Assembly (NCBI GenBank): GCA_036337435.1
Contig: JAYZEG010000038.1
Location: 1 to 44,651 of the forward strand
DNA: 44,651 nucleotides
Source: Myxococcota bacterium
Lineage (GTDB): Bacteria > Myxococcota_A > Bradymonadia > UBA7976 > UBA1532
Direction: 5' to 3'
This document shows, piece after piece, positions 1-44,651 of this stretch. Position 1 is the first letter of the stretch. Each line of letters starts with the position of its first letter. The position numbers and the translations under genes were made by a program. Below the pieces are notes generated by a model. That model worked only from the letters and a program-made list of their open reading frames with translations. It had not been told where the DNA came from and did not search any database.

Positions 1-52
1 ATTTGAGTCCACCACGGGGTATCGTCCGTGACGGGCAATGCTGCCCGAACGC

Positions 53-1723
53 CTATTGGACGACGCTCATTTCGATGGGTTCAGAAATGGTCATCCCAGG
101 CCCAGCGATTTCGAAGGCATCGGTCGTACCCACGATGTCTGTCCCAGGGACGGCTTGCCAACTCGTCGCACCACCGCCAGGCATGTAGAGCACCGCATAA
201 ACGTGATACGTACCTGTGGTGTTTGCCTCGACCAGAACATCAAACGTTTGACCGGGCGTGAGCTCGGGGCTGTTTAACACAAATGGAGGGAAGACATCCG
301 GTGGACCAACGGGTGGGAGCTGGCGAAATAAAGCGACGACCATTCTCTCAGGCGTCTCCGATAAATTCTCCGGAATTTTGAGGGTCACGCAGAGGCTGCC
401 CTCTGTCTCACATGTCCTTGAATCCGGTTCCACCTGCTCCGATGAAGTGCCGAAGGTAAACGTGCAGTTTGCCAGCGTATTTCTGAGAAAATCAGGCGTG
501 ACGAACAGGCGGTATGTACGTCCATTTTCGAAGATAGGGGCAGTCCCGCCCGCTTCTGGTACGGCTTGCTTTGCGATGCTCGGTACGTCTCCAGGTGTAA
601 TGGTGCCCGAGCTCATAGCGTCAGCGGTTGTATCTGAGTAGAGTGCCCACACCGTGTTTGCCGGTTTATCATGGTTTGGCGGACTCCCTGGATTTTCGGC
701 ATCGACTTCCTGAATATAGACTTGTCTTGCCGGACCGCCATTCCAGATCAGACGGCCTTCAGCATCCAGTCCTTCGCCGGTTCCACAAACGGTCGGTTCT
801 TCAACGAGACTCGAATTGATGCGGAGGAATGTCGCCCGCGCGGTCTCAACATCGGCCTGCGACCCACCCCGACGTTCAAATTCTTTTCGGAAGAAGGCTT
901 GCATCCGGGGCACGTCGGTGGTGGCGAAGATGGTTGTTTCTCTATCGAAGCCAAAATTGATGGCTGGCTCCAGGTAGCCTAAAAGGGTGTGTTCAGTGGT
1001 CATGCCTGCCCCCATGACCACGCCGGTCATGGACAAGGTGTCTATCCAACTGCCAGGCGCGTCGATGTCGAACATACTGGCGTAGCCGCTCACCTTGGAA
1101 CTGTGGCAACATGCGCAGCCACTGGCCGCGACTTGCGCCCGAGTCCAGGCAAGTTCTTTTCGATACTCTGGGTCTTGGAACAATTCGGAATCGCTCTCGA
1201 ACCGTCGTTGGGGCGGGATGAACCAAGAGGGCCCATTGGTGCGCACGGTGTCGCATGAGACGACCTCGGCAAACTCCATACCCTCGGGAACGCAGCCAGC
1301 TGGATGGTGCCAGACGCAAAGCTCTTTCGACCCGTCAGCGGCTGTTTTCAAGTATCTATCTTCGACGGTCATCGTCGTGCCATCAAAGGGCATACACTCC
1401 TCAAATGGATAGACGGCTGCGGCGTCCGTTAGGATGGAATTTAATTCAGGAGAGGGAGGGGGCAGTTCGTAGGACTCCCACGCCGATTCAATTTCAGCTT
1501 CTGTCAAAGCGGGTAGGTCAGCAGGGCCACTGCTTGACGACGAGGCACTGTTTTGACAGCCAAAAATAAATCCAGTCAATGCAACCAGAATGACCAGATG
1601 TGGGTACTGGATGCGGGCCCGCCCGTAGAGCGTGTGCGACCTCGCATCTGCGAGGCCGGGTGCCGACAAACTGTGGCGATAAGGCGTTTCGGTTTTGGTT
1701 GTTTTTTTCTGATTACTGGCCAT
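53..1723 (-). CDS. Putative exported lipoprotein/membrane-anchored protein with one CxxCH motif, function unknown
   Basis: Long ORF (track start 1816). ATG at 1723 is preferred because GGAG lies just upstream. Hydrophobic stretch and lipobox LVILVALTGFIFG-C, Ser-rich linker, GCACCHSS motif and several further Cys. A short hairpin CGGGCA-ATGC-TGCCCG (31-46) follows the stop. Confidence 0.75.
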   Translation of the reverse strand: MASNQKKTTKTETPYRHSLSAPGLADARSHTLYGRARIQYPHLVILVALTGFIFGCQNSASSSSSGPADLPALTEAEIESAWESYELPPPSPELNSILTDAAAVYPFEECMPFDGTTMTVEDRYLKTAADGSKELCVWHHPAGCVPEGMEFAEVVSCDTVRTNGPSWFIPPQRRFESDSELFQDPEYRKELAWTRAQVAASGCACCHSSKVSGYASMFDIDAPGSWIDTLSMTGVVMGAGMTTEHTLLGYLEPAINFGFDRETTIFATTDVPRMQAFFRKEFERRGGSQADVETARATFLRINSSLVEEPTVCGTGEGLDAEGRLIWNGGPARQVYIQEVDAENPGSPPNHDKPANTVWALYSDTTADAMSSGTITPGDVPSIAKQAVPEAGGTAPIFENGRTYRLFVTPDFLRNTLANCTFTFGTSSEQVEPDSRTCETEGSLCVTLKIPENLSETPERMVVALFRQLPPVGPPDVFPPFVLNSPELTPGQTFDVLVEANTTGTYHVYAVLYMPGGGATSWQAVPGTDIVGTTDAFEIAGPGMTISEPIEMSVVQ

Positions 1724-1847
1724 CGATTCTCTCCACCACTGGGCATTCAGTGGGTCCTTGCAATGCTCCCTCAACGGTGTCCGTAGACCGCTGGCATCGC
1801 TATCAAAGGGGTTCATGGTTTTCGATTACACAATACGGTGTCGAGGT

Positions 1848-1876
1848 TTTTATCTACCTTTTGGTAGAAATGTCAA
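1848..1876 (-). promoter_or_regulatory. Candidate promoter (-35 TTGACA) with a palindromic operator TCTACC-N4-GGTAGA in the spacer
   Basis: The minus strand reads TTGACA-tttctaccaaaaggtag-ataaaa. Perfect inverted repeat at 1853-1868. The -10 element is weak. Confidence 0.45.
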
Positions 1877-2435
1877 GGTTTACATTAGACAAACCTCTTT
1901 TTTTGCCGATCGGGCAGGGTGCATACGCTCAAATTGCTTGGCATTAAACAATTATCGCCACCGCTCTACCTTAAGCCCACACATCAGACTTAAGGCCGCC
2001 AAGGAAAGATTTCATGGTGGGATCTTTGGTCGGTGTTGACCTTTTTCATGGCCTAAATGACAACGCCGAGGGTTCGGATACGATTTTACCAGACAGGGCC
2101 ATCGACCTTTTTTCCTTGGATCCCATGGTGACCGAACGTGCTGGGTCGCTGCCTGTCAATTCGTGATCGAGAACATGACAATCAGGGTATCTGTACTCCG
2201 GGCCAGTGGTTCCTTAATGAAAAGCAGCGGCATTGCTCGGCAGAGTTCGCGGGTCGAGTCACCTATTTCCGACAACAGCCCAGTCTCAATTGAAGGCCAC
2301 AGGATGAAAATGTCGCCCGTCCATAGATTTTACATTTGTCCTTCAGAGATTTTGATTCCACGAGACGACATTTGAGCTTTAAGAAACGCAACAAAACGGG
2401 TACTAAGACGCCGATGATACGTGAGGAGTCGGTCG

Positions 2436-4382
2436 ATGCAAATCACACTGCCTGATGGCGCGATAAAAGAATTTGAAGGACCTGTGACAGGTGCTCAAAT
2501 CGCTGAGAGTATAAGTTCTGGTTTATTGCGAGCTGCTGTCGCGATTGAAGTTGATGGACAAGAACAAGACTTGTCCGTCCCAATTACCACGGACTCAGCC
2601 GTCAATATTCTCACGCTGAGACAAGACGCAGGCTTGGATATCATGCGGCATACCATCGCCGCTCAGGTTTTGGCCCGCGCGACTCGGGAATTATTTCCCG
2701 GCTCGAAATTGGCCATCGGGCCCACTATCGAAAATGGCTTCTACTACGATGTGGAGTTCGACTCCCCCCTGTCCGAGGATGACCTGCCTCGAATCGAAGA
2801 GCGGATGAAGGCCATCGTTAAGGAGAAAAACACCATCACGATGCGTCTTCTGCCGCGGGCTGAGGCAGTTCGCTTGTTCAAAGACCGTGATGAACCCTAT
2901 AAGGTTGAGATCATCGAGGGGACCGAGGGCCAAGATGACTTTCAAATCTACTTCCAAGATGGAACTGACTTCGTCGATTTGTGCCGCGGTCCACATCTGC
3001 AAAATCTGGGGCAGATTGGGGCGTTTAAACTGACTAAGGTTGCTGGTGCTTACTGGCGTGGCAACAGCGACAACAAGATGCTCACGCGGATTTATGGTAC
3101 AGCTTGGCCTGACAATAAGGCACTCAAGCGGCACTTGCGCGCCATCGAGGAAGCCGAAAAACGCGACCACCGAAAATTGGGGGCGCAATTAGACCTATTC
3201 CACTTCCAGGAAGAGGCCATCGGTCAGGTATTCTGGCATTACAAAGGCTGGACGCTCTACACCAAACTTCAAGAATACATCCGAGCGAAGTTGAGACGCT
3301 CTCAATATCGAGAAGTCAATACGCCGCAGATCGTGAGCAAAGTGCTGTACGAGAAATCAGGCCACTGGGATAAGTTTGGGACCGGGAATATGTTCATTAC
3401 CGATGCCTACGACCAAACCCATGCTTTAAAGCCAATGAATTGTCCCTGCCATGTGCAAATTTTTAGACAAGGCATCAAGAGTTACAGAGACCTGCCCATC
3501 CGCATGTCGGAATTTGGAACCTGTATGCGCCATGAGCAGCGCGGTGCCCTCCATGGCATTATGCGCGTGACATCCATGACCCAAGACGATGGCCATGTGT
3601 TTTGCACACGGGCGCAGATCGAAGAAGAGGTCGTGGCTCTTTGCGAATTAATCAAAGAAATTTACGCTGAATTCGGTTTCGACCCGCCCTATGTTAAATT
3701 CTCCGACCGACCTGAACAACGGGTGGGGTCAGATGCCGTTTGGGACGCGGCAGAGGAGGCTCTTAAGAACGCCTGTGATGCAGGTGGTCTCGAGTGGACT
3801 CTCAATCCGGGCGAAGGTGCATTCTACGGTCCAAAGCTTGAGTTTGTTCTGCGAGACTGCCTTGGGCGGCATTGGCAATGCGGAACAGTCCAGCTCGACT
3901 TCAACCTGTCCGAGCGCCTCGACGCCCATTACATCGATGAAAATGGCGACAAACAGGCTCCGATTCTCATCCATCGAGCCTTACTCGGTTCTCTTGAACG
4001 ATTCGTTGGCATTCTCATCGAACATTTTGCTGGTCATTTTCCCATGTGGCTCGCACCGACTCAGGTGGTCTTGACGGGGATCAGCAGCGCTCAGGACGAC
4101 GCGGTTAAAAAAGTCGAGAGCCTGTTGTTTGAACGAGGATTTCGTGTTCAATCCGATTTGAGGAACGAGAAAGTGAACTTTAAAGTTCGGGAACACAGCC
4201 TCCAGAAAGTGCCGTTCATCGGCGTCATCGGTGCCCGAGAAGCTGAGAATGGAACCGTGACGATTCGACGTTTTGGATCCAAGCAACAGCAGACCTTAAG
4301 TCTGGACGAATGGATCGATGGCATGGAGGCCGAAATCGCCAGTCGGGCATTGCCTCCGGGTTTTGGATTGGACGACGTCTGA
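2436..4382 (+). CDS. thrS: Threonine--tRNA ligase
   Basis: TGS start MQITLPDG; DLCRGPH; GAYWRG; RDHRKLG; KPMNCPCH; SYRDLP; TQDDGH; GAFYGPK; WQCGTVQLDF; IHRALLGSLERF; anticodon-binding domain. GAGGAG precedes ATG 2436. Confidence 0.97.
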   Translation: MQITLPDGAIKEFEGPVTGAQIAESISSGLLRAAVAIEVDGQEQDLSVPITTDSAVNILTLRQDAGLDIMRHTIAAQVLARATRELFPGSKLAIGPTIENGFYYDVEFDSPLSEDDLPRIEERMKAIVKEKNTITMRLLPRAEAVRLFKDRDEPYKVEIIEGTEGQDDFQIYFQDGTDFVDLCRGPHLQNLGQIGAFKLTKVAGAYWRGNSDNKMLTRIYGTAWPDNKALKRHLRAIEEAEKRDHRKLGAQLDLFHFQEEAIGQVFWHYKGWTLYTKLQEYIRAKLRRSQYREVNTPQIVSKVLYEKSGHWDKFGTGNMFITDAYDQTHALKPMNCPCHVQIFRQGIKSYRDLPIRMSEFGTCMRHEQRGALHGIMRVTSMTQDDGHVFCTRAQIEEEVVALCELIKEIYAEFGFDPPYVKFSDRPEQRVGSDAVWDAAEEALKNACDAGGLEWTLNPGEGAFYGPKLEFVLRDCLGRHWQCGTVQLDFNLSERLDAHYIDENGDKQAPILIHRALLGSLERFVGILIEHFAGHFPMWLAPTQVVLTGISSAQDDAVKKVESLLFERGFRVQSDLRNEKVNFKVREHSLQKVPFIGVIGAREAENGTVTIRRFGSKQQQTLSLDEWIDGMEAEIASRALPPGFGLDDV

Positions 4383-4495
4383 GGGACGAGTCGGCCAGTC
4401 CAAAACCATTGAATCCAATTCTTTGTTGTCCTCGCGTCTCGGTGTGTTGAGCTGCGCCCGGCAGATTTTCATCCTTCGACGCAGTGCCAATTGCC

Positions 4496-4525
4496 TTGCG
4501 CGAAGCGCGCTTATCTCTCTATGCT
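4496..4525 (+). promoter_or_regulatory. Possible sigma70-type promoter for the deaminase gene
   Basis: TTGCGC-N18-TATGCT, about 40 nt upstream of ATG 4565. Confidence 0.3.
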
Positions 4526-4564
4526 TTAGTGTGTCTTAACAACGAGGTCTTGGGAGCAGGTTAG

Positions 4565-5002
4565 ATGAGCGACAAGTGGGACAAACGGTTTCTTGAACTC
4601 GCCGGTCATATCGCAGGGTGGTCTAAAGACCCCTCGACCAAGGTCGGCTGTGTTGTGGTAGGCCAAGACCGAGAGATCAGAAGCACAGGATTCAACGGAT
4701 TTCCGAGGGGCATATCAGACGACCTTGACCGGTTGACTGACCGCGAGCAGAAATATCCACTCATTTGTCATGCTGAAGAAAACGCAATCATGCACGCGGC
4801 GCGCATTGGTGTCTCTCTGAAAGAATGCCGGGCCTATGTGACATGGCCTCCATGCACACGCTGCGCACGCTCCTTGATCCAAGCGGGTGTCGTCGAGGTC
4901 ATTTACCCGGATGGGTGCGATGTGCCCGACCGGTGGGCTGCCGACTTTGATATGTCGATTAACATGATGAACGAGGCGGGCGTCAAGACACGCACCGTCT
5001 AG
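4565..5002 (+). CDS. dCMP deaminase family protein (ComEB/DCTD-like)
   Basis: SKDPSTKVGCV, STGFNGFPRG, HAEENA and PCTRC zinc-deaminase motifs. Confidence 0.92.
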   Translation: MSDKWDKRFLELAGHIAGWSKDPSTKVGCVVVGQDREIRSTGFNGFPRGISDDLDRLTDREQKYPLICHAEENAIMHAARIGVSLKECRAYVTWPPCTRCARSLIQAGVVEVIYPDGCDVPDRWAADFDMSINMMNEAGVKTRTV

Positions 5003-5220
5003 ATACACGCGTTCGAATTCGTCTCCAGATCCAGCTGCTCTGTACGATAGGCTCTCGACCATGAAAATCGACATCGTCTCTGACGGTCCAAAGGCAGGTC
5101 CCTCATATGGACGTTTTTTTGATGCCTATCCCGCGATGGTGTCCCGACTCTGAATGTCCATTTCCCGCTCCATGACCGGCTAATTGGCCATCGTTATGCT
5201 GTCGGTCACTGGTAACTTAC

Positions 5221-5250
5221 TTGCCAAAAGTACATTGAAGTTCCTATCCT
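5221..5250 (+). promoter_or_regulatory. Possible sigma70-type promoter of the xdh operon
   Basis: TTGCCA-N18-TATCCT, 36 nt upstream of xdhA. Confidence 0.35.
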
Positions 5251-5286
5251 CAACAATGCGGCAGGTGAGAGGCAGGACAGGACCTT

Positions 5287-6747
5287 ATGGACCATTCAAT
5301 TATCCTTAACGGGAATCAGGTCAAGGTTGGCGATGTATCGCCAACTATGACGTTGCTGGAGTGGCTCAGACAAACCGGATTTACTGGGACAAAAGAAGGC
5401 TGTGCTGAAGGTGATTGTGGTGCGTGCACAGTCGGCCTTCTCGACGAGGGACCAGACGGGCCAACATGGCGGGCCGTCTGCTCTTGCATTCTGTTGGTTC
5501 CTCAGGCATTTGGTCGCCAGCTGGTGACCGTGGAAGGTTTGGCAACTGGCGAGACTCTTCATCCTGCCCAACAGGCCATGGTTGATAAGCTCGGCTCCCA
5601 ATGTGGCTACTGCACGCCCGGGTTTGTCATGAGCCTCTTCGAGGCGACATATCGCTCAGACCTGGATTCCGATTGGAAAAAGGATGACCAAATCTGCGGT
5701 AATCTGTGTCGTTGCACTGGATACCGGCCGATTCGAGAGGCTCTATACCAAATTGCTGGTAGTCAGCCGGTCGATCGCTTCTCTGACTGTTTGAACACCG
5801 AGTTAGCCATTCCGCCTGTCGATTATCGACGCGGCGAACAACGGTATGTTCGTCCTGAAAAATGGCGGGACCTCTGGGACGCGATGGGAGACGATCCAGT
5901 GCGCTTCGTCAGTGGGGCAACGGACCTCGGCTTGGACGTCACACAGCGTTTCAAGACTTTTCCGCTTCTCGTTGACCTGGGACTGTTGCCAGGCATGCGA
6001 GAGATCAATCCCATCGATGGTGGCTGGCGAATCGGTGCCGGTGTTCTCTTATCCGATTTGGAGGCTTGGTCTGAGTTACATTCTGAGTCTCTCGGGAAGA
6101 TGCTTCGATTTTTCGCGTCACGGCAGATTAAGAATCGTGCAACCGTTGGCGGCAACCTATGCAATGCATCACCTATCGGTGACCTGCCGCCGGTCATGTT
6201 GGCATTGAATGCCGTGGCGGTCATTCGGTCGGAAGCTGGAGAGAGACGGCACGCTTTCTCTCCAACCGACAGCGCCCCTGGGTTCTGGACAGCCTATCGG
6301 CGGACCGTTTTGCGAGATGGAGAGGTTCTCGCTGCTGTTGAAATCCCCGACTTGCATCCCAAGACCTATGCCACGACCTACAAGGTCAGTAAACGGCGTG
6401 AGTTGGATATCAGTGCTGTATCGAGTGCCTTTGCACTCAGGCTAGACGAGTCCGGGACGGTCGCAGACATCCGCCTCGCATTCGGTGGGATGGCGGCGAC
6501 GCCGGCACGCGCCCTAAGAACTGAGTCTATCTTGCGCCATCAGACCCTCAGTCAGTCAACCATCGAACGAGCGATCGAAGCCCTTGGTGATGACTTCAGT
6601 CCCATCGATGACCACCGAGGTACAGCGTGGTACAGGGCCACCGTCGCAGCGAACTTATTGCGTGGTTTTTTTGAAGAAGCGCAGGGGCAGGTGAGTGTAA
6701 CTCTGCCAGACAGGCCAACAGGGACAATCTTTGCGGAGACAAACTGA
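5287..6747 (+). CDS. xdhA: Xanthine dehydrogenase small subunit (2x[2Fe-2S] + FAD)
   Basis: GTKEGCAEGDCGAC, GSQCGYCTPG, GNLCRCTGYRPI, FAD-domain QIKNRATVGGN and ASPIGD, YKVSKRRELDISAV. Confidence 0.95.
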   Translation: MDHSIILNGNQVKVGDVSPTMTLLEWLRQTGFTGTKEGCAEGDCGACTVGLLDEGPDGPTWRAVCSCILLVPQAFGRQLVTVEGLATGETLHPAQQAMVDKLGSQCGYCTPGFVMSLFEATYRSDLDSDWKKDDQICGNLCRCTGYRPIREALYQIAGSQPVDRFSDCLNTELAIPPVDYRRGEQRYVRPEKWRDLWDAMGDDPVRFVSGATDLGLDVTQRFKTFPLLVDLGLLPGMREINPIDGGWRIGAGVLLSDLEAWSELHSESLGKMLRFFASRQIKNRATVGGNLCNASPIGDLPPVMLALNAVAVIRSEAGERRHAFSPTDSAPGFWTAYRRTVLRDGEVLAAVEIPDLHPKTYATTYKVSKRRELDISAVSSAFALRLDESGTVADIRLAFGGMAATPARALRTESILRHQTLSQSTIERAIEALGDDFSPIDDHRGTAWYRATVAANLLRGFFEEAQGQVSVTLPDRPTGTIFAETN

Positions 6748-9065
6748 TGTCGGGCGGTCTACACAAACCGGGTCCCCACGAGTCTGCTCATCTGCACGTC
6801 ACAGGCTCAGCAAAATATGTGGCCGATGACCCGGGTCCCCATGGAACGCTCTTTGTCCTTCCGGTCCCATCGCCCATTGCCCGGGGCCGAATCACACACA
6901 TGGAACTGGGTGCGGCCCTCAAGGTCGACGGCGTCCACTCGGTTTTGAGCGTAGACGACATTCCGGGCGACAACATTTGGGGACCGATCCTCCATAATGA
7001 ACCACTTTTGGCTGACGGTTTTGTCCACTATATGGGTCAAGCCATTGCCATTGTCATTGCTGAGACTGAGCAGAGTGCACGACGTGGGGTCGCGGCAGTT
7101 GAACTCCAGTTCGAGGAGGCCTCTCCCATTATTGGCATCGAAAACGCCATTGCCGCAAATGCCTATCATACCGAGCCACACGTGATCGAACGGGGCGACC
7201 TTGACGCGGCTTTTGATTCAGCAGCCCTCATTATCGAAGGGATTGTCGAGACTCCGGCGCAAGACCATTTCTATTTGGAAACGCAGGCAGCCCTAGCCAT
7301 CCCAGAAGAAAACGGGGCCTATACCATTCGGTCCAGTACTCAGCACCCAACAGAGATCCAGAAGGTGGTCGCGGCAGCTCTCGGGATTGGTGCCCATCAT
7401 GTTGTCTGCGAGGTACCGAGGTTGGGTGGTGGTTTTGGTGGGAAGGAGAGTCAGGCAAGTCCTTATGCAGCCTATGCTGCCTTGGCTGCCGCACATACAG
7501 GGCGCCCATGTCGGTCCTGGCTCCATCGAGGCCAAGACATGGCTTGGACCGGTAAACGACATCCATTCAGGACGGAATACAAGGCGGCATTCGACGGGGA
7601 TGGGATGATTTTGGGCGTCCTGGCCCGCTTATTCAGCGACGGGGGATGGTCGCTGGATCTCAGTGGGCCGGTTCTCGATAGAGCACTCTTTCATGTCGAC
7701 AGCAGTTATTTTATTCCAGCGATTCGTGTTGAGGGTCGCGTGTGTGCCACCAATGTCCCATCCAATACGGCCTTCAGAGGGTTCGGCGGTCCGCAAGGGA
7801 TGTTTGTCATCGAAGAGATCCTCAATCGAGCAGCGGACGCGATGGGTGTCGATTCGACCGCCCTTCGTTGTTCGAATTTCTATGGACCGGCCCCACGCGA
7901 CACCGCGCCATACGGTCAGGTCATCGAGGCAAACCGGTTGCCGCAGCTTGTTCCGCAGCTCATGAAAGACGCCAATTATGACGAACGTAAGCGGGCCATC
8001 GAGCAATTTAATCGGTCCGAGCAGCATGTGAAGCGAGGGATTGGTTTTCAGCCGGTTAAATTTGGGATTTCGTTCACAGCAAGTCTACTTAACCAAGCAG
8101 GTGCGCTCGTCCATGTTTATACGGATGGAACCGTACAAATCAATCACGGCGGGACCGAAATGGGCCAAGGCTTACACACCAAAATGATTGCGGTTGCTGC
8201 CGATACCCTCGGGGTTGAGTTGGGTGCTGTCCGATTAATGACGACAGCGACCGACAAGGTGCCAAATACCTCTGCCACAGCGGCGTCGTCGGGCAGTGAT
8301 TTGAATGGAGCTGCGGTTCAAAGCGCGTGCCTGACCATTGTGGAGCGCCTTCGGCCCATCGCTGCCCAATTGATGGGCAATGATACGGACTCAGACGCCG
8401 TTACGTTCCATGACGGTCACGCATGGTTGGGCGACCAGAGTATCCCTTTCTCGACGGTGGCGACCACGGCATGGGCCAAACAGATTAGCTTATCATCGAC
8501 TGGGTATTATGCAACGCCGGGGATTGGTTATGACCCGAGTATTGGTCGCGGTCGCCCCTTTTTCTACTATGCGTTTGGCGGGGCTATCAGTGAAGTCGAG
8601 ATCAATGGCTTGACCGGCGAGTATCGGGTACGGCGGGTCGATATCCTGCATGATGTCGGTAATCCCTTGGCACCATCCATAGACGTGGGTCAAGTGGAAG
8701 GCGGATTTGTTCAGGGAATGGGATGGCTCACCTGTGAGGATGTTCTTTATTCTCCGGACGGCAGACTTCTGACCCACGGCCCCAGTACCTATAAAATACC
8801 GGCCGCGGGAGATACGCCCTTAGACCTTAATGTCAGTCTGTTGCGCGATGCGGATAACCCCCTGGTTATCGGAGGGAGTAAGGCTGTCGGTGAACCCCCA
8901 TTTATGTTGGCTATTTCGGTGGTTTCGGCTTTGCGCGATGCCATCCGCGGGTTCGGGGATGGTGAATGGATCGTAGAACTTGATATGCCCGCGACACCCG
9001 AGTCGGTGCTGAGAGCCGTCGAACACCAACGGACTGGGGTGACCGGTCTTAAAGGACGGAGATGA
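6747..9065 (+). CDS. xdhB: Xanthine dehydrogenase molybdopterin-binding subunit
   Basis: HESAHLHVTG, QDHFYLE, STQHP, RLGGGFGGKESQ, TAFRGFGGPQG, GGTEMGQGL, TAASSGSD, SKAVGEPP. TGATG overlap with xdhA. Confidence 0.95.
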   Translation: MSGGLHKPGPHESAHLHVTGSAKYVADDPGPHGTLFVLPVPSPIARGRITHMELGAALKVDGVHSVLSVDDIPGDNIWGPILHNEPLLADGFVHYMGQAIAIVIAETEQSARRGVAAVELQFEEASPIIGIENAIAANAYHTEPHVIERGDLDAAFDSAALIIEGIVETPAQDHFYLETQAALAIPEENGAYTIRSSTQHPTEIQKVVAAALGIGAHHVVCEVPRLGGGFGGKESQASPYAAYAALAAAHTGRPCRSWLHRGQDMAWTGKRHPFRTEYKAAFDGDGMILGVLARLFSDGGWSLDLSGPVLDRALFHVDSSYFIPAIRVEGRVCATNVPSNTAFRGFGGPQGMFVIEEILNRAADAMGVDSTALRCSNFYGPAPRDTAPYGQVIEANRLPQLVPQLMKDANYDERKRAIEQFNRSEQHVKRGIGFQPVKFGISFTASLLNQAGALVHVYTDGTVQINHGGTEMGQGLHTKMIAVAADTLGVELGAVRLMTTATDKVPNTSATAASSGSDLNGAAVQSACLTIVERLRPIAAQLMGNDTDSDAVTFHDGHAWLGDQSIPFSTVATTAWAKQISLSSTGYYATPGIGYDPSIGRGRPFFYYAFGGAISEVEINGLTGEYRVRRVDILHDVGNPLAPSIDVGQVEGGFVQGMGWLTCEDVLYSPDGRLLTHGPSTYKIPAAGDTPLDLNVSLLRDADNPLVIGGSKAVGEPPFMLAISVVSALRDAIRGFGDGEWIVELDMPATPESVLRAVEHQRTGVTGLKGRR

Positions 9066-9066
9066 C

Positions 9067-9918
9067 ATGCGGGGGAGAGCCGGCCATTCAATTTCAATCA
9101 AGTACGTCGATCGAGCCGATTTGTCTGCTGAGTCAGCCACCCTTGATTCTGTATTCGATGCGGGGTTGACAGGGGTCGTGATTCGCAATGCACTACCGGC
9201 AGAAATGGTCGTACATGCAGCGGGCCGACTCCAGTCTCAAGCTTTGGAGTCCGTCTGGAAATCACCCAATAAAGGGATGCCTGGCGGCGAAATTAGAACA
9301 ATTTGTGACGCCGCAACACCAACTTTTACGGCACTTCGTGGGCCGACTCGCGAGGCCTATGCACAGAGTGCCAGTGAACATCTACACTGGACTCAGAGTA
9401 TTTTCGGTGAACATGAGCCGACCATTCAGATCGCATCGATTTTCAGTGATTTGTTCCATGGGCACCCAGCCGCCCCGCCAAGTTTAGGGGGCGGTGATCA
9501 TTGGGCACCTTTTAATTTCCGTGCTCTCGACCCCGGTGTCCAAATTTACTCCCATCACGACAATCACTACGGCTTAGACATTTATCGAGAACTTGATTCG
9601 GGCTACGACCGCAGCACGTTGCTGAGTTGGTTTGTCACGCTGCAACCGGCTGAGAACGACGGCGACCTCATCATTTACGGCCTTTGGGGCAGCGACCCGA
9701 ATCCACCGATGCTGCCCACGCGCTTTTTGGACACGGCTGCGCTAGAACGTGATTATTGTAAGGAGACCCTGCCGCTCGGGGCCGGTGACATGGTGATTTT
9801 TGATTCGGGCCGCCATGTTCACCGAGTCACACCGGTGATGGGCGAGCTATCGCGGCTGACTCTGGGCGGATTCTTGACCAGTGACAAAGCGCGCTCGCGG
9901 CTGGCCTTTTGGTGCTGA
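9067..9918 (+). CDS. 2OG-Fe(II) oxygenase, WelO5/AmbO5-like, with canonical HxD...H triad
   Basis: YSHHDN (HxD), LSWFVTLQ, GDLIIY, GAGDMVIFDSGRHVHRV (distal His), SRLTLGGF (2OG-binding Arg). Starts 1 nt after the xdhB stop. Confidence 0.85.
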   Translation: MRGRAGHSISIKYVDRADLSAESATLDSVFDAGLTGVVIRNALPAEMVVHAAGRLQSQALESVWKSPNKGMPGGEIRTICDAATPTFTALRGPTREAYAQSASEHLHWTQSIFGEHEPTIQIASIFSDLFHGHPAAPPSLGGGDHWAPFNFRALDPGVQIYSHHDNHYGLDIYRELDSGYDRSTLLSWFVTLQPAENDGDLIIYGLWGSDPNPPMLPTRFLDTAALERDYCKETLPLGAGDMVIFDSGRHVHRVTPVMGELSRLTLGGFLTSDKARSRLAFWC

Positions 9919-10108
9919 GTGACGCATTTTGAACTCAGCCTCTAGCCCATCGGCTCAGTCGTCGGTTACATCCAGACACACTCTTTAGCGATACGGGCGG
10001 TACACAGACGTATTTTGCTCTCATCGAGTGCCACTGCATTTGAGCTTTTCTACTCCCTCGTGGTCTTTTTGACGACAAAAGTGGTCCTGGAGCAGTTCCT
10101 AAATTGTC

Positions 10109-13100
10109 GTGAGCGTGTATAAAGTGCCAATAATGGACACATCTGACCCCAAAAAACTGAGAAACTACCTCGAGGGACGCGTTCCCAACGACTTGGTAGA
10201 CCAAGTCATTGACCATTTGGAATCCCAAGAGATGCGTTTGAGTGAGGCCCCCGACCCCGAAGAAGGGATGGTGTCAATCGAGGCGGAACAGTCGGCCATC
10301 GATCCGGACAAAACCATCAGTCACACTCAGGCGTTTGGTGAACGGAGCCATATCGCGCGCATGCCCACACTATCCCATGCGGTAGGCGGCGCGCTGGATC
10401 TCATTTTGCCCGTGTCTGAAAGCCCCGGACGTAAGGCACCAACATTGCTTGATGCCGGCACGCAAATTAAGCACTTCCAGGTTGGGCGACTCCTTGGTCG
10501 CGGTGGTATGGGTGAGGTCTACCTGGCCAGAGACACGCAACTTGGCCGTAAAGTCGCTCTCAAGGTCATCAAGCCTGAACATGTTCGTGACGAGAATGCG
10601 CTGGAACGTTTCCTACAAGAAGCGCGATTGACAGCACGCTTCAACCATCCGCATATCGTCACGATTTATGCGGTTGGACAACATGAAGGCCTACCCTACG
10701 TTGCGTTGGAATATTTAGAAGGCCAAGACCTGAGTCAGCGACTGAAAGATGACGGGCTTAGCTTACAGGAGAGTTTACGGATTTGCTTGGCTGTCGCGGA
10801 TGCCGTGGAGGAAGCCCATCGCCACGGGATTCTGCATCGTGACTTAAAGCCGGCAAACATTCTGATTCCACGTGACGGGCGAGTTCGCGTTGTGGACTTT
10901 GGTCTCGCCCTCGAATTCGTTGAACCTGTTCTCACGGATGGGGTGGGTCTTGACCTCGGTCCGACCAATCAGCTCAGCGGTCAGCGCGTCGCGGGTACAC
11001 CGGCCTATATGGCCCCTGAACAATGGCGCGGTGAAGAATGTCAGCCCGAGACCGACATTTGGGCGTTGGGGGTGATTTTACATGAGCTCTTATGCGGTGT
11101 GAGACCCTATGCCGCCAAGCAGAGCTTCAATTTGGGCATGGAGGTTTGCAACGATGACCCCGTTCCTCTCAATCCAGTTCTAAAGGGCTTACCACCGAGA
11201 ATTTCGTCGCTGATAGCTCAATGTTTGGCGAAGAAACCGGACGAACGACCATCGGTTATGGCCTTTACGGAGTGCTTGACAACGGTCTTGGCTGACGGAC
11301 GTCCCCTCGCCCCAGTTGAAGAAAGCCCATTTCGCGGGCTATTGCCATTCTCAGAACGCCACTCAAATCTCTTTTTCGGGCGTGACACTGAACTCAATAC
11401 CTGCATGGAACGATTGCGCTATGAGTCGTCTTTAGTTGTCGTCGGTCCGTCGGGCGCCGGAAAAACCTCTTTTGTCCAAGCGGGTCTCATCCCTCGTCTT
11501 CGCGAAAACAGTGATTGGCGCGTTGTGAGAATGCGGCCAGGAGATGCACCCATCTCTCGCTTGGCAGCCCGTTTACTGACTGCCCACAACGAGGAGTCGG
11601 CAAGTCATACCGTTGGTGATACCATCAATGACCAAAGTTTGACTGGGTCGACGGACCTCACAGACATCGACTCCCGACAGGTTGAGATTGAAACCCTCGC
11701 ACAGAAATTACGCGACAGTCCCAATAAAGTCGGTCTCGGACTCAATACACTTGCTCAGCAGACGCAACAGCGGGTGTTGCTTGTCGTCGATCAATTGGAG
11801 GAGTTGTTTACCCTGTGTCCGGACCAGGATGAACGCATCAAGTTTATCGAAGCCATTAGTAATGCCGGCGATGAATCGGGGGATCCGATTCGGGTTGTGT
11901 GTACCATTCGTGATGACTTCCTGGGGCACCTGGCTCGGGCCGGTGAATCGGCTCGGCGGTTGCTTGAACATATCATGCTCTTGGACCCACCCAACAAAGA
12001 TGCGCTGAAAGATGTGCTCACACTCCCACTCATGCGGGTCGGCTACCGATTTGATGACCCCGACCTGCCAGATGAGATGGTCAATGCAGTTGACGATGCG
12101 ACCAGTCTGCCTTTGCTGCAGTTCGTTGCCCGTTCACTGTGGGAGAAACGCGATCAAGTCCACCATACATTACGGCGAGTCGACTACGAATCGATGGGCG
12201 GGGTCGAAGGCGCCCTGGCTCGCCATGCAGATGGCGTTCTTCATGGACTCGCCCAAGATCAAATGAAGACAGCACGATCGCTTTTACTCAGATTGGTGAC
12301 GCCCGAAGGAACACGGCGCGTTTGTTCGGAAGCGCAATTATTGGATGGGTTGCCTGCTGGTACGCGCGTCGTCTACGAACGGTTGACCAAGTCTCGACTC
12401 TTGTCCATGAGACGCAGTAGCGAATCTGACGATGGCTCAGCTCGACTGGAACTGGCTCATGAGTCCTTGATTCACACGTGGGATAAATTGGCCCGTTGGA
12501 TCGACGAAAGCAAAGAGGAACTGATTATTTTGGCGGAGGTGACTCAGGCCGCCGAACTTTGGGAGAAAAGAGGGCGACACCAAGAGGAATTATGGAGCGG
12601 GGCCGGCCTTGATGAGGCCATGCGCATTCTCGGCCGAGGCCAGAACCTTCTGCCAGCTTTAACAGAAGAATTTCTTGAGATGGGCAAGGCAGTCCATGAA
12701 ATAAAGCGCCGTAGACGCCGTTTCTGGACAGCGGCGATTCCCACTATCCTGATTATCATCACAGCAATTCTCGCCTTACAGAAGTTCGATGCTGAAGAGT
12801 CGAGAGAGCAGTCAGAACGGGGTCGTCAGCAAGCATTGCATCAGCGAAAGACGGCTGAAGAGCAGCGGCGGCAGGCGCAGAGCCGTCAAGTCGATGCACT
12901 GAGGGAGAGTGCTCAGGCCGCTTTTGAGCGAGGTGCCTACCTTGAATCACGGGCGAAGCTGCGCCAAGGTTTGGAATTGCTTGGTGCTGACCACACATCG
13001 TTTCTTGGCCTATGGTGGCAGCTGGCCCGTATCTCCGAGCTATGGTCTATTCGAACGGGACAATTTCACTATCATGTCGCCATGTCAGGAAACGGCCGCC

Positions 13101-15769
13101 AACTGGCCATTTCATCGGTGAATGGATCCGTTGAATTAGTCGATGTTGAGACCAGTCACCGTCGTCTACTGCGAGGTCATAAAGATCAAGTCTTGCGATC
13201 GGTCTTTGATCCCAGCGATCAAATGCTTGCATCCGGTGGCCTGGGCCCCTTCATTCGCCTATGGAATGTCAATTCGGCCCGCCAGCTCCAAACGTTGCCT
13301 GCACCCCACGGCATCGTGCGGGTCATCCGTTTCTCGCCCGATGGACGGTATCTTGCGGTCTGTGCGGACAGAGCAAACCTGCGAGTCTATGATCTGGTAG
13401 ACAAAACCTTCAAAGACCACACTCTCCCCGATCAGATGAAGGTCTATGATTTGACCGGTGTAGACCAATCGGATTTTCTGATGGCTGTTCGACTCGATGG
13501 CCCATTAATCTTGACGAAGCTCAGCGATCCAAGCAGTCGCCGCGAGGTCGGAACCAGCCTTGAGCTCATGGACATCGTCCGCTTTAGTCCCGACGGGACA
13601 GCCTTTGCACACCGGCAGATGTCCAATGATTTGAGCGTTTGGAACGTGAAATCACTCCAGCGCATCGCGCGGTTTAAGGCCAATAATGTGCGTTCGCACT
13701 CGTTTGGCTTCAATGCGGCGGCAACCCACTTTGTCTTCGAGAATGCAGCACAGGACCTCGAGGTCATCGAGCTTGGTAAGAATAAAAGACGGGGTCGAGT
13801 GCCCAATGATGGCCAGCAAATCGGATTCGTCGCTGTTTCTCCCGATGGCCAGCACGTGGCCGACACAGGCTCCGACTACATCCGATACTCGAGGGGCGAT
13901 TTATTGGAAGCACCTCGGAATGATGTCCTTGCCGTTCCGTCGCTGTACGGCCTTGCCGTCGACCATACGGGGAAACGCTTGGCCGTCACCACGGCAAACC
14001 AAGAGTTGAGCCTCTGGGACGGCTCAACGGGCCGTAAAATTGAGTCGTTTACCCAGAAAACAGGCGGGAAACGCGACGCCGTTGATTTTAGTCCCGATGG
14101 ACAGCATTTGGCGTGGTTATCAGAGGACGGTGACATCACGGTTTGGGATCTCGAAAAAAATCGCCGATTCTCGAAATTCGAGGGCATCAGGGGTGAGCCA
14201 ATGGGGCTGCGCTATGATTCCAGCGGTCAGACCCTCATCGCCGTGACCAGTGGGGGTGTTTGGACCCTCGACGTCCCCAAGTATACCCTTCGATTCAAGC
14301 GTGTGTCTGATGTGCAATTGCAACGAACGGTGTCTCTGTCACGAAACGGCACCCAGGCTATCATCGGTGTCGGAGCCTCCGATGGGTCTCGAGGCTACGG
14401 GGAATTGTGGAACTTGAACAGCGGATGGACACCAAAACGACTGATGACAAGCTCGTCGTTCATTTCCAGTGTGGCCTTTGACCCGAGGGATCAATGGCTT
14501 GCCACCGGAGGCTTCGACGGGCGCTTGAATTTGTGGACTAAAGCCGGTGTCTTGACTCAGAAACTCATCGGTGACGGGCCGAGAATTAATGCCTTAGATG
14601 TCCATCCAAGTGGCGACCGACTTGCCATTGCGCAGGCCGATGGCCAGTCTCGAATAAAATGGGTGTCAAGTGACCGAGATATCCGCTTGCAGGGCCATGT
14701 TCACGAAGTTAATCACGTGGCGTTCAGTGGTGATGGGCACCGATTGGCGAGTGCCGGTGACGATGGTACGCTCCGGTTGTGGGATGCCAGTACAGGCCGT
14801 CCCATTTGGTCGACCACCGCTTTATTGCCCAGACCGGCCAGAATCTTGACCCATGAAGGTTGGCGTTCAATGGAGGAATCACGTCGGTCGGATGCCGTAT
14901 TGACGGGGGCCGATTGGGCCGAGATGCTCCAAAAGGATGGGCGTTTAGCGTCATCGACTGCGTCAGGAGAGACGCTTTGTGTACACACCCATGGCAATCA
15001 ATTAGAGCTTTGGAACACGCAGTCGGACCGCCGTGTTTGGTCTGGCCACTTAAATGGCCTGCAAACCCTTCTGGCAGTCGATGACAGCTGCGTGGTGCTG
15101 ACTCATGATGCGGTTTTACGCTACGGTTCAGACGGCCGAGCCAGTCAATTTCATACCCAACAGAATCCAACAGCAATTTCCACCTTTGACGAGGGCATCT
15201 TAGTTGCCAGTGATGGGCGAATTTATATTTACAGTCTGGACTTCAAATTGCGCGAAAGTCACTTATTCAGTCCGGGGATCAGCGCGATGACATTAACGAC
15301 GGCGGCCCAAGATGGATCTCGTCAACTCATTGTGGGCTTTGAGGATGGCAGCGTCGAGACTCTCCAGATTGGTGAGGGGTTGAACGAGAAACGGTCTACG
15401 TCAGTCTATCGTGCATCGGCCGGCGTCAGTCGGATCATCAATATTCCAAGTGGCTTACTTGGTATCGGCTATGCCAACGGACAGGTGGTCCTCTGGGATT
15501 TGGCGACTCAGAAAGTGTTGAGCCAAGTACAGCTCCACGGGTCGGTGCGGTACCTGCTCGCTCAAGACAACGCACTTCATGCGGCCACGGACCTAGGGCA
15601 ATCTTTCACTTGGGACCTGACTGCCTTTGGACAGGGACGCTGCCAGTTGATGGACGATGTCTGGTCGATGGTGCCTGTGACTTGGTCTCGGGGCCAACCT
15701 GTGGAATCCCCGGTTCCACTCATGCACTCTTGTCATGAATCCAAAGACGGGCAAAAAGAGTCGCGTTAA
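10109..15769 (+). CDS. Ser/Thr protein kinase + nSTAND-type P-loop NTPase + TM helix + WD40 beta-propellers
   Basis: Kinase motifs LGRGGMGEVY, VALK, HRDLKPAN, DFG and GTPAYMAPE. NTPase motifs SPFRGLLPF, FFGR, Walker A GPSGAGKTS, Walker B VVDQLEELF, LPLLQF, GGVEGAL and ELAHESL. KRRRRR-FWTAAIPTILIIITAILAL TM segment. Many GH...WD/WN repeats. Alternative start at ATG 10133. Confidence 0.92.
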   Translation: MSVYKVPIMDTSDPKKLRNYLEGRVPNDLVDQVIDHLESQEMRLSEAPDPEEGMVSIEAEQSAIDPDKTISHTQAFGERSHIARMPTLSHAVGGALDLILPVSESPGRKAPTLLDAGTQIKHFQVGRLLGRGGMGEVYLARDTQLGRKVALKVIKPEHVRDENALERFLQEARLTARFNHPHIVTIYAVGQHEGLPYVALEYLEGQDLSQRLKDDGLSLQESLRICLAVADAVEEAHRHGILHRDLKPANILIPRDGRVRVVDFGLALEFVEPVLTDGVGLDLGPTNQLSGQRVAGTPAYMAPEQWRGEECQPETDIWALGVILHELLCGVRPYAAKQSFNLGMEVCNDDPVPLNPVLKGLPPRISSLIAQCLAKKPDERPSVMAFTECLTTVLADGRPLAPVEESPFRGLLPFSERHSNLFFGRDTELNTCMERLRYESSLVVVGPSGAGKTSFVQAGLIPRLRENSDWRVVRMRPGDAPISRLAARLLTAHNEESASHTVGDTINDQSLTGSTDLTDIDSRQVEIETLAQKLRDSPNKVGLGLNTLAQQTQQRVLLVVDQLEELFTLCPDQDERIKFIEAISNAGDESGDPIRVVCTIRDDFLGHLARAGESARRLLEHIMLLDPPNKDALKDVLTLPLMRVGYRFDDPDLPDEMVNAVDDATSLPLLQFVARSLWEKRDQVHHTLRRVDYESMGGVEGALARHADGVLHGLAQDQMKTARSLLLRLVTPEGTRRVCSEAQLLDGLPAGTRVVYERLTKSRLLSMRRSSESDDGSARLELAHESLIHTWDKLARWIDESKEELIILAEVTQAAELWEKRGRHQEELWSGAGLDEAMRILGRGQNLLPALTEEFLEMGKAVHEIKRRRRRFWTAAIPTILIIITAILALQKFDAEESREQSERGRQQALHQRKTAEEQRRQAQSRQVDALRESAQAAFERGAYLESRAKLRQGLELLGADHTSFLGLWWQLARISELWSIRTGQFHYHVAMSGNGRQLAISSVNGSVELVDVETSHRRLLRGHKDQVLRSVFDPSDQMLASGGLGPFIRLWNVNSARQLQTLPAPHGIVRVIRFSPDGRYLAVCADRANLRVYDLVDKTFKDHTLPDQMKVYDLTGVDQSDFLMAVRLDGPLILTKLSDPSSRREVGTSLELMDIVRFSPDGTAFAHRQMSNDLSVWNVKSLQRIARFKANNVRSHSFGFNAAATHFVFENAAQDLEVIELGKNKRRGRVPNDGQQIGFVAVSPDGQHVADTGSDYIRYSRGDLLEAPRNDVLAVPSLYGLAVDHTGKRLAVTTANQELSLWDGSTGRKIESFTQKTGGKRDAVDFSPDGQHLAWLSEDGDITVWDLEKNRRFSKFEGIRGEPMGLRYDSSGQTLIAVTSGGVWTLDVPKYTLRFKRVSDVQLQRTVSLSRNGTQAIIGVGASDGSRGYGELWNLNSGWTPKRLMTSSSFISSVAFDPRDQWLATGGFDGRLNLWTKAGVLTQKLIGDGPRINALDVHPSGDRLAIAQADGQSRIKWVSSDRDIRLQGHVHEVNHVAFSGDGHRLASAGDDGTLRLWDASTGRPIWSTTALLPRPARILTHEGWRSMEESRRSDAVLTGADWAEMLQKDGRLASSTASGETLCVHTHGNQLELWNTQSDRRVWSGHLNGLQTLLAVDDSCVVLTHDAVLRYGSDGRASQFHTQQNPTAISTFDEGILVASDGRIYIYSLDFKLRESHLFSPGISAMTLTTAAQDGSRQLIVGFEDGSVETLQIGEGLNEKRSTSVYRASAGVSRIINIPSGLLGIGYANGQVVLWDLATQKVLSQVQLHGSVRYLLAQDNALHAATDLGQSFTWDLTAFGQGRCQLMDDVWSMVPVTWSRGQPVESPVPLMHSCHESKDGQKESR

Positions 15770-15857
15770 AATGCAGCTCGCTTCACAAACCAGATGGGTT
15801 AGTCCTAGGCCCGCTGCGTCTGCAACGGCGTATATTTCCTGAGCACCCGTTGCCGAC

Positions 15858-17309
15858 TTATTGCTCCCTAGACCCTCTACAGTCGATGAGGGCACCACCT
15901 GAGCAATAGAATCGACGGACGTCATTGAGACAGGCGGCCATCGAATCGGGCCAATCTTCGTCAACCCTGCCATCGCAGTCATTGTCTTCACCGTCGCATG
16001 ACCCCACACTTCGTGGCCCTTCAGGAACGCTTGGGACGCCGCCCAGGCACTGGCCCCACGCACCGTTCTCGCACCGTTCTTCTCCAAATTCGCACAAGCC
16101 AATATTGCTGCCGCATGGTCGAGGCATGATTCGCTCATCGACCTGGCCGTCGCAATCATCGTCTTGACCATTGCAGATTTCAGCTGGAACCGCACCGCAT
16201 TGACCGCAGGCGTTTTGGACGCCTTCGTCGGTCTGTCCATCGCAGTCGTTATCGACGCCATCGCACACCTCTGGTTCCGACTGAATCTCGTTGAGGCATT
16301 CGGTCAAGACCCCATTTTCGCATCGGGTTAGGCCCTGCTGACACGCCCCCACATCGGACCCGCACACGCGCTCCAAATTTTCGTCGACCTGACCATCACA
16401 ATCATCATCTAGGCCATTGCAGGTGTCATTGGAGGGGTCGATAGCCCCCTGGCAGTCTTGGAACTCACCGGCAACACACAGTGCTTGGCCTTCAATACAG
16501 CTGCCAGTAGATGACCCGCAGACCTGAACCAGCTGCTCATCGACAATGCCGTCGCAGTCGTCGTCCGCGTTATTGCACTGTTCATCGTGAGGCCCAACCT
16601 CGCCGACGCACGGACCCCATCGGCCTAATACGCAGGATTGCCGCCCTTGTCGGCATGAGCCGATTGCGAGCCCGCAGACTCTCGTGTCCGGTACCCGGCA
16701 GTCACAGCCGCTGTCGACAACCCCATCACAATCATTATCTACCCCGTCGCAGACCTCTTCGGGAAGCAGTCCACAATCACCACAGGCATTGAGCACACCC
16801 TCATCGGTCTGTCCATCGCAATCATTATCTTCACCATCACAGACCTCGTCCGGGACTGGGCCGCAGGCACCACAGTCATTGAGAACACCCTCATCGATTG
16901 AGCCATCACAGTCATTGTCGATCCCGTCACAGACCTCCTCGGGTGGTTGTCCACAGTCACCACAGGCATTGAGAACACCTTCATCAACGCGCCCATCGTT
17001 GTCATCATCGAGTTCGTTACATGTTTCGTTCATGGACGAATCCATGATTTCAACATCGCTCACTTGCATATCGACCAGCATGTCTTTGTCTTCGATTCCG
17101 ATATCCGTCCCGAGCATATCGAGTTCAGGGCTGGGGCTTACATCGGGTCTTGCGCGCGCATCGATGGCAGGAACCAAATTGGCATCATTGACAACTTGGC
17201 GAGCCGCGTCTTGATGATACGCCACCTGCTGTGGGGCCGATACAGTACAGGCCGCGAAGCTCAGTAAGACTGCAACACGAATGAGACGATGTGTGTATCC
17301 TAAATCCAT
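15858..17309 (-). CDS. Cys/Asp-rich lipoprotein with MopE-related putative metal-binding repeats
   Basis: Lipobox LLSFAA-C, acidic D-M/D-A linker, nine ExC(D/N)GxD(N/D)DCDGxxDE-type units. Confidence 0.88.
   Translation of the reverse strand: MDLGYTHRLIRVAVLLSFAACTVSAPQQVAYHQDAARQVVNDANLVPAIDARARPDVSPSPELDMLGTDIGIEDKDMLVDMQVSDVEIMDSSMNETCNELDDDNDGRVDEGVLNACGDCGQPPEEVCDGIDNDCDGSIDEGVLNDCGACGPVPDEVCDGEDNDCDGQTDEGVLNACGDCGLLPEEVCDGVDNDCDGVVDSGCDCRVPDTRVCGLAIGSCRQGRQSCVLGRWGPCVGEVGPHDEQCNNADDDCDGIVDEQLVQVCGSSTGSCIEGQALCVAGEFQDCQGAIDPSNDTCNGLDDDCDGQVDENLERVCGSDVGACQQGLTRCENGVLTECLNEIQSEPEVCDGVDNDCDGQTDEGVQNACGQCGAVPAEICNGQDDDCDGQVDERIMPRPCGSNIGLCEFGEERCENGAWGQCLGGVPSVPEGPRSVGSCDGEDNDCDGRVDEDWPDSMAACLNDVRRFYCSGGALIDCRGSREQ
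15954..17027 (-). repeat. Intragenic MopE-like repeats (9 units; the N-terminal ones have a 90-nt period)
   Basis: Near-identical DNA (e.g. CATTGAG(A/C)ACACC) in blocks starting at about 16771, 16861 and 16951. Confidence 0.85.
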
Positions 17310-17537
17310 GACCTAGAGTATTACATTGACCCTGCATCTCAGGCGATGGGTTTTTTGCTCTGGTTTGCCCTTTTCCAAAGCGCGTATTTGTACTGGGAGA
17401 CCAGGTGTTTGCAATCGAGGTCTCCTCCACGGCGGCTTTGGTCTCGACGCAACGGCCATCCGACGGGTCTACAAGGGACTAGAATCTCTGTCTGAAAGAG
17501 ACCATTGTGTAGGTCACGTCATCAATGGAGTTTCGAA

Positions 17538-18905
17538 ATGAGTCAGACCGGCAAGCCCGAAAACATGATGTTTCAGCCTCAGATCAGCGTCGAGCGCATC
17601 TGTGAGCTCACCGAGACCTTTCGTGCCAATAAAAAACTCCGATTGGCCCAAAATGCGGTCACCCAGACAACCGCTGATGACGTCGCTCTCAATCGGGAGA
17701 TCGTCACCGCGTCGGACTTTACTTTTTCGATAACCCTGGATGATTGGCAGGTGACCAATCAGCAAAAGTCTGGGCGATGCTGGATGTTTGCCGCGCTCAA
17801 TCTTCTGCGTGTCGGCACAATGGACACCTTGAACGTGCGCGACTTTGAATTTAGCCAGAACTACACATTATTTTGGGACAAATTTGAGCGGTCCAACTAT
17901 TTTTTCGAGGAAATCTTATCGACGAGTCATCTCGATGTTGACGATCGATTAATCGCCCACATGCTCAACGAACCTTTAAGCGACGGTGGCCAATGGAATA
18001 TGGCGGTTAACATTATCCGTAAACATGGTCTGGTGCCGAAGCAAGTCATGCCAGAGAGTGAAAGTTCGTCTAACACGAGACGAATGAATGCTATTTTAAA
18101 ATACAAACTCCGAGAGGGTGCGAGGGATTTGAGGGCGGCGGTTCATGATGGGGTGGCCTTGGATCAGCTCCGTGAGAAAAAACACAAGTGTCTCGACGAG
18201 ATTTGGAGAATCCTATGCATCCATCTGGGCACGCCACCCTCTCAATTTGATTGGCAATGGACCGACAAGGACGGGGACTTTCACCGTGATGCCTTGATGA
18301 GCCCCCAAGAATTTGCTGCACGCTACGTGGATATACCAATCGATGATTATGTGTGTCTCGTGCACGACCCACGGCCTGAAAATGAGTACGGCCAGACCTA
18401 TACGGTACAATTTCTTGGCAACGTAATCGGTGGTGATCCTGTGGTCTATCTCAACGTGGAAATGGATCTGATCAAGAAGACGACGCAACGTTTATTGGAA
18501 GAGGGCATCCCCGTTTGGTTTGGGTGCGACGTGGGCCAACACATGAGACGCGACCTCGGACTCTGGGATACCCATTTATTTGATTATGAAAATCTATATG
18601 ACGTTTCTTTTGGCTTGGATAAGGCGGCCCGCTTGCATCATCACGAAACCTTAATGACCCATGCCATGTTATTCACCGGTGTCGACGTACGAGATGGTTG
18701 CCCACGACGCTGGAAGGTTGAAAATAGCTGGGGTGCTGAGATTGGTCGCGATGGTTTCTATCAAATGAACGACTCATGGTTTGATGAGTACGTTTTTGAA
18801 ATTGCGGCACCAAAGTCTATTCTGCCGGATGATTTGATAGACGCTCTCGAGCGCACGCCGAAAGTGCTGCCCGCATGGGATCCAATGGGCGCGCTGGCAC
18901 GTTGA
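17538..18905 (+). CDS. pepC: Aminopeptidase C / bleomycin hydrolase (peptidase C1B)
   Basis: NQQKSGRCWMFA (catalytic Cys), FEFSQNY, DGGQW, MTHAM (His), WKVENSWG (Asn), C-terminal PAWDPMGALA. GGAG precedes ATG 17538. Confidence 0.95.
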   Translation: MSQTGKPENMMFQPQISVERICELTETFRANKKLRLAQNAVTQTTADDVALNREIVTASDFTFSITLDDWQVTNQQKSGRCWMFAALNLLRVGTMDTLNVRDFEFSQNYTLFWDKFERSNYFFEEILSTSHLDVDDRLIAHMLNEPLSDGGQWNMAVNIIRKHGLVPKQVMPESESSSNTRRMNAILKYKLREGARDLRAAVHDGVALDQLREKKHKCLDEIWRILCIHLGTPPSQFDWQWTDKDGDFHRDALMSPQEFAARYVDIPIDDYVCLVHDPRPENEYGQTYTVQFLGNVIGGDPVVYLNVEMDLIKKTTQRLLEEGIPVWFGCDVGQHMRRDLGLWDTHLFDYENLYDVSFGLDKAARLHHHETLMTHAMLFTGVDVRDGCPRRWKVENSWGAEIGRDGFYQMNDSWFDEYVFEIAAPKSILPDDLIDALERTPKVLPAWDPMGALAR

Positions 18906-18937
18906 GCAACCCATGACATCCAGACGGCGGCAGGTAT

Positions 18938-21829
18938 TTATAGAGTGCCTTTTTCCAGCAGTTTGATGACTTCTAGCTTCTCGTCGAAGTCGCTGACGCG
19001 GAGCGCATCTATGAGGCGTTTGGTGGCGCTGATCTGCCTTAGATAAGTGACAGCCAACGCACCTCGGCTGTCATCACTGATGTCGCTGAAAAAGTCGATA
19101 CCTTGCCGATAGACCAGCTCGCTGGCCAAAACAGAGGCGATCACCCGATTGAAATAGTCTCGGGGCAACGCGTCGATAGCATCACGTCCTGCGGCTTGTC
19201 TTAGGCTTTTTGGCAGATGGTTTTCAAAGAGTGCATCGACCAATGTTGTGTCCTCCGCACTCAGCTCGTCTATACGTGCGATGACGGCGTCTTTCATCTG
19301 ATTAATCGCCTCACTCAGTCGGACACTGATTTTGGAAAGCGGAATATGAGGGCGTCGCTGGTGCTGACTAAACAGAATCGCTGCCTCTTTTGCAGCGAGT
19401 GTTCTCAGTCGTTGGAGTACCTCAGCCACAAAATCTGTTTTGATGGCCAAGAATGTTGCTTCGTCGATGAGTAGGCTTGCTGCAATTTCAAAGCTCGAAC
19501 AAATCACCCCACATTTATTGGCTGAGCTGTCTTTGACAAATAAGACCTGTGCATGTCTCGATAGGGCATCTCTTGCGTCTTCTGTGAAGAAGAGGTTCGC
19601 ACCCTCCACGACGATAGACGCACTGCCCTGGCCCTCTGAGTTCAAAAAATGCGTCCAATTATCCCCGTTGATGGCCGCAGGTCGACCGCCGCATGGAATG
19701 AATGCATCCGATAAAACGCGATTATGGAGCGTATTCCGTGCTTCCAGGCCGCCGGGGTCATCGAGGGCCAGAACGCGGCCATGCTGACTCAATCGTGTTG
19801 CCTCAAATTCAGTGATACCCGCTCCAGCGTCTACCAGTCTGAGTAACTCCTGTAGATCGAGCCCGTTCGGGTCTTCGGCAGACCCTGTTCCATCGGCGAT
19901 GGCAACAATACGTGGGTTGGCGCCAAATTCACGGATCATAATCCTGATTGCATTGCCCGCCACATCGCCATCGGGCCCACCCGTCATTTTGACTGTGAAT
20001 GGTGTTGTCCTTGGATCGATGCCTCGTGCCTTGAGTGCGGCCTCGAGAAAGACCACGACACCTTCGCTTGTGACCCCGTATTCTTTATGGTTAATACCGG
20101 CGCCAGGCTTCGAACTCATGAACGCATTGGGGCATGGGTGTCCCCGTCGAGATGCCCGTTGGACCAGCCATGTAATCAGCTCATCGGTGATGTTCTCATC
20201 TGGACCCAAGTAGATGAGGTTGCTCGGTTCATCTAAATCCAAGAGGTTCAAATCGAGGAGCGTATCGCCCAGAGCCTTGACCACCCGTTCAGTACTGGCC
20301 TCTGGCGTGGCTAAAATAACGCCTTTGGCACCGCCTTCTGGGATATCTTTGTTTTTGAGCTGCTGAGCGAAAGCGAGACCCCAAGCCTCTTGATAGAGGC
20401 GGTTTGTTTCATTGACATAGGCGAGACGGCCTCGCGGTCTCACAACTCTCAGACCGCCGCGTGCTATATCTCTGAATCGCACGTGCAGTCCGTGGAACAT
20501 ACAGCCGAAAAAATACAACACCCCAAAGGGATGGCATCGGTCATCTGACTCTTCGCCATGGAGGTAGCCCGGGTCTAGAACCATACCTAATGCGTAGCGC
20601 TGCTGGAGGTGGATGTTGGTTTTCTTGACGGCCAGTGCGCCCAGACACAGGGTCTCGAGTACTTTACGTCCACTGGCATCGCCTTCTGCACCTGCTGCCA
20701 ATGCCATGATGTCATTGACTTGGTTTTGGTATTGGTCTTCATCGATGATGCTCTGGGCAAAGCGCGCCACGAAGCTCTCCGCTAAGTGCTGCATCGATTC
20801 AATATTACTAAACACAAGGTCTTCGACTCGGTCACGACTGTAGCGATAGGGATTCTGAGGACCCAAACGCTGATGGACCAAATCGGAGAGGGCCAACAAA
20901 ACTTCGCATTGAGTGAGTGTGAGGTTCGGATGGTGTCCCCGATTGGCGCGGCTTAGGACACGGCGATCGAGCCAGGCTAATCTCTCCAGGTCACGTCTGA
21001 CCTCTTGCCAGTCGGACCGCTGGGGTTTGATCGCATCCCCCTCCGGATCGACACACACCAAAGAGACCATTGAGACTTTTGGCCCCTCGCTTGGACCCAT
21101 CGCCTCTAAATAAGCCCGCCGAACGTCGATACCGCGGGTGGACAGGTAGCGCGCAGTCCGGCGAAATAGCGATGTTGGGTCAGCGTTGGCTGCGGCGATG
21201 ATGAATCTCGAAAGTCCAGGGGCTGTCGATACTTGTTCGACATGGCTGATGACGTCTTCGCTGCCTGCAACCTGTGTGTACAGTGCCATATGTTTATAGA
21301 ATCGTTTTGCACTCACTGACAGGATGTAGCCCGCACGGCATCGCTGCACATGTTGTTGAACCTCATCGGCTGTCAACTGGCCCGCATACTCGGTTCGCCG
21401 ACCGGCCAATCTCTCGAACGCAGCTTTCTGGGTGTCGTCCTTCGGATTAAAGGCCTCGGTTTTTTTGAAAGAGAAGACGTCAACGATCAGTTGACCGTCT
21501 GAGGCCGTATAGATTCGGGCCGAATTAAGTGCTCGGTCTCTGGGCAGCTGATCGACTAAATGCGCCAATAAACCAGGCCTGTCATGGGCATTGATGAAGG
21601 TCCATAAGTCGTCATCATCCGCCTTGAGTGTCAAGGCCAGCGGTTGTCCCGACGACCGCGCGGCAATGATTGCGCTCAGATGGTCTTCGACCGTCTTGGA
21701 ATTTAAATCACGAAAGTAGGACGCCGGCATTTGCTCAGCGAACCATGGGGCGACTTCCGCGGTCGTGGACGCCAATCGTTTGGTTATCGCGTCTACTAGA
21801 CGTGGACCGTCAGCTCGTCTCTCAGTCAT
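18938..21829 (-). CDS. Large NAD-specific glutamate dehydrogenase (GDH2-like, about 960 aa)
   Basis: HVRFRDIARGGLR, QQLKNKDIPEGGAKGV, YLGPDEN, GINHKEYGVTSEGV, TGGPDGDVAGN, IVVEGANLF, KDSSANKCGVICSSFE. ACT-like N-terminus (DRPGLL). Confidence 0.92.
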   Translation of the reverse strand: MTERRADGPRLVDAITKRLASTTAEVAPWFAEQMPASYFRDLNSKTVEDHLSAIIAARSSGQPLALTLKADDDDLWTFINAHDRPGLLAHLVDQLPRDRALNSARIYTASDGQLIVDVFSFKKTEAFNPKDDTQKAAFERLAGRRTEYAGQLTADEVQQHVQRCRAGYILSVSAKRFYKHMALYTQVAGSEDVISHVEQVSTAPGLSRFIIAAANADPTSLFRRTARYLSTRGIDVRRAYLEAMGPSEGPKVSMVSLVCVDPEGDAIKPQRSDWQEVRRDLERLAWLDRRVLSRANRGHHPNLTLTQCEVLLALSDLVHQRLGPQNPYRYSRDRVEDLVFSNIESMQHLAESFVARFAQSIIDEDQYQNQVNDIMALAAGAEGDASGRKVLETLCLGALAVKKTNIHLQQRYALGMVLDPGYLHGEESDDRCHPFGVLYFFGCMFHGLHVRFRDIARGGLRVVRPRGRLAYVNETNRLYQEAWGLAFAQQLKNKDIPEGGAKGVILATPEASTERVVKALGDTLLDLNLLDLDEPSNLIYLGPDENITDELITWLVQRASRRGHPCPNAFMSSKPGAGINHKEYGVTSEGVVVFLEAALKARGIDPRTTPFTVKMTGGPDGDVAGNAIRIMIREFGANPRIVAIADGTGSAEDPNGLDLQELLRLVDAGAGITEFEATRLSQHGRVLALDDPGGLEARNTLHNRVLSDAFIPCGGRPAAINGDNWTHFLNSEGQGSASIVVEGANLFFTEDARDALSRHAQVLFVKDSSANKCGVICSSFEIAASLLIDEATFLAIKTDFVAEVLQRLRTLAAKEAAILFSQHQRRPHIPLSKISVRLSEAINQMKDAVIARIDELSAEDTTLVDALFENHLPKSLRQAAGRDAIDALPRDYFNRVIASVLASELVYRQGIDFFSDISDDSRGALAVTYLRQISATKRLIDALRVSDFDEKLEVIKLLEKGTL

Positions 21830-21952
21830 CTTCAGGCGCCTCCCAGGACTTCATGCCCTGGCATACCCGCCTTGGGCGAAGAGATCCAGAGTGAGTTGAT
21901 TCATTTTGCAGGTTCGAGGCTTTAATCGACTGTTTTTCCCAACCTCATGACC

Positions 21953-22954
21953 TCAATTGAGTACGACAAGTGGGTTATCTAGCTGGGTCGTTGTGGATTC
22001 ACAGGGCGGGGTATAGTGGAGGAGTCTGCATCGATTACAATGTGTTCTAAACGGACCTTTTACGTAGTTTTTTTCAAGTTTACTCAGGGGGTCTCGACCG
22101 AGATGAAATCGGTGGCCGACATCCGCCGGAAAGTAAGGGCAATAGCGGTATTTCAGGATCGAACGGCCGCGTTCGCCACCTGCATAGGACAACCGAAGCT
22201 CGATGGGCTCTCTTCTGTAGACACACAGGCTTACGTCCCCGCTTTCGACCACTGGCTTCATCCAATCAATACTACTGTGCGGTCGTGCTTTGTGGGTCCA
22301 GCCGGCGTCCGCCAGAAGCCCGTCTAAATCTTGTAGTCTCTCATGAACCCGTTCGGTGGACCTTTGCATGGTGTCTACAACCTGGCCATCACCCTGATCA
22401 TTCATTAATTTAAGACTGACCTCACAGCTCTCATTGGGGGTTATGTATTGGCGGAATCGGGCAATTTCGTCCGCAAACAATTTGTGATTCACAATGAATT
22501 TGAAACGTTTCCTGACTGGCATTTGAGCGGCACGGCGAACGTTGTCTATGTACACATCGAAGGGAAAGCCTTGGGTGAGTTTATGCCAGCGTTCTGGCTC
22601 GAAATAGATGGGCGTATGATTGAGAACAACCTGCTCAGGGAATTTGAAGCGGGCAATCTTGTCCATGACACGGCGACTAAATTGATACGAGGTAAAGACG
22701 TGGATGGTTTGTGTGTGTTTCGCAATCTCGGACAGGAGAGGTTCGATATCTGGTGACAACAGGGGCTCGCCGCCAGAAATAAACACCTCTTTAGGTTGAT
22801 ACTTCTCGATAATTTCGAGATACGTTTGGTGGAATGAATCTCGTACGCCATGATTCGACAAACGCTCGAAAATCGGGTTTTTTCGATGTGTTGAGCACCA
22901 CTCGCACTTGGCTCTGCACGGATGAATCACCTGGATGCGGATGAACTTGAACAT
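21953..22954 (-). CDS. Radical SAM protein, function unknown
   Basis: CRAKCEWC (CxxxCxxC) near the N-terminus, SGGEPLL motif, extra C-terminal Cys (C...C...CNRC). GAGGT precedes the ATG. Confidence 0.88.
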   Translation of the reverse strand: MFKFIRIQVIHPCRAKCEWCSTHRKNPIFERLSNHGVRDSFHQTYLEIIEKYQPKEVFISGGEPLLSPDIEPLLSEIAKHTQTIHVFTSYQFSRRVMDKIARFKFPEQVVLNHTPIYFEPERWHKLTQGFPFDVYIDNVRRAAQMPVRKRFKFIVNHKLFADEIARFRQYITPNESCEVSLKLMNDQGDGQVVDTMQRSTERVHERLQDLDGLLADAGWTHKARPHSSIDWMKPVVESGDVSLCVYRREPIELRLSYAGGERGRSILKYRYCPYFPADVGHRFHLGRDPLSKLEKNYVKGPFRTHCNRCRLLHYTPPCESTTTQLDNPLVVLN

Positions 22955-23378
22955 CGGTCATACCTCTTATCGATGGTGTTCATAGTAGCACAGCAAAGGG
23001 CAGAGATTGTACCCAGCAGACTGGAACTCGGCCTCATCTCTCCGCGTCCATTTACTCTGTCCATCCGCGTGTTTTGCAGGCCTCTTGTGGGGGTCGTAAT
23101 GAGAGCAAAAATGACTCTATTGCGCGTCTAGATTTGTTCTGAGGGCGACTCTACTGAGCGAACAACCGCTGGTCTTTTGCCGACGAGATTGACACGTGAA
23201 GGCCAAGATTCGGCGCAATTTTAGGGGTCGGAAGACCTGTTTCTACTGCGCGCCGTAATCAGTGGAATCGGCCCTATTCAAGGCGAGCTCAATGGGCCTT
23301 GATTTCAGTCCAATTGGCTTGCAGTTCAATGTTGAAAACGGTAGACCCAAGGCAGATTAGAGAACCGCGGGGGTACGC

Positions 23379-24362
23379 ATGAAACTAGCAACACGAAAGA
23401 ACGGAACCAGAGACGGTGAATTACTGGTCATTTCACAGGACAATACACGCGCTGTTCTGGCGGCGCGGATTGCACCAACAATGCAAGCAGCCTTGGATAA
23501 TTGGACCGCTCTCGCCCCGCAGCTGAGTGGGCTCTATGACGCGCTTAATGCGGGTCAAGCCGAGGGTGCCTTTGATGTCGATGTTGAACACCTTCACAGC
23601 CCGTTTCCTCGAGCATACGGTTGGGTCGACGGCAGTGCGTACATCAATCACATTGTTCTTGTGCGAAAAGCACGAGGGGCTGAGCCGCCGGAGACACTGC
23701 GAACAGACCCACTCGTCTATCAGGGGGGCAGCGATACCTTCTTGGGTCCGCGCGACGATATTCCCTTGGCCAATACAGCCTGGGGGTGCGACTTTGAGTC
23801 CGAGATTGCAGTCGTGATGGATGACACCCCTCAAGGTGTAAAAGCCGAGGACGCTGGCCAATACGTTCGATTGGTGATGCTCTGTAATGATGTCTCCCTA
23901 CGAAGTTTAATTCCGGGCGAGCTGGCTAAAGGTTTTGGTTTTTTCACCTCAAAGCCATCCTCCGCGTTCAGCCCATTTGCCATCACACCCGACGAGCTCG
24001 GCGATGCTTGGCAGGAAGGTCGGCTTCATCTGCCCCTCATCACTCATTTGAATGGCGCCAAATACGGCGATCCAGACGCAGGTCCAGAGATGCACTTCAG
24101 CTTTTACGAGATCATTGAACATGTCTGTAAAACTCGTAGTTTGGGGGCCGGCACCATCATCGGCAGTGGGACCATCAGCAATGAGGATCGAAGTCGCGGC
24201 TCTTCATGTCTCGCCGAGAAGAGAATGATCGAGAAGATCGATACAGGTGAGTTCAAGACTCCGTTTATGAATTATGGGGATCGCGTCACAATCGAAATGT
24301 TTAATGCCAAGGGTGAGAGTCTGTTCGGCCAAATTGACCAAACGGTCGTGCCCAAAGCATAA
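23379..24362 (+). CDS. fahA: Fumarylacetoacetate hydrolase
   Basis: MKLATRKNGTRDGEL, DGSAYINH, YQGGSD, DFESE, NDVSLR, GFGFFTSKP, GTIIGSGT. Adjacent to maiA and hppD. Confidence 0.9.
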   Translation: MKLATRKNGTRDGELLVISQDNTRAVLAARIAPTMQAALDNWTALAPQLSGLYDALNAGQAEGAFDVDVEHLHSPFPRAYGWVDGSAYINHIVLVRKARGAEPPETLRTDPLVYQGGSDTFLGPRDDIPLANTAWGCDFESEIAVVMDDTPQGVKAEDAGQYVRLVMLCNDVSLRSLIPGELAKGFGFFTSKPSSAFSPFAITPDELGDAWQEGRLHLPLITHLNGAKYGDPDAGPEMHFSFYEIIEHVCKTRSLGAGTIIGSGTISNEDRSRGSSCLAEKRMIEKIDTGEFKTPFMNYGDRVTIEMFNAKGESLFGQIDQTVVPKA

Positions 24363-24374
24363 GGATTAGAGCAG

Positions 24375-25019
24375 ATGTCCCTCATCCTTCGCAGCTATTG
24401 GCGTTCCTCATGTTCGTGGCGTGTCCGTATCGCTCTCAACATGAAGGGGCTTGAGTATCAAACGGTCCCTGTGCATTTGGTCGCTGATGGTGGCCATCAA
24501 CATACCCAAGCACATAGAGCACTCAATCCGATGCGGGAGCTGCCCGTCTTGATTGTCAATGGACAACCCATCGCTCAGAGTGTTGCCATACTCGAATACT
24601 TGGAAGAATCGCATCCCGAGCCGTCTTTGCTGCCAAAAAAGACACTTGAACGCGCGCTTGTAAGACAGATGGTGGAAGTCATCAACAGCGGTATTCAACC
24701 CATCCAAAACCTCCGAGTGATGCAACGACTGGGTCGTGAGTTTGGCCTGGACAAATCTGCTCAGCAATCATGGTCCCGCGGTTGGATTGAGTTCGGCTTC
24801 GAGGCACTTCACAATCTCGTCGAGCGCCACGGTGCGACCTACAGCTTTGGAGACCAGGTCACGCTCGCTGACTTGGCATTGATTCCTCAACTCTATAATG
24901 CGCGTCGATTCAATGTGGAACTAGAACGCTTTCCTAGACTGCTCGAAATTGAGTCGGCGTTGATTCAAATTCCAGCATTCATTTCTGCGCACCCAGACCG
25001 CCAGCCGGATGCAGTTTAG
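24375..25019 (+). CDS. maiA: Maleylacetoacetate isomerase (GST zeta)
   Basis: YWRSSCSWRVRIAL, QSVAILEYLEE, IQPIQNLRV, PQLYNARRF, AHPDRQPDA. Confidence 0.95.
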   Translation: MSLILRSYWRSSCSWRVRIALNMKGLEYQTVPVHLVADGGHQHTQAHRALNPMRELPVLIVNGQPIAQSVAILEYLEESHPEPSLLPKKTLERALVRQMVEVINSGIQPIQNLRVMQRLGREFGLDKSAQQSWSRGWIEFGFEALHNLVERHGATYSFGDQVTLADLALIPQLYNARRFNVELERFPRLLEIESALIQIPAFISAHPDRQPDAV

Positions 25020-25480
25020 CGCAGGTCGGGTAGAGCCTCCATCAGCTCGCTTAAATCGTGATTGAGTTGAACAAGACGATCTCTGGACAATGCGGTGTCA
25101 CCTGTCTGTAGGACCTCCATGATCAGTGGAAACAGAACTTGGTAAAGCCTGTCCCCATCGGCCGTTAAGTGCAAGTGGCTGAGCCGTCCATCGGACTGAG
25201 ACGCAACGCGCTCAACTAGACCTTTATCTAGCATCGAACGGGTTGCTCGACTCACGATTCCTTTGTCCATCGGTGTCATCGTGACCACGTCAACCGCAGT
25301 ACGTCCCGGTTGTTCTGCAATGGCCGCGAGGACACGCCATTGAGACAAATTGAGACCGTGTTTCTTTACGATGGCACTCGTTCGTCTTGCAATGCGGTCG
25401 GCTAAAACCGTCACTTGATAGGGCCAAAACTGATCTAATTTCAGGACGTTCGGCTCTTTTGATGTACTTTTCTTTTCCAT
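25016..25480 (-). CDS. MarR family transcriptional regulator
   Basis: LNLSQWRVL, MDKGIVSRA (wHTH), DGR...LTADG wing. Divergent from hppD. Its stop overlaps the maiA stop. Confidence 0.92.
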   Translation of the reverse strand: MEKKSTSKEPNVLKLDQFWPYQVTVLADRIARRTSAIVKKHGLNLSQWRVLAAIAEQPGRTAVDVVTMTPMDKGIVSRATRSMLDKGLVERVASQSDGRLSHLHLTADGDRLYQVLFPLIMEVLQTGDTALSRDRLVQLNHDLSELMEALPDLR

Positions 25481-25491
25481 GGTGCAATATT

Positions 25492-25521
25492 GTTGTAATC
25501 ACAACTTGATCTAATCACAAC
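25492..25521. promoter_or_regulatory. Candidate MarR operator in the marR/hppD divergent gap
   Basis: Inverted repeat GTTGT-AATC-ACAAC (25492-25505). TAATCACAAC is directly repeated at 25496 and 25512. Confidence 0.6.
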
Positions 25522-25565
25522 CAAAAACAGACCGTCACAGGTCCAGAGTTGTAGGGGTACACGCC

Positions 25566-26648
25566 ATGCCAGATTTATTCGAGAATCCAATGGGCCTATG
25601 TGGATTTGAATTTGTTGAATTTACGGCACCAGACAAAGGGGTTTTGGAACCTGTCTTCGAAAGCATGGGCTTCACAAAAGTTGCTCAGCATCGAACGAAA
25701 GATGTGCACGTCTGGCGTCAGGGAGATATCAACCTCCTATCCAATTATGAACCCAATACACCTGCTGCTTATTACGCCGCAGAACATGGACCCTCCGCGT
25801 GCGCCATGGGGTTTCGAGTCAAGAATGCGGCTGCAGCTTTTGAACTCGCCATCGAAAAGGGAGCGCAACCAGTCGAGGTTGCGTCGGGATTTAGTGAATT
25901 GCGATTGCCTGCTATCAAGGGCATTGGCGGGGCGATCATTTACTTTATCGACCGTTGGCAAGATGGCCAATCCATTTATGACATCGACTTCAATTATATC
26001 GATGGTGTTGAGAGACGACCCGAAGGCTGTGGCTTCAATGTAATCGATCATTTGACCCACAACGTTTACAAGGGTCGAATGGATTACTGGGCCAAGTACT
26101 ATGAGGACCTATTCAATTTTCGTGAAATTCGATTCTTTGACATTAAGGGCGAATACACCGGTCTTGTCTCCAGAGCTTTAACAGCACCCGATGGCTTGAT
26201 CCGGATCCCGTTGAATGAAGAGAAGTCTGAGAAAGTCGGTCAAATCGAGGAATACCTTCGTGAATATAAGGGCGAAGGCATTCAGCATATCGCATTCTCC
26301 TGTGATGACCTCATTGGGTGCTGGGACCGCCTCAAAGCCGCCGGCGTTTCATTTATGTCACCGCCACCCGAAACCTATTACGATATGCTTGGCGAGCGAT
26401 TACCTGGTCACGGCGAACCAACGAATGAACTCAAGGCGCGAGGGATCCTCTTGGATGGGTCAACCAGTGATGGTGATCCACGTCTACTCCTTCAGATTTT
26501 CTCGGAGAAAGCCATTGGTCCCATCTTCTTCGAATTCATTCAGCGAAAAGCGGATGAAGGATTCGGTGAGGGCAATTTCGAAGCACTTTTCAAGTCCATC
26601 GAGCGCGACCAAATGAAACGAGGCGTACTGAGTGAAAGCGCGAACTGA
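25566..26648 (+). CDS. hppD: 4-hydroxyphenylpyruvate dioxygenase
   Basis: [66 protein letters not shown]. Confidence 0.97.
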
Positions 26649-26660
26649 AGGGAGGACGTG

Positions 26661-27194
26661 ATGTCCGTCGACCTAAAAAGAATTCACCATGTTGCTTATC
26701 GTTGTAAGGACGCGAAAGAAACCGTTGAGTTCTATCAGCGTGTCTTGAATATGGATTTCGTACTGGCCATCGCCGAAGACGAAGTGCCATCGACTAAAGA
26801 ACCAGATCCGTATATGCACGTCTTCATGGATGCGGGCATGGGCAACGTTTTGGCTTTTTTTGAACTGCCTAATTCGCCCGAGATGGGTCGTGATGAACAG
26901 ACACCAATTTGGGTGCAGCACATTGCATTCGAGGTCGAGAGTATGTCGGCTTTAGAATCTGCCAAGGTTCATATTGAAGCTCAGGGTCTCGAGGTTCTAG
27001 GCCCTGTGAACCATGGTATTTTTAAATCGATTTATTTCTTCGATCCCAATGGTCACCGAATCGAATTAGCGACGAACACGGGTACGCCGGAGCAAATGCG
27101 TAAGTTGCACGCCGTAGCCCCTGCGATGATCGAAGAATGGAGTCAGACCAAGCGGGCACCCAAGCACGCTGCTTGGCTACATGAATCGGTTTAA
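26661..27194 (+). CDS. VOC (glyoxalase/extradiol dioxygenase superfamily) protein
   Basis: IHHVAYRC, YMHVF, LAFFE, VQHIAF, NHG-IFKSIYFFDPNGHRIEL. GGAGG 5 nt before ATG 26661; 12 nt after hppD. Confidence 0.9.
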   Translation: MSVDLKRIHHVAYRCKDAKETVEFYQRVLNMDFVLAIAEDEVPSTKEPDPYMHVFMDAGMGNVLAFFELPNSPEMGRDEQTPIWVQHIAFEVESMSALESAKVHIEAQGLEVLGPVNHGIFKSIYFFDPNGHRIELATNTGTPEQMRKLHAVAPAMIEEWSQTKRAPKHAAWLHESV

Positions 27195-27244
27195 AAAAAC
27201 GGGGTCGGCCGTCATGCTCTCGCTTTAGTTCCGCGTGACCTCAG

Positions 27245-27805
27245 TCACGCGTTGACCGCACTCTCGGCCCTATCGGTGGATGCGCAGACTTGAAGAAGGC
27301 CGAGTTCACGCATGATTTGTGCGCACCATTTATCGATTCTTGAATCGGTGAGCTCTGGCTCGTTATCCTCGTCGATCGCCAGTCCACAAAAAGCCTCTCC
27401 GTAAACAGCCAGGGAGCCATAGTACTCGTAGTCTGCTGTCGGCCAGAAACCACAATCTCCATGGGCCCCTTGCTCTAAGAACTTGCGATAGACAATGCCC
27501 ATTGCGTCTAGGAATGTTTCCGGATAACCAACCTGGTCGCCGAGCCCGAACATGACAACACGGGTTCCGGTGAAGTCGTACTTGTGGAGGTCGTCGTAGA
27601 ATTCAGCCCAATCATAAGGCAAATCACCCGCATCCCAGGTCGCAATGCCAAGTAATAAGACATCATACCCGAGCATCTCGTCTATGGTCCGGTCTTCTAT
27701 ATTTTTGCAGGTCGTGACCAGTTTTGGGCCAAGCTTATTGTGAATCTTGTCCGCGATATCTTTTGTAAAGCCAGTATTCGTGGCGTAAAAAATTCCAATC
27801 TTCAT
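27245..27805 (-). CDS. fldA: Long-chain flavodoxin
   Basis: IGIFYATNTGFT FMN-phosphate loop, LGIATWDAG, FGLGDQVGYPETF, FCGLAIDEDNEPELTDSRI. Confidence 0.92.
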   Translation of the reverse strand: MKIGIFYATNTGFTKDIADKIHNKLGPKLVTTCKNIEDRTIDEMLGYDVLLLGIATWDAGDLPYDWAEFYDDLHKYDFTGTRVVMFGLGDQVGYPETFLDAMGIVYRKFLEQGAHGDCGFWPTADYEYYGSLAVYGEAFCGLAIDEDNEPELTDSRIDKWCAQIMRELGLLQVCASTDRAESAVNA

Positions 27806-27931
27806 TTCAAAACCTCAACGAAATGAGGCGGTGTGTTCCTTGTCTTTCACCGCGTTCAAATGTCGTAAAACTCGCCAAAAAAACTAGGCCCCCGTACCGC
27901 GCGTTGGTTGGTGCTCGTCCAGGGAGTCTCG

Positions 27932-29311
27932 TTATTTAGGATTGGTTCGTGCTTGATCTAATGCAGACTCGATCATGCGTGTCCGCTCGCGCTCATGTTT
28001 CCAACGTTCCTGATACTCGGGCTGGAGTTGGTCGACCGGGTCAAAATACAAGAATTGCTGTCCTTGTTTAACTGCTGGTGCCGTGTAGACCGAGATGCCA
28101 CTCTTGCGATCGTAGTATTCATAACTATGGACCCCTCGTTTGCCACCGCCTCCTGGCGCATCAACAACGAAAGTGGGTGTGTTGAAACCGGCCGTGCTGC
28201 CCCGGATGTGCTTTTCAATATTGACAGCGGTTTGTACGGTTGTCCGCATATCTTCTCCACCTTGAACGAGGTCGTGAACATACACGTAATAGGGTTGGAC
28301 ATTGATATGACCGAGTCGCTTTACCAAGGTACCCATCTTATCGTTGGTGTCGTTTACACCCCGGAGTAAGACGGTTTGGTTTCTGACTTTTACACCCGCA
28401 TCGAAAAACCGGCGGAGCGCCCGAGCTGAAATCTCCGTAATTTCGTTGGCGTGATTAAAATGAGTGTGGAACGCGACTTCTTTGTACATGGACCGACCTA
28501 AGTCGCTAATTTCACTCACGGCACTAAACCAGGCGTCGTCTGTCAGTGCCTTTTGAGGCATCACGGCCAACCCCTTACTCGCGAAACGAATACGCCGAAT
28601 GTTTGGAATGTTGAGCAATTGAGTCCCGATTTCTTGGATCCAATCAGGGCGTAAGTTGTAGCTGTCGCCCCCGCTGATCACGATGTCCTCAAGCTCTGGT
28701 CTAGACGCCACGTAGTCAAAAACTTGGGCCCAACGTCGCTTATTGGCTTTCAGGCTGACTTTCTCTACACCGTCTGTGTCGACGCCGACCGCATAGGATC
28801 GGGTACAGAAACGGCAATAGACCGGGCACGTATCGATGACTAAGAAGAGTGCCTTATCCGGATACCGATGAGTCAGTCCAGGGAGGGGGGCATCCGCTTG
28901 TTCACCTAATGAATCGAGTCCCAGCTGTGGATGGTCCGGTAGGAAGCGGGAATCCACCGGAATAAATTGAATCCGAAGGGGGTCATCGAGCGGATTTGAC
29001 CAATCGATCAAACTCAGCAAATACGGACTGACTCGAACGGACATGGGCGCCCGCTGAAATCCTTTTTCACAATCTTCGATAAAACCGGGAGGCGCCAGAT
29101 CTTTGATGGCGTCTAACAGCCGATCCGCTTTGTGGATGGTCTTTTTTGTTTGCCAGCGATAATTGAGAAAGGTTTTCTCGTCAACGTTGGCATATTCTGG
29201 AATCCGCCTCCAAAATTCACCTCCCATCAAATCTTTGTACGCGAAGTGAGAGGACTCTACTGGTGGCTTTAGGGCCGGCGGTGTATTCAATACGTTGAGT
29301 AAATCGGTCAT
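27932..29311 (-). CDS. kamA: KamA family radical SAM protein (lysine 2,3-aminomutase-like)
   Basis: GLTHRYPDK, CPVYCRFCTR, SGGD, HFNH, NQTVLLRGVND, PYYVY, VVDAPGGGGK (PLP lysine). ATG 29311 preferred to the track start at 29359. Confidence 0.88.
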   Translation of the reverse strand: MTDLLNVLNTPPALKPPVESSHFAYKDLMGGEFWRRIPEYANVDEKTFLNYRWQTKKTIHKADRLLDAIKDLAPPGFIEDCEKGFQRAPMSVRVSPYLLSLIDWSNPLDDPLRIQFIPVDSRFLPDHPQLGLDSLGEQADAPLPGLTHRYPDKALFLVIDTCPVYCRFCTRSYAVGVDTDGVEKVSLKANKRRWAQVFDYVASRPELEDIVISGGDSYNLRPDWIQEIGTQLLNIPNIRRIRFASKGLAVMPQKALTDDAWFSAVSEISDLGRSMYKEVAFHTHFNHANEITEISARALRRFFDAGVKVRNQTVLLRGVNDTNDKMGTLVKRLGHINVQPYYVYVHDLVQGGEDMRTTVQTAVNIEKHIRGSTAGFNTPTFVVDAPGGGGKRGVHSYEYYDRKSGISVYTAPAVKQGQQFLYFDPVDQLQPEYQERWKHERERTRMIESALDQARTNPK

Positions 29312-29722
29312 GTGAAACCCCAAATGTCTTCGAAACGGCCAGCAAGGCTGGCCAGGCACAGTAGTCTAGTGTAGACGGACCGCGGTCCGCGTCAGTTACC
29401 GGTCACATCCGGCTGATGGGGTACTGTACCATGAAGAAACCACATATAACTAACGTAGCATTTCAGGGTGGGGTTCGTCAATCCAGGTCGGTACGAATTG
29501 AGTTTGATCGTCCATCTGGTGCAGCCACGAAATGAGGTCTACGCGGGTGGGGTAGACCGGCGCCCAGGCTGTGCCTGCTTTGGGTCAACAGTCATCCTTT
29601 CAATCCGATGATATCGGTCAGAAACTTAAAAGTACTCGCTCATATTTCCGACGGGTTCAAACTCGGATAATCTTTGGGCTCCGAGCGAATGGTCCAAGAA
29701 ATTTCGAAAACCTACTGAGTCG

Positions 29723-30613
29723 ATGGAACGCATGAGCACGAGTCAGCACACAAAACACCCAGCGTGGGTCTTCTTTAGCGTATTGTTTGGTGTATCGGTC
29801 GCCCGTGCGGGTGCTGGCGGTACCGAAGGGGCGGATAGCACTTTGCTGTTTTATCTGATTTTTCTACCCTTGATATTGGGCTACGCTGCCTACGTTTCAA
29901 TTATGAAATTCTATGCGACTCGCGCGGCTAAAGCTGTTCTCGCGCGTGCGGCCGAGAGAGATCCGGTTTGGGATCCGTCCCATCTTGTCCAGCGGACACG
30001 AATCGTCTTTGTAAAGATTCAGAACAGTTGGTCGCGAAATGATGCAGATGCAGCTCTACCCTTACTTCATCCCGACTACCGTCATGAATTTTCAGAATTG
30101 GTCGCCAACAATCTGCAATCGGGTGTGACCAATTTGGTCTCCAACATCAAGCTCGACCAGGTCGACGTGGTTGTCGCTCGAGATGATGCGGATAACGACC
30201 AGGACATGTTTGTCGCCCATATCACCGGAACCATGGACGATTCATTACACGCGAACGATGGTGCACTTTTAAAAACGCAGGGCGATAGAAAAAACAAGGC
30301 AGAACGACAGATCGACGAATATTGGCGCTTTCAACGCTCAGGTGATGATTGGCTACTCAGGCAGATTAGTCCGCATGATGATGTCTTAGATGATGAGATC
30401 AGTATTGATGCCGAGACCTTGGCTGAAAGACATTCCTGCGCTGCCGATTTGAGGGCGGCTGTGGACCATGCTGAGCAACAGGAACGGCAAACTCAGGCTC
30501 GTTATAAACGCATTGCATGGTGTGCTGGCTGGGCCATTGTTGGGATGGGTTATTATCTATATTTTCTCTTTTTTCGAGGTGCATGGCGTATGCTGACGGA
30601 GCTTATCTTCTAG
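29723..30613 (+). CDS. Membrane protein with a Tim44-like domain
   Basis: N-terminal signal/TM segments, DPVW...FVKIQNSW, ITGTMDD, DEYWRFQRSGDDWLL pattern, C-terminal TM. Confidence 0.7.
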   Translation: MERMSTSQHTKHPAWVFFSVLFGVSVARAGAGGTEGADSTLLFYLIFLPLILGYAAYVSIMKFYATRAAKAVLARAAERDPVWDPSHLVQRTRIVFVKIQNSWSRNDADAALPLLHPDYRHEFSELVANNLQSGVTNLVSNIKLDQVDVVVARDDADNDQDMFVAHITGTMDDSLHANDGALLKTQGDRKNKAERQIDEYWRFQRSGDDWLLRQISPHDDVLDDEISIDAETLAERHSCAADLRAAVDHAEQQERQTQARYKRIAWCAGWAIVGMGYYLYFLFFRGAWRMLTELIF

Positions 30614-30687
30614 GGGCAGGTGTCGACGGTTCTTGATACGCACGTTGTGCGAAGACTCATGGATGACGCCATGGCTCCCAACTTGAA

Positions 30688-31518
30688 TCAATCGGGCGTG
30701 CGACGCGCATCATCGTCTCTCTCGCCTGATAAAAATGAGATGACCTGTTCATGGGCCATTCCTGGAACCATGCAATGTCCGATTTCTCGACCGAAATGAG
30801 GGTTTTCGTTCCGGTCGTAGAAAACGTCGTTTGGAAAGGCAGAGTAATCGTAGTCAGCGCAATCTTGTGCTGTCGAGCAGATTGGAGCAAAGCCCAAATA
30901 GGGACCCAAGGGAGAATGGCGTGAGCAATCGTTTGGTGGTGCGATACTGTGTCTGAATGCACGTACAGAATAGACATTTTCCGGGACGACCATTCGGCTC
31001 GCTGAAAAGGGCTGAAAGGCATCGAGGAGCACAGCCTTGGCAATGTTCTTGTGGCTATCGGGTATCTGCCGATCCTGATGCAGGTGATGGGCGACCGACA
31101 GAGCATTGACTCCACCCCAAGAAAAACCGATGAGCCTGATTTCGCACACGGGGTCATCTTGGTCGATGATGCCATCGTTATTTCGGTCAATGGCCTCAGT
31201 TAAGGCAGGATAGACACTCAAAAGCGGAAATTGTAGAAAACTATCAAAGGTCTGATTACAGGTGCCATCCTGGCAATCATAGACGATTCCATCAATGCGC
31301 TCATCTTCACAGAGGATACGGAACGCGTCATTAGACGGCGTCCTATGATCCATTGCGCCGGTGAGACAAATGGTAATGCGACATGAATCGAGCCTGTGTG
31401 GGTCATCTGCTTTACCGGCTTGGCCGTGATTCGGTTCGTCATAGACCAACGTTTGCTGTTCACTTAGGTCTCCCGAACTACACCCGACAAGCAGTATAAC
31501 CAACGCAACATATCTCAT
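30688..31518 (-). CDS. Lipoprotein with alpha/beta-hydrolase-like nucleophile elbow
   Basis: MRYVALVILLVG-C lipobox, GKAD motif, EF-hand-like DRNNDGIID, IGFSWGG (GxSxG), LLDA, late GH. Confidence 0.75.
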   Translation of the reverse strand: MRYVALVILLVGCSSGDLSEQQTLVYDEPNHGQAGKADDPHRLDSCRITICLTGAMDHRTPSNDAFRILCEDERIDGIVYDCQDGTCNQTFDSFLQFPLLSVYPALTEAIDRNNDGIIDQDDPVCEIRLIGFSWGGVNALSVAHHLHQDRQIPDSHKNIAKAVLLDAFQPFSASRMVVPENVYSVRAFRHSIAPPNDCSRHSPLGPYLGFAPICSTAQDCADYDYSAFPNDVFYDRNENPHFGREIGHCMVPGMAHEQVISFLSGERDDDARRTPD

Positions 31519-31687
31519 TTCTTTGTCACGACCGCCCCCACCATCAGTACTTAAGAGTGCATCGGCACCGATGAAGTGTCAAATCAGGAACAGACGAACA
31601 TGAGATTTTAAACGTCCTTTCTCCAATGACTGGGCAGTTGCGTCCACGGACCAAAACCAGTTAACGGTCGCTTTCCGTGGTTTTTTG

Positions 31688-33139
31688 TCAAGGTTCGCAG
31701 CCTGAACTGTAATCCCCACTGCATCGGCTGCAGTCGCGGGGATCTAAATTATAGGTCTGCCAAATTTCATCGCGACAAAATTGAGAAACAACCGTCTCAA
31801 AACGGCGACTGCAGCCACAGCGCCAGGTGTTCTCTACCACGCCCTGACACGACTCGCCGTGTCGGGTCACAGGCAAGGTTGGGTCTGCGCAAACGCCGTC
31901 ATTGGAGTTCATTCCCGGCCTTGTGCGGCTCTCTGCAGCATCGGTCCGTGTACGGTCAGTGGGAACACAAACCCCGGTGTTCCGATGGTTGGCTTGGCTC
32001 TGGTCAATGAACCGTGGCTGGTTTTCAGCGGAGAACCCAACCCAATCATCGCAGTGTCTGTTTTCGGTATCAGCCTGGGCGAGACAGAGTCCAACTCCCG
32101 GGAGTCCAAGTGCGGTTGCGTCAGTACAAAATGTCATTGCAAAGCCATTTCGATCGGGACAAAAACCGTCACAGCTCAGGGTGCACACACCCAGTTGACT
32201 CCCGTCGGGCTTGACGCAGCTGGGCGCCAGTCCCGAGACTGTAAATTCGCAGTTTGAATCCATCAAACATGGCGTGCCCAGCCAGGCGGCAGACCGCGTT
32301 GACGGCTGCCTTTGCGGCTCTGGACCGCCCGCTGATTCGTCTGTTTCAGGCACATGGGATTCTGATTTTGAAGAGTCGTTAAGATCAGACCTGTCTGGGT
32401 CGGGCGGACCATCCGCGGTTTCACTGGGTGGCGTGGGGTGGTGGGATTGACCAGACGAGTCCGGAGCTGGTGCCCGCGACTGATTGTCGTTGCCTTCGTA
32501 AAAGAATGGCGTTTGCTTCCTCGCCCCCGCCCAGTTCAGTTCGAGGTGGATGTGGTCATGATGAGGATGCTTTTTGCGATAACAATTTGCCTGGTTGTCA
32601 CGCGAGTTCCAAATTGTTCGGTCCCAAATAATCTGTTGGATCCCAATTTGAGTGGCGTTTTCAAGGAGCCAATTGGCGATCCGATCCCCCTTCGAATTGT
32701 CTGCCTTACCATTTCGAGTCGGAATAAAAACATCGATGGCCCGACCTTCTGCATGTACAGAAAGCGTTCGAGACCCCTGCACTTTACGACAATTGAATAT
32801 CTGTATACCGCGTCCAACTATCCGTTGATTCATATGTTGGCCAAAGCGGGTTCGAATATAATCACCGAGCGCACGCGCGCCGCTCTGTGGTCCATCGAGA
32901 CATCGAGCACCAACCCAGCTAAATGACACTTGTTGTGCTCGTGCCTGCTGATCATCGGCAGGCCAGCGCGTCGAACAGTCGACCTGACCATGACTCTTCT
33001 GCGTCCCATCATCGAGGTCATGGGTCCAATGGGGGTGGGTTGGATCTGACAAAAGATCCGTCGACGCATCGTCTAGTTGCCATTCGGATGCGCAGCCCAA
33101 GAAAATCAACAGCATTACCGGTCGGTATATCCAATTCAC
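31688..33139 (-). CDS. Lipoprotein with an M15/LAS-type zinc peptidase-like domain and Cys-rich C-terminal modules
   Basis: GTG 33139 with GGGAG upstream, LLIFLG-C lipobox, SVHAEGRAID (HxxxxxxD), IIWDRTIW, HHDHIH (HxH), Pro/Ser linker, multi-Cys tail. Confidence 0.78.
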   Translation of the reverse strand: MNWIYRPVMLLIFLGCASEWQLDDASTDLLSDPTHPHWTHDLDDGTQKSHGQVDCSTRWPADDQQARAQQVSFSWVGARCLDGPQSGARALGDYIRTRFGQHMNQRIVGRGIQIFNCRKVQGSRTLSVHAEGRAIDVFIPTRNGKADNSKGDRIANWLLENATQIGIQQIIWDRTIWNSRDNQANCYRKKHPHHDHIHLELNWAGARKQTPFFYEGNDNQSRAPAPDSSGQSHHPTPPSETADGPPDPDRSDLNDSSKSESHVPETDESAGGPEPQRQPSTRSAAWLGTPCLMDSNCEFTVSGLAPSCVKPDGSQLGVCTLSCDGFCPDRNGFAMTFCTDATALGLPGVGLCLAQADTENRHCDDWVGFSAENQPRFIDQSQANHRNTGVCVPTDRTRTDAAESRTRPGMNSNDGVCADPTLPVTRHGESCQGVVENTWRCGCSRRFETVVSQFCRDEIWQTYNLDPRDCSRCSGDYSSGCEP

Positions 33140-33385
33140 ATCGCTCCCTCCGAGTCGTCCTGGATAAGACAGATAGCAACTCCTGTGCCTGTTTGAATTG
33201 AGGCTAGCTGACGTTCTCTCACAAACAATGTGTGCTCTCTGTGTCTCGATTCGATGACTCGGACGTCTCGTCATGTCACAGACTTCGGTCGATTTTAAGC
33301 CGTCAGGGTCTTTTCGAGCCGTCGGTGTTCTGCTCTATCCCTCAGTTTTTATGTTAGCCTAGACGCCCATGGTCTCATTACGGAC

Positions 33386-34453
33386 GTGCTCATGCCTATC
33401 AAGACAGTTCACCCGCTCTATTTGATGATGATTTCATTGGTCTGTTTGCCTGGATGCTCGACGCCAAAAACAGACGTACCGGAGCTCGATGCATCGACTG
33501 TGTCTCAGCGGCTAGACCTTGGTTCCGACTTTGTCTCAGACCGTGGGCAAACCAGCTTAGATATGCGGTCAGCCGAGGATGATGGGGGAGAGTTTGATGC
33601 AGGTCTTGAGACTGATGCAGGTCTCCCCACTGATGCGGAGCGTCAGACCGACACGGGTCGCCAGTCAGGCCTTGATTTGGGTAAGAGTTACAAGCGAGGC
33701 ATTGCCTTTGGGTTTGAGAGCCCCGGTGACTTCGGTGCAATTTCAGCAGGTGTTTCATGGTGGTACAATTGGTCCCCCCGATACAATCAGGCCGTTGCCA
33801 ATCTATACGTAGATCATCAAATGGATTGGGTTCCGATGACGTGGAACGGAAACAACCCCGATGAGATAAGGGCTTTTCTACAAGTCCATCCCAACGTGAA
33901 ATATTTATTGACCTACAATGAGCCGAACTTTAGTGACCAAGCCAATATGACCCCCGCTTACGCAGCGTCGATTTGGCCAGTTTTCGAGGACATAGCAGAT
34001 GAGTTTCAGGTCAAGTTGGTCGGGCCCGCTGTCAATTTCTGCGGTGGCTGTGTCGTGATCGACGGTGAGCCAGTTGACAGCGACTATGTTGTTTGGATGG
34101 ACCTTTTTTTTGAGGCGTTTCGTGCTCAGTTCGGGCGAGAACCAAAAATGGATTTTACCGCACTACATTGGTACGACTTCGGGATTCAAGACCAGGTAGA
34201 GCGCATGGTTTCCCGGTACCAAAAACCGGTTTGGGTCACGGAGTTTGCTCTTTGGCGCAGCGAAGATTGGAACACCGATGAGTTTGAACGTAATTGGTTG
34301 CTAGAGACGGTCGCGTTCTTGGAACAACACCCCATGGTCTATCGTTATGCTTGGTTTACGGGCAGACGACCAGATTTTCCTAAGATTAATCTATTTGCCG
34401 GTGATGGAGAGTTAACTCCACTGGGTCGAGCCTATATCGAGGCACCCTATTAA
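33386..34453 (+). CDS. Glycoside hydrolase family 128-like (putative beta-1,3-glucanase) lipoprotein
   Basis: CLPG-C lipobox, acidic linker, KRGIA, SWWYNW, VPMTW, YNEPN (acid/base), HWY, PVWVTEF (nucleophile), RYAWF. Start may be ATG 33392. Confidence 0.87.
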   Translation: MLMPIKTVHPLYLMMISLVCLPGCSTPKTDVPELDASTVSQRLDLGSDFVSDRGQTSLDMRSAEDDGGEFDAGLETDAGLPTDAERQTDTGRQSGLDLGKSYKRGIAFGFESPGDFGAISAGVSWWYNWSPRYNQAVANLYVDHQMDWVPMTWNGNNPDEIRAFLQVHPNVKYLLTYNEPNFSDQANMTPAYAASIWPVFEDIADEFQVKLVGPAVNFCGGCVVIDGEPVDSDYVVWMDLFFEAFRAQFGREPKMDFTALHWYDFGIQDQVERMVSRYQKPVWVTEFALWRSEDWNTDEFERNWLLETVAFLEQHPMVYRYAWFTGRRPDFPKINLFAGDGELTPLGRAYIEAPY

Positions 34454-34645
34454 GCCCGCTCTCGAGTATCCGCACAGCCAAGCTGCATCCGATGGACGTC
34501 AGGACAAGTGCTCAACGGTCATGGCATGCCAGTCCCATCCAACGACAGACGTTTTATCATCAGAGCTGTGCCATGGGCGATTATGGTTTCGCTATTGTTT
34601 ACCAAGGCATTTTAATCTCTAATGACCCTATGGAGGAGGTTGAAA

Positions 34646-36190
34646 ATGAACGTACGAATCAAATTAAAGAAAAGCAGTCTCATCCCGCTTTTGACCGGTT
34701 TCACTTTGATCTCGTTGTTGGCCATTCCGGCCTATGCTGATGGGCCGAGTTTTCGTCGCGCACTCATACAGCAGTCGGACACTGGTAAATGCTTGACGGC
34801 CAAGAAATCTAAAAAAATCTATGTGCGGCGCTGCGCTGACAAAAAAATGGCCAAACGGGGTGGCAAAGCTCAACGATGGACTTTGAAGCGAAACGGTCAG
34901 TTATTTGTCAGCGAATCTGGCAAATGCCTTCAGCCCAAGAAGGGGAAGGTCAAGAAAGGCAAGGAGCTTGTTCTCGGCAAGTGCAATTCAAAAAATAAAC
35001 GTCAGCTCTGGGACATAAAGAATGGCCGAATTGTCCATCGGAAATCGGGACTCTGTATCGAAGGGCGTGGTAAGAAATTACTCGAAGATAATGATGTCGA
35101 ACTGTTCAAATGTAAGAAGAAAGACAAGACCCAAATTTGGGCGGTTTATGGACAACGAATCGGTGCTTTCAAGAAAGTGAAGTCATGCGACGTGCCGACG
35201 GATAAGAGACTCAATGACGTTTTCTTGACGCGGGCTCACAATGCATACGAAAGCAAGCACTTCAGACGCTTCAAAGATGCCGTAAATAAATGGGACGTGG
35301 TCGAAATCGATCTGACGCCTGCGAAGTCCGGTGTCTGGGTTTCCCACGCGCACAATCGCCATGAAAATAACTGTGGAAAAAAAGGCAACGCAAACTTCAA
35401 AACATGTCTTCGAGATTTGCGGTCTTGGCATAATAAAAATCCACGGCATCGCCCAAAATTGGTCGTTCTCAACTTGAAGTTGAGCTACACAGCGCTCCCT
35501 AAGAAATTTAAAGAAAAGCACATGGCCGCGTTTGAAAAGAGCATTTACTCGGTCATTGGAAAGAACAACCTCTACCGGCCTGTCGACCGCAGAGGGACAC
35601 ATCCCAATCTTCAGCAAGCATTGCGAAAATCAGCTTGGCCGACATTGAATGAATTGCGAGGGAAATTCATCTTTCTAGTCAACGCAGGCCCTGCACTTCC
35701 TCCGACAGCACATGCCAACAAGACACTCAACCGGTATATTGAAAAATTTGGGTATCAGGCCGCAGCCTTTGCGTGTCCATTCCCTCGAGATGCAGATGAC
35801 TTAGTGAACCCAAAGAAGTGGAAGTACATCGAAGACAACGCGCGTCATGTGGCCTGTCTCACAGTCCAATTTGATGAGGACAAAGGGCTCAAAAAGATTT
35901 TCAGCAGTCAGACGGCGAGACAGCGTGCTCGCAGCATGTTGATGGATATTTGGAATCCTGTCGGTATCGCCGAAAGCATGTTTCGGACGCCATGTGTCAA
36001 AAAAGGGAGTGCCTGCGCAGATGATCCACGGGGTTTCAATACACTTGTTAAATCGGGTGCATCGACTATCGGTACTAATTTTCCCGAATCGGCTCAATGG
36101 GCGAGAAATGGGCGGCGAGGGATGACCAAATGCATCTGGAATCGTGGGCGGCCGAAGCACGGTATTTTTAAAGAGTCAAAGAAGAAATAA
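34646..36190 (+). CDS. Secreted ricin-B lectin + PI-PLC X-domain (phospholipase C-like) protein
   Basis: GGAGGAGG before ATG 34646. Signal peptide ending AYA. Three (S/T)GxC...C...QxW ricin subdomains. RAHNAYE, VEIDL, CLRDLRSWH...HRP, WPTLNELRGKFIF. Confidence 0.83.
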   Translation: MNVRIKLKKSSLIPLLTGFTLISLLAIPAYADGPSFRRALIQQSDTGKCLTAKKSKKIYVRRCADKKMAKRGGKAQRWTLKRNGQLFVSESGKCLQPKKGKVKKGKELVLGKCNSKNKRQLWDIKNGRIVHRKSGLCIEGRGKKLLEDNDVELFKCKKKDKTQIWAVYGQRIGAFKKVKSCDVPTDKRLNDVFLTRAHNAYESKHFRRFKDAVNKWDVVEIDLTPAKSGVWVSHAHNRHENNCGKKGNANFKTCLRDLRSWHNKNPRHRPKLVVLNLKLSYTALPKKFKEKHMAAFEKSIYSVIGKNNLYRPVDRRGTHPNLQQALRKSAWPTLNELRGKFIFLVNAGPALPPTAHANKTLNRYIEKFGYQAAAFACPFPRDADDLVNPKKWKYIEDNARHVACLTVQFDEDKGLKKIFSSQTARQRARSMLMDIWNPVGIAESMFRTPCVKKGSACADDPRGFNTLVKSGASTIGTNFPESAQWARNGRRGMTKCIWNRGRPKHGIFKESKKK

Positions 36191-36446
36191 GGCCGTCGAT
36201 GTGGTCTGGCGGCCTAGCTTTGATGAAGAGCATCCGCAGGGCAATGGGGCTTAATGGTGAGCCGGGAATGCTCTTCGTCACCGTCTGACGCCAGATATAG
36301 CGGCTTTGCCCAGCTCGAACTAAACCCTTAGGTTGAGTCGGTAATCAAGAAGATAGACAAATGGCGTGGACAAGAGCGAGGCTCGTCGGATGCGCACAGC
36401 TTTTGGTACCCACGCTCGACCCACTGAGTCGAGCGTAGACGACCAT

Positions 36447-37061
36447 TTACATGCGACTTGCGTAGTATTCGATAACCTGCTGGATATCGATCGGGAATGG
36501 AACCGTCTCAGCGTCTGCATCAGAGACAACCTTGACGGTTTTCTCAGCGAGATCGAAGGACAACCAAGTCGGAATCTCCAGTGAAGGACGCTCCAAGGCG
36601 TCGACAACAATCTGAAGCTTCTGGCTCTTCTCACGCAGCTGAATGACATCACCCGCGCCAACCAAAGCAGACGGAATGTCTGTCTTCCGGCCGTTGAGTA
36701 GGAAATGACCGTGATTGACCAGCTGTCGTGCAGCTGGAATCGTTGGTGCGAATCCGGCTCGAAAGACCACATTATCCAGACGAGACTCGAGTAATTCCAG
36801 CAGTCGCGTGCCGGTATTGACCTTTGAACGACGTGCCTTCTTTACGTTGATACGCATTTGGCGCTCTGTCAGTCCGTAGTTCATTTTCAGCTTCTGCTTC
36901 TCTTTGAGCTGAATACCGAAAACCGATTGTCGGCCACGTTTGTTGCCGCCATGGTCACCCGGTGGATACGGTCTACGGTCGATGGTTTTTCTCGACAAAC
37001 CTGGTAAATCTACACCCAGAGCTCGCATCACGCGGACTCGGGGGCCTGTGTATCTAGACAT
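36447..37061 (-). CDS. rpsD: 30S ribosomal protein S4 (stand-alone, zinc-ribbon-less)
   Basis: MSRYTGPR, PPGDHG, QLKEKQK, LESRLDNVVFRAGFA, ARQLVNHGH, VIEYYASR. Confidence 0.96.
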   Translation of the reverse strand: MSRYTGPRVRVMRALGVDLPGLSRKTIDRRPYPPGDHGGNKRGRQSVFGIQLKEKQKLKMNYGLTERQMRINVKKARRSKVNTGTRLLELLESRLDNVVFRAGFAPTIPAARQLVNHGHFLLNGRKTDIPSALVGAGDVIQLREKSQKLQIVVDALERPSLEIPTWLSFDLAEKTVKVVSDADAETVPFPIDIQQVIEYYASRM

Positions 37062-37078
37062 GTGCTAGACCCTTTCTT

Positions 37079-37234
37079 CATTGCCTCTCCCGGGAAAGCG
37101 TGATGCTTAGCCATGGTGGCAATGTCCATTTATCATTGAGCGGCCTGATGTCCATTGTCTTTGGACCCAGCCCGACTCACCGTCTTTTCATCAACCTCCC
37201 AGCGGCCCTGTTGGAACGCTGGAGTTTTCGGTGA
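37079..37234 (-). promoter_or_regulatory. Candidate structured 5' leader of rpsD
   Basis: Nested inverted repeats TCACCG/CGGTGA enclosing CTCCAGCG/CGCTGG(G)AG. Second stem CATTGCC/GGCAATG. AATGGACAT occurs twice. Confidence 0.35.
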
Positions 37235-37251
37235 CGCACCTTATAGTACGA

Positions 37252-37268
37252 CGCAACCCAAATGCCAA
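37252..37268 (-). promoter_or_regulatory. Sigma54-like -24/-12 promoter upstream of rpsD
   Basis: Minus strand TTGGCATTTGGGTTGCG, exact GG-N10-GC spacing. It can also be read as sigma70 TTGGCA-N17-TATAAG. Confidence 0.5.
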
Positions 37269-37429
37269 ATTCCGAAATCCGCTGCCGACAGTGTCACACC
37301 GCTGAACAACTAAGCGGATGTGCGTCGGTCGATGCCAGGCTGACATAAATTGCCTCACAGCGTTGCGTATGATGCATGCGCCTCGTACAGCGCGCTGCAA
37401 CAGCTCGAACTGACTTTGGTCGGACGCTT

Positions 37430-37627
37430 TTACATGATGTCGTCGAAAGGATCAATATCATTCTGGCTGATTTCGTTCATTACTTCGGACTCTTCACCGC
37501 GGATCCTGACGCCTTCGTCGGACAATGAATGCCTTGGCGTTGCACAGACTGCTTTTTCAACTGACCATGGAGGCACCAAGGGGCTCCAAACTGAACTCGA
37601 TGTCCTCTTGACGATTCCCGATCCCAT
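37430..37627 (-). CDS. Possible small hypothetical protein (65 aa)
   Basis: GGAGAG then ATG 37627, just downstream of the sulfatase stop. Acidic C-terminus EESEVMNEISQNDIDPFDDIM. No recognisable family. Confidence 0.3.
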   Translation of the reverse strand: MGSGIVKRTSSSVWSPLVPPWSVEKAVCATPRHSLSDEGVRIRGEESEVMNEISQNDIDPFDDIM

Positions 37628-37654
37628 GCTCTCTCCAAAATGCAAGGTACGCCG

Positions 37655-39244
37655 CTATTGTCGAAGTTCGTCCAATTGTGCACTGAGACGGTCGTAAGCC
37701 GCCTGCTGGATAGCAGTAAAGGGCTGTGCAAGCGGCGCGTTCGATTCAGTCGGATCCATAGTGAGATCGATGAGTGCATCCCCGCCCTCGAACCAGCGAA
37801 TCAATTTGAACTGCTGGTCACGTATTGTTCGACCCTCGTGGACTGATTGGGTTGCGTGCAGTAATTCGGAAAGCACAAATTCGCGGACCGGAGGGGAATT
37901 CGGCTCCCGCAGATAGGGCAGCAAGCTGCGGCCATCAATGGCCTCACCGAACGGTGTATCGGCGGGTGGAATTGCACCGGCTAATTCAAGAATCGTAGGG
38001 TAAAGGTCGCTGATGTCGACGACCGCATCAACGGTCCTACCGGGCTCGCTTACTTGCGGGCCGGCGATGACCAGGGGCACATGAATGCCGCCCTGATAGA
38101 GGGTATTTTTTGCTTGTTCTGAACGATAGGTTTCGATGACTTGGCCCGGTGTGCCGTTATCGCCAACAAAGATGACATGCGTGCGTTCCAGATTTGGGTC
38201 ATTGACTGTCTCCAACAGTCGTCCGATTTCCGCATCCAGTGCTTCGATGGACGCGATGTAACAGATGCGCTCGGCACCTGCTGGGCACGCTTCACCTTCC
38301 GGCAGGTTCTGCTGGTGCAGTTGTGGTGGTGGCGTATGAAAGGGTGCATGAGGCGCGTTAAAGCCCATCCATAAGAACCAATGTCCGTCACCTGCATTAA
38401 GCCAATCGATCGCGTCGTCTATGGTATCCGTTGTCACGTAGTTCTCAATCTCCTCCTCGCGTCCATTGACAACCTTCGTATATCGGTAATAGTCCGGTAC
38501 GCCACCGCGTAGTAAGCCTTCGAAGTGTTGGTAACCCATTTGGTTTGGATTATCGGCCCCTCCATTAAGTCGGTATGCCAGATGCCACTTGCCGATATTT
38601 GCGTGCCGGTAAGCCACTGGCGCCAAGGCATCGAGTGCCTTTGGAATGGTGAATTCTTCAAGCCGTATACCGGGAGAATCACCACCCTGAACAGGCGCGA
38701 CAACACCCGTGCGAAAGGGATAGCGCCCCGTGAGAATGGTCGCTCGCGTCGGTGAACAGATTGGATTGGCCCATGCATTTTCAAAGCGGACACCGTTGGC
38801 ACAAATGGCATCTAGATGGGGTGTGTTCGCCGTAGCGGTTGGCCACCCGTAGCAGGGGGCAGCGTCCAGCCCGAGGTCGTCGGCGATCAATAAGAGCACA
38901 TTTGTCGGCTCCAAGTCTGCTGCGGTCTGACCGCCCATACCGCCTTCGCCGCCAGCACCGCCAGCCCCGCTTTCGCCACCAGAACCGCCGGTGCCACCTG
39001 CATCAGCTGCACCTCCAGTGTCCGATGCATCCCCCACGCCCTCTCCGACGTCAGTGGTCGCCATATCGGAGGTGCGCTCAACGCGCATATCGTCTATGCC
39101 AACATCCCTGTTTTGGCCACGATCAAGTTGAGTGGCTGATAAATCTACCTCCAGACCAGAGTCACTGGTTGGCGAGGAGTTTGTATCGCCCTCGCATCCG
39201 TAGGGCATCAGCAAAAGTATGATCAAGGCAGCAAATGGCTTCAT
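37655..39244 (-). CDS. Sulfatase (formylglycine-dependent S1 family) lipoprotein
   Basis: LLLMPYG-C lipobox, Gly-rich linker, NVLLLIADDLG, TPHLD, CSPTRATILTGRY, GKWHL, NAPHAP, GDNG, LYQGGIHVP, DLYPTIL, IDGRSL. Confidence 0.93.
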   Translation of the reverse strand: MKPFAALIILLLMPYGCEGDTNSSPTSDSGLEVDLSATQLDRGQNRDVGIDDMRVERTSDMATTDVGEGVGDASDTGGAADAGGTGGSGGESGAGGAGGEGGMGGQTAADLEPTNVLLLIADDLGLDAAPCYGWPTATANTPHLDAICANGVRFENAWANPICSPTRATILTGRYPFRTGVVAPVQGGDSPGIRLEEFTIPKALDALAPVAYRHANIGKWHLAYRLNGGADNPNQMGYQHFEGLLRGGVPDYYRYTKVVNGREEEIENYVTTDTIDDAIDWLNAGDGHWFLWMGFNAPHAPFHTPPPQLHQQNLPEGEACPAGAERICYIASIEALDAEIGRLLETVNDPNLERTHVIFVGDNGTPGQVIETYRSEQAKNTLYQGGIHVPLVIAGPQVSEPGRTVDAVVDISDLYPTILELAGAIPPADTPFGEAIDGRSLLPYLREPNSPPVREFVLSELLHATQSVHEGRTIRDQQFKLIRWFEGGDALIDLTMDPTESNAPLAQPFTAIQQAAYDRLSAQLDELRQ

Positions 39245-39548
39245 GTTCGTCTCCGCGGTGTCGTTTTAATTGGGATGCCAACTGCGCGTGTTGCCCGAGC
39301 ATGCCGAGTGACCATAACTGCACCTAGGGGGGCGTACGTCAGCGCATACGCTCATGCGTCAATCTGTATCCGATCAATCGTCTTAAACCCAAAAGTCGTT
39401 TTCAATGCCACCGGTGTCTGTCAACTGGAGTGGCATTTTACTACGTTCATGGTCTCACTTTGGGGCCAAAGAGTTTGGGTGGTGACGTGCTCAGCTCGAT
39501 GCAAGCCCGTTTGGGCACCGTCCGGAGTGAGCACGTTCGTAGGATGGT

Positions 39549-40172
39549 TTACAGCTTATCGGCGTTGTCCGCGAGGTATGAAGCGACACCATCAGGTGTG
39601 TTGGTCATGCCTTTGTCTCCGCTTTGCCATCCAGCCGGACAGACTTGGCCGTTTTCTTCGAAAAATTGAAGTGCTTCAACCAGGCGAACGACGTCGTCCA
39701 TATTTCGCCCTAGGGGTTCATCGTTGACGACTTGGTGTCGCACGATCCCATTTCGGTCGATGACGTATGTGGCTCGCATGGAAACGCCAAGCGGATAGTA
39801 GGAATCTTCCGAATCAGCGAGGCATCCGTATGCGGTCGAAATTTCTCGAGTCATATCGGCAGCTAAAGCGAATGGTACGGGTCCGATACCGCCATCGTTC
39901 ACAGCCGTATTTCGCCATGCATTATGGGTCCAGTGAGAGTCGATGCTTACACCAACCACCTCGCATCCGAGTTCGCGTAGTTTTTCTGTGCGGTGTCCCA
40001 TGGCGATGATTTCTGACGGGCAGACGAAGGTGAAATCCATTGGGTAAAAGAAAATAACAGCATACCGGCCGTTGCGGGCTTCTTCGAAGTTAAAATTATC
40101 GACGATTTCGCCATCGGCTTTGACTGCTTGGGTGGTGAAATCAGGTGCCTTTCGGCCGACCAAAATACTCAT
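39549..40172 (-). CDS. ahpC: Typical 2-Cys peroxiredoxin (AhpC/TsaA)
   Basis: FFYPMDFTFVCPSE (peroxidatic Cys), GRNMD, VCPAGW (resolving Cys). GGAGG upstream. Confidence 0.95.
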   Translation of the reverse strand: MSILVGRKAPDFTTQAVKADGEIVDNFNFEEARNGRYAVIFFYPMDFTFVCPSEIIAMGHRTEKLRELGCEVVGVSIDSHWTHNAWRNTAVNDGGIGPVPFALAADMTREISTAYGCLADSEDSYYPLGVSMRATYVIDRNGIVRHQVVNDEPLGRNMDDVVRLVEALQFFEENGQVCPAGWQSGDKGMTNTPDGVASYLADNADKL

Positions 40173-40247
40173 GAGAATACCTCCGTTATGTGAATTTTTT
40201 AAGCGGGCCTTAAACCACGCCGTGCGTTCCCCTATTCATGCACGGGG

Positions 40248-40276
40248 ACCATATTGAGAACCGGTTCCATTGGCAA
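40248..40276 (-). promoter_or_regulatory. Sigma70 promoter of ahpC with a palindromic Fur/PerR-like operator in the spacer
   Basis: Minus strand TTGCCA-atggaaccggttctcaa(17)-TATGGT. Core palindrome GAACCGGTTC. Confidence 0.6.
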
Positions 40277-40549
40277 TAGTTACCCTTATAAATTCGCGTT
40301 TGCGTGTGCGGGATTTGCTTTCATGACCGCGATACGTTGATGAGTTATCGTTGTTACAGGCTCTCAGCCAGTGATAAAGCGGCTCAATGATGGGGTTGGT
40401 AAGAGTCGCTTGAAGCGCGACTCGCCTTCGGTCATGTGTAGAAATACGGGCATCAAAAGACCCCTTTGGAATGGAAAATTCACGTGTTTCACAGTAAAAC
40501 ACGGCCTCCCAAGCGCAGTTGACCCTGGCAAAAGAGGTGTAATTTTCCT

Positions 40550-41149
40550 ATGACAAAACCCGGTATGATTGTTCTTTCCATTCTCGTTTCATGTCTGCTC
40601 TCAGCTTGTTCGAAAAACGCCGATCCGTTACCACCACCAAAACCTGAGGTCGAGAAGGGCACGGACACGGCAGCAAAAGAACCAGTGAAAACACCTCAAA
40701 CTAACTCGACTCAGGCGGTGGCGGCAAAAAAGGAGCTCGTTGCCTACAGCAACTTGGCCAAGTCACTCCTAGAGTCGAGTAAGGCAACTAAAGGCCCCCA
40801 AGTCGTTGGGGTCCTGGCCGAGGAGTTGGTCAGCATTGGCGAACGAATCGCATCAGCGTTTTCAAAAAAACATGCTGGCTGTCGTGCTTACTTGGGGGCA
40901 CTTCTCGCGGCGTCAAAAAAGCTGACATCCCTGTCACTCGATGCGATTGAGCGGGATTATCATGCCGACGGGAAACTACCTAAAAGTCCAGATGATAAGT
41001 GCTATCACGCCAAAGACTTGGTCGTTCATCCGGCCACGGTTGTCATTTTGAGTCGTCAAGGCTTGACTGGGAAAGAACAGAGAGACAAGGCAACCGGTGA
41101 AATCGCTGAAGTTCTTGCCCACTTGAGTGACGTAGAAAGACATCTCTGA
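40550..41149 (+). CDS. Hypothetical lipoprotein, helical, with several His/acidic motifs
   Basis: LLSA-C lipobox, Pro/Lys/Thr linker, IERDYHADG, CYHAKDLVVHPATV, EVLAHL. AGAGGT upstream. Confidence 0.8.
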   Translation: MTKPGMIVLSILVSCLLSACSKNADPLPPPKPEVEKGTDTAAKEPVKTPQTNSTQAVAAKKELVAYSNLAKSLLESSKATKGPQVVGVLAEELVSIGERIASAFSKKHAGCRAYLGALLAASKKLTSLSLDAIERDYHADGKLPKSPDDKCYHAKDLVVHPATVVILSRQGLTGKEQRDKATGEIAEVLAHLSDVERHL

Positions 41150-41195
41150 ACCGGCTATCTGGCCTGACCGTGACCCAGGGCAACACATCGAGTGC

Positions 41196-42065
41196 CTAGG
41201 ACGATACTGCATTTCGGGCGCGAACGGTCACATCGATCATGGCTTGCCTCAGGCTATCTCGAGAGATTTCATATCCGAAGGATGTGTAGATTAAACGAGG
41301 CTCTGCGGCGATTTCGCAGAAAAATCCCCGGCTGTCCAACCCCGTCATTTTAATCGAGTTTGGCTCCAATCCATGGAGATTTCGGCAGATGAGCTCGAGG
41401 GCATCCCTGTGGTCGTCGTTCATATGTTCGATGGCGCCCGCGGCTACGTCGGCCAGTTCATCAGTCTTTTCCCGGCCCAGTAGCTCGTGTCCATCAAACC
41501 AACAAATTCGCCCGAACCCAGCGATGTAGCGGACCTTCTTGATGTCCCGAAGTCTCCAGAAGTTAAAGTCATGCGTCTGAAAGTAGCTGTCGCTCTTCGG
41601 CACCCGCTCTCGGTATCGTGCCTTCAGCGCGATGAATTCGTCTTCGGAAATGGCTGTTTGGTAGGGTTTCAAGTGCCGGGCTGTTGGCGAAGATTCAACG
41701 ACGAGCATTTCCATGTGGCCCACCAAAGTGGCTCGCCATTGCGCCTGCGGATCGCCTTTCGCGATACCTTGCCGTATGAACAGATTGCACCGTGTATCTT
41801 TCTTCAAGTTTTGTGTGTGGGCAGCAATATGTGCGATGAGCACATAGGGAGCCCCGTTTGAGTCGATGGCGAAGGGGACGACCGAATTGACTGGGAAGCC
41901 CGATAAATCTGGTTTTGCCCCTAAAGTCCCTAAAGTTGCGACATGAACGTCTTGCAGCCACTGCTTTACGTGGGTGGCCGGTTCGCTGCGTTGTGCCTGT
42001 CTGGACGCGGAGTCGATTTCTTGTTGCTGTGCTGTTGTTAGCTCTTGGTCACTCATCGCATTCAC
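41196..42065 (-). CDS. HugZ-like heme utilization protein (PNPO-like split barrel + DUF2470-type domain)
   Basis: ATLGTL, GFPVNSVVPFA, IAAHTQNL, THDFNFWRL, RYIAGFGRI, AIEHMNDDHRDAL, GLDSRG. Start at GTG 42065 or ATG 42056. Confidence 0.85.
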   Translation of the reverse strand: MNAMSDQELTTAQQQEIDSASRQAQRSEPATHVKQWLQDVHVATLGTLGAKPDLSGFPVNSVVPFAIDSNGAPYVLIAHIAAHTQNLKKDTRCNLFIRQGIAKGDPQAQWRATLVGHMEMLVVESSPTARHLKPYQTAISEDEFIALKARYRERVPKSDSYFQTHDFNFWRLRDIKKVRYIAGFGRICWFDGHELLGREKTDELADVAAGAIEHMNDDHRDALELICRNLHGLEPNSIKMTGLDSRGFFCEIAAEPRLIYTSFGYEISRDSLRQAMIDVTVRARNAVSS

Positions 42066-42277
42066 ACTGCTTTCTTTGGGTCATCTTGACTCTGTTTGGT
42101 CGACGGGTTTGGTCAGGCCTTTGAGCATTCCGGACATCTCGTTTTCATGTCAATCCTTGGCATTGAATCGAATCGTTTTACACGAATCGGCTGCACTGGT
42201 TTTCGATGCGCCTAGAGTAGCCAATATCGCCGTCGTGTCACGCTATTGAACATCGCAAACTGGCGCAACCAAATAAT

Positions 42278-42306
42278 TAAATTGAAAATCATTATCAAAA
42301 TCATTA
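42278..42306. promoter_or_regulatory. Fur box in the divergent hugZ-like / lipoprotein-TBDR promoter region
   Basis: TAAATTGAAAATCATTATC matches GATAATGATAATCATTATC at 15/19. The 7-1-7 core TGAAAAT-C-ATTATCA has one mismatch. AAAATCATTA repeats 12 nt later. AT-rich island. Confidence 0.8.
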
Positions 42307-42371
42307 AATATACAGCACAGGTGTACGATGTCTTTCTCTTTCGCGCTCTCCATGGTTTAGGATTTTCTGAG

Positions 42372-43034
42372 ATGAAGCTTTTCAATTTGACCTACTTTCT
42401 AGGTTTTGTGCTGATTGTTGGCTGTGGTTCTGACAACGACGATTCGCCCGATGACAATGGGGGTGGCGGCAGTGCCGGGGTCGTTGGCAATGGCGAGGTT
42501 GGCGGTCAAGAGTCCGCTGGGAGCGCCGGGGCTGCTGGGGAATCGATGCTGGACGCAGCAACGGATGGAACTGGTGGCACTGGTGGTGCGGCAGGTGCCG
42601 GTGGTGCTGATGGTCCGACTGACGGCGGTAATACGAGCACCGATGGGTCTGGTTGCTATAACCAAAATAGCCATATGTGTAATTGTGCCATCAGTGAAAA
42701 CACCTGCGCAGAATCTGGTGGTGTTTGGACTCAACAGTGTGCATGTGACAACGGCAACCCAGGTGGTGGCCAACACCATGGTGATGGGGGTGCATCAGGT
42801 TGCTATGACCCCGTCAGTCACATGTGTGATTGTGACGTAGATGATGTGACTTGTACCGACCAAAGCGGCATATGGACAGATCGATGTGGGTGTGATGAGA
42901 ACGACCAGGGGGGTGGTTCTGCCGCCGATGGCTCAGGGTGCTACGACATTTCGATCCACATGTGTGATTGCGACACCAATGAGTCCGCATGTGGCGAATC
43001 CGGCGGGATTTGGACCGATATGTGTGGATGTTAA
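42372..43034 (+). CDS. Lipoprotein with Gly-rich linker and three 6-Cys His-Met repeats
   Basis: AGGA upstream of ATG 42372, MKLFNLTYFLGFVLIVG-C lipobox, three GCYx4HMCxCx6Cx4G(V/I)WTx2CxC units. Confidence 0.85.
   Translation: MKLFNLTYFLGFVLIVGCGSDNDDSPDDNGGGGSAGVVGNGEVGGQESAGSAGAAGESMLDAATDGTGGTGGAAGAGGADGPTDGGNTSTDGSGCYNQNSHMCNCAISENTCAESGGVWTQQCACDNGNPGGGQHHGDGGASGCYDPVSHMCDCDVDDVTCTDQSGIWTDRCGCDENDQGGGSAADGSGCYDISIHMCDCDTNESACGESGGIWTDMCGC
42651..43031 (+). repeat. Three intragenic copies of a 32-aa Cys-rich module
   Basis: GCYNQNSHMCNC...WTQQCAC / GCYDPVSHMCDC...WTDRCGC / GCYDISIHMCDC...WTDMCGC. Confidence 0.9.
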
Positions 43035-43063
43035 TCCACTGACGGAAAGCCACAAAATTGGTC

Positions 43064-44651
43064 ATGAGTTCATCTTTTTCAACGTGGGTTAGAGCCTCCT
43101 TAATCAGTGGTTTATGTGCAGTCGCACCTGGCATTTGGACAAGTGCCTTTGCTCAACCAAGCGACGTGACCTCGCCCGCCGATCCCACAGACGATTCGCA
43201 AGCAGATGCTCGTGAAAACGACATGATTGTCACCGGCACTCGGACACCTCAGCGCCGCGCGGACAGTCCAATTTCGACGGAGGTCATCACCCGCGAAGAA
43301 ATCGAGAACAGTGGCGCGACCAATCTGGGACAATTGATGGCCAATACGGCTGGCGTACAAGTCCAACGTACCTTTGCTGGCGTGGGTCTTGCCTTACAAG
43401 GGCTCGATGCGAAGCATACCTTAGTGTTGCTCGATGGAAACCGGCTCCCTGGTTCAAAAGATGGTGTCTTCGATATCGAACGGCTCAATCTTGAAAACAT
43501 CGAACGGGTTGAGATTTTAAGGGGGGCAGGGTCGGCGCTTTATGGTGCCGATGCATTAGGCGGCGTCGTGAACATCATCACGCGCAAAGAGTCTCGAAAG
43601 GACCATGTGAGGTCTCATTTACAGACTTTTCTAGGCAATGATAAATCATCGGAGACAATGGGTCGATTCAGTACTCGGCAGGGCAGCGTCTCTGGCACTT
43701 TGTCTGGTGGATATCACTGGTTGCCCGCCTTTAGAGTGGACTCGGACGATAGGGCCAGCGACAACGCCACCGATGGCAGTTCTATCGAAGATTGGTATAT
43801 TCGAAGCCTTGGAAGAGTTGATCTTGTCAAGCGGTCCCGACTCAATGCGGGCCTCGAGTATTCAAAGCGACAGAGGGCTGGTGTTGACGCATCGGAGAGC
43901 GGTGCTGTCTTTGACCGGCGTCAAGTCGTAGATATGTACGACGCCTTCATTAGTTTTGAGCATAAGGCGGATGGCGGAGACCGGTTCGTTTCATCCCTTC
44001 GATACAATTACCTCCGCGATCAATTTCTCATGGATCAGCGGTTGTCCGATAGGCGGGACAAGTATGAGGATTCAAGGCTTCAGTATACCCAAGGCAACGG
44101 ACAGACCGACCTACAACTGCCCGCGCAAAATGTCCTAAGCCTTGGCGTTGATGGGATCTTTGAGACGGCTGATAATCCGAGGATTATCAGAAACGACGAC
44201 TGTGATTTTGAGTCGCCATCGACATTGTGCAGAACGGCTGATCGGTATCGCGGTGCAGTCTATCTGCAAAACGTTTGGACCATACTCAGCGACCCATATC
44301 TTGTTCTCGTTGCCGGCAGCCGGCTCGAGGGGGACAGCCGGTTTGGTTACGTCACCGTCCCCCGCATCGCGCTCCGTTATGACCCGATAGATTCATTGAC
44401 GCTACGGACCAGCATCGGCCAAGGGTATCGAGCCCCCTCCTTCAAGGAATTGTATCTTCGATTCGACAATCCAAGTGTGGGCTACACAGTCAGGGGCAAT
44501 GATGAGCTGGAGCCTGAATTGTCCATGAGCTATCAGATAGGCGCCGACCTGACGCTCAGTTCCTTCGCCAGTGTCTACGTGAATTTGTTTAGAAACGAGG
44601 TTGAGGGTCTCATTGATTATGATTTGGTCACGCCGGGCACTGCCGATGGCA
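43064..44651 (+). CDS. TonB-dependent outer membrane receptor (3' truncated by the window; not in the ORF track)
   Basis: Hand translation of the 5' part: signal peptide MSSSF...SAFA, DMIVTGTRT TonB-box region, EVITREEIE, LQGLDAKHTLVLLDG, IERVEILRGAGSALYGADALGGVVNIIT plug signature. Later barrel motif GYRAPSFKELY...LEPE. The middle was not checked codon by codon. Confidence 0.93.
   Translation, partial: MSSSFSTWVRASLISGLCAVAPGIWTSAFAQPSDVTSPADPTDDSQADARENDMIVTGTRTPQRRADSPISTEVITREEIENSGATNLGQLMANTAGVQVQRTFAGVGLALQGLDAKHTLVLLDGNRLPGSKDGVFDIERLNLENIERVEILRGAGSALYGADALGGVVNIITRKESRKDHVRSHLQTFLGNDKSSETMGRFSTRQGSVSGTLSGGYHWLPAFRVDSDDRASDNATDGSSIEDWYIRSLGRVDLVKRSRLNAGLEYSKRQRAGVDASESGAVFDRRQVVDMYDAFISFEHKADGGDRFVSSLRYNYLRDQFLMDQRLSDRRDKYEDSRLQYTQGNGQTDLQLPAQNVLSLGVDGIFETADNPRIIRNDDCDFESPSTLCRTADRYRGAVYLQNVWTILSDPYLVLVAGSRLEGDSRFGYVTVPRIALRYDPIDSLTLRTSIGQGYRAPSFKELYLRFDNPSVGYTVRGNDELEPELSMSYQIGADLTLSSFASVYVNLFRNEVEGLIDYDLVTPGTADG

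Follow-up and report, generated by a model that had tools for sequence, protein, structure and literature searches.

A VOC-fold protein encoded directly downstream of hppD is very probably the homogentisate 1,2-dioxygenase of a Myxococcota bacterium

In the window analysed here, a stretch of 44,651 nucleotides from a Myxococcota bacterium, the gene at 26661-27194 very probably encodes a homogentisate 1,2-dioxygenase of the VOC fold, namely the fold of the glyoxalases and extradiol dioxygenases, and by sequence comparison this gene is an ortholog of the one for the Acinetobacter enzyme of PDB entry 9U42. A sequence-only reading of the window had proposed that a VOC-fold enzyme, non-homologous to HmgA, fills the gap left by the missing cupin-type HmgA; this is supported by the match to 9U42, the genetics of Acinetobacter baumannii, the linkage with hppD, and the complementary occurrence with HmgA. 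The idea is right but not new, as the genetics were published in 2022 and the structure and biochemistry in 2025.

Results

The five-gene cluster that had been read from the window, composed of a fahA-like gene, maiA, a MarR-family gene, hppD and the VOC gene, was recovered with every ORF in place (Table 1). The VOC gene follows hppD by 12 nt, from the hppD stop codon at 26646-26648 to the ATG at 26661, and the ribosome-binding site that had been noted ahead of it is the GGGAGGA listed in Table 1; the two genes are probably co-transcribed. An alternative start, the GTG at 26658, would yield 178 instead of 177 residues. The fahA-like product is of the short FAH type and falls outside the TIGR01266 equivalog (16.6 bits; cut-off 375). 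From its context it presumably serves the pathway as fumarylacetoacetate hydrolase, and in 29 of the 80 loci carrying the closest VOC homologues a homologue of it lies directly 3′ of the VOC gene.

Table 1. Positions of the homogentisate cluster genes and associated sequence elements in the window
Feature	Position	Strand	Evidence
fahA-like hydrolase, 327 aa	23379..24362	+	PF18288 FAA_hydro_N_2 98.2 bits, PF01557 111.9 bits
maiA, glutathione-dependent maleylacetoacetate isomerase, 214 aa	24375..25019	+	TIGR01262 269.5 bits, cut-off 171.05
MarR-family regulator, 154 aa	25016..25480	-	PF12802 59.3 bits
Possible operator in the 85-nt MarR-hppD spacer	25492..25521		inspection by eye
hppD, 4-hydroxyphenylpyruvate dioxygenase, 360 aa	25566..26648	+	TIGR01263 388.1 bits (cut-off 277), PF14696 219.9 bits
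GGGAGGA, Shine-Dalgarno-like	26650..26656	+	sequence; 4 nt upstream of the VOC-gene ATG
VOC-fold homogentisate 1,2-dioxygenase (predicted), 177 aa	26661..27194	+	PF00903 66.9 bits (cut-off 20.6); phmmer and structure match to 9U42

The MarR gene and hppD are transcribed divergently, and the former is probably the local regulator of the cluster. Homologues of its product with 55-60% identity adjoin hppD in the Maricaulis-type loci L011-L013, and in Alteromonadales a MarR-family protein, HmgS, was predicted to regulate the hmg genes (PMC5343134); the available text and supplement of that paper place an 'hmgA' in the HmgS regulon and are silent there on whether it is of the VOC type. Within the spacer, GTTGTAATCACAAC at 25492-25505 carries inverted arms of 5 nt, and TAATCACAAC is present twice, at 25496-25505 and 25512-25521. 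Since a repeat search of the spacer with a minimum length of 8 returned no inverted repeats, this candidate operator could be a product of chance. Predicted promoter-like sites (1 against 3.5 expected) and terminator-like sites (5 against 4.3 expected) gave nothing usable.

Among solved structures, the best relative of the VOC protein is chain A of 9u42 (182 aa), aligned over query residues 3-176 with a phmmer E-value of 1.5e-77, and the second best is 3kol_A with 2.5e-08. An AlphaFold model of the protein (pLDDT 92.6) was matched by Foldseek to 9u42 with an E-value of 1.5e-25, TM-scores of 0.85/0.89 and 65% identity. Matches to Pfam were confined to VOC-superfamily (glyoxalase/dioxygenase) models, the best of them PF00903, so that assignment to cupin HmgA (PF20510, PF04209, TIGR01015) was rejected. 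No NCBIfam model exceeded its cut-off, and the catechol 2,3-dioxygenase equivalog TIGR03211 was likewise rejected at 40.8 bits against 320.2. The public names found among the 120 matches listed include "VOC family protein" and "glyoxylase I family protein".

All six candidate ligand motifs that had been pointed out from the sequence are found in the VOC protein. Across 37 aligned family members, H9, H10, Y51, H53, F66, F67, H87, H118, R133, E135 and L136 are invariant, and so are Y125, D128 and P129; residues 116-135 match what we take to be the PROSITE extradiol ring-cleavage signature, as do all 37 members. We infer a metal site, presumably for Fe(II), formed by a 2-His-1-carboxylate triad of H10 (or H9), H87 and E135, and by analogy with type I extradiol dioxygenases H118 and Y125 could serve as second-sphere residues. 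Counting against the main reading, the metal named in the title of 9U42 is Zn, not Fe.

None of our full-text literature searches turned up a paper describing a homogentisate dioxygenase of the VOC type; the lead came from the title of the PDB entry. The entry belongs to Seo, Hwangbo, Kim & Park (2025, Proteins 93:2150, doi 10.1002/prot.70020), as cited in PMC13572102, and by that citation the structure and biochemistry of such an enzyme had already been reported for Acinetobacter. According to the available text of PMC9431530 (2022), Tn2006 interrupts hmgA in A. baumannii DETAB-R21, which makes pyomelanin, and plasmid-borne hmgA abolishes the pigment. The hmgA-F primer in Table S2 of the same paper encodes M-T-F-A-I-K-K-I, which in our alignment is the N-terminus of the 9u42 chain, and therefore the hmgA of A. 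baumannii is the VOC gene; PMC11945678 was uninformative on the identity of the gene. The A. baumannii gene is flanked by hmgC and hmgR and belongs to a genome without a cupin HmgA (PMC7646211). Counting against the main reading, neither homogentisate nor 4-hydroxyphenylpyruvate supported growth of Acinetobacter sp. Tol 5, which possesses the cluster (PMC13572102).

The absence of a cupin HmgA, claimed originally for the window, was borne out there and extends to the whole assembly, in which PF04209, TIGR01015 (E<=1) and PF20510 found no cupin HmgA match. An intact hmgA elsewhere, which had been named as evidence that would speak against the proposal, was not detected; the assembly is 87.3% complete and in 95 contigs, so that this one genome cannot by itself prove the absence. 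The 100% complete genome G001, from the same genus, carries the hppD-VOC pair and has no match to HgmA_C or HgmA_N, and neither model matched in any of the five genomes comprising the genus of the window and G007 (G000-G003 and G007).

We then consider the 80 loci with the closest VOC homologues (70-87% identity). The VOC gene is immediately preceded on the same strand by hppD in 46 of them, a frequent order in related loci is hppD-VOC-fahA-maiA, and at least one of hppD, fahA and maiA lies inside 6 kb in 58. In the remaining 22 loci all three are absent inside 6 kb, which counts against the main reading, and in further loci the VOC gene comes after an FAD monooxygenase and a DUF2783 protein. 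A search of the 80 loci with an HmgA query from locus L008 came back without a match. At the genome level, HgmA_C matched in 2 of the 80 genomes with close VOC homologues and HgmA_N in 5 (1/47 and 4/33).

An even sample of 201 genomes from the phylum of G067 provided a second test bed, in which orthologs are at least 64% and paralogs at most 42% identical to the query, leaving a clear gap between the two. All 15 ortholog-bearing genomes possess hppD, against 66 of the 201 overall. Because HgmA_C by itself misses the short cupin, as seen in eight genomes that apparently had neither enzyme and proved by HgmA_N to have the short form, the VOC-bearing genomes were re-tested with HgmA_N. Among the 61 genomes with both hppD and maiA, 50 have a cupin HmgA (41 canonical and 9 of a short, HmgA-like form), five of these together with the VOC gene; 9 have the VOC gene alone, in 2 the sole candidate is a VOC paralog of 42% identity, and no genome is left unexplained. 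Since genomes that share ancestry cannot be counted as independent, the Fisher p of 5e-6 for these counts overstates the case. The hppD neighbourhoods of G146 and G242 contain phhA and an Lrp regulator and no alternative dioxygenase.

Phylogenetic profiling had been suggested as a check, with co-occurrence with hppD, maiA and fahA and anti-correlation with hmgA as the supportive outcomes. Co-occurrence with hppD was seen in the even sample, and at least one of the three genes lies near the VOC gene in most of the 80 loci. The anti-correlation held, with exceptions: 75 of the 80 genomes are without an HgmA_N match, whereas in the even sample a cupin is also found in 5 of the 15 ortholog-bearing genomes, canonical in G139, G155, G246 and G289 and short in G255. 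Two of these, G155 and G289, have the VOC gene and canonical hmgA in one cluster, so that in some lineages the VOC enzyme may be dispensable or may favour a hydroquinone other than homogentisate.

Discussion

Based on these findings, we propose a complete homogentisate route encoded by the cluster. HppD would produce homogentisate, the ring of which the VOC enzyme would open with O2 to yield maleylacetoacetate; MaiA would convert this to fumarylacetoacetate, and the FAH-family hydrolase would release fumarate and acetoacetate, probably under the control of the divergent MarR protein. Maleylacetoacetate is the likely product because maiA and fahA genes are in the cluster.

The predicted enzyme resembles the Acinetobacter 9U42 enzyme in its single VOC domain of 177-182 aa and in being encoded in a homogentisate gene cluster of a genome lacking cupin HmgA (PMC7646211 for A. 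baumannii). It differs in that its nearest named matches are in Myxococcota and Bradymonadia, not Moraxellaceae, and in gene order, which here is hppD-VOC plus the MarR regulator, whereas the A. baumannii gene has hmgC and hmgR as its neighbours. With cupin HmgA/HGD it would share the reaction, the pathway and the place in the operon, but the fold is unrelated, and the cupins are longer (about 430-450 aa in the canonical and about 380-395 aa in the short form). By its PF00903 domain and the presumed extradiol signature the protein belongs with the type I extradiol dioxygenases of the VOC superfamily, such as XylE, single-domain BphC and L-DOPA dioxygenase; phmmer aligns residues 85-136 with residues 212-266 of XylE (1mpy_A), and L-DOPA dioxygenase (6ON1) is a Foldseek match with a TMq of 0.61. 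Unlike in that group, the predicted substrate is a para-diol (hydroquinone), not a catechol, and the NCBIfam extradiol models all score far under their cut-offs. VOC-fold dioxygenases that cleave a hydroquinone ring beside the hydroxyl are exemplified by LinE and PcpA, which are longer, two-domain proteins.

Three other readings of the VOC protein have to be weighed. It could be an accessory or detoxifying enzyme, acting for example on oxidised homogentisate or another hydroquinone, with the true ring-cleaver encoded in the 13% of the genome missing from the assembly. The 87% completeness of the assembly, the genomes that have canonical HmgA or the short cupin besides the VOC gene, and its position within the hmgA cluster of G155 and G289 are what would be said for this; nevertheless, we regard it as very unlikely, as the 100% complete G001 lacks matches to both HmgA models, the HgmA_N match is missing in the great majority of genomes with close orthologs (75/80), and, by the account available in PMC9431530, loss of the VOC gene alone causes a homogentisate pigment in A. 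baumannii that disappears on its return.

It is highly improbable, too, that the protein is an extradiol dioxygenase for another diol or hydroquinone, such as homoprotocatechuate, gentisate or a substituted hydroquinone, with hppD as a chance neighbour. Catechol 2,3-dioxygenase is indeed its best NCBIfam match (40.8 bits; cut-off 320), the presumed extradiol signature is matched by all 37 members, and some members adjoin an FAD aromatic hydroxylase; yet chance is hard to reconcile with an hppD that immediately precedes the gene in 46 of 80 loci and is present in all 15 ortholog-bearing genomes of the even sample, and both the title of 9U42 and the A. baumannii genetics indicate homogentisate. 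Glyoxalase I (lactoylglutathione lyase) is brought to mind by the source name 'glyoxylase I family protein' and by the Foldseek list, which after 9u42 is headed by FosX, GloA2 and E. coli glyoxalase I. The protein resembles glyoxalase I and FosX/FosA/FosB in fold and size, these being the top matches after 9u42 at a TMq of about 0.55, but differs from them in sequence (21-25% identity, with family models under their cut-offs), context and chemistry. TIGR00068 glyox_I reaches 30.2 bits where its cut-off is 120, the genomic context is homogentisate catabolism, and the title of Seo et al. (2025) is contrary to this reading; we consider a glyoxalase I scarcely credible.

Returning to the VOC-fold homogentisate dioxygenase, a wider picture may be drawn, which as a whole we offer tentatively and hold to be somewhat doubtful: that the VOC type is one of three widespread and interchangeable types of homogentisate dioxygenase, along with the canonical and the short cupin. 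As parts of the same picture, the hppD-VOC module, with or without the MarR gene, appears to have moved between phyla; the deeper VOC clade of G146 and G242 (41-42% identity) may be a fourth type; and the copies that lie beside an FAD hydroxylase and co-occur with canonical HmgA may act on a different hydroquinone. In a quick tree, the VOC copy of the window groups with Maricaulis.

In conclusion, as the enzyme type has already been published, this work adds annotation and distribution rather than discovery, and what is new is the breadth of the VOC type seen by profiling: in the sampled phylum, the VOC gene is the sole recognisable homogentisate dioxygenase in 9 of the 61 genomes with hppD and maiA, about one in seven. 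Pathway tools relying on cupin HmgA alone would make false predictions of homogentisate accumulation or pyomelanin in organisms of this kind. The VOC enzyme would close the apparent hole in the tyrosine and phenylalanine catabolism of this genome. The same hole is seen across numerous Alpha-, Beta- and Gammaproteobacteria and Myxococcota, where the protein still goes by the name of VOC or glyoxylase I family protein.

A probable VOC-type homogentisate dioxygenase in the tyrosine-catabolism cluster

The ORFs and family models confirm the sequence-only reading that the window holds a tyrosine-catabolism cluster without the cupin HmgA, the usual homogentisate 1,2-dioxygenase, and the 12-nt gap it gave between hppD and the VOC gene is borne out. 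Five ORFs lie within 23379-27194 (see the table). The VOC gene more likely starts at its ATG than at a GTG found at 26658. The accompanying inference, that the VOC protein is a non-homologous homogentisate dioxygenase in HmgA's place, is very probably right. A VOC-type homogentisate dioxygenase is already published and in the PDB, and the VOC protein would not be a new enzyme type.

Features of the window and of the compared loci (L-numbers; G-numbers are genomes)
Feature	Position	Description
FAH-family hydrolase	first ORF of 23379-27194	327 aa; PF18288 and PF01557
maiA		TIGR01262 269.5 bits (cut-off 171)
MarR gene		divergent
MarR-hppD-VOC module	25016-27194	
GTTGTAATCACAAC and TAATCACAAC	25492-25521	in the MarR-hppD spacer
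hppD	stop 26646-26648	TIGR01263 388 bits (cut-off 277)
GGGAGGA	26650-26656	between hppD stop and VOC-gene ATG
VOC gene	26661-27194 (+), ATG 26661	177 aa; single VOC domain, PF00903 66.9 bits (cut-off 20.6)
Long-chain flavodoxin gene	27198-27805	convergent with VOC gene; TIGR01752 180.6 bits
Terminator-like hairpin	27213-27198	flavodoxin-gene strand, between flavodoxin and VOC genes
Short cupin	L094:1198-2484	G273
Short cupin	L093:1832-3004	G202
VOC paralog	L100:2547-3158	G146; 41-42% identity to VOC protein
VOC paralog	L101:2574-3224	G242; 41-42% identity to VOC protein
Comamonadaceae-type example	L085:4080-6531	FAD_binding_3 hydroxylase, small DUF2783 protein, VOC gene; also L070, L077, L080, L087

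Searching the PDB with phmmer returned a sole strong match, the Acinetobacter enzyme 9u42_A, entered as 'Glyoxalase' (182 aa; E 1.5e-77, residues 3-176), and the second-best match reached only E 2.5e-08. With the AlphaFold model from the 37-sequence alignment (mean pLDDT 92.6), Foldseek also placed 9u42 at the top (E 1.5e-25, TM 0.85/0.89, 65% identity), followed by FosX, GloA2, glyoxalase I and L-DOPA dioxygenase at TMq of about 0.5-0.6. No NCBIfam model exceeded its cut-off, the best being catechol 2,3-dioxygenase (40.8 bits against 320). The glyoxalase I model reached 30.2 bits against a cut-off of 120.

In the accessible text of a 2020 report on A. baumannii AB4353, the authors could not find a homologue of hmgA; they noted, flanked by hmgC and hmgR, a gene carrying a 'type I ring-cleaving dioxygenase' domain and believed it to be inactive (PMC7646211). 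The available parts of a 2022 report describe strain DETAB-R21, wherein Tn2006 interrupts 'hmgA' and pyomelanin is made, the pigment being abolished by a plasmid copy of 'hmgA' (PMC9431530). The hmgA-F primer in that text encodes M-T-F-A-I-K-K-I, the start of the 9u42 chain in the phmmer alignment, and therefore the gene complemented there is the VOC gene. A 2026 report (PMC13572102) cites a published description of the Acinetobacter enzyme.

Residues invariant in the 37 aligned sequences include H9, H10, H53, H87, H118, Y125, D128, P129 and E135, and phmmer aligns residues 85-136 with residues 212-266 of catechol 2,3-dioxygenase 1mpy_A. In this alignment H87 and E135 presumably fall at the metal ligands of that enzyme, and H118 and Y125 at its second-sphere His and Tyr. 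An extradiol signature matches residues 116-135 and all 37 members. Conserved residues, alignment and signature together lead us to expect a 2-His-1-carboxylate site with extradiol-like chemistry, in which H10, H87 and E135 would bind the metal, O2 chemistry would act on the para-diol homogentisate, and maleylacetoacetate would be the expected product, fitting the maiA and fahA-like genes alongside.

Distribution of the VOC gene and of cupin HmgA

Profile searches of the whole assembly of the window's genome found no cupin HmgA with HgmA_C PF04209, TIGR01015 (E<=1) or HgmA_N PF20510; this absence alone weighs little because the assembly (4.38 Mb, 95 contigs) is 87.3% complete. A VOC ortholog, hppD and maiA also occur in three genomes of the genus (G001-G003, G001 being 100% complete) and in G007 of the family, with hppD adjoining the VOC gene in G001, G002 and G007, and neither HgmA_C nor HgmA_N matched in these four or the window's genome (0/5), which strengthens the case. 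Nine other relatives have an HgmA_C match at E 1e-28 or better without a VOC ortholog, and the relative G025 carries canonical HmgA together with a 59%-identical VOC gene away from hppD.

A one-genome-per-species scan confirmed at least 597 relatives of the VOC protein. The best 80 (70-87% identity) belong, to judge by record titles, to Alpha-, Beta- and Gammaproteobacteria, to Myxococcota and to several further phyla. In 46 of these 80 loci the VOC gene is immediately preceded by hppD on its own strand, in 29 it is immediately followed by a fahA homologue, and 26 contain maiA; 58 have one or more of these three genes within 6 kb, and 22 have none. The common order is hppD-VOC-fahA-maiA, with the VOC gene in the slot expected for hmgA. 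In Comamonadaceae-type loci the place of hppD before the VOC gene is taken by genes for an FAD aromatic hydroxylase and a small DUF2783 protein, often with an MBL-fold gene nearby. This pair may resemble the two-component 3-hydroxyphenylacetate 6-hydroxylase, an enzyme that is another source of homogentisate.

The co-occurrence with pathway genes and anti-correlation with hmgA anticipated by the sequence-only reading held, with exceptions. In an even sample of 201 genomes from the phylum of the compared genome G067 (>=90% completeness requested), all 15 with a VOC ortholog (64% identity or more) have hppD, and HgmA_N found no match in 75 of the best 80 VOC-bearing genomes, the five matches being in G073, G101, G108, G113 and G120 (HgmA_C, 2/80); however, a cupin accompanies the VOC gene in 5 of the 14 VOC-bearing genomes that have both hppD and maiA. 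The sample has hppD over cut-off in 66 genomes, maiA in 65, both in 61 and canonical HgmA_C in 44. Between hppD and fahA-maiA some genomes encode a shorter cupin (the short cupin, about 377-395 aa), which scores only 20-28 bits with HgmA_C and 59-63 bits with HgmA_N; HgmA_C being insensitive to it, all 20 hppD- and maiA-bearing genomes without a canonical match were re-tested with HgmA_N. Canonical HmgA then occurs in 41 of the 61, the short cupin in nine (sole HmgA candidate in eight, beside a VOC gene in G255), a VOC ortholog in 14 (nine alone, five with a cupin) and only a 42%-identical VOC paralog in two, and none of the 61 lacks all four (Fisher's test, p = 5e-6, overstated because related genomes are not independent).

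Canonical HmgA and a VOC gene coexist in G139, G155, G246 and G289, and in G155 (L096) and G289 (L097) one cluster comprises hmgA, a long-type fahA, an MBL-fold gene, an FAD aromatic hydroxylase, VOC and maiA. This arrangement suggests that in these two genomes the VOC enzyme either duplicates HmgA or prefers a second hydroquinone substrate. The paralogs of G146 and G242, which retain the invariant His, Tyr and Glu, are the sole candidate homogentisate dioxygenases there (hppD and maiA present, no cupin, no ortholog); they are unclustered with pathway genes, that of G146 adjoining an FAD aromatic hydroxylase.

Regulation and origin of the module

The 85-nt MarR-hppD spacer contains, by eye, GTTGTAATCACAAC with 5-nt inverted arms and two copies of TAATCACAAC 16 nt apart, and a repeat finder reported nothing there at its thresholds; together these make up a possible MarR operator. 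Maricaulis-type loci likewise have MarR genes adjoining hppD, and the available text of one study predicts a MarR regulator, 'HmgS', of hmg genes in Alteromonadales (PMC5343134).

The window's module is most similar to that of Maricaulis (Alphaproteobacteria; L011-L013), with 85-87% identity for VOC, 77-80% for hppD and 55-60% for MarR, and a quick tree groups the window with its own genus and Maricaulis (SH-aLRT 86-90, under the tool's strong-support mark). The lineage to which the window belongs has its closest named matches in Myxococcota and Bradymonadia, which makes it likely that the module was transferred between phyla.

Significance

The VOC family is large, with at least 8000 candidates at E 1e-5, and among the 120 matches listed (84-100% identity) the names, where given, are 'VOC family protein', 'glyoxylase I family protein' or similar; searches with HgmA_C alone, in turn, miss the short cupin. 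With the enzyme type already published, the remaining value of the finding lies in the under-annotation of the VOC family and in how the three types of homogentisate dioxygenase are distributed.

Follow-up and report, generated by a model that had tools for sequence, protein, structure and literature searches.

The window, that is, the whole 44,651-nt stretch of Myxococcota DNA considered here, encodes near its end a 220-residue lipoprotein (P0001; 42372-43034, plus strand), which lies upstream of a TonB-dependent receptor gene and is divergent from a gene of HugZ/HOZ-like type (Table 1). The 29-nt gap originally predicted between lipoprotein and receptor is exact, as the stop codon of the former ends at 43034 and the receptor ATG stands at 43064, with a TTG at 43058 as an alternative start. 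The receptor matches the Pfam Plug (91 bits) and TonB barrel (102 bits) families and is 82% identical to a complete 680-aa orthologue in G002, which is, like G003, a genome of the same genus as the one from which the window comes (G000). The best NCBIfam models for this orthologue are those of the TonB-hemin receptor (TIGR01785, 160 bits for a cut-off of 316.85) and of the B12 receptor (155 bits for a cut-off of 599.7), both below cut-off and scoring so alike that they leave the sequence undecided; the heme-type substrate is assigned from context only. In the case of the divergent gene, the predicted kinship with HugZ was borne out at the level of the domains, CREG_beta-barrel (48.1 bits) and DUF2470 (38.9 bits), and by solved relatives such as PA4388, the heme-binding MSMEG_6519, AT3G03890 and PtHOZ1, with plant HOZ proteins among them. 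However, its matches to the NCBIfam equivalogs are weak and fall far below the cut-offs (HugZ, 39.6 bits against 240; HutZ, 36.1 bits against 225). Judged by these scores, its product is a relative within the HugZ superfamily and not a HugZ orthologue; it is a candidate for binding or degrading heme in the cytoplasm, any heme oxygenase activity being putative.

Table 1. Features of the locus, with positions counted along the window.
Feature	Position	Strand	Basis and remarks
HugZ/HOZ-like split-barrel + DUF2470 gene, 289 aa	41196..42065	-	Pfam, NCBIfam, PDB relatives
Fur-like operator	42278..42308		Core 42282-42303 = TTGAAAATCATTATCAAAATCA; divergent intergenic region
Lipoprotein signal peptide, lipobox IVGC (Cys18)	42372..42425	+	Translation, inspection; predicted helix at residues 2-16
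Gly/Asp/Ala-rich disordered tether, residues 19 to ~91-93	42426..42644	+	Translation; pLDDT <50 for residues 25-87
Six-Cys module 1, residues 95-125	42654..42746	+	Pattern; pLDDT ~89-95; beta-beta-alpha-beta
Six-Cys module 2, residues 144-174	42801..42893	+	Pattern; single-module model pLDDT 89.8
Six-Cys module 3, residues 190-220	42939..43031	+	Last Cys = protein end; stop codon 43032-43034
TonB-dependent receptor, 5' part (Plug + barrel)	43064..44651	+	Pfam; truncated by contig end

The lipoprotein starts with MKLFNLTYFLGFVLIVGC, where a signal peptide and a lipobox were recognised by inspection with the usual lipobox rule; Cys18, which would be the lipidated residue, is invariant across 13 aligned orthologues. 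As described in the original prediction, a Gly/Asp tether carries three modules, each of them fitting exactly the 31-aa pattern C-Y-x4-H-M-C-x-C-x6-C-x6-W-T-x2-C-x-C with its six Cys, Tyr, His-Met and Trp-Thr. The stretches between modules are rich in His, Asp and Glu in the orthologues P0085, P0082 and P0002, and hold a single HH pair in the window protein. The CxxCH motif of heme attachment in c-type cytochromes is absent from the 220-aa translation, where inspection finds the His ahead of the CxC pair. AlphaFold2 predicts a beta-beta-alpha-beta fold for a single module (pLDDT 89.8) and, for the full lipoprotein, three beads (pLDDT 89-95) separated by linkers below 50. Three disulfides per module are presumed, because every context in which the module occurs is extracytoplasmic.

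The proposal that this lipoprotein belongs to no described family stands, as Pfam, NCBIfam, PDB sequences, Foldseek and VIA all came back empty. P0001 matches no Pfam family at E≤0.01, HmuY (PF14064) included, and no NCBIfam family, including the models for metallothioneins, EGF-like, knottin-like and carbohydrate-binding domains and the Myxococcus cysteine-rich repeat; in none of 60 homologues is the module covered by a Pfam match, and a profile search of the PDB with the module gave no match at E≤10. Structural comparison of the module model, which has little power with only 36 residues, yielded no Foldseek match against the PDB at E≤10, and a best VIA-align Z of 2.1 among 48,161 chains (FlhA, not meaningful); residues 90-220 found no usable match in the ESM Atlas. 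When genome contigs were searched for related loci with P0001 as sole query, the G002 contig alone was returned. Literature searches found nothing on HmuY in Myxococcota, nothing relevant on HmuY with C-terminal cysteine-rich repeats and, for hemophores in marine Myxococcota, nothing about a six-Cys module. A preprint on fungal repeats (10.64898/2026.06.07.730663) has, in its accessible part, no evident connection to the module.

The module family extends to 60 clusters at E≤1e-3 among 1.84 billion representatives (17 at E≤1e-10), and its pattern of conservation is, on the sequence evidence, that of a real domain family and not of low complexity. Among 165 unique modules, the Cys are conserved at 88-99%, Tyr at 85% (with Phe in another 9%), His at 90%, Trp at 91%, Thr at 80% and Glu at 73%. 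The residues originally called invariant are so within the window protein and the genus, but not family-wide, where the Met is variable. It follows the His in only 15% of the unique modules, and the argument that His-Met supplies heme axial ligands is not supported, His and Tyr being the conserved candidates. Eukaryotic members occur in the dinoflagellate Symbiodinium. The eukaryotic proteins have a signal peptide, an ectodomain and a transmembrane anchor, with the module ahead of the transmembrane helix; in some of them the last CxC is replaced by CxxC. Overall, the module is seen after HmuY or within it, at the N-terminus of a receptor, and ahead of eukaryotic transmembrane helices. The fact that the last Cys is also the terminal residue in bacterial members had suggested a C-terminal sorting signal; this was rejected in view of repeated copies, of internal and N-terminal positions, and of the transmembrane helices that follow the module in eukaryotes.

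The only recurrent fusion partner of the module is HmuY, present in 14 of 40 profile matches, with CvpA in one and no Pfam domain in the other 25; in the phmmer set (n=60), HmuY was detected in seven matches at E≤0.01, six of them above the gathering score. HmuY fusions contribute 22 unique modules, and none of these departs from the consensus at Tyr, His, Asp, Trp or Thr (100% conservation at each). Four clusters (P0039, P0048, P0095 and P0096) have the module inserted within the third HmuY-like domain. A different arrangement is that of P0105, one of the 120 receptor homologues listed, which has the module ahead of its TonB box, a periplasmic position, so that a surface-only capture role cannot be general.

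In both G002 and G003 the HugZ-like gene diverges from a series formed by the module lipoprotein, the receptor, a lipoprotein with HmuY and module, a periplasmic binding protein, a FecCD permease and an ATPase, and parts of this arrangement are found in each of the metagenome contigs L022, L023, L026 and L027. The downstream HmuY-module lipoproteins of G002 and G003 reach 35.2 and 41.8 bits for a HmuY gathering score of 27, and the HmuY-like domain of the relatives matches the PDB sequences 3h8t (HmuY) and 8b6a. The profile and neighbourhood comparison proposed along with the original prediction thus favours a link with heme, with HmuY fusions in 14 of 40 matches and operons of HmuY, receptor and HmuTUV-like genes in every locus examined, counts of synteny that are not independent because all these loci belong to one clade. 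No HmuY match was found in G000, which is explained by the end of the contig inside the receptor and an assembly 87% complete; a full operon in the window organism is what its relatives suggest. G001, a 100% complete genome of the same genus, has neither the module nor an orthologue of the receptor. The abstract of one paper (PMC12583661) assigns HmuY-like proteins mainly to Bacteroidota; in this Myxococcota class such domains are common, being found in 39 of 113 genomes. The six-Cys module occurs in 3 of the 113, and HmuY systems therefore work without it.

The divergent intergenic region does contain a conserved Fur-like box, weaker than the strong one that had been announced. No window sequence matches the canonical Fur 19-mer at ≤3 mismatches, the best being two overlapping 15/19 matches at 42278 (+) and 42284 (-). 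Its 22-bp core is unique in the window, is matched in none of 100 shuffles, and forms a conserved island amid the diverged intergenic DNA of G002, G003 and L026; it is also matched by L024, which repeats the G002 arrangement, and a diverged copy is carried by L022. A Fur-family gene (119 bits) lies on contig C69 of G000. Genome-wide, 15/19 matches amount to 20 strand matches, the two of the window among them, and no wider Fur regulon was found, six of the eight other sites examined falling within ORFs ≥110 aa long. Putative control of the locus by Fur would fit such an operator. A generic scan for sigma-70 promoters and terminators between 42000 and 43200 did not rise above shuffles. Seawater metatranscriptome contigs from two runs, at least 99% alike, cover 42678-42876 and 43587-43793, a weak hint that the locus may be expressed in seawater; each spans ~200 nt, and the uncovered stretches carry no meaning.

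The most obvious parallel is with HmuY/HmuR of Porphyromonas gingivalis, where a lipoprotein gene also lies beside a TonB-dependent receptor in a heme-uptake operon, and with which the operons of the relatives share a bona fide HmuY-like domain, physically fused to the six-Cys module. In contrast, the window lipoprotein consists of six-Cys modules only, without any HmuY domain, and the operon of the relatives employs an HmuTUV-like ABC importer together with the HugZ/HOZ-like protein. Moreover, P. gingivalis HmuY is a ~190-aa all-beta domain ligating heme with two His according to the accessible parts of two papers (PMC12106395, PMC2671838), whereas the repeated unit of the window protein has 31 residues and six Cys. 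Adjacency and co-orientation with the receptor gene, a lipid anchor and a presumed hand-over of ligand further recall other ligand-capturing surface lipoproteins of TonB-dependent transporters. These (BtuG, TbpB and SusD) are large folded proteins capping their receptors, unlike the flexible string of mini-domains seen here, which has no family match and whose surface exposure is putative. The His/Asp/Glu-rich linkers of some orthologues are reminiscent of HRP2 and histidine-rich glycoprotein, low-complexity proteins binding heme or metals, but are not conserved and constitute a side feature separate from the module.

Taken as a whole, the locus fits the prediction of a TonB uptake unit of iron/heme type, preceded by a Fur-like operator that is conserved; within a system of known kind, the module is a new domain. 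Its link with a heme or tetrapyrrole uptake system is well supported by genomic context, and the HmuY fusions together with the dinoflagellate surface proteins make it a probable new component of heme acquisition. The reading that we prefer, to which we would give about an even chance, is that the window gene encodes a lipoprotein accessory to an HmuY/HmuR-like operon for heme (tetrapyrrole) acquisition under regulation of Fur type, in a marine member of the Myxococcota, with beads most likely handling the ligand. The protein comprises a lipid anchor, a disordered tether of ~75 residues and three six-Cys mini-domain beads, in a cellular location that we infer. Each bead would bind or relay heme or iron-porphyrin through the conserved His and Tyr, with the Trp as a stacking face, and the beads might raise local capture capacity beside the HmuY-like hemophore domain and the receptor; the substrate would then pass to the HmuT/U/V-like ABC importer and on to the cytoplasmic HugZ/HOZ-like protein. 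As a domain of 31 residues is small for a heme pocket, pairing with a second module or with HmuY would probably be needed.

Alternatively, the module could be a ligand-free, rigid, disulfide-stapled bead for docking or spacing, holding lipoprotein and HmuY at the receptor or at another envelope partner, or setting a distance from the membrane. The beads-on-a-string architecture with its disordered linkers, the frequency of HmuY systems free of modules, and a variety of positions (C-terminal to or inside HmuY, at the receptor N-terminus, before a transmembrane helix) typical of a generic adaptor or structural module would all suit this function. We nonetheless hold it to be rather unlikely, given that Tyr, His, Trp and Thr are 80-100% conserved in an otherwise variable 31-residue frame, beyond the needs of a spacer, that heme binding is the function of the sole domain to which the module is recurrently fused, and that no partner protein has been identified. 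Co-folding paired residues 32-680 of the G002 receptor (alignment of 73 rows) with residues 90-266 of the module lipoprotein from the same genome (alignment of 12 rows); it scored 0.00 and 0.00 for a mark of 0.32, a result without controls that speaks neither for nor against binding.

We regard as improbable that the cysteines are thiolate ligands instead of disulfides, in a metallothionein-like bead capturing free Fe, Cu or Zn and not heme, close to the metal-capture alternative of the original prediction. Two CxC motifs and a His in each module, the His/Asp/Glu-rich linkers of P0085, P0082 and P0002 and the HH of the window protein would agree with metal ligation, but all contexts (lipoproteins, the N-terminus of a receptor, ectodomains of eukaryotic proteins that have a signal peptide and a transmembrane anchor) lie outside the cytoplasm in an oxidising milieu, CxxC can stand for the last CxC in some eukaryotic members, AlphaFold2 gives a compact and confident fold without metal, and both the importer of the operon and the fusion partner are of heme/tetrapyrrole type. 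Finally, a small carbohydrate-binding or adhesion domain tethering capture proteins to the own surface or to that of prey or algae is very improbable: the module is small and disulfide-rich, has conserved Tyr and Trp and occurs on eukaryotic cell-surface proteins, but it resembles aromatic-faced mini-modules such as fungal CBM1 and hevein by size and aromatic residues only, P0001 and the 60 homologues match no Pfam carbohydrate-binding family, and insertion inside HmuY and fusion ahead of a TonB box are hard to reconcile with glycan binding.

Coming back to ligand handling by the beads, a more speculative, cross-domain extension, which we put forward as tentative, is that the module is a minimal disulfide-stapled domain for heme or iron-porphyrin ligated by His and Tyr, possibly as a bead-bead or bead-HmuY sandwich, acting as a multivalent antenna for HmuY/TonB uptake in marine Myxococcota and, in arrays on membrane-anchored surface proteins of Symbiodinium and other marine protists, as a heme/iron scavenging receptor that has escaped notice. 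In iron-poor ocean waters heme counts among the major sources of iron, and the known heme capture proteins, such as HasA, HmuY, NEAT and HusA, are for the most part those of pathogens and gut bacteria. In this regard, the six-Cys module is a compact and easily expressed domain family, described in no library and, in marine Myxococcota, genetically tied both to hemophore-like HmuY domains and to TonB receptors. Should it bind heme, it would be among the smallest natural heme-binding folds and would suggest that dinoflagellates, coral symbionts included, have an uptake route not recognised so far; should it not, it would remain a newly found accessory of TonB-dependent uptake, with a role directly amenable to testing.

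The module lipoprotein of the window, P0001, ends in three copies of a six-cysteine module of about 31 residues, each of which agrees with the pattern C-Y-x4-H-M-C-x-C-x6-C-x6-W-T-x2-C-x-C advanced in the original prediction; the last cysteine is the final residue of the protein, which has no C-terminal tail. Its signal peptide ends in IVGC, which reads on inspection as a lipobox, and the translation from there to about residue 93 is rich in Gly, Asp and Ala; the cellular location of the protein is inferred. Runs of Asp and Ser directly follow the lipid cysteine (42426-42450) and likewise open the homologues P0002, P0004, P0037, P0047 and P0052 (CGSDNDD, CGDDDND and similar); we take them to resemble the acidic lipoprotein export signal of Bacteroidota surface lipoproteins. 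A similar long Gly-rich tether after the lipobox is also present in a sulfatase-family lipoprotein of the window; tethers of this sort seem to be usual among the organism's lipoproteins rather than a speciality of P0001. Inter-module linkers rich in His, Asp and Glu (HGHEGHGH-type runs) were seen in P0085, P0082, P0002 and the locus L010 of a congeneric genome, G003 (4703-5560, minus strand), and their composition resembles that of histidine-rich segments which bind metal or heme; they are not conserved among orthologues, P0001 having a single HH pair (42762-42770).

Features of the locus and its surroundings (window positions, or residues where so marked)
Feature	Position	Strand	Basis or remark
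Sulfatase-family lipoprotein	37655-39244	-	
Lipoprotein, 199 aa	40550-41149	+	
HugZ-like gene, divergent	41196-42065	-	CREG_beta-barrel and DUF2470 (Pfam)
Fur-like operator core, 22 bp	42282-42303		
Module lipoprotein P0001, 220 aa	42372-43034	+	ORF translation
P0001 module 1	residues 95-125		
P0001 module 2	residues 144-174		
P0001 module 3	residues 190-220		
TonB-dependent receptor, incomplete, runs off contig end	starts 43064	+	Plug 91 bits, TonB barrel 102 bits (Pfam)

P0001 matched no Pfam or NCBIfam family, had 0 matches at E≤10 in a PDB profile search and no usable match in the ESM Atlas, in line with the earlier remark that the family was not a recognised one. A phmmer search of 1.84 billion representatives retrieved 60 proteins at E≤1e-3 (17 at E≤1e-10), and in none of these 60 did a Pfam model cover the module. 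Over the 165 unique modules counted from P0001-P0061, each of the six Cys is kept in 88-99%, Trp in 91%, His in 90%, Tyr in 85% (plus Phe in 9%), Thr in 80%, Glu in 73%, Asp in 66% and Met after His in 15%, so that the 'His-Met' pair, initially taken as invariant, is a feature of the clade of P0001 and not of the family. Judged by these sequences, the module represents a genuine domain family that has no previous description. No description of it was found in full-text literature on HmuY and Myxococcota, HmuY and cysteine-rich repeats, or marine Myxococcota hemophores; a preprint on cysteine-rich repeats (10.64898/2026.06.07.730663) deals, in its available part, with repeats of fungi that show no evident relation to the module. 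For a single module, AlphaFold2 with a 15-row module alignment predicted a strand-strand-helix-strand fold at a mean pLDDT of 89.8 (at least 88 in four of five models). In the full-length model (pTM 0.26), three beads at pLDDT 89-95 are parted by residues 25-87, 128-138 and 178-184 at pLDDT below 50, and P0001 as modelled is thus beads on a string. The module model is very small; Foldseek gave no match for it, and the best Z over 48,161 chains in VIA-align was 2.1.

The strongest pointer to function comes from the fusions. Searched against longer proteins, a 40-module profile yielded 40 matches at E≤0.001, for which precomputed Pfam assignments were HmuY in 14, CvpA in 1 and no domain in 25; together with HmuY/receptor/ABC operons in G003 and G002, another genome of the genus, this sustained the foreseen association with heme genes. 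Across the 22 unique modules of the HmuY fusions, conservation is complete (100%) for each of Tyr, His, Asp, Trp and Thr. In P0039, P0048, P0095 and P0096 the third HmuY-like domain has the module inserted in it; in P0048 that domain spans 385-533 and the module 460-490. Moreover, P0105, a receptor homologue of 46% identity and the only module-bearing one among the 120 homologues listed, has a single module between signal peptide and TonB box, which in receptors of this type is a periplasmic position. Of the 113 genomes of the class, 39 have HmuY-like domains (38 above the cut-off), commonly without the module, which is thus an add-on and not a requirement; often two or three lie in tandem in one frame (e.g. 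L052-L061). The available part of one source describes the HmuY family as mainly Bacteroidota (PMC12583661).

The complete locus is found in G002 (L009) and G003 (L010) with seven genes in the same order: a divergent HugZ-like gene, a module lipoprotein with four modules, a receptor of 680 or 685 aa, a second lipoprotein in which a HmuY domain (35.2 and 41.8 bits against a cut-off of 27) precedes 3 or 1 copies of the module, a Peripla_BP_2 binding protein, a FecCD permease and an ABC ATPase. The HmuY-like domain of the second lipoprotein matches by sequence the solved HmuY-family chains 8b6a and 3h8t. No HmuY match was found in G000, the genome of the window, as expected from an assembly 87% complete and a contig that ends inside the receptor; the window takes in this contig, C38, from end to end. 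A degenerate-pattern scan of metagenome contigs gave six loci on five contigs. L022, L023, L026 and L027 each hold parts of this arrangement, between them a CREG/DUF2470 gene, receptor, HmuY+module protein and binding protein; L024 and L025, whose ORF sizes are identical to those of G002, probably represent the same population. Since the loci all come from one clade and the scan pattern favoured modules of the His-Met type, they are evidence of conservation and not of independent recurrence.

The 29-nt gap claimed between lipoprotein and receptor was confirmed (stop codon ending at 43034, receptor ATG at 43064), a TTG at 43058 also being open as an alternative start. NCBIfam hemin and B12 models score the receptor alike and below cut-off, so that its substrate is not fixable by sequence. 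The label 'HugZ-like' proved right at superfamily level, given the Pfam domains and the closest solved relatives (PA4388, heme-binding MSMEG_6519 and the plant HOZ proteins AT3G03890 and PtHOZ1); a closer identity did not stand, the HugZ and HutZ scores (39.6 and 36.1 bits) being far below their cut-offs (240 and 225). The 199-aa lipoprotein, encoded between a peroxiredoxin and the HugZ-like gene, had no family match in Pfam or NCBIfam; G002 has a conserved counterpart (L009 4454-5056), whereas it is missing at the equivalent place of L026, where the peroxiredoxin directly follows the HugZ-like gene. The canonical 19-bp Fur consensus had no match at up to 3 mismatches and two overlapping ones at 15/19, at 42278 (+) and 42284 (-). 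The operator core TTGAAAATCATTATCAAAATCA has a single occurrence in the window and none in 100 shuffles, and forms a conserved island in four of five aligned orthologous intergenic regions (window, G002, G003, L026); by pattern search it is also present in L024, whose arrangement is that of G002, and L022 has a diverged copy. One Fur-family protein (119 bits) is encoded in G000. Six of the eight other genomic 15/19 sites examined fall inside ORFs, and no Fur regulon is definable from the eight. Fur control of the locus can reasonably be inferred from sequence.

Among species-representative genomes, the module was present in 2 of 401 in a phylum sample (G000, G002) and in 3 of 113 for the whole class, all of one genus (G000, G002, G003). 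G001, a fourth genome of the genus that is 100% complete, lacks both the module and, at E≤1e-20, the receptor orthologue, so the unit was gained or lost as a whole. Named carriers are Myxococcota MAG proteins, several Symbiodinium species and MMETSP transcripts. The eukaryotic-looking members, grouped by eye, have a signal peptide without lipobox, module arrays and often a transmembrane helix with a tail; no Pfam domains were found in seven large ones tested. Module arrays occur in Symbiodinium species and other marine protists (P0028, P0036, P0071-P0078, P0087, P0090), where the module often alternates with a second Cys-rich variant, after the signal peptide and before the transmembrane helix. 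The window stretch was found at a share of at least 0.22 in ten sequencing runs from seven studies, nine of the ten labelled marine or seawater metagenome. Short metatranscriptome contigs, at least 99% alike and from two seawater runs, cover 42678-42876 in the lipoprotein gene and 43587-43793 in the receptor gene, a weak hint of their expression, since RNA libraries may contain DNA.

We give roughly even chances to P0001 acting as an accessory part of a HmuY/TonB heme uptake system, in which each bead would be a disulfide-stapled ligand-handling unit whose conserved His and Tyr would bind or relay heme and whose Trp would offer a stacking face. Against this reading stand the bead, very small for a heme pocket, the unconserved Met after His, HmuY systems that work without the module, and the receptor's unfixed substrate; the P0105 fusion, which implies that a periplasmic role is open to the module, counts on the same side. 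A predicted complex of the G002 receptor with the module array of that genome scored 0.00 and 0.00 against a mark of 0.32 and is given no weight for or against. A ligand-free docking or spacer bead is a distinctly weaker candidate. Thiolate metal binding, at which the paired CxC motifs hint, as do linkers that are His-rich in some orthologues, is improbable, and oxidising compartments argue against it, and a glycan or adhesion module is more doubtful still. The system type, a Fur-type heme uptake unit with a HmuY-like lipoprotein and a TonB receptor, is already known; the module and the lipoprotein architecture of P0001 are new to every library tested.
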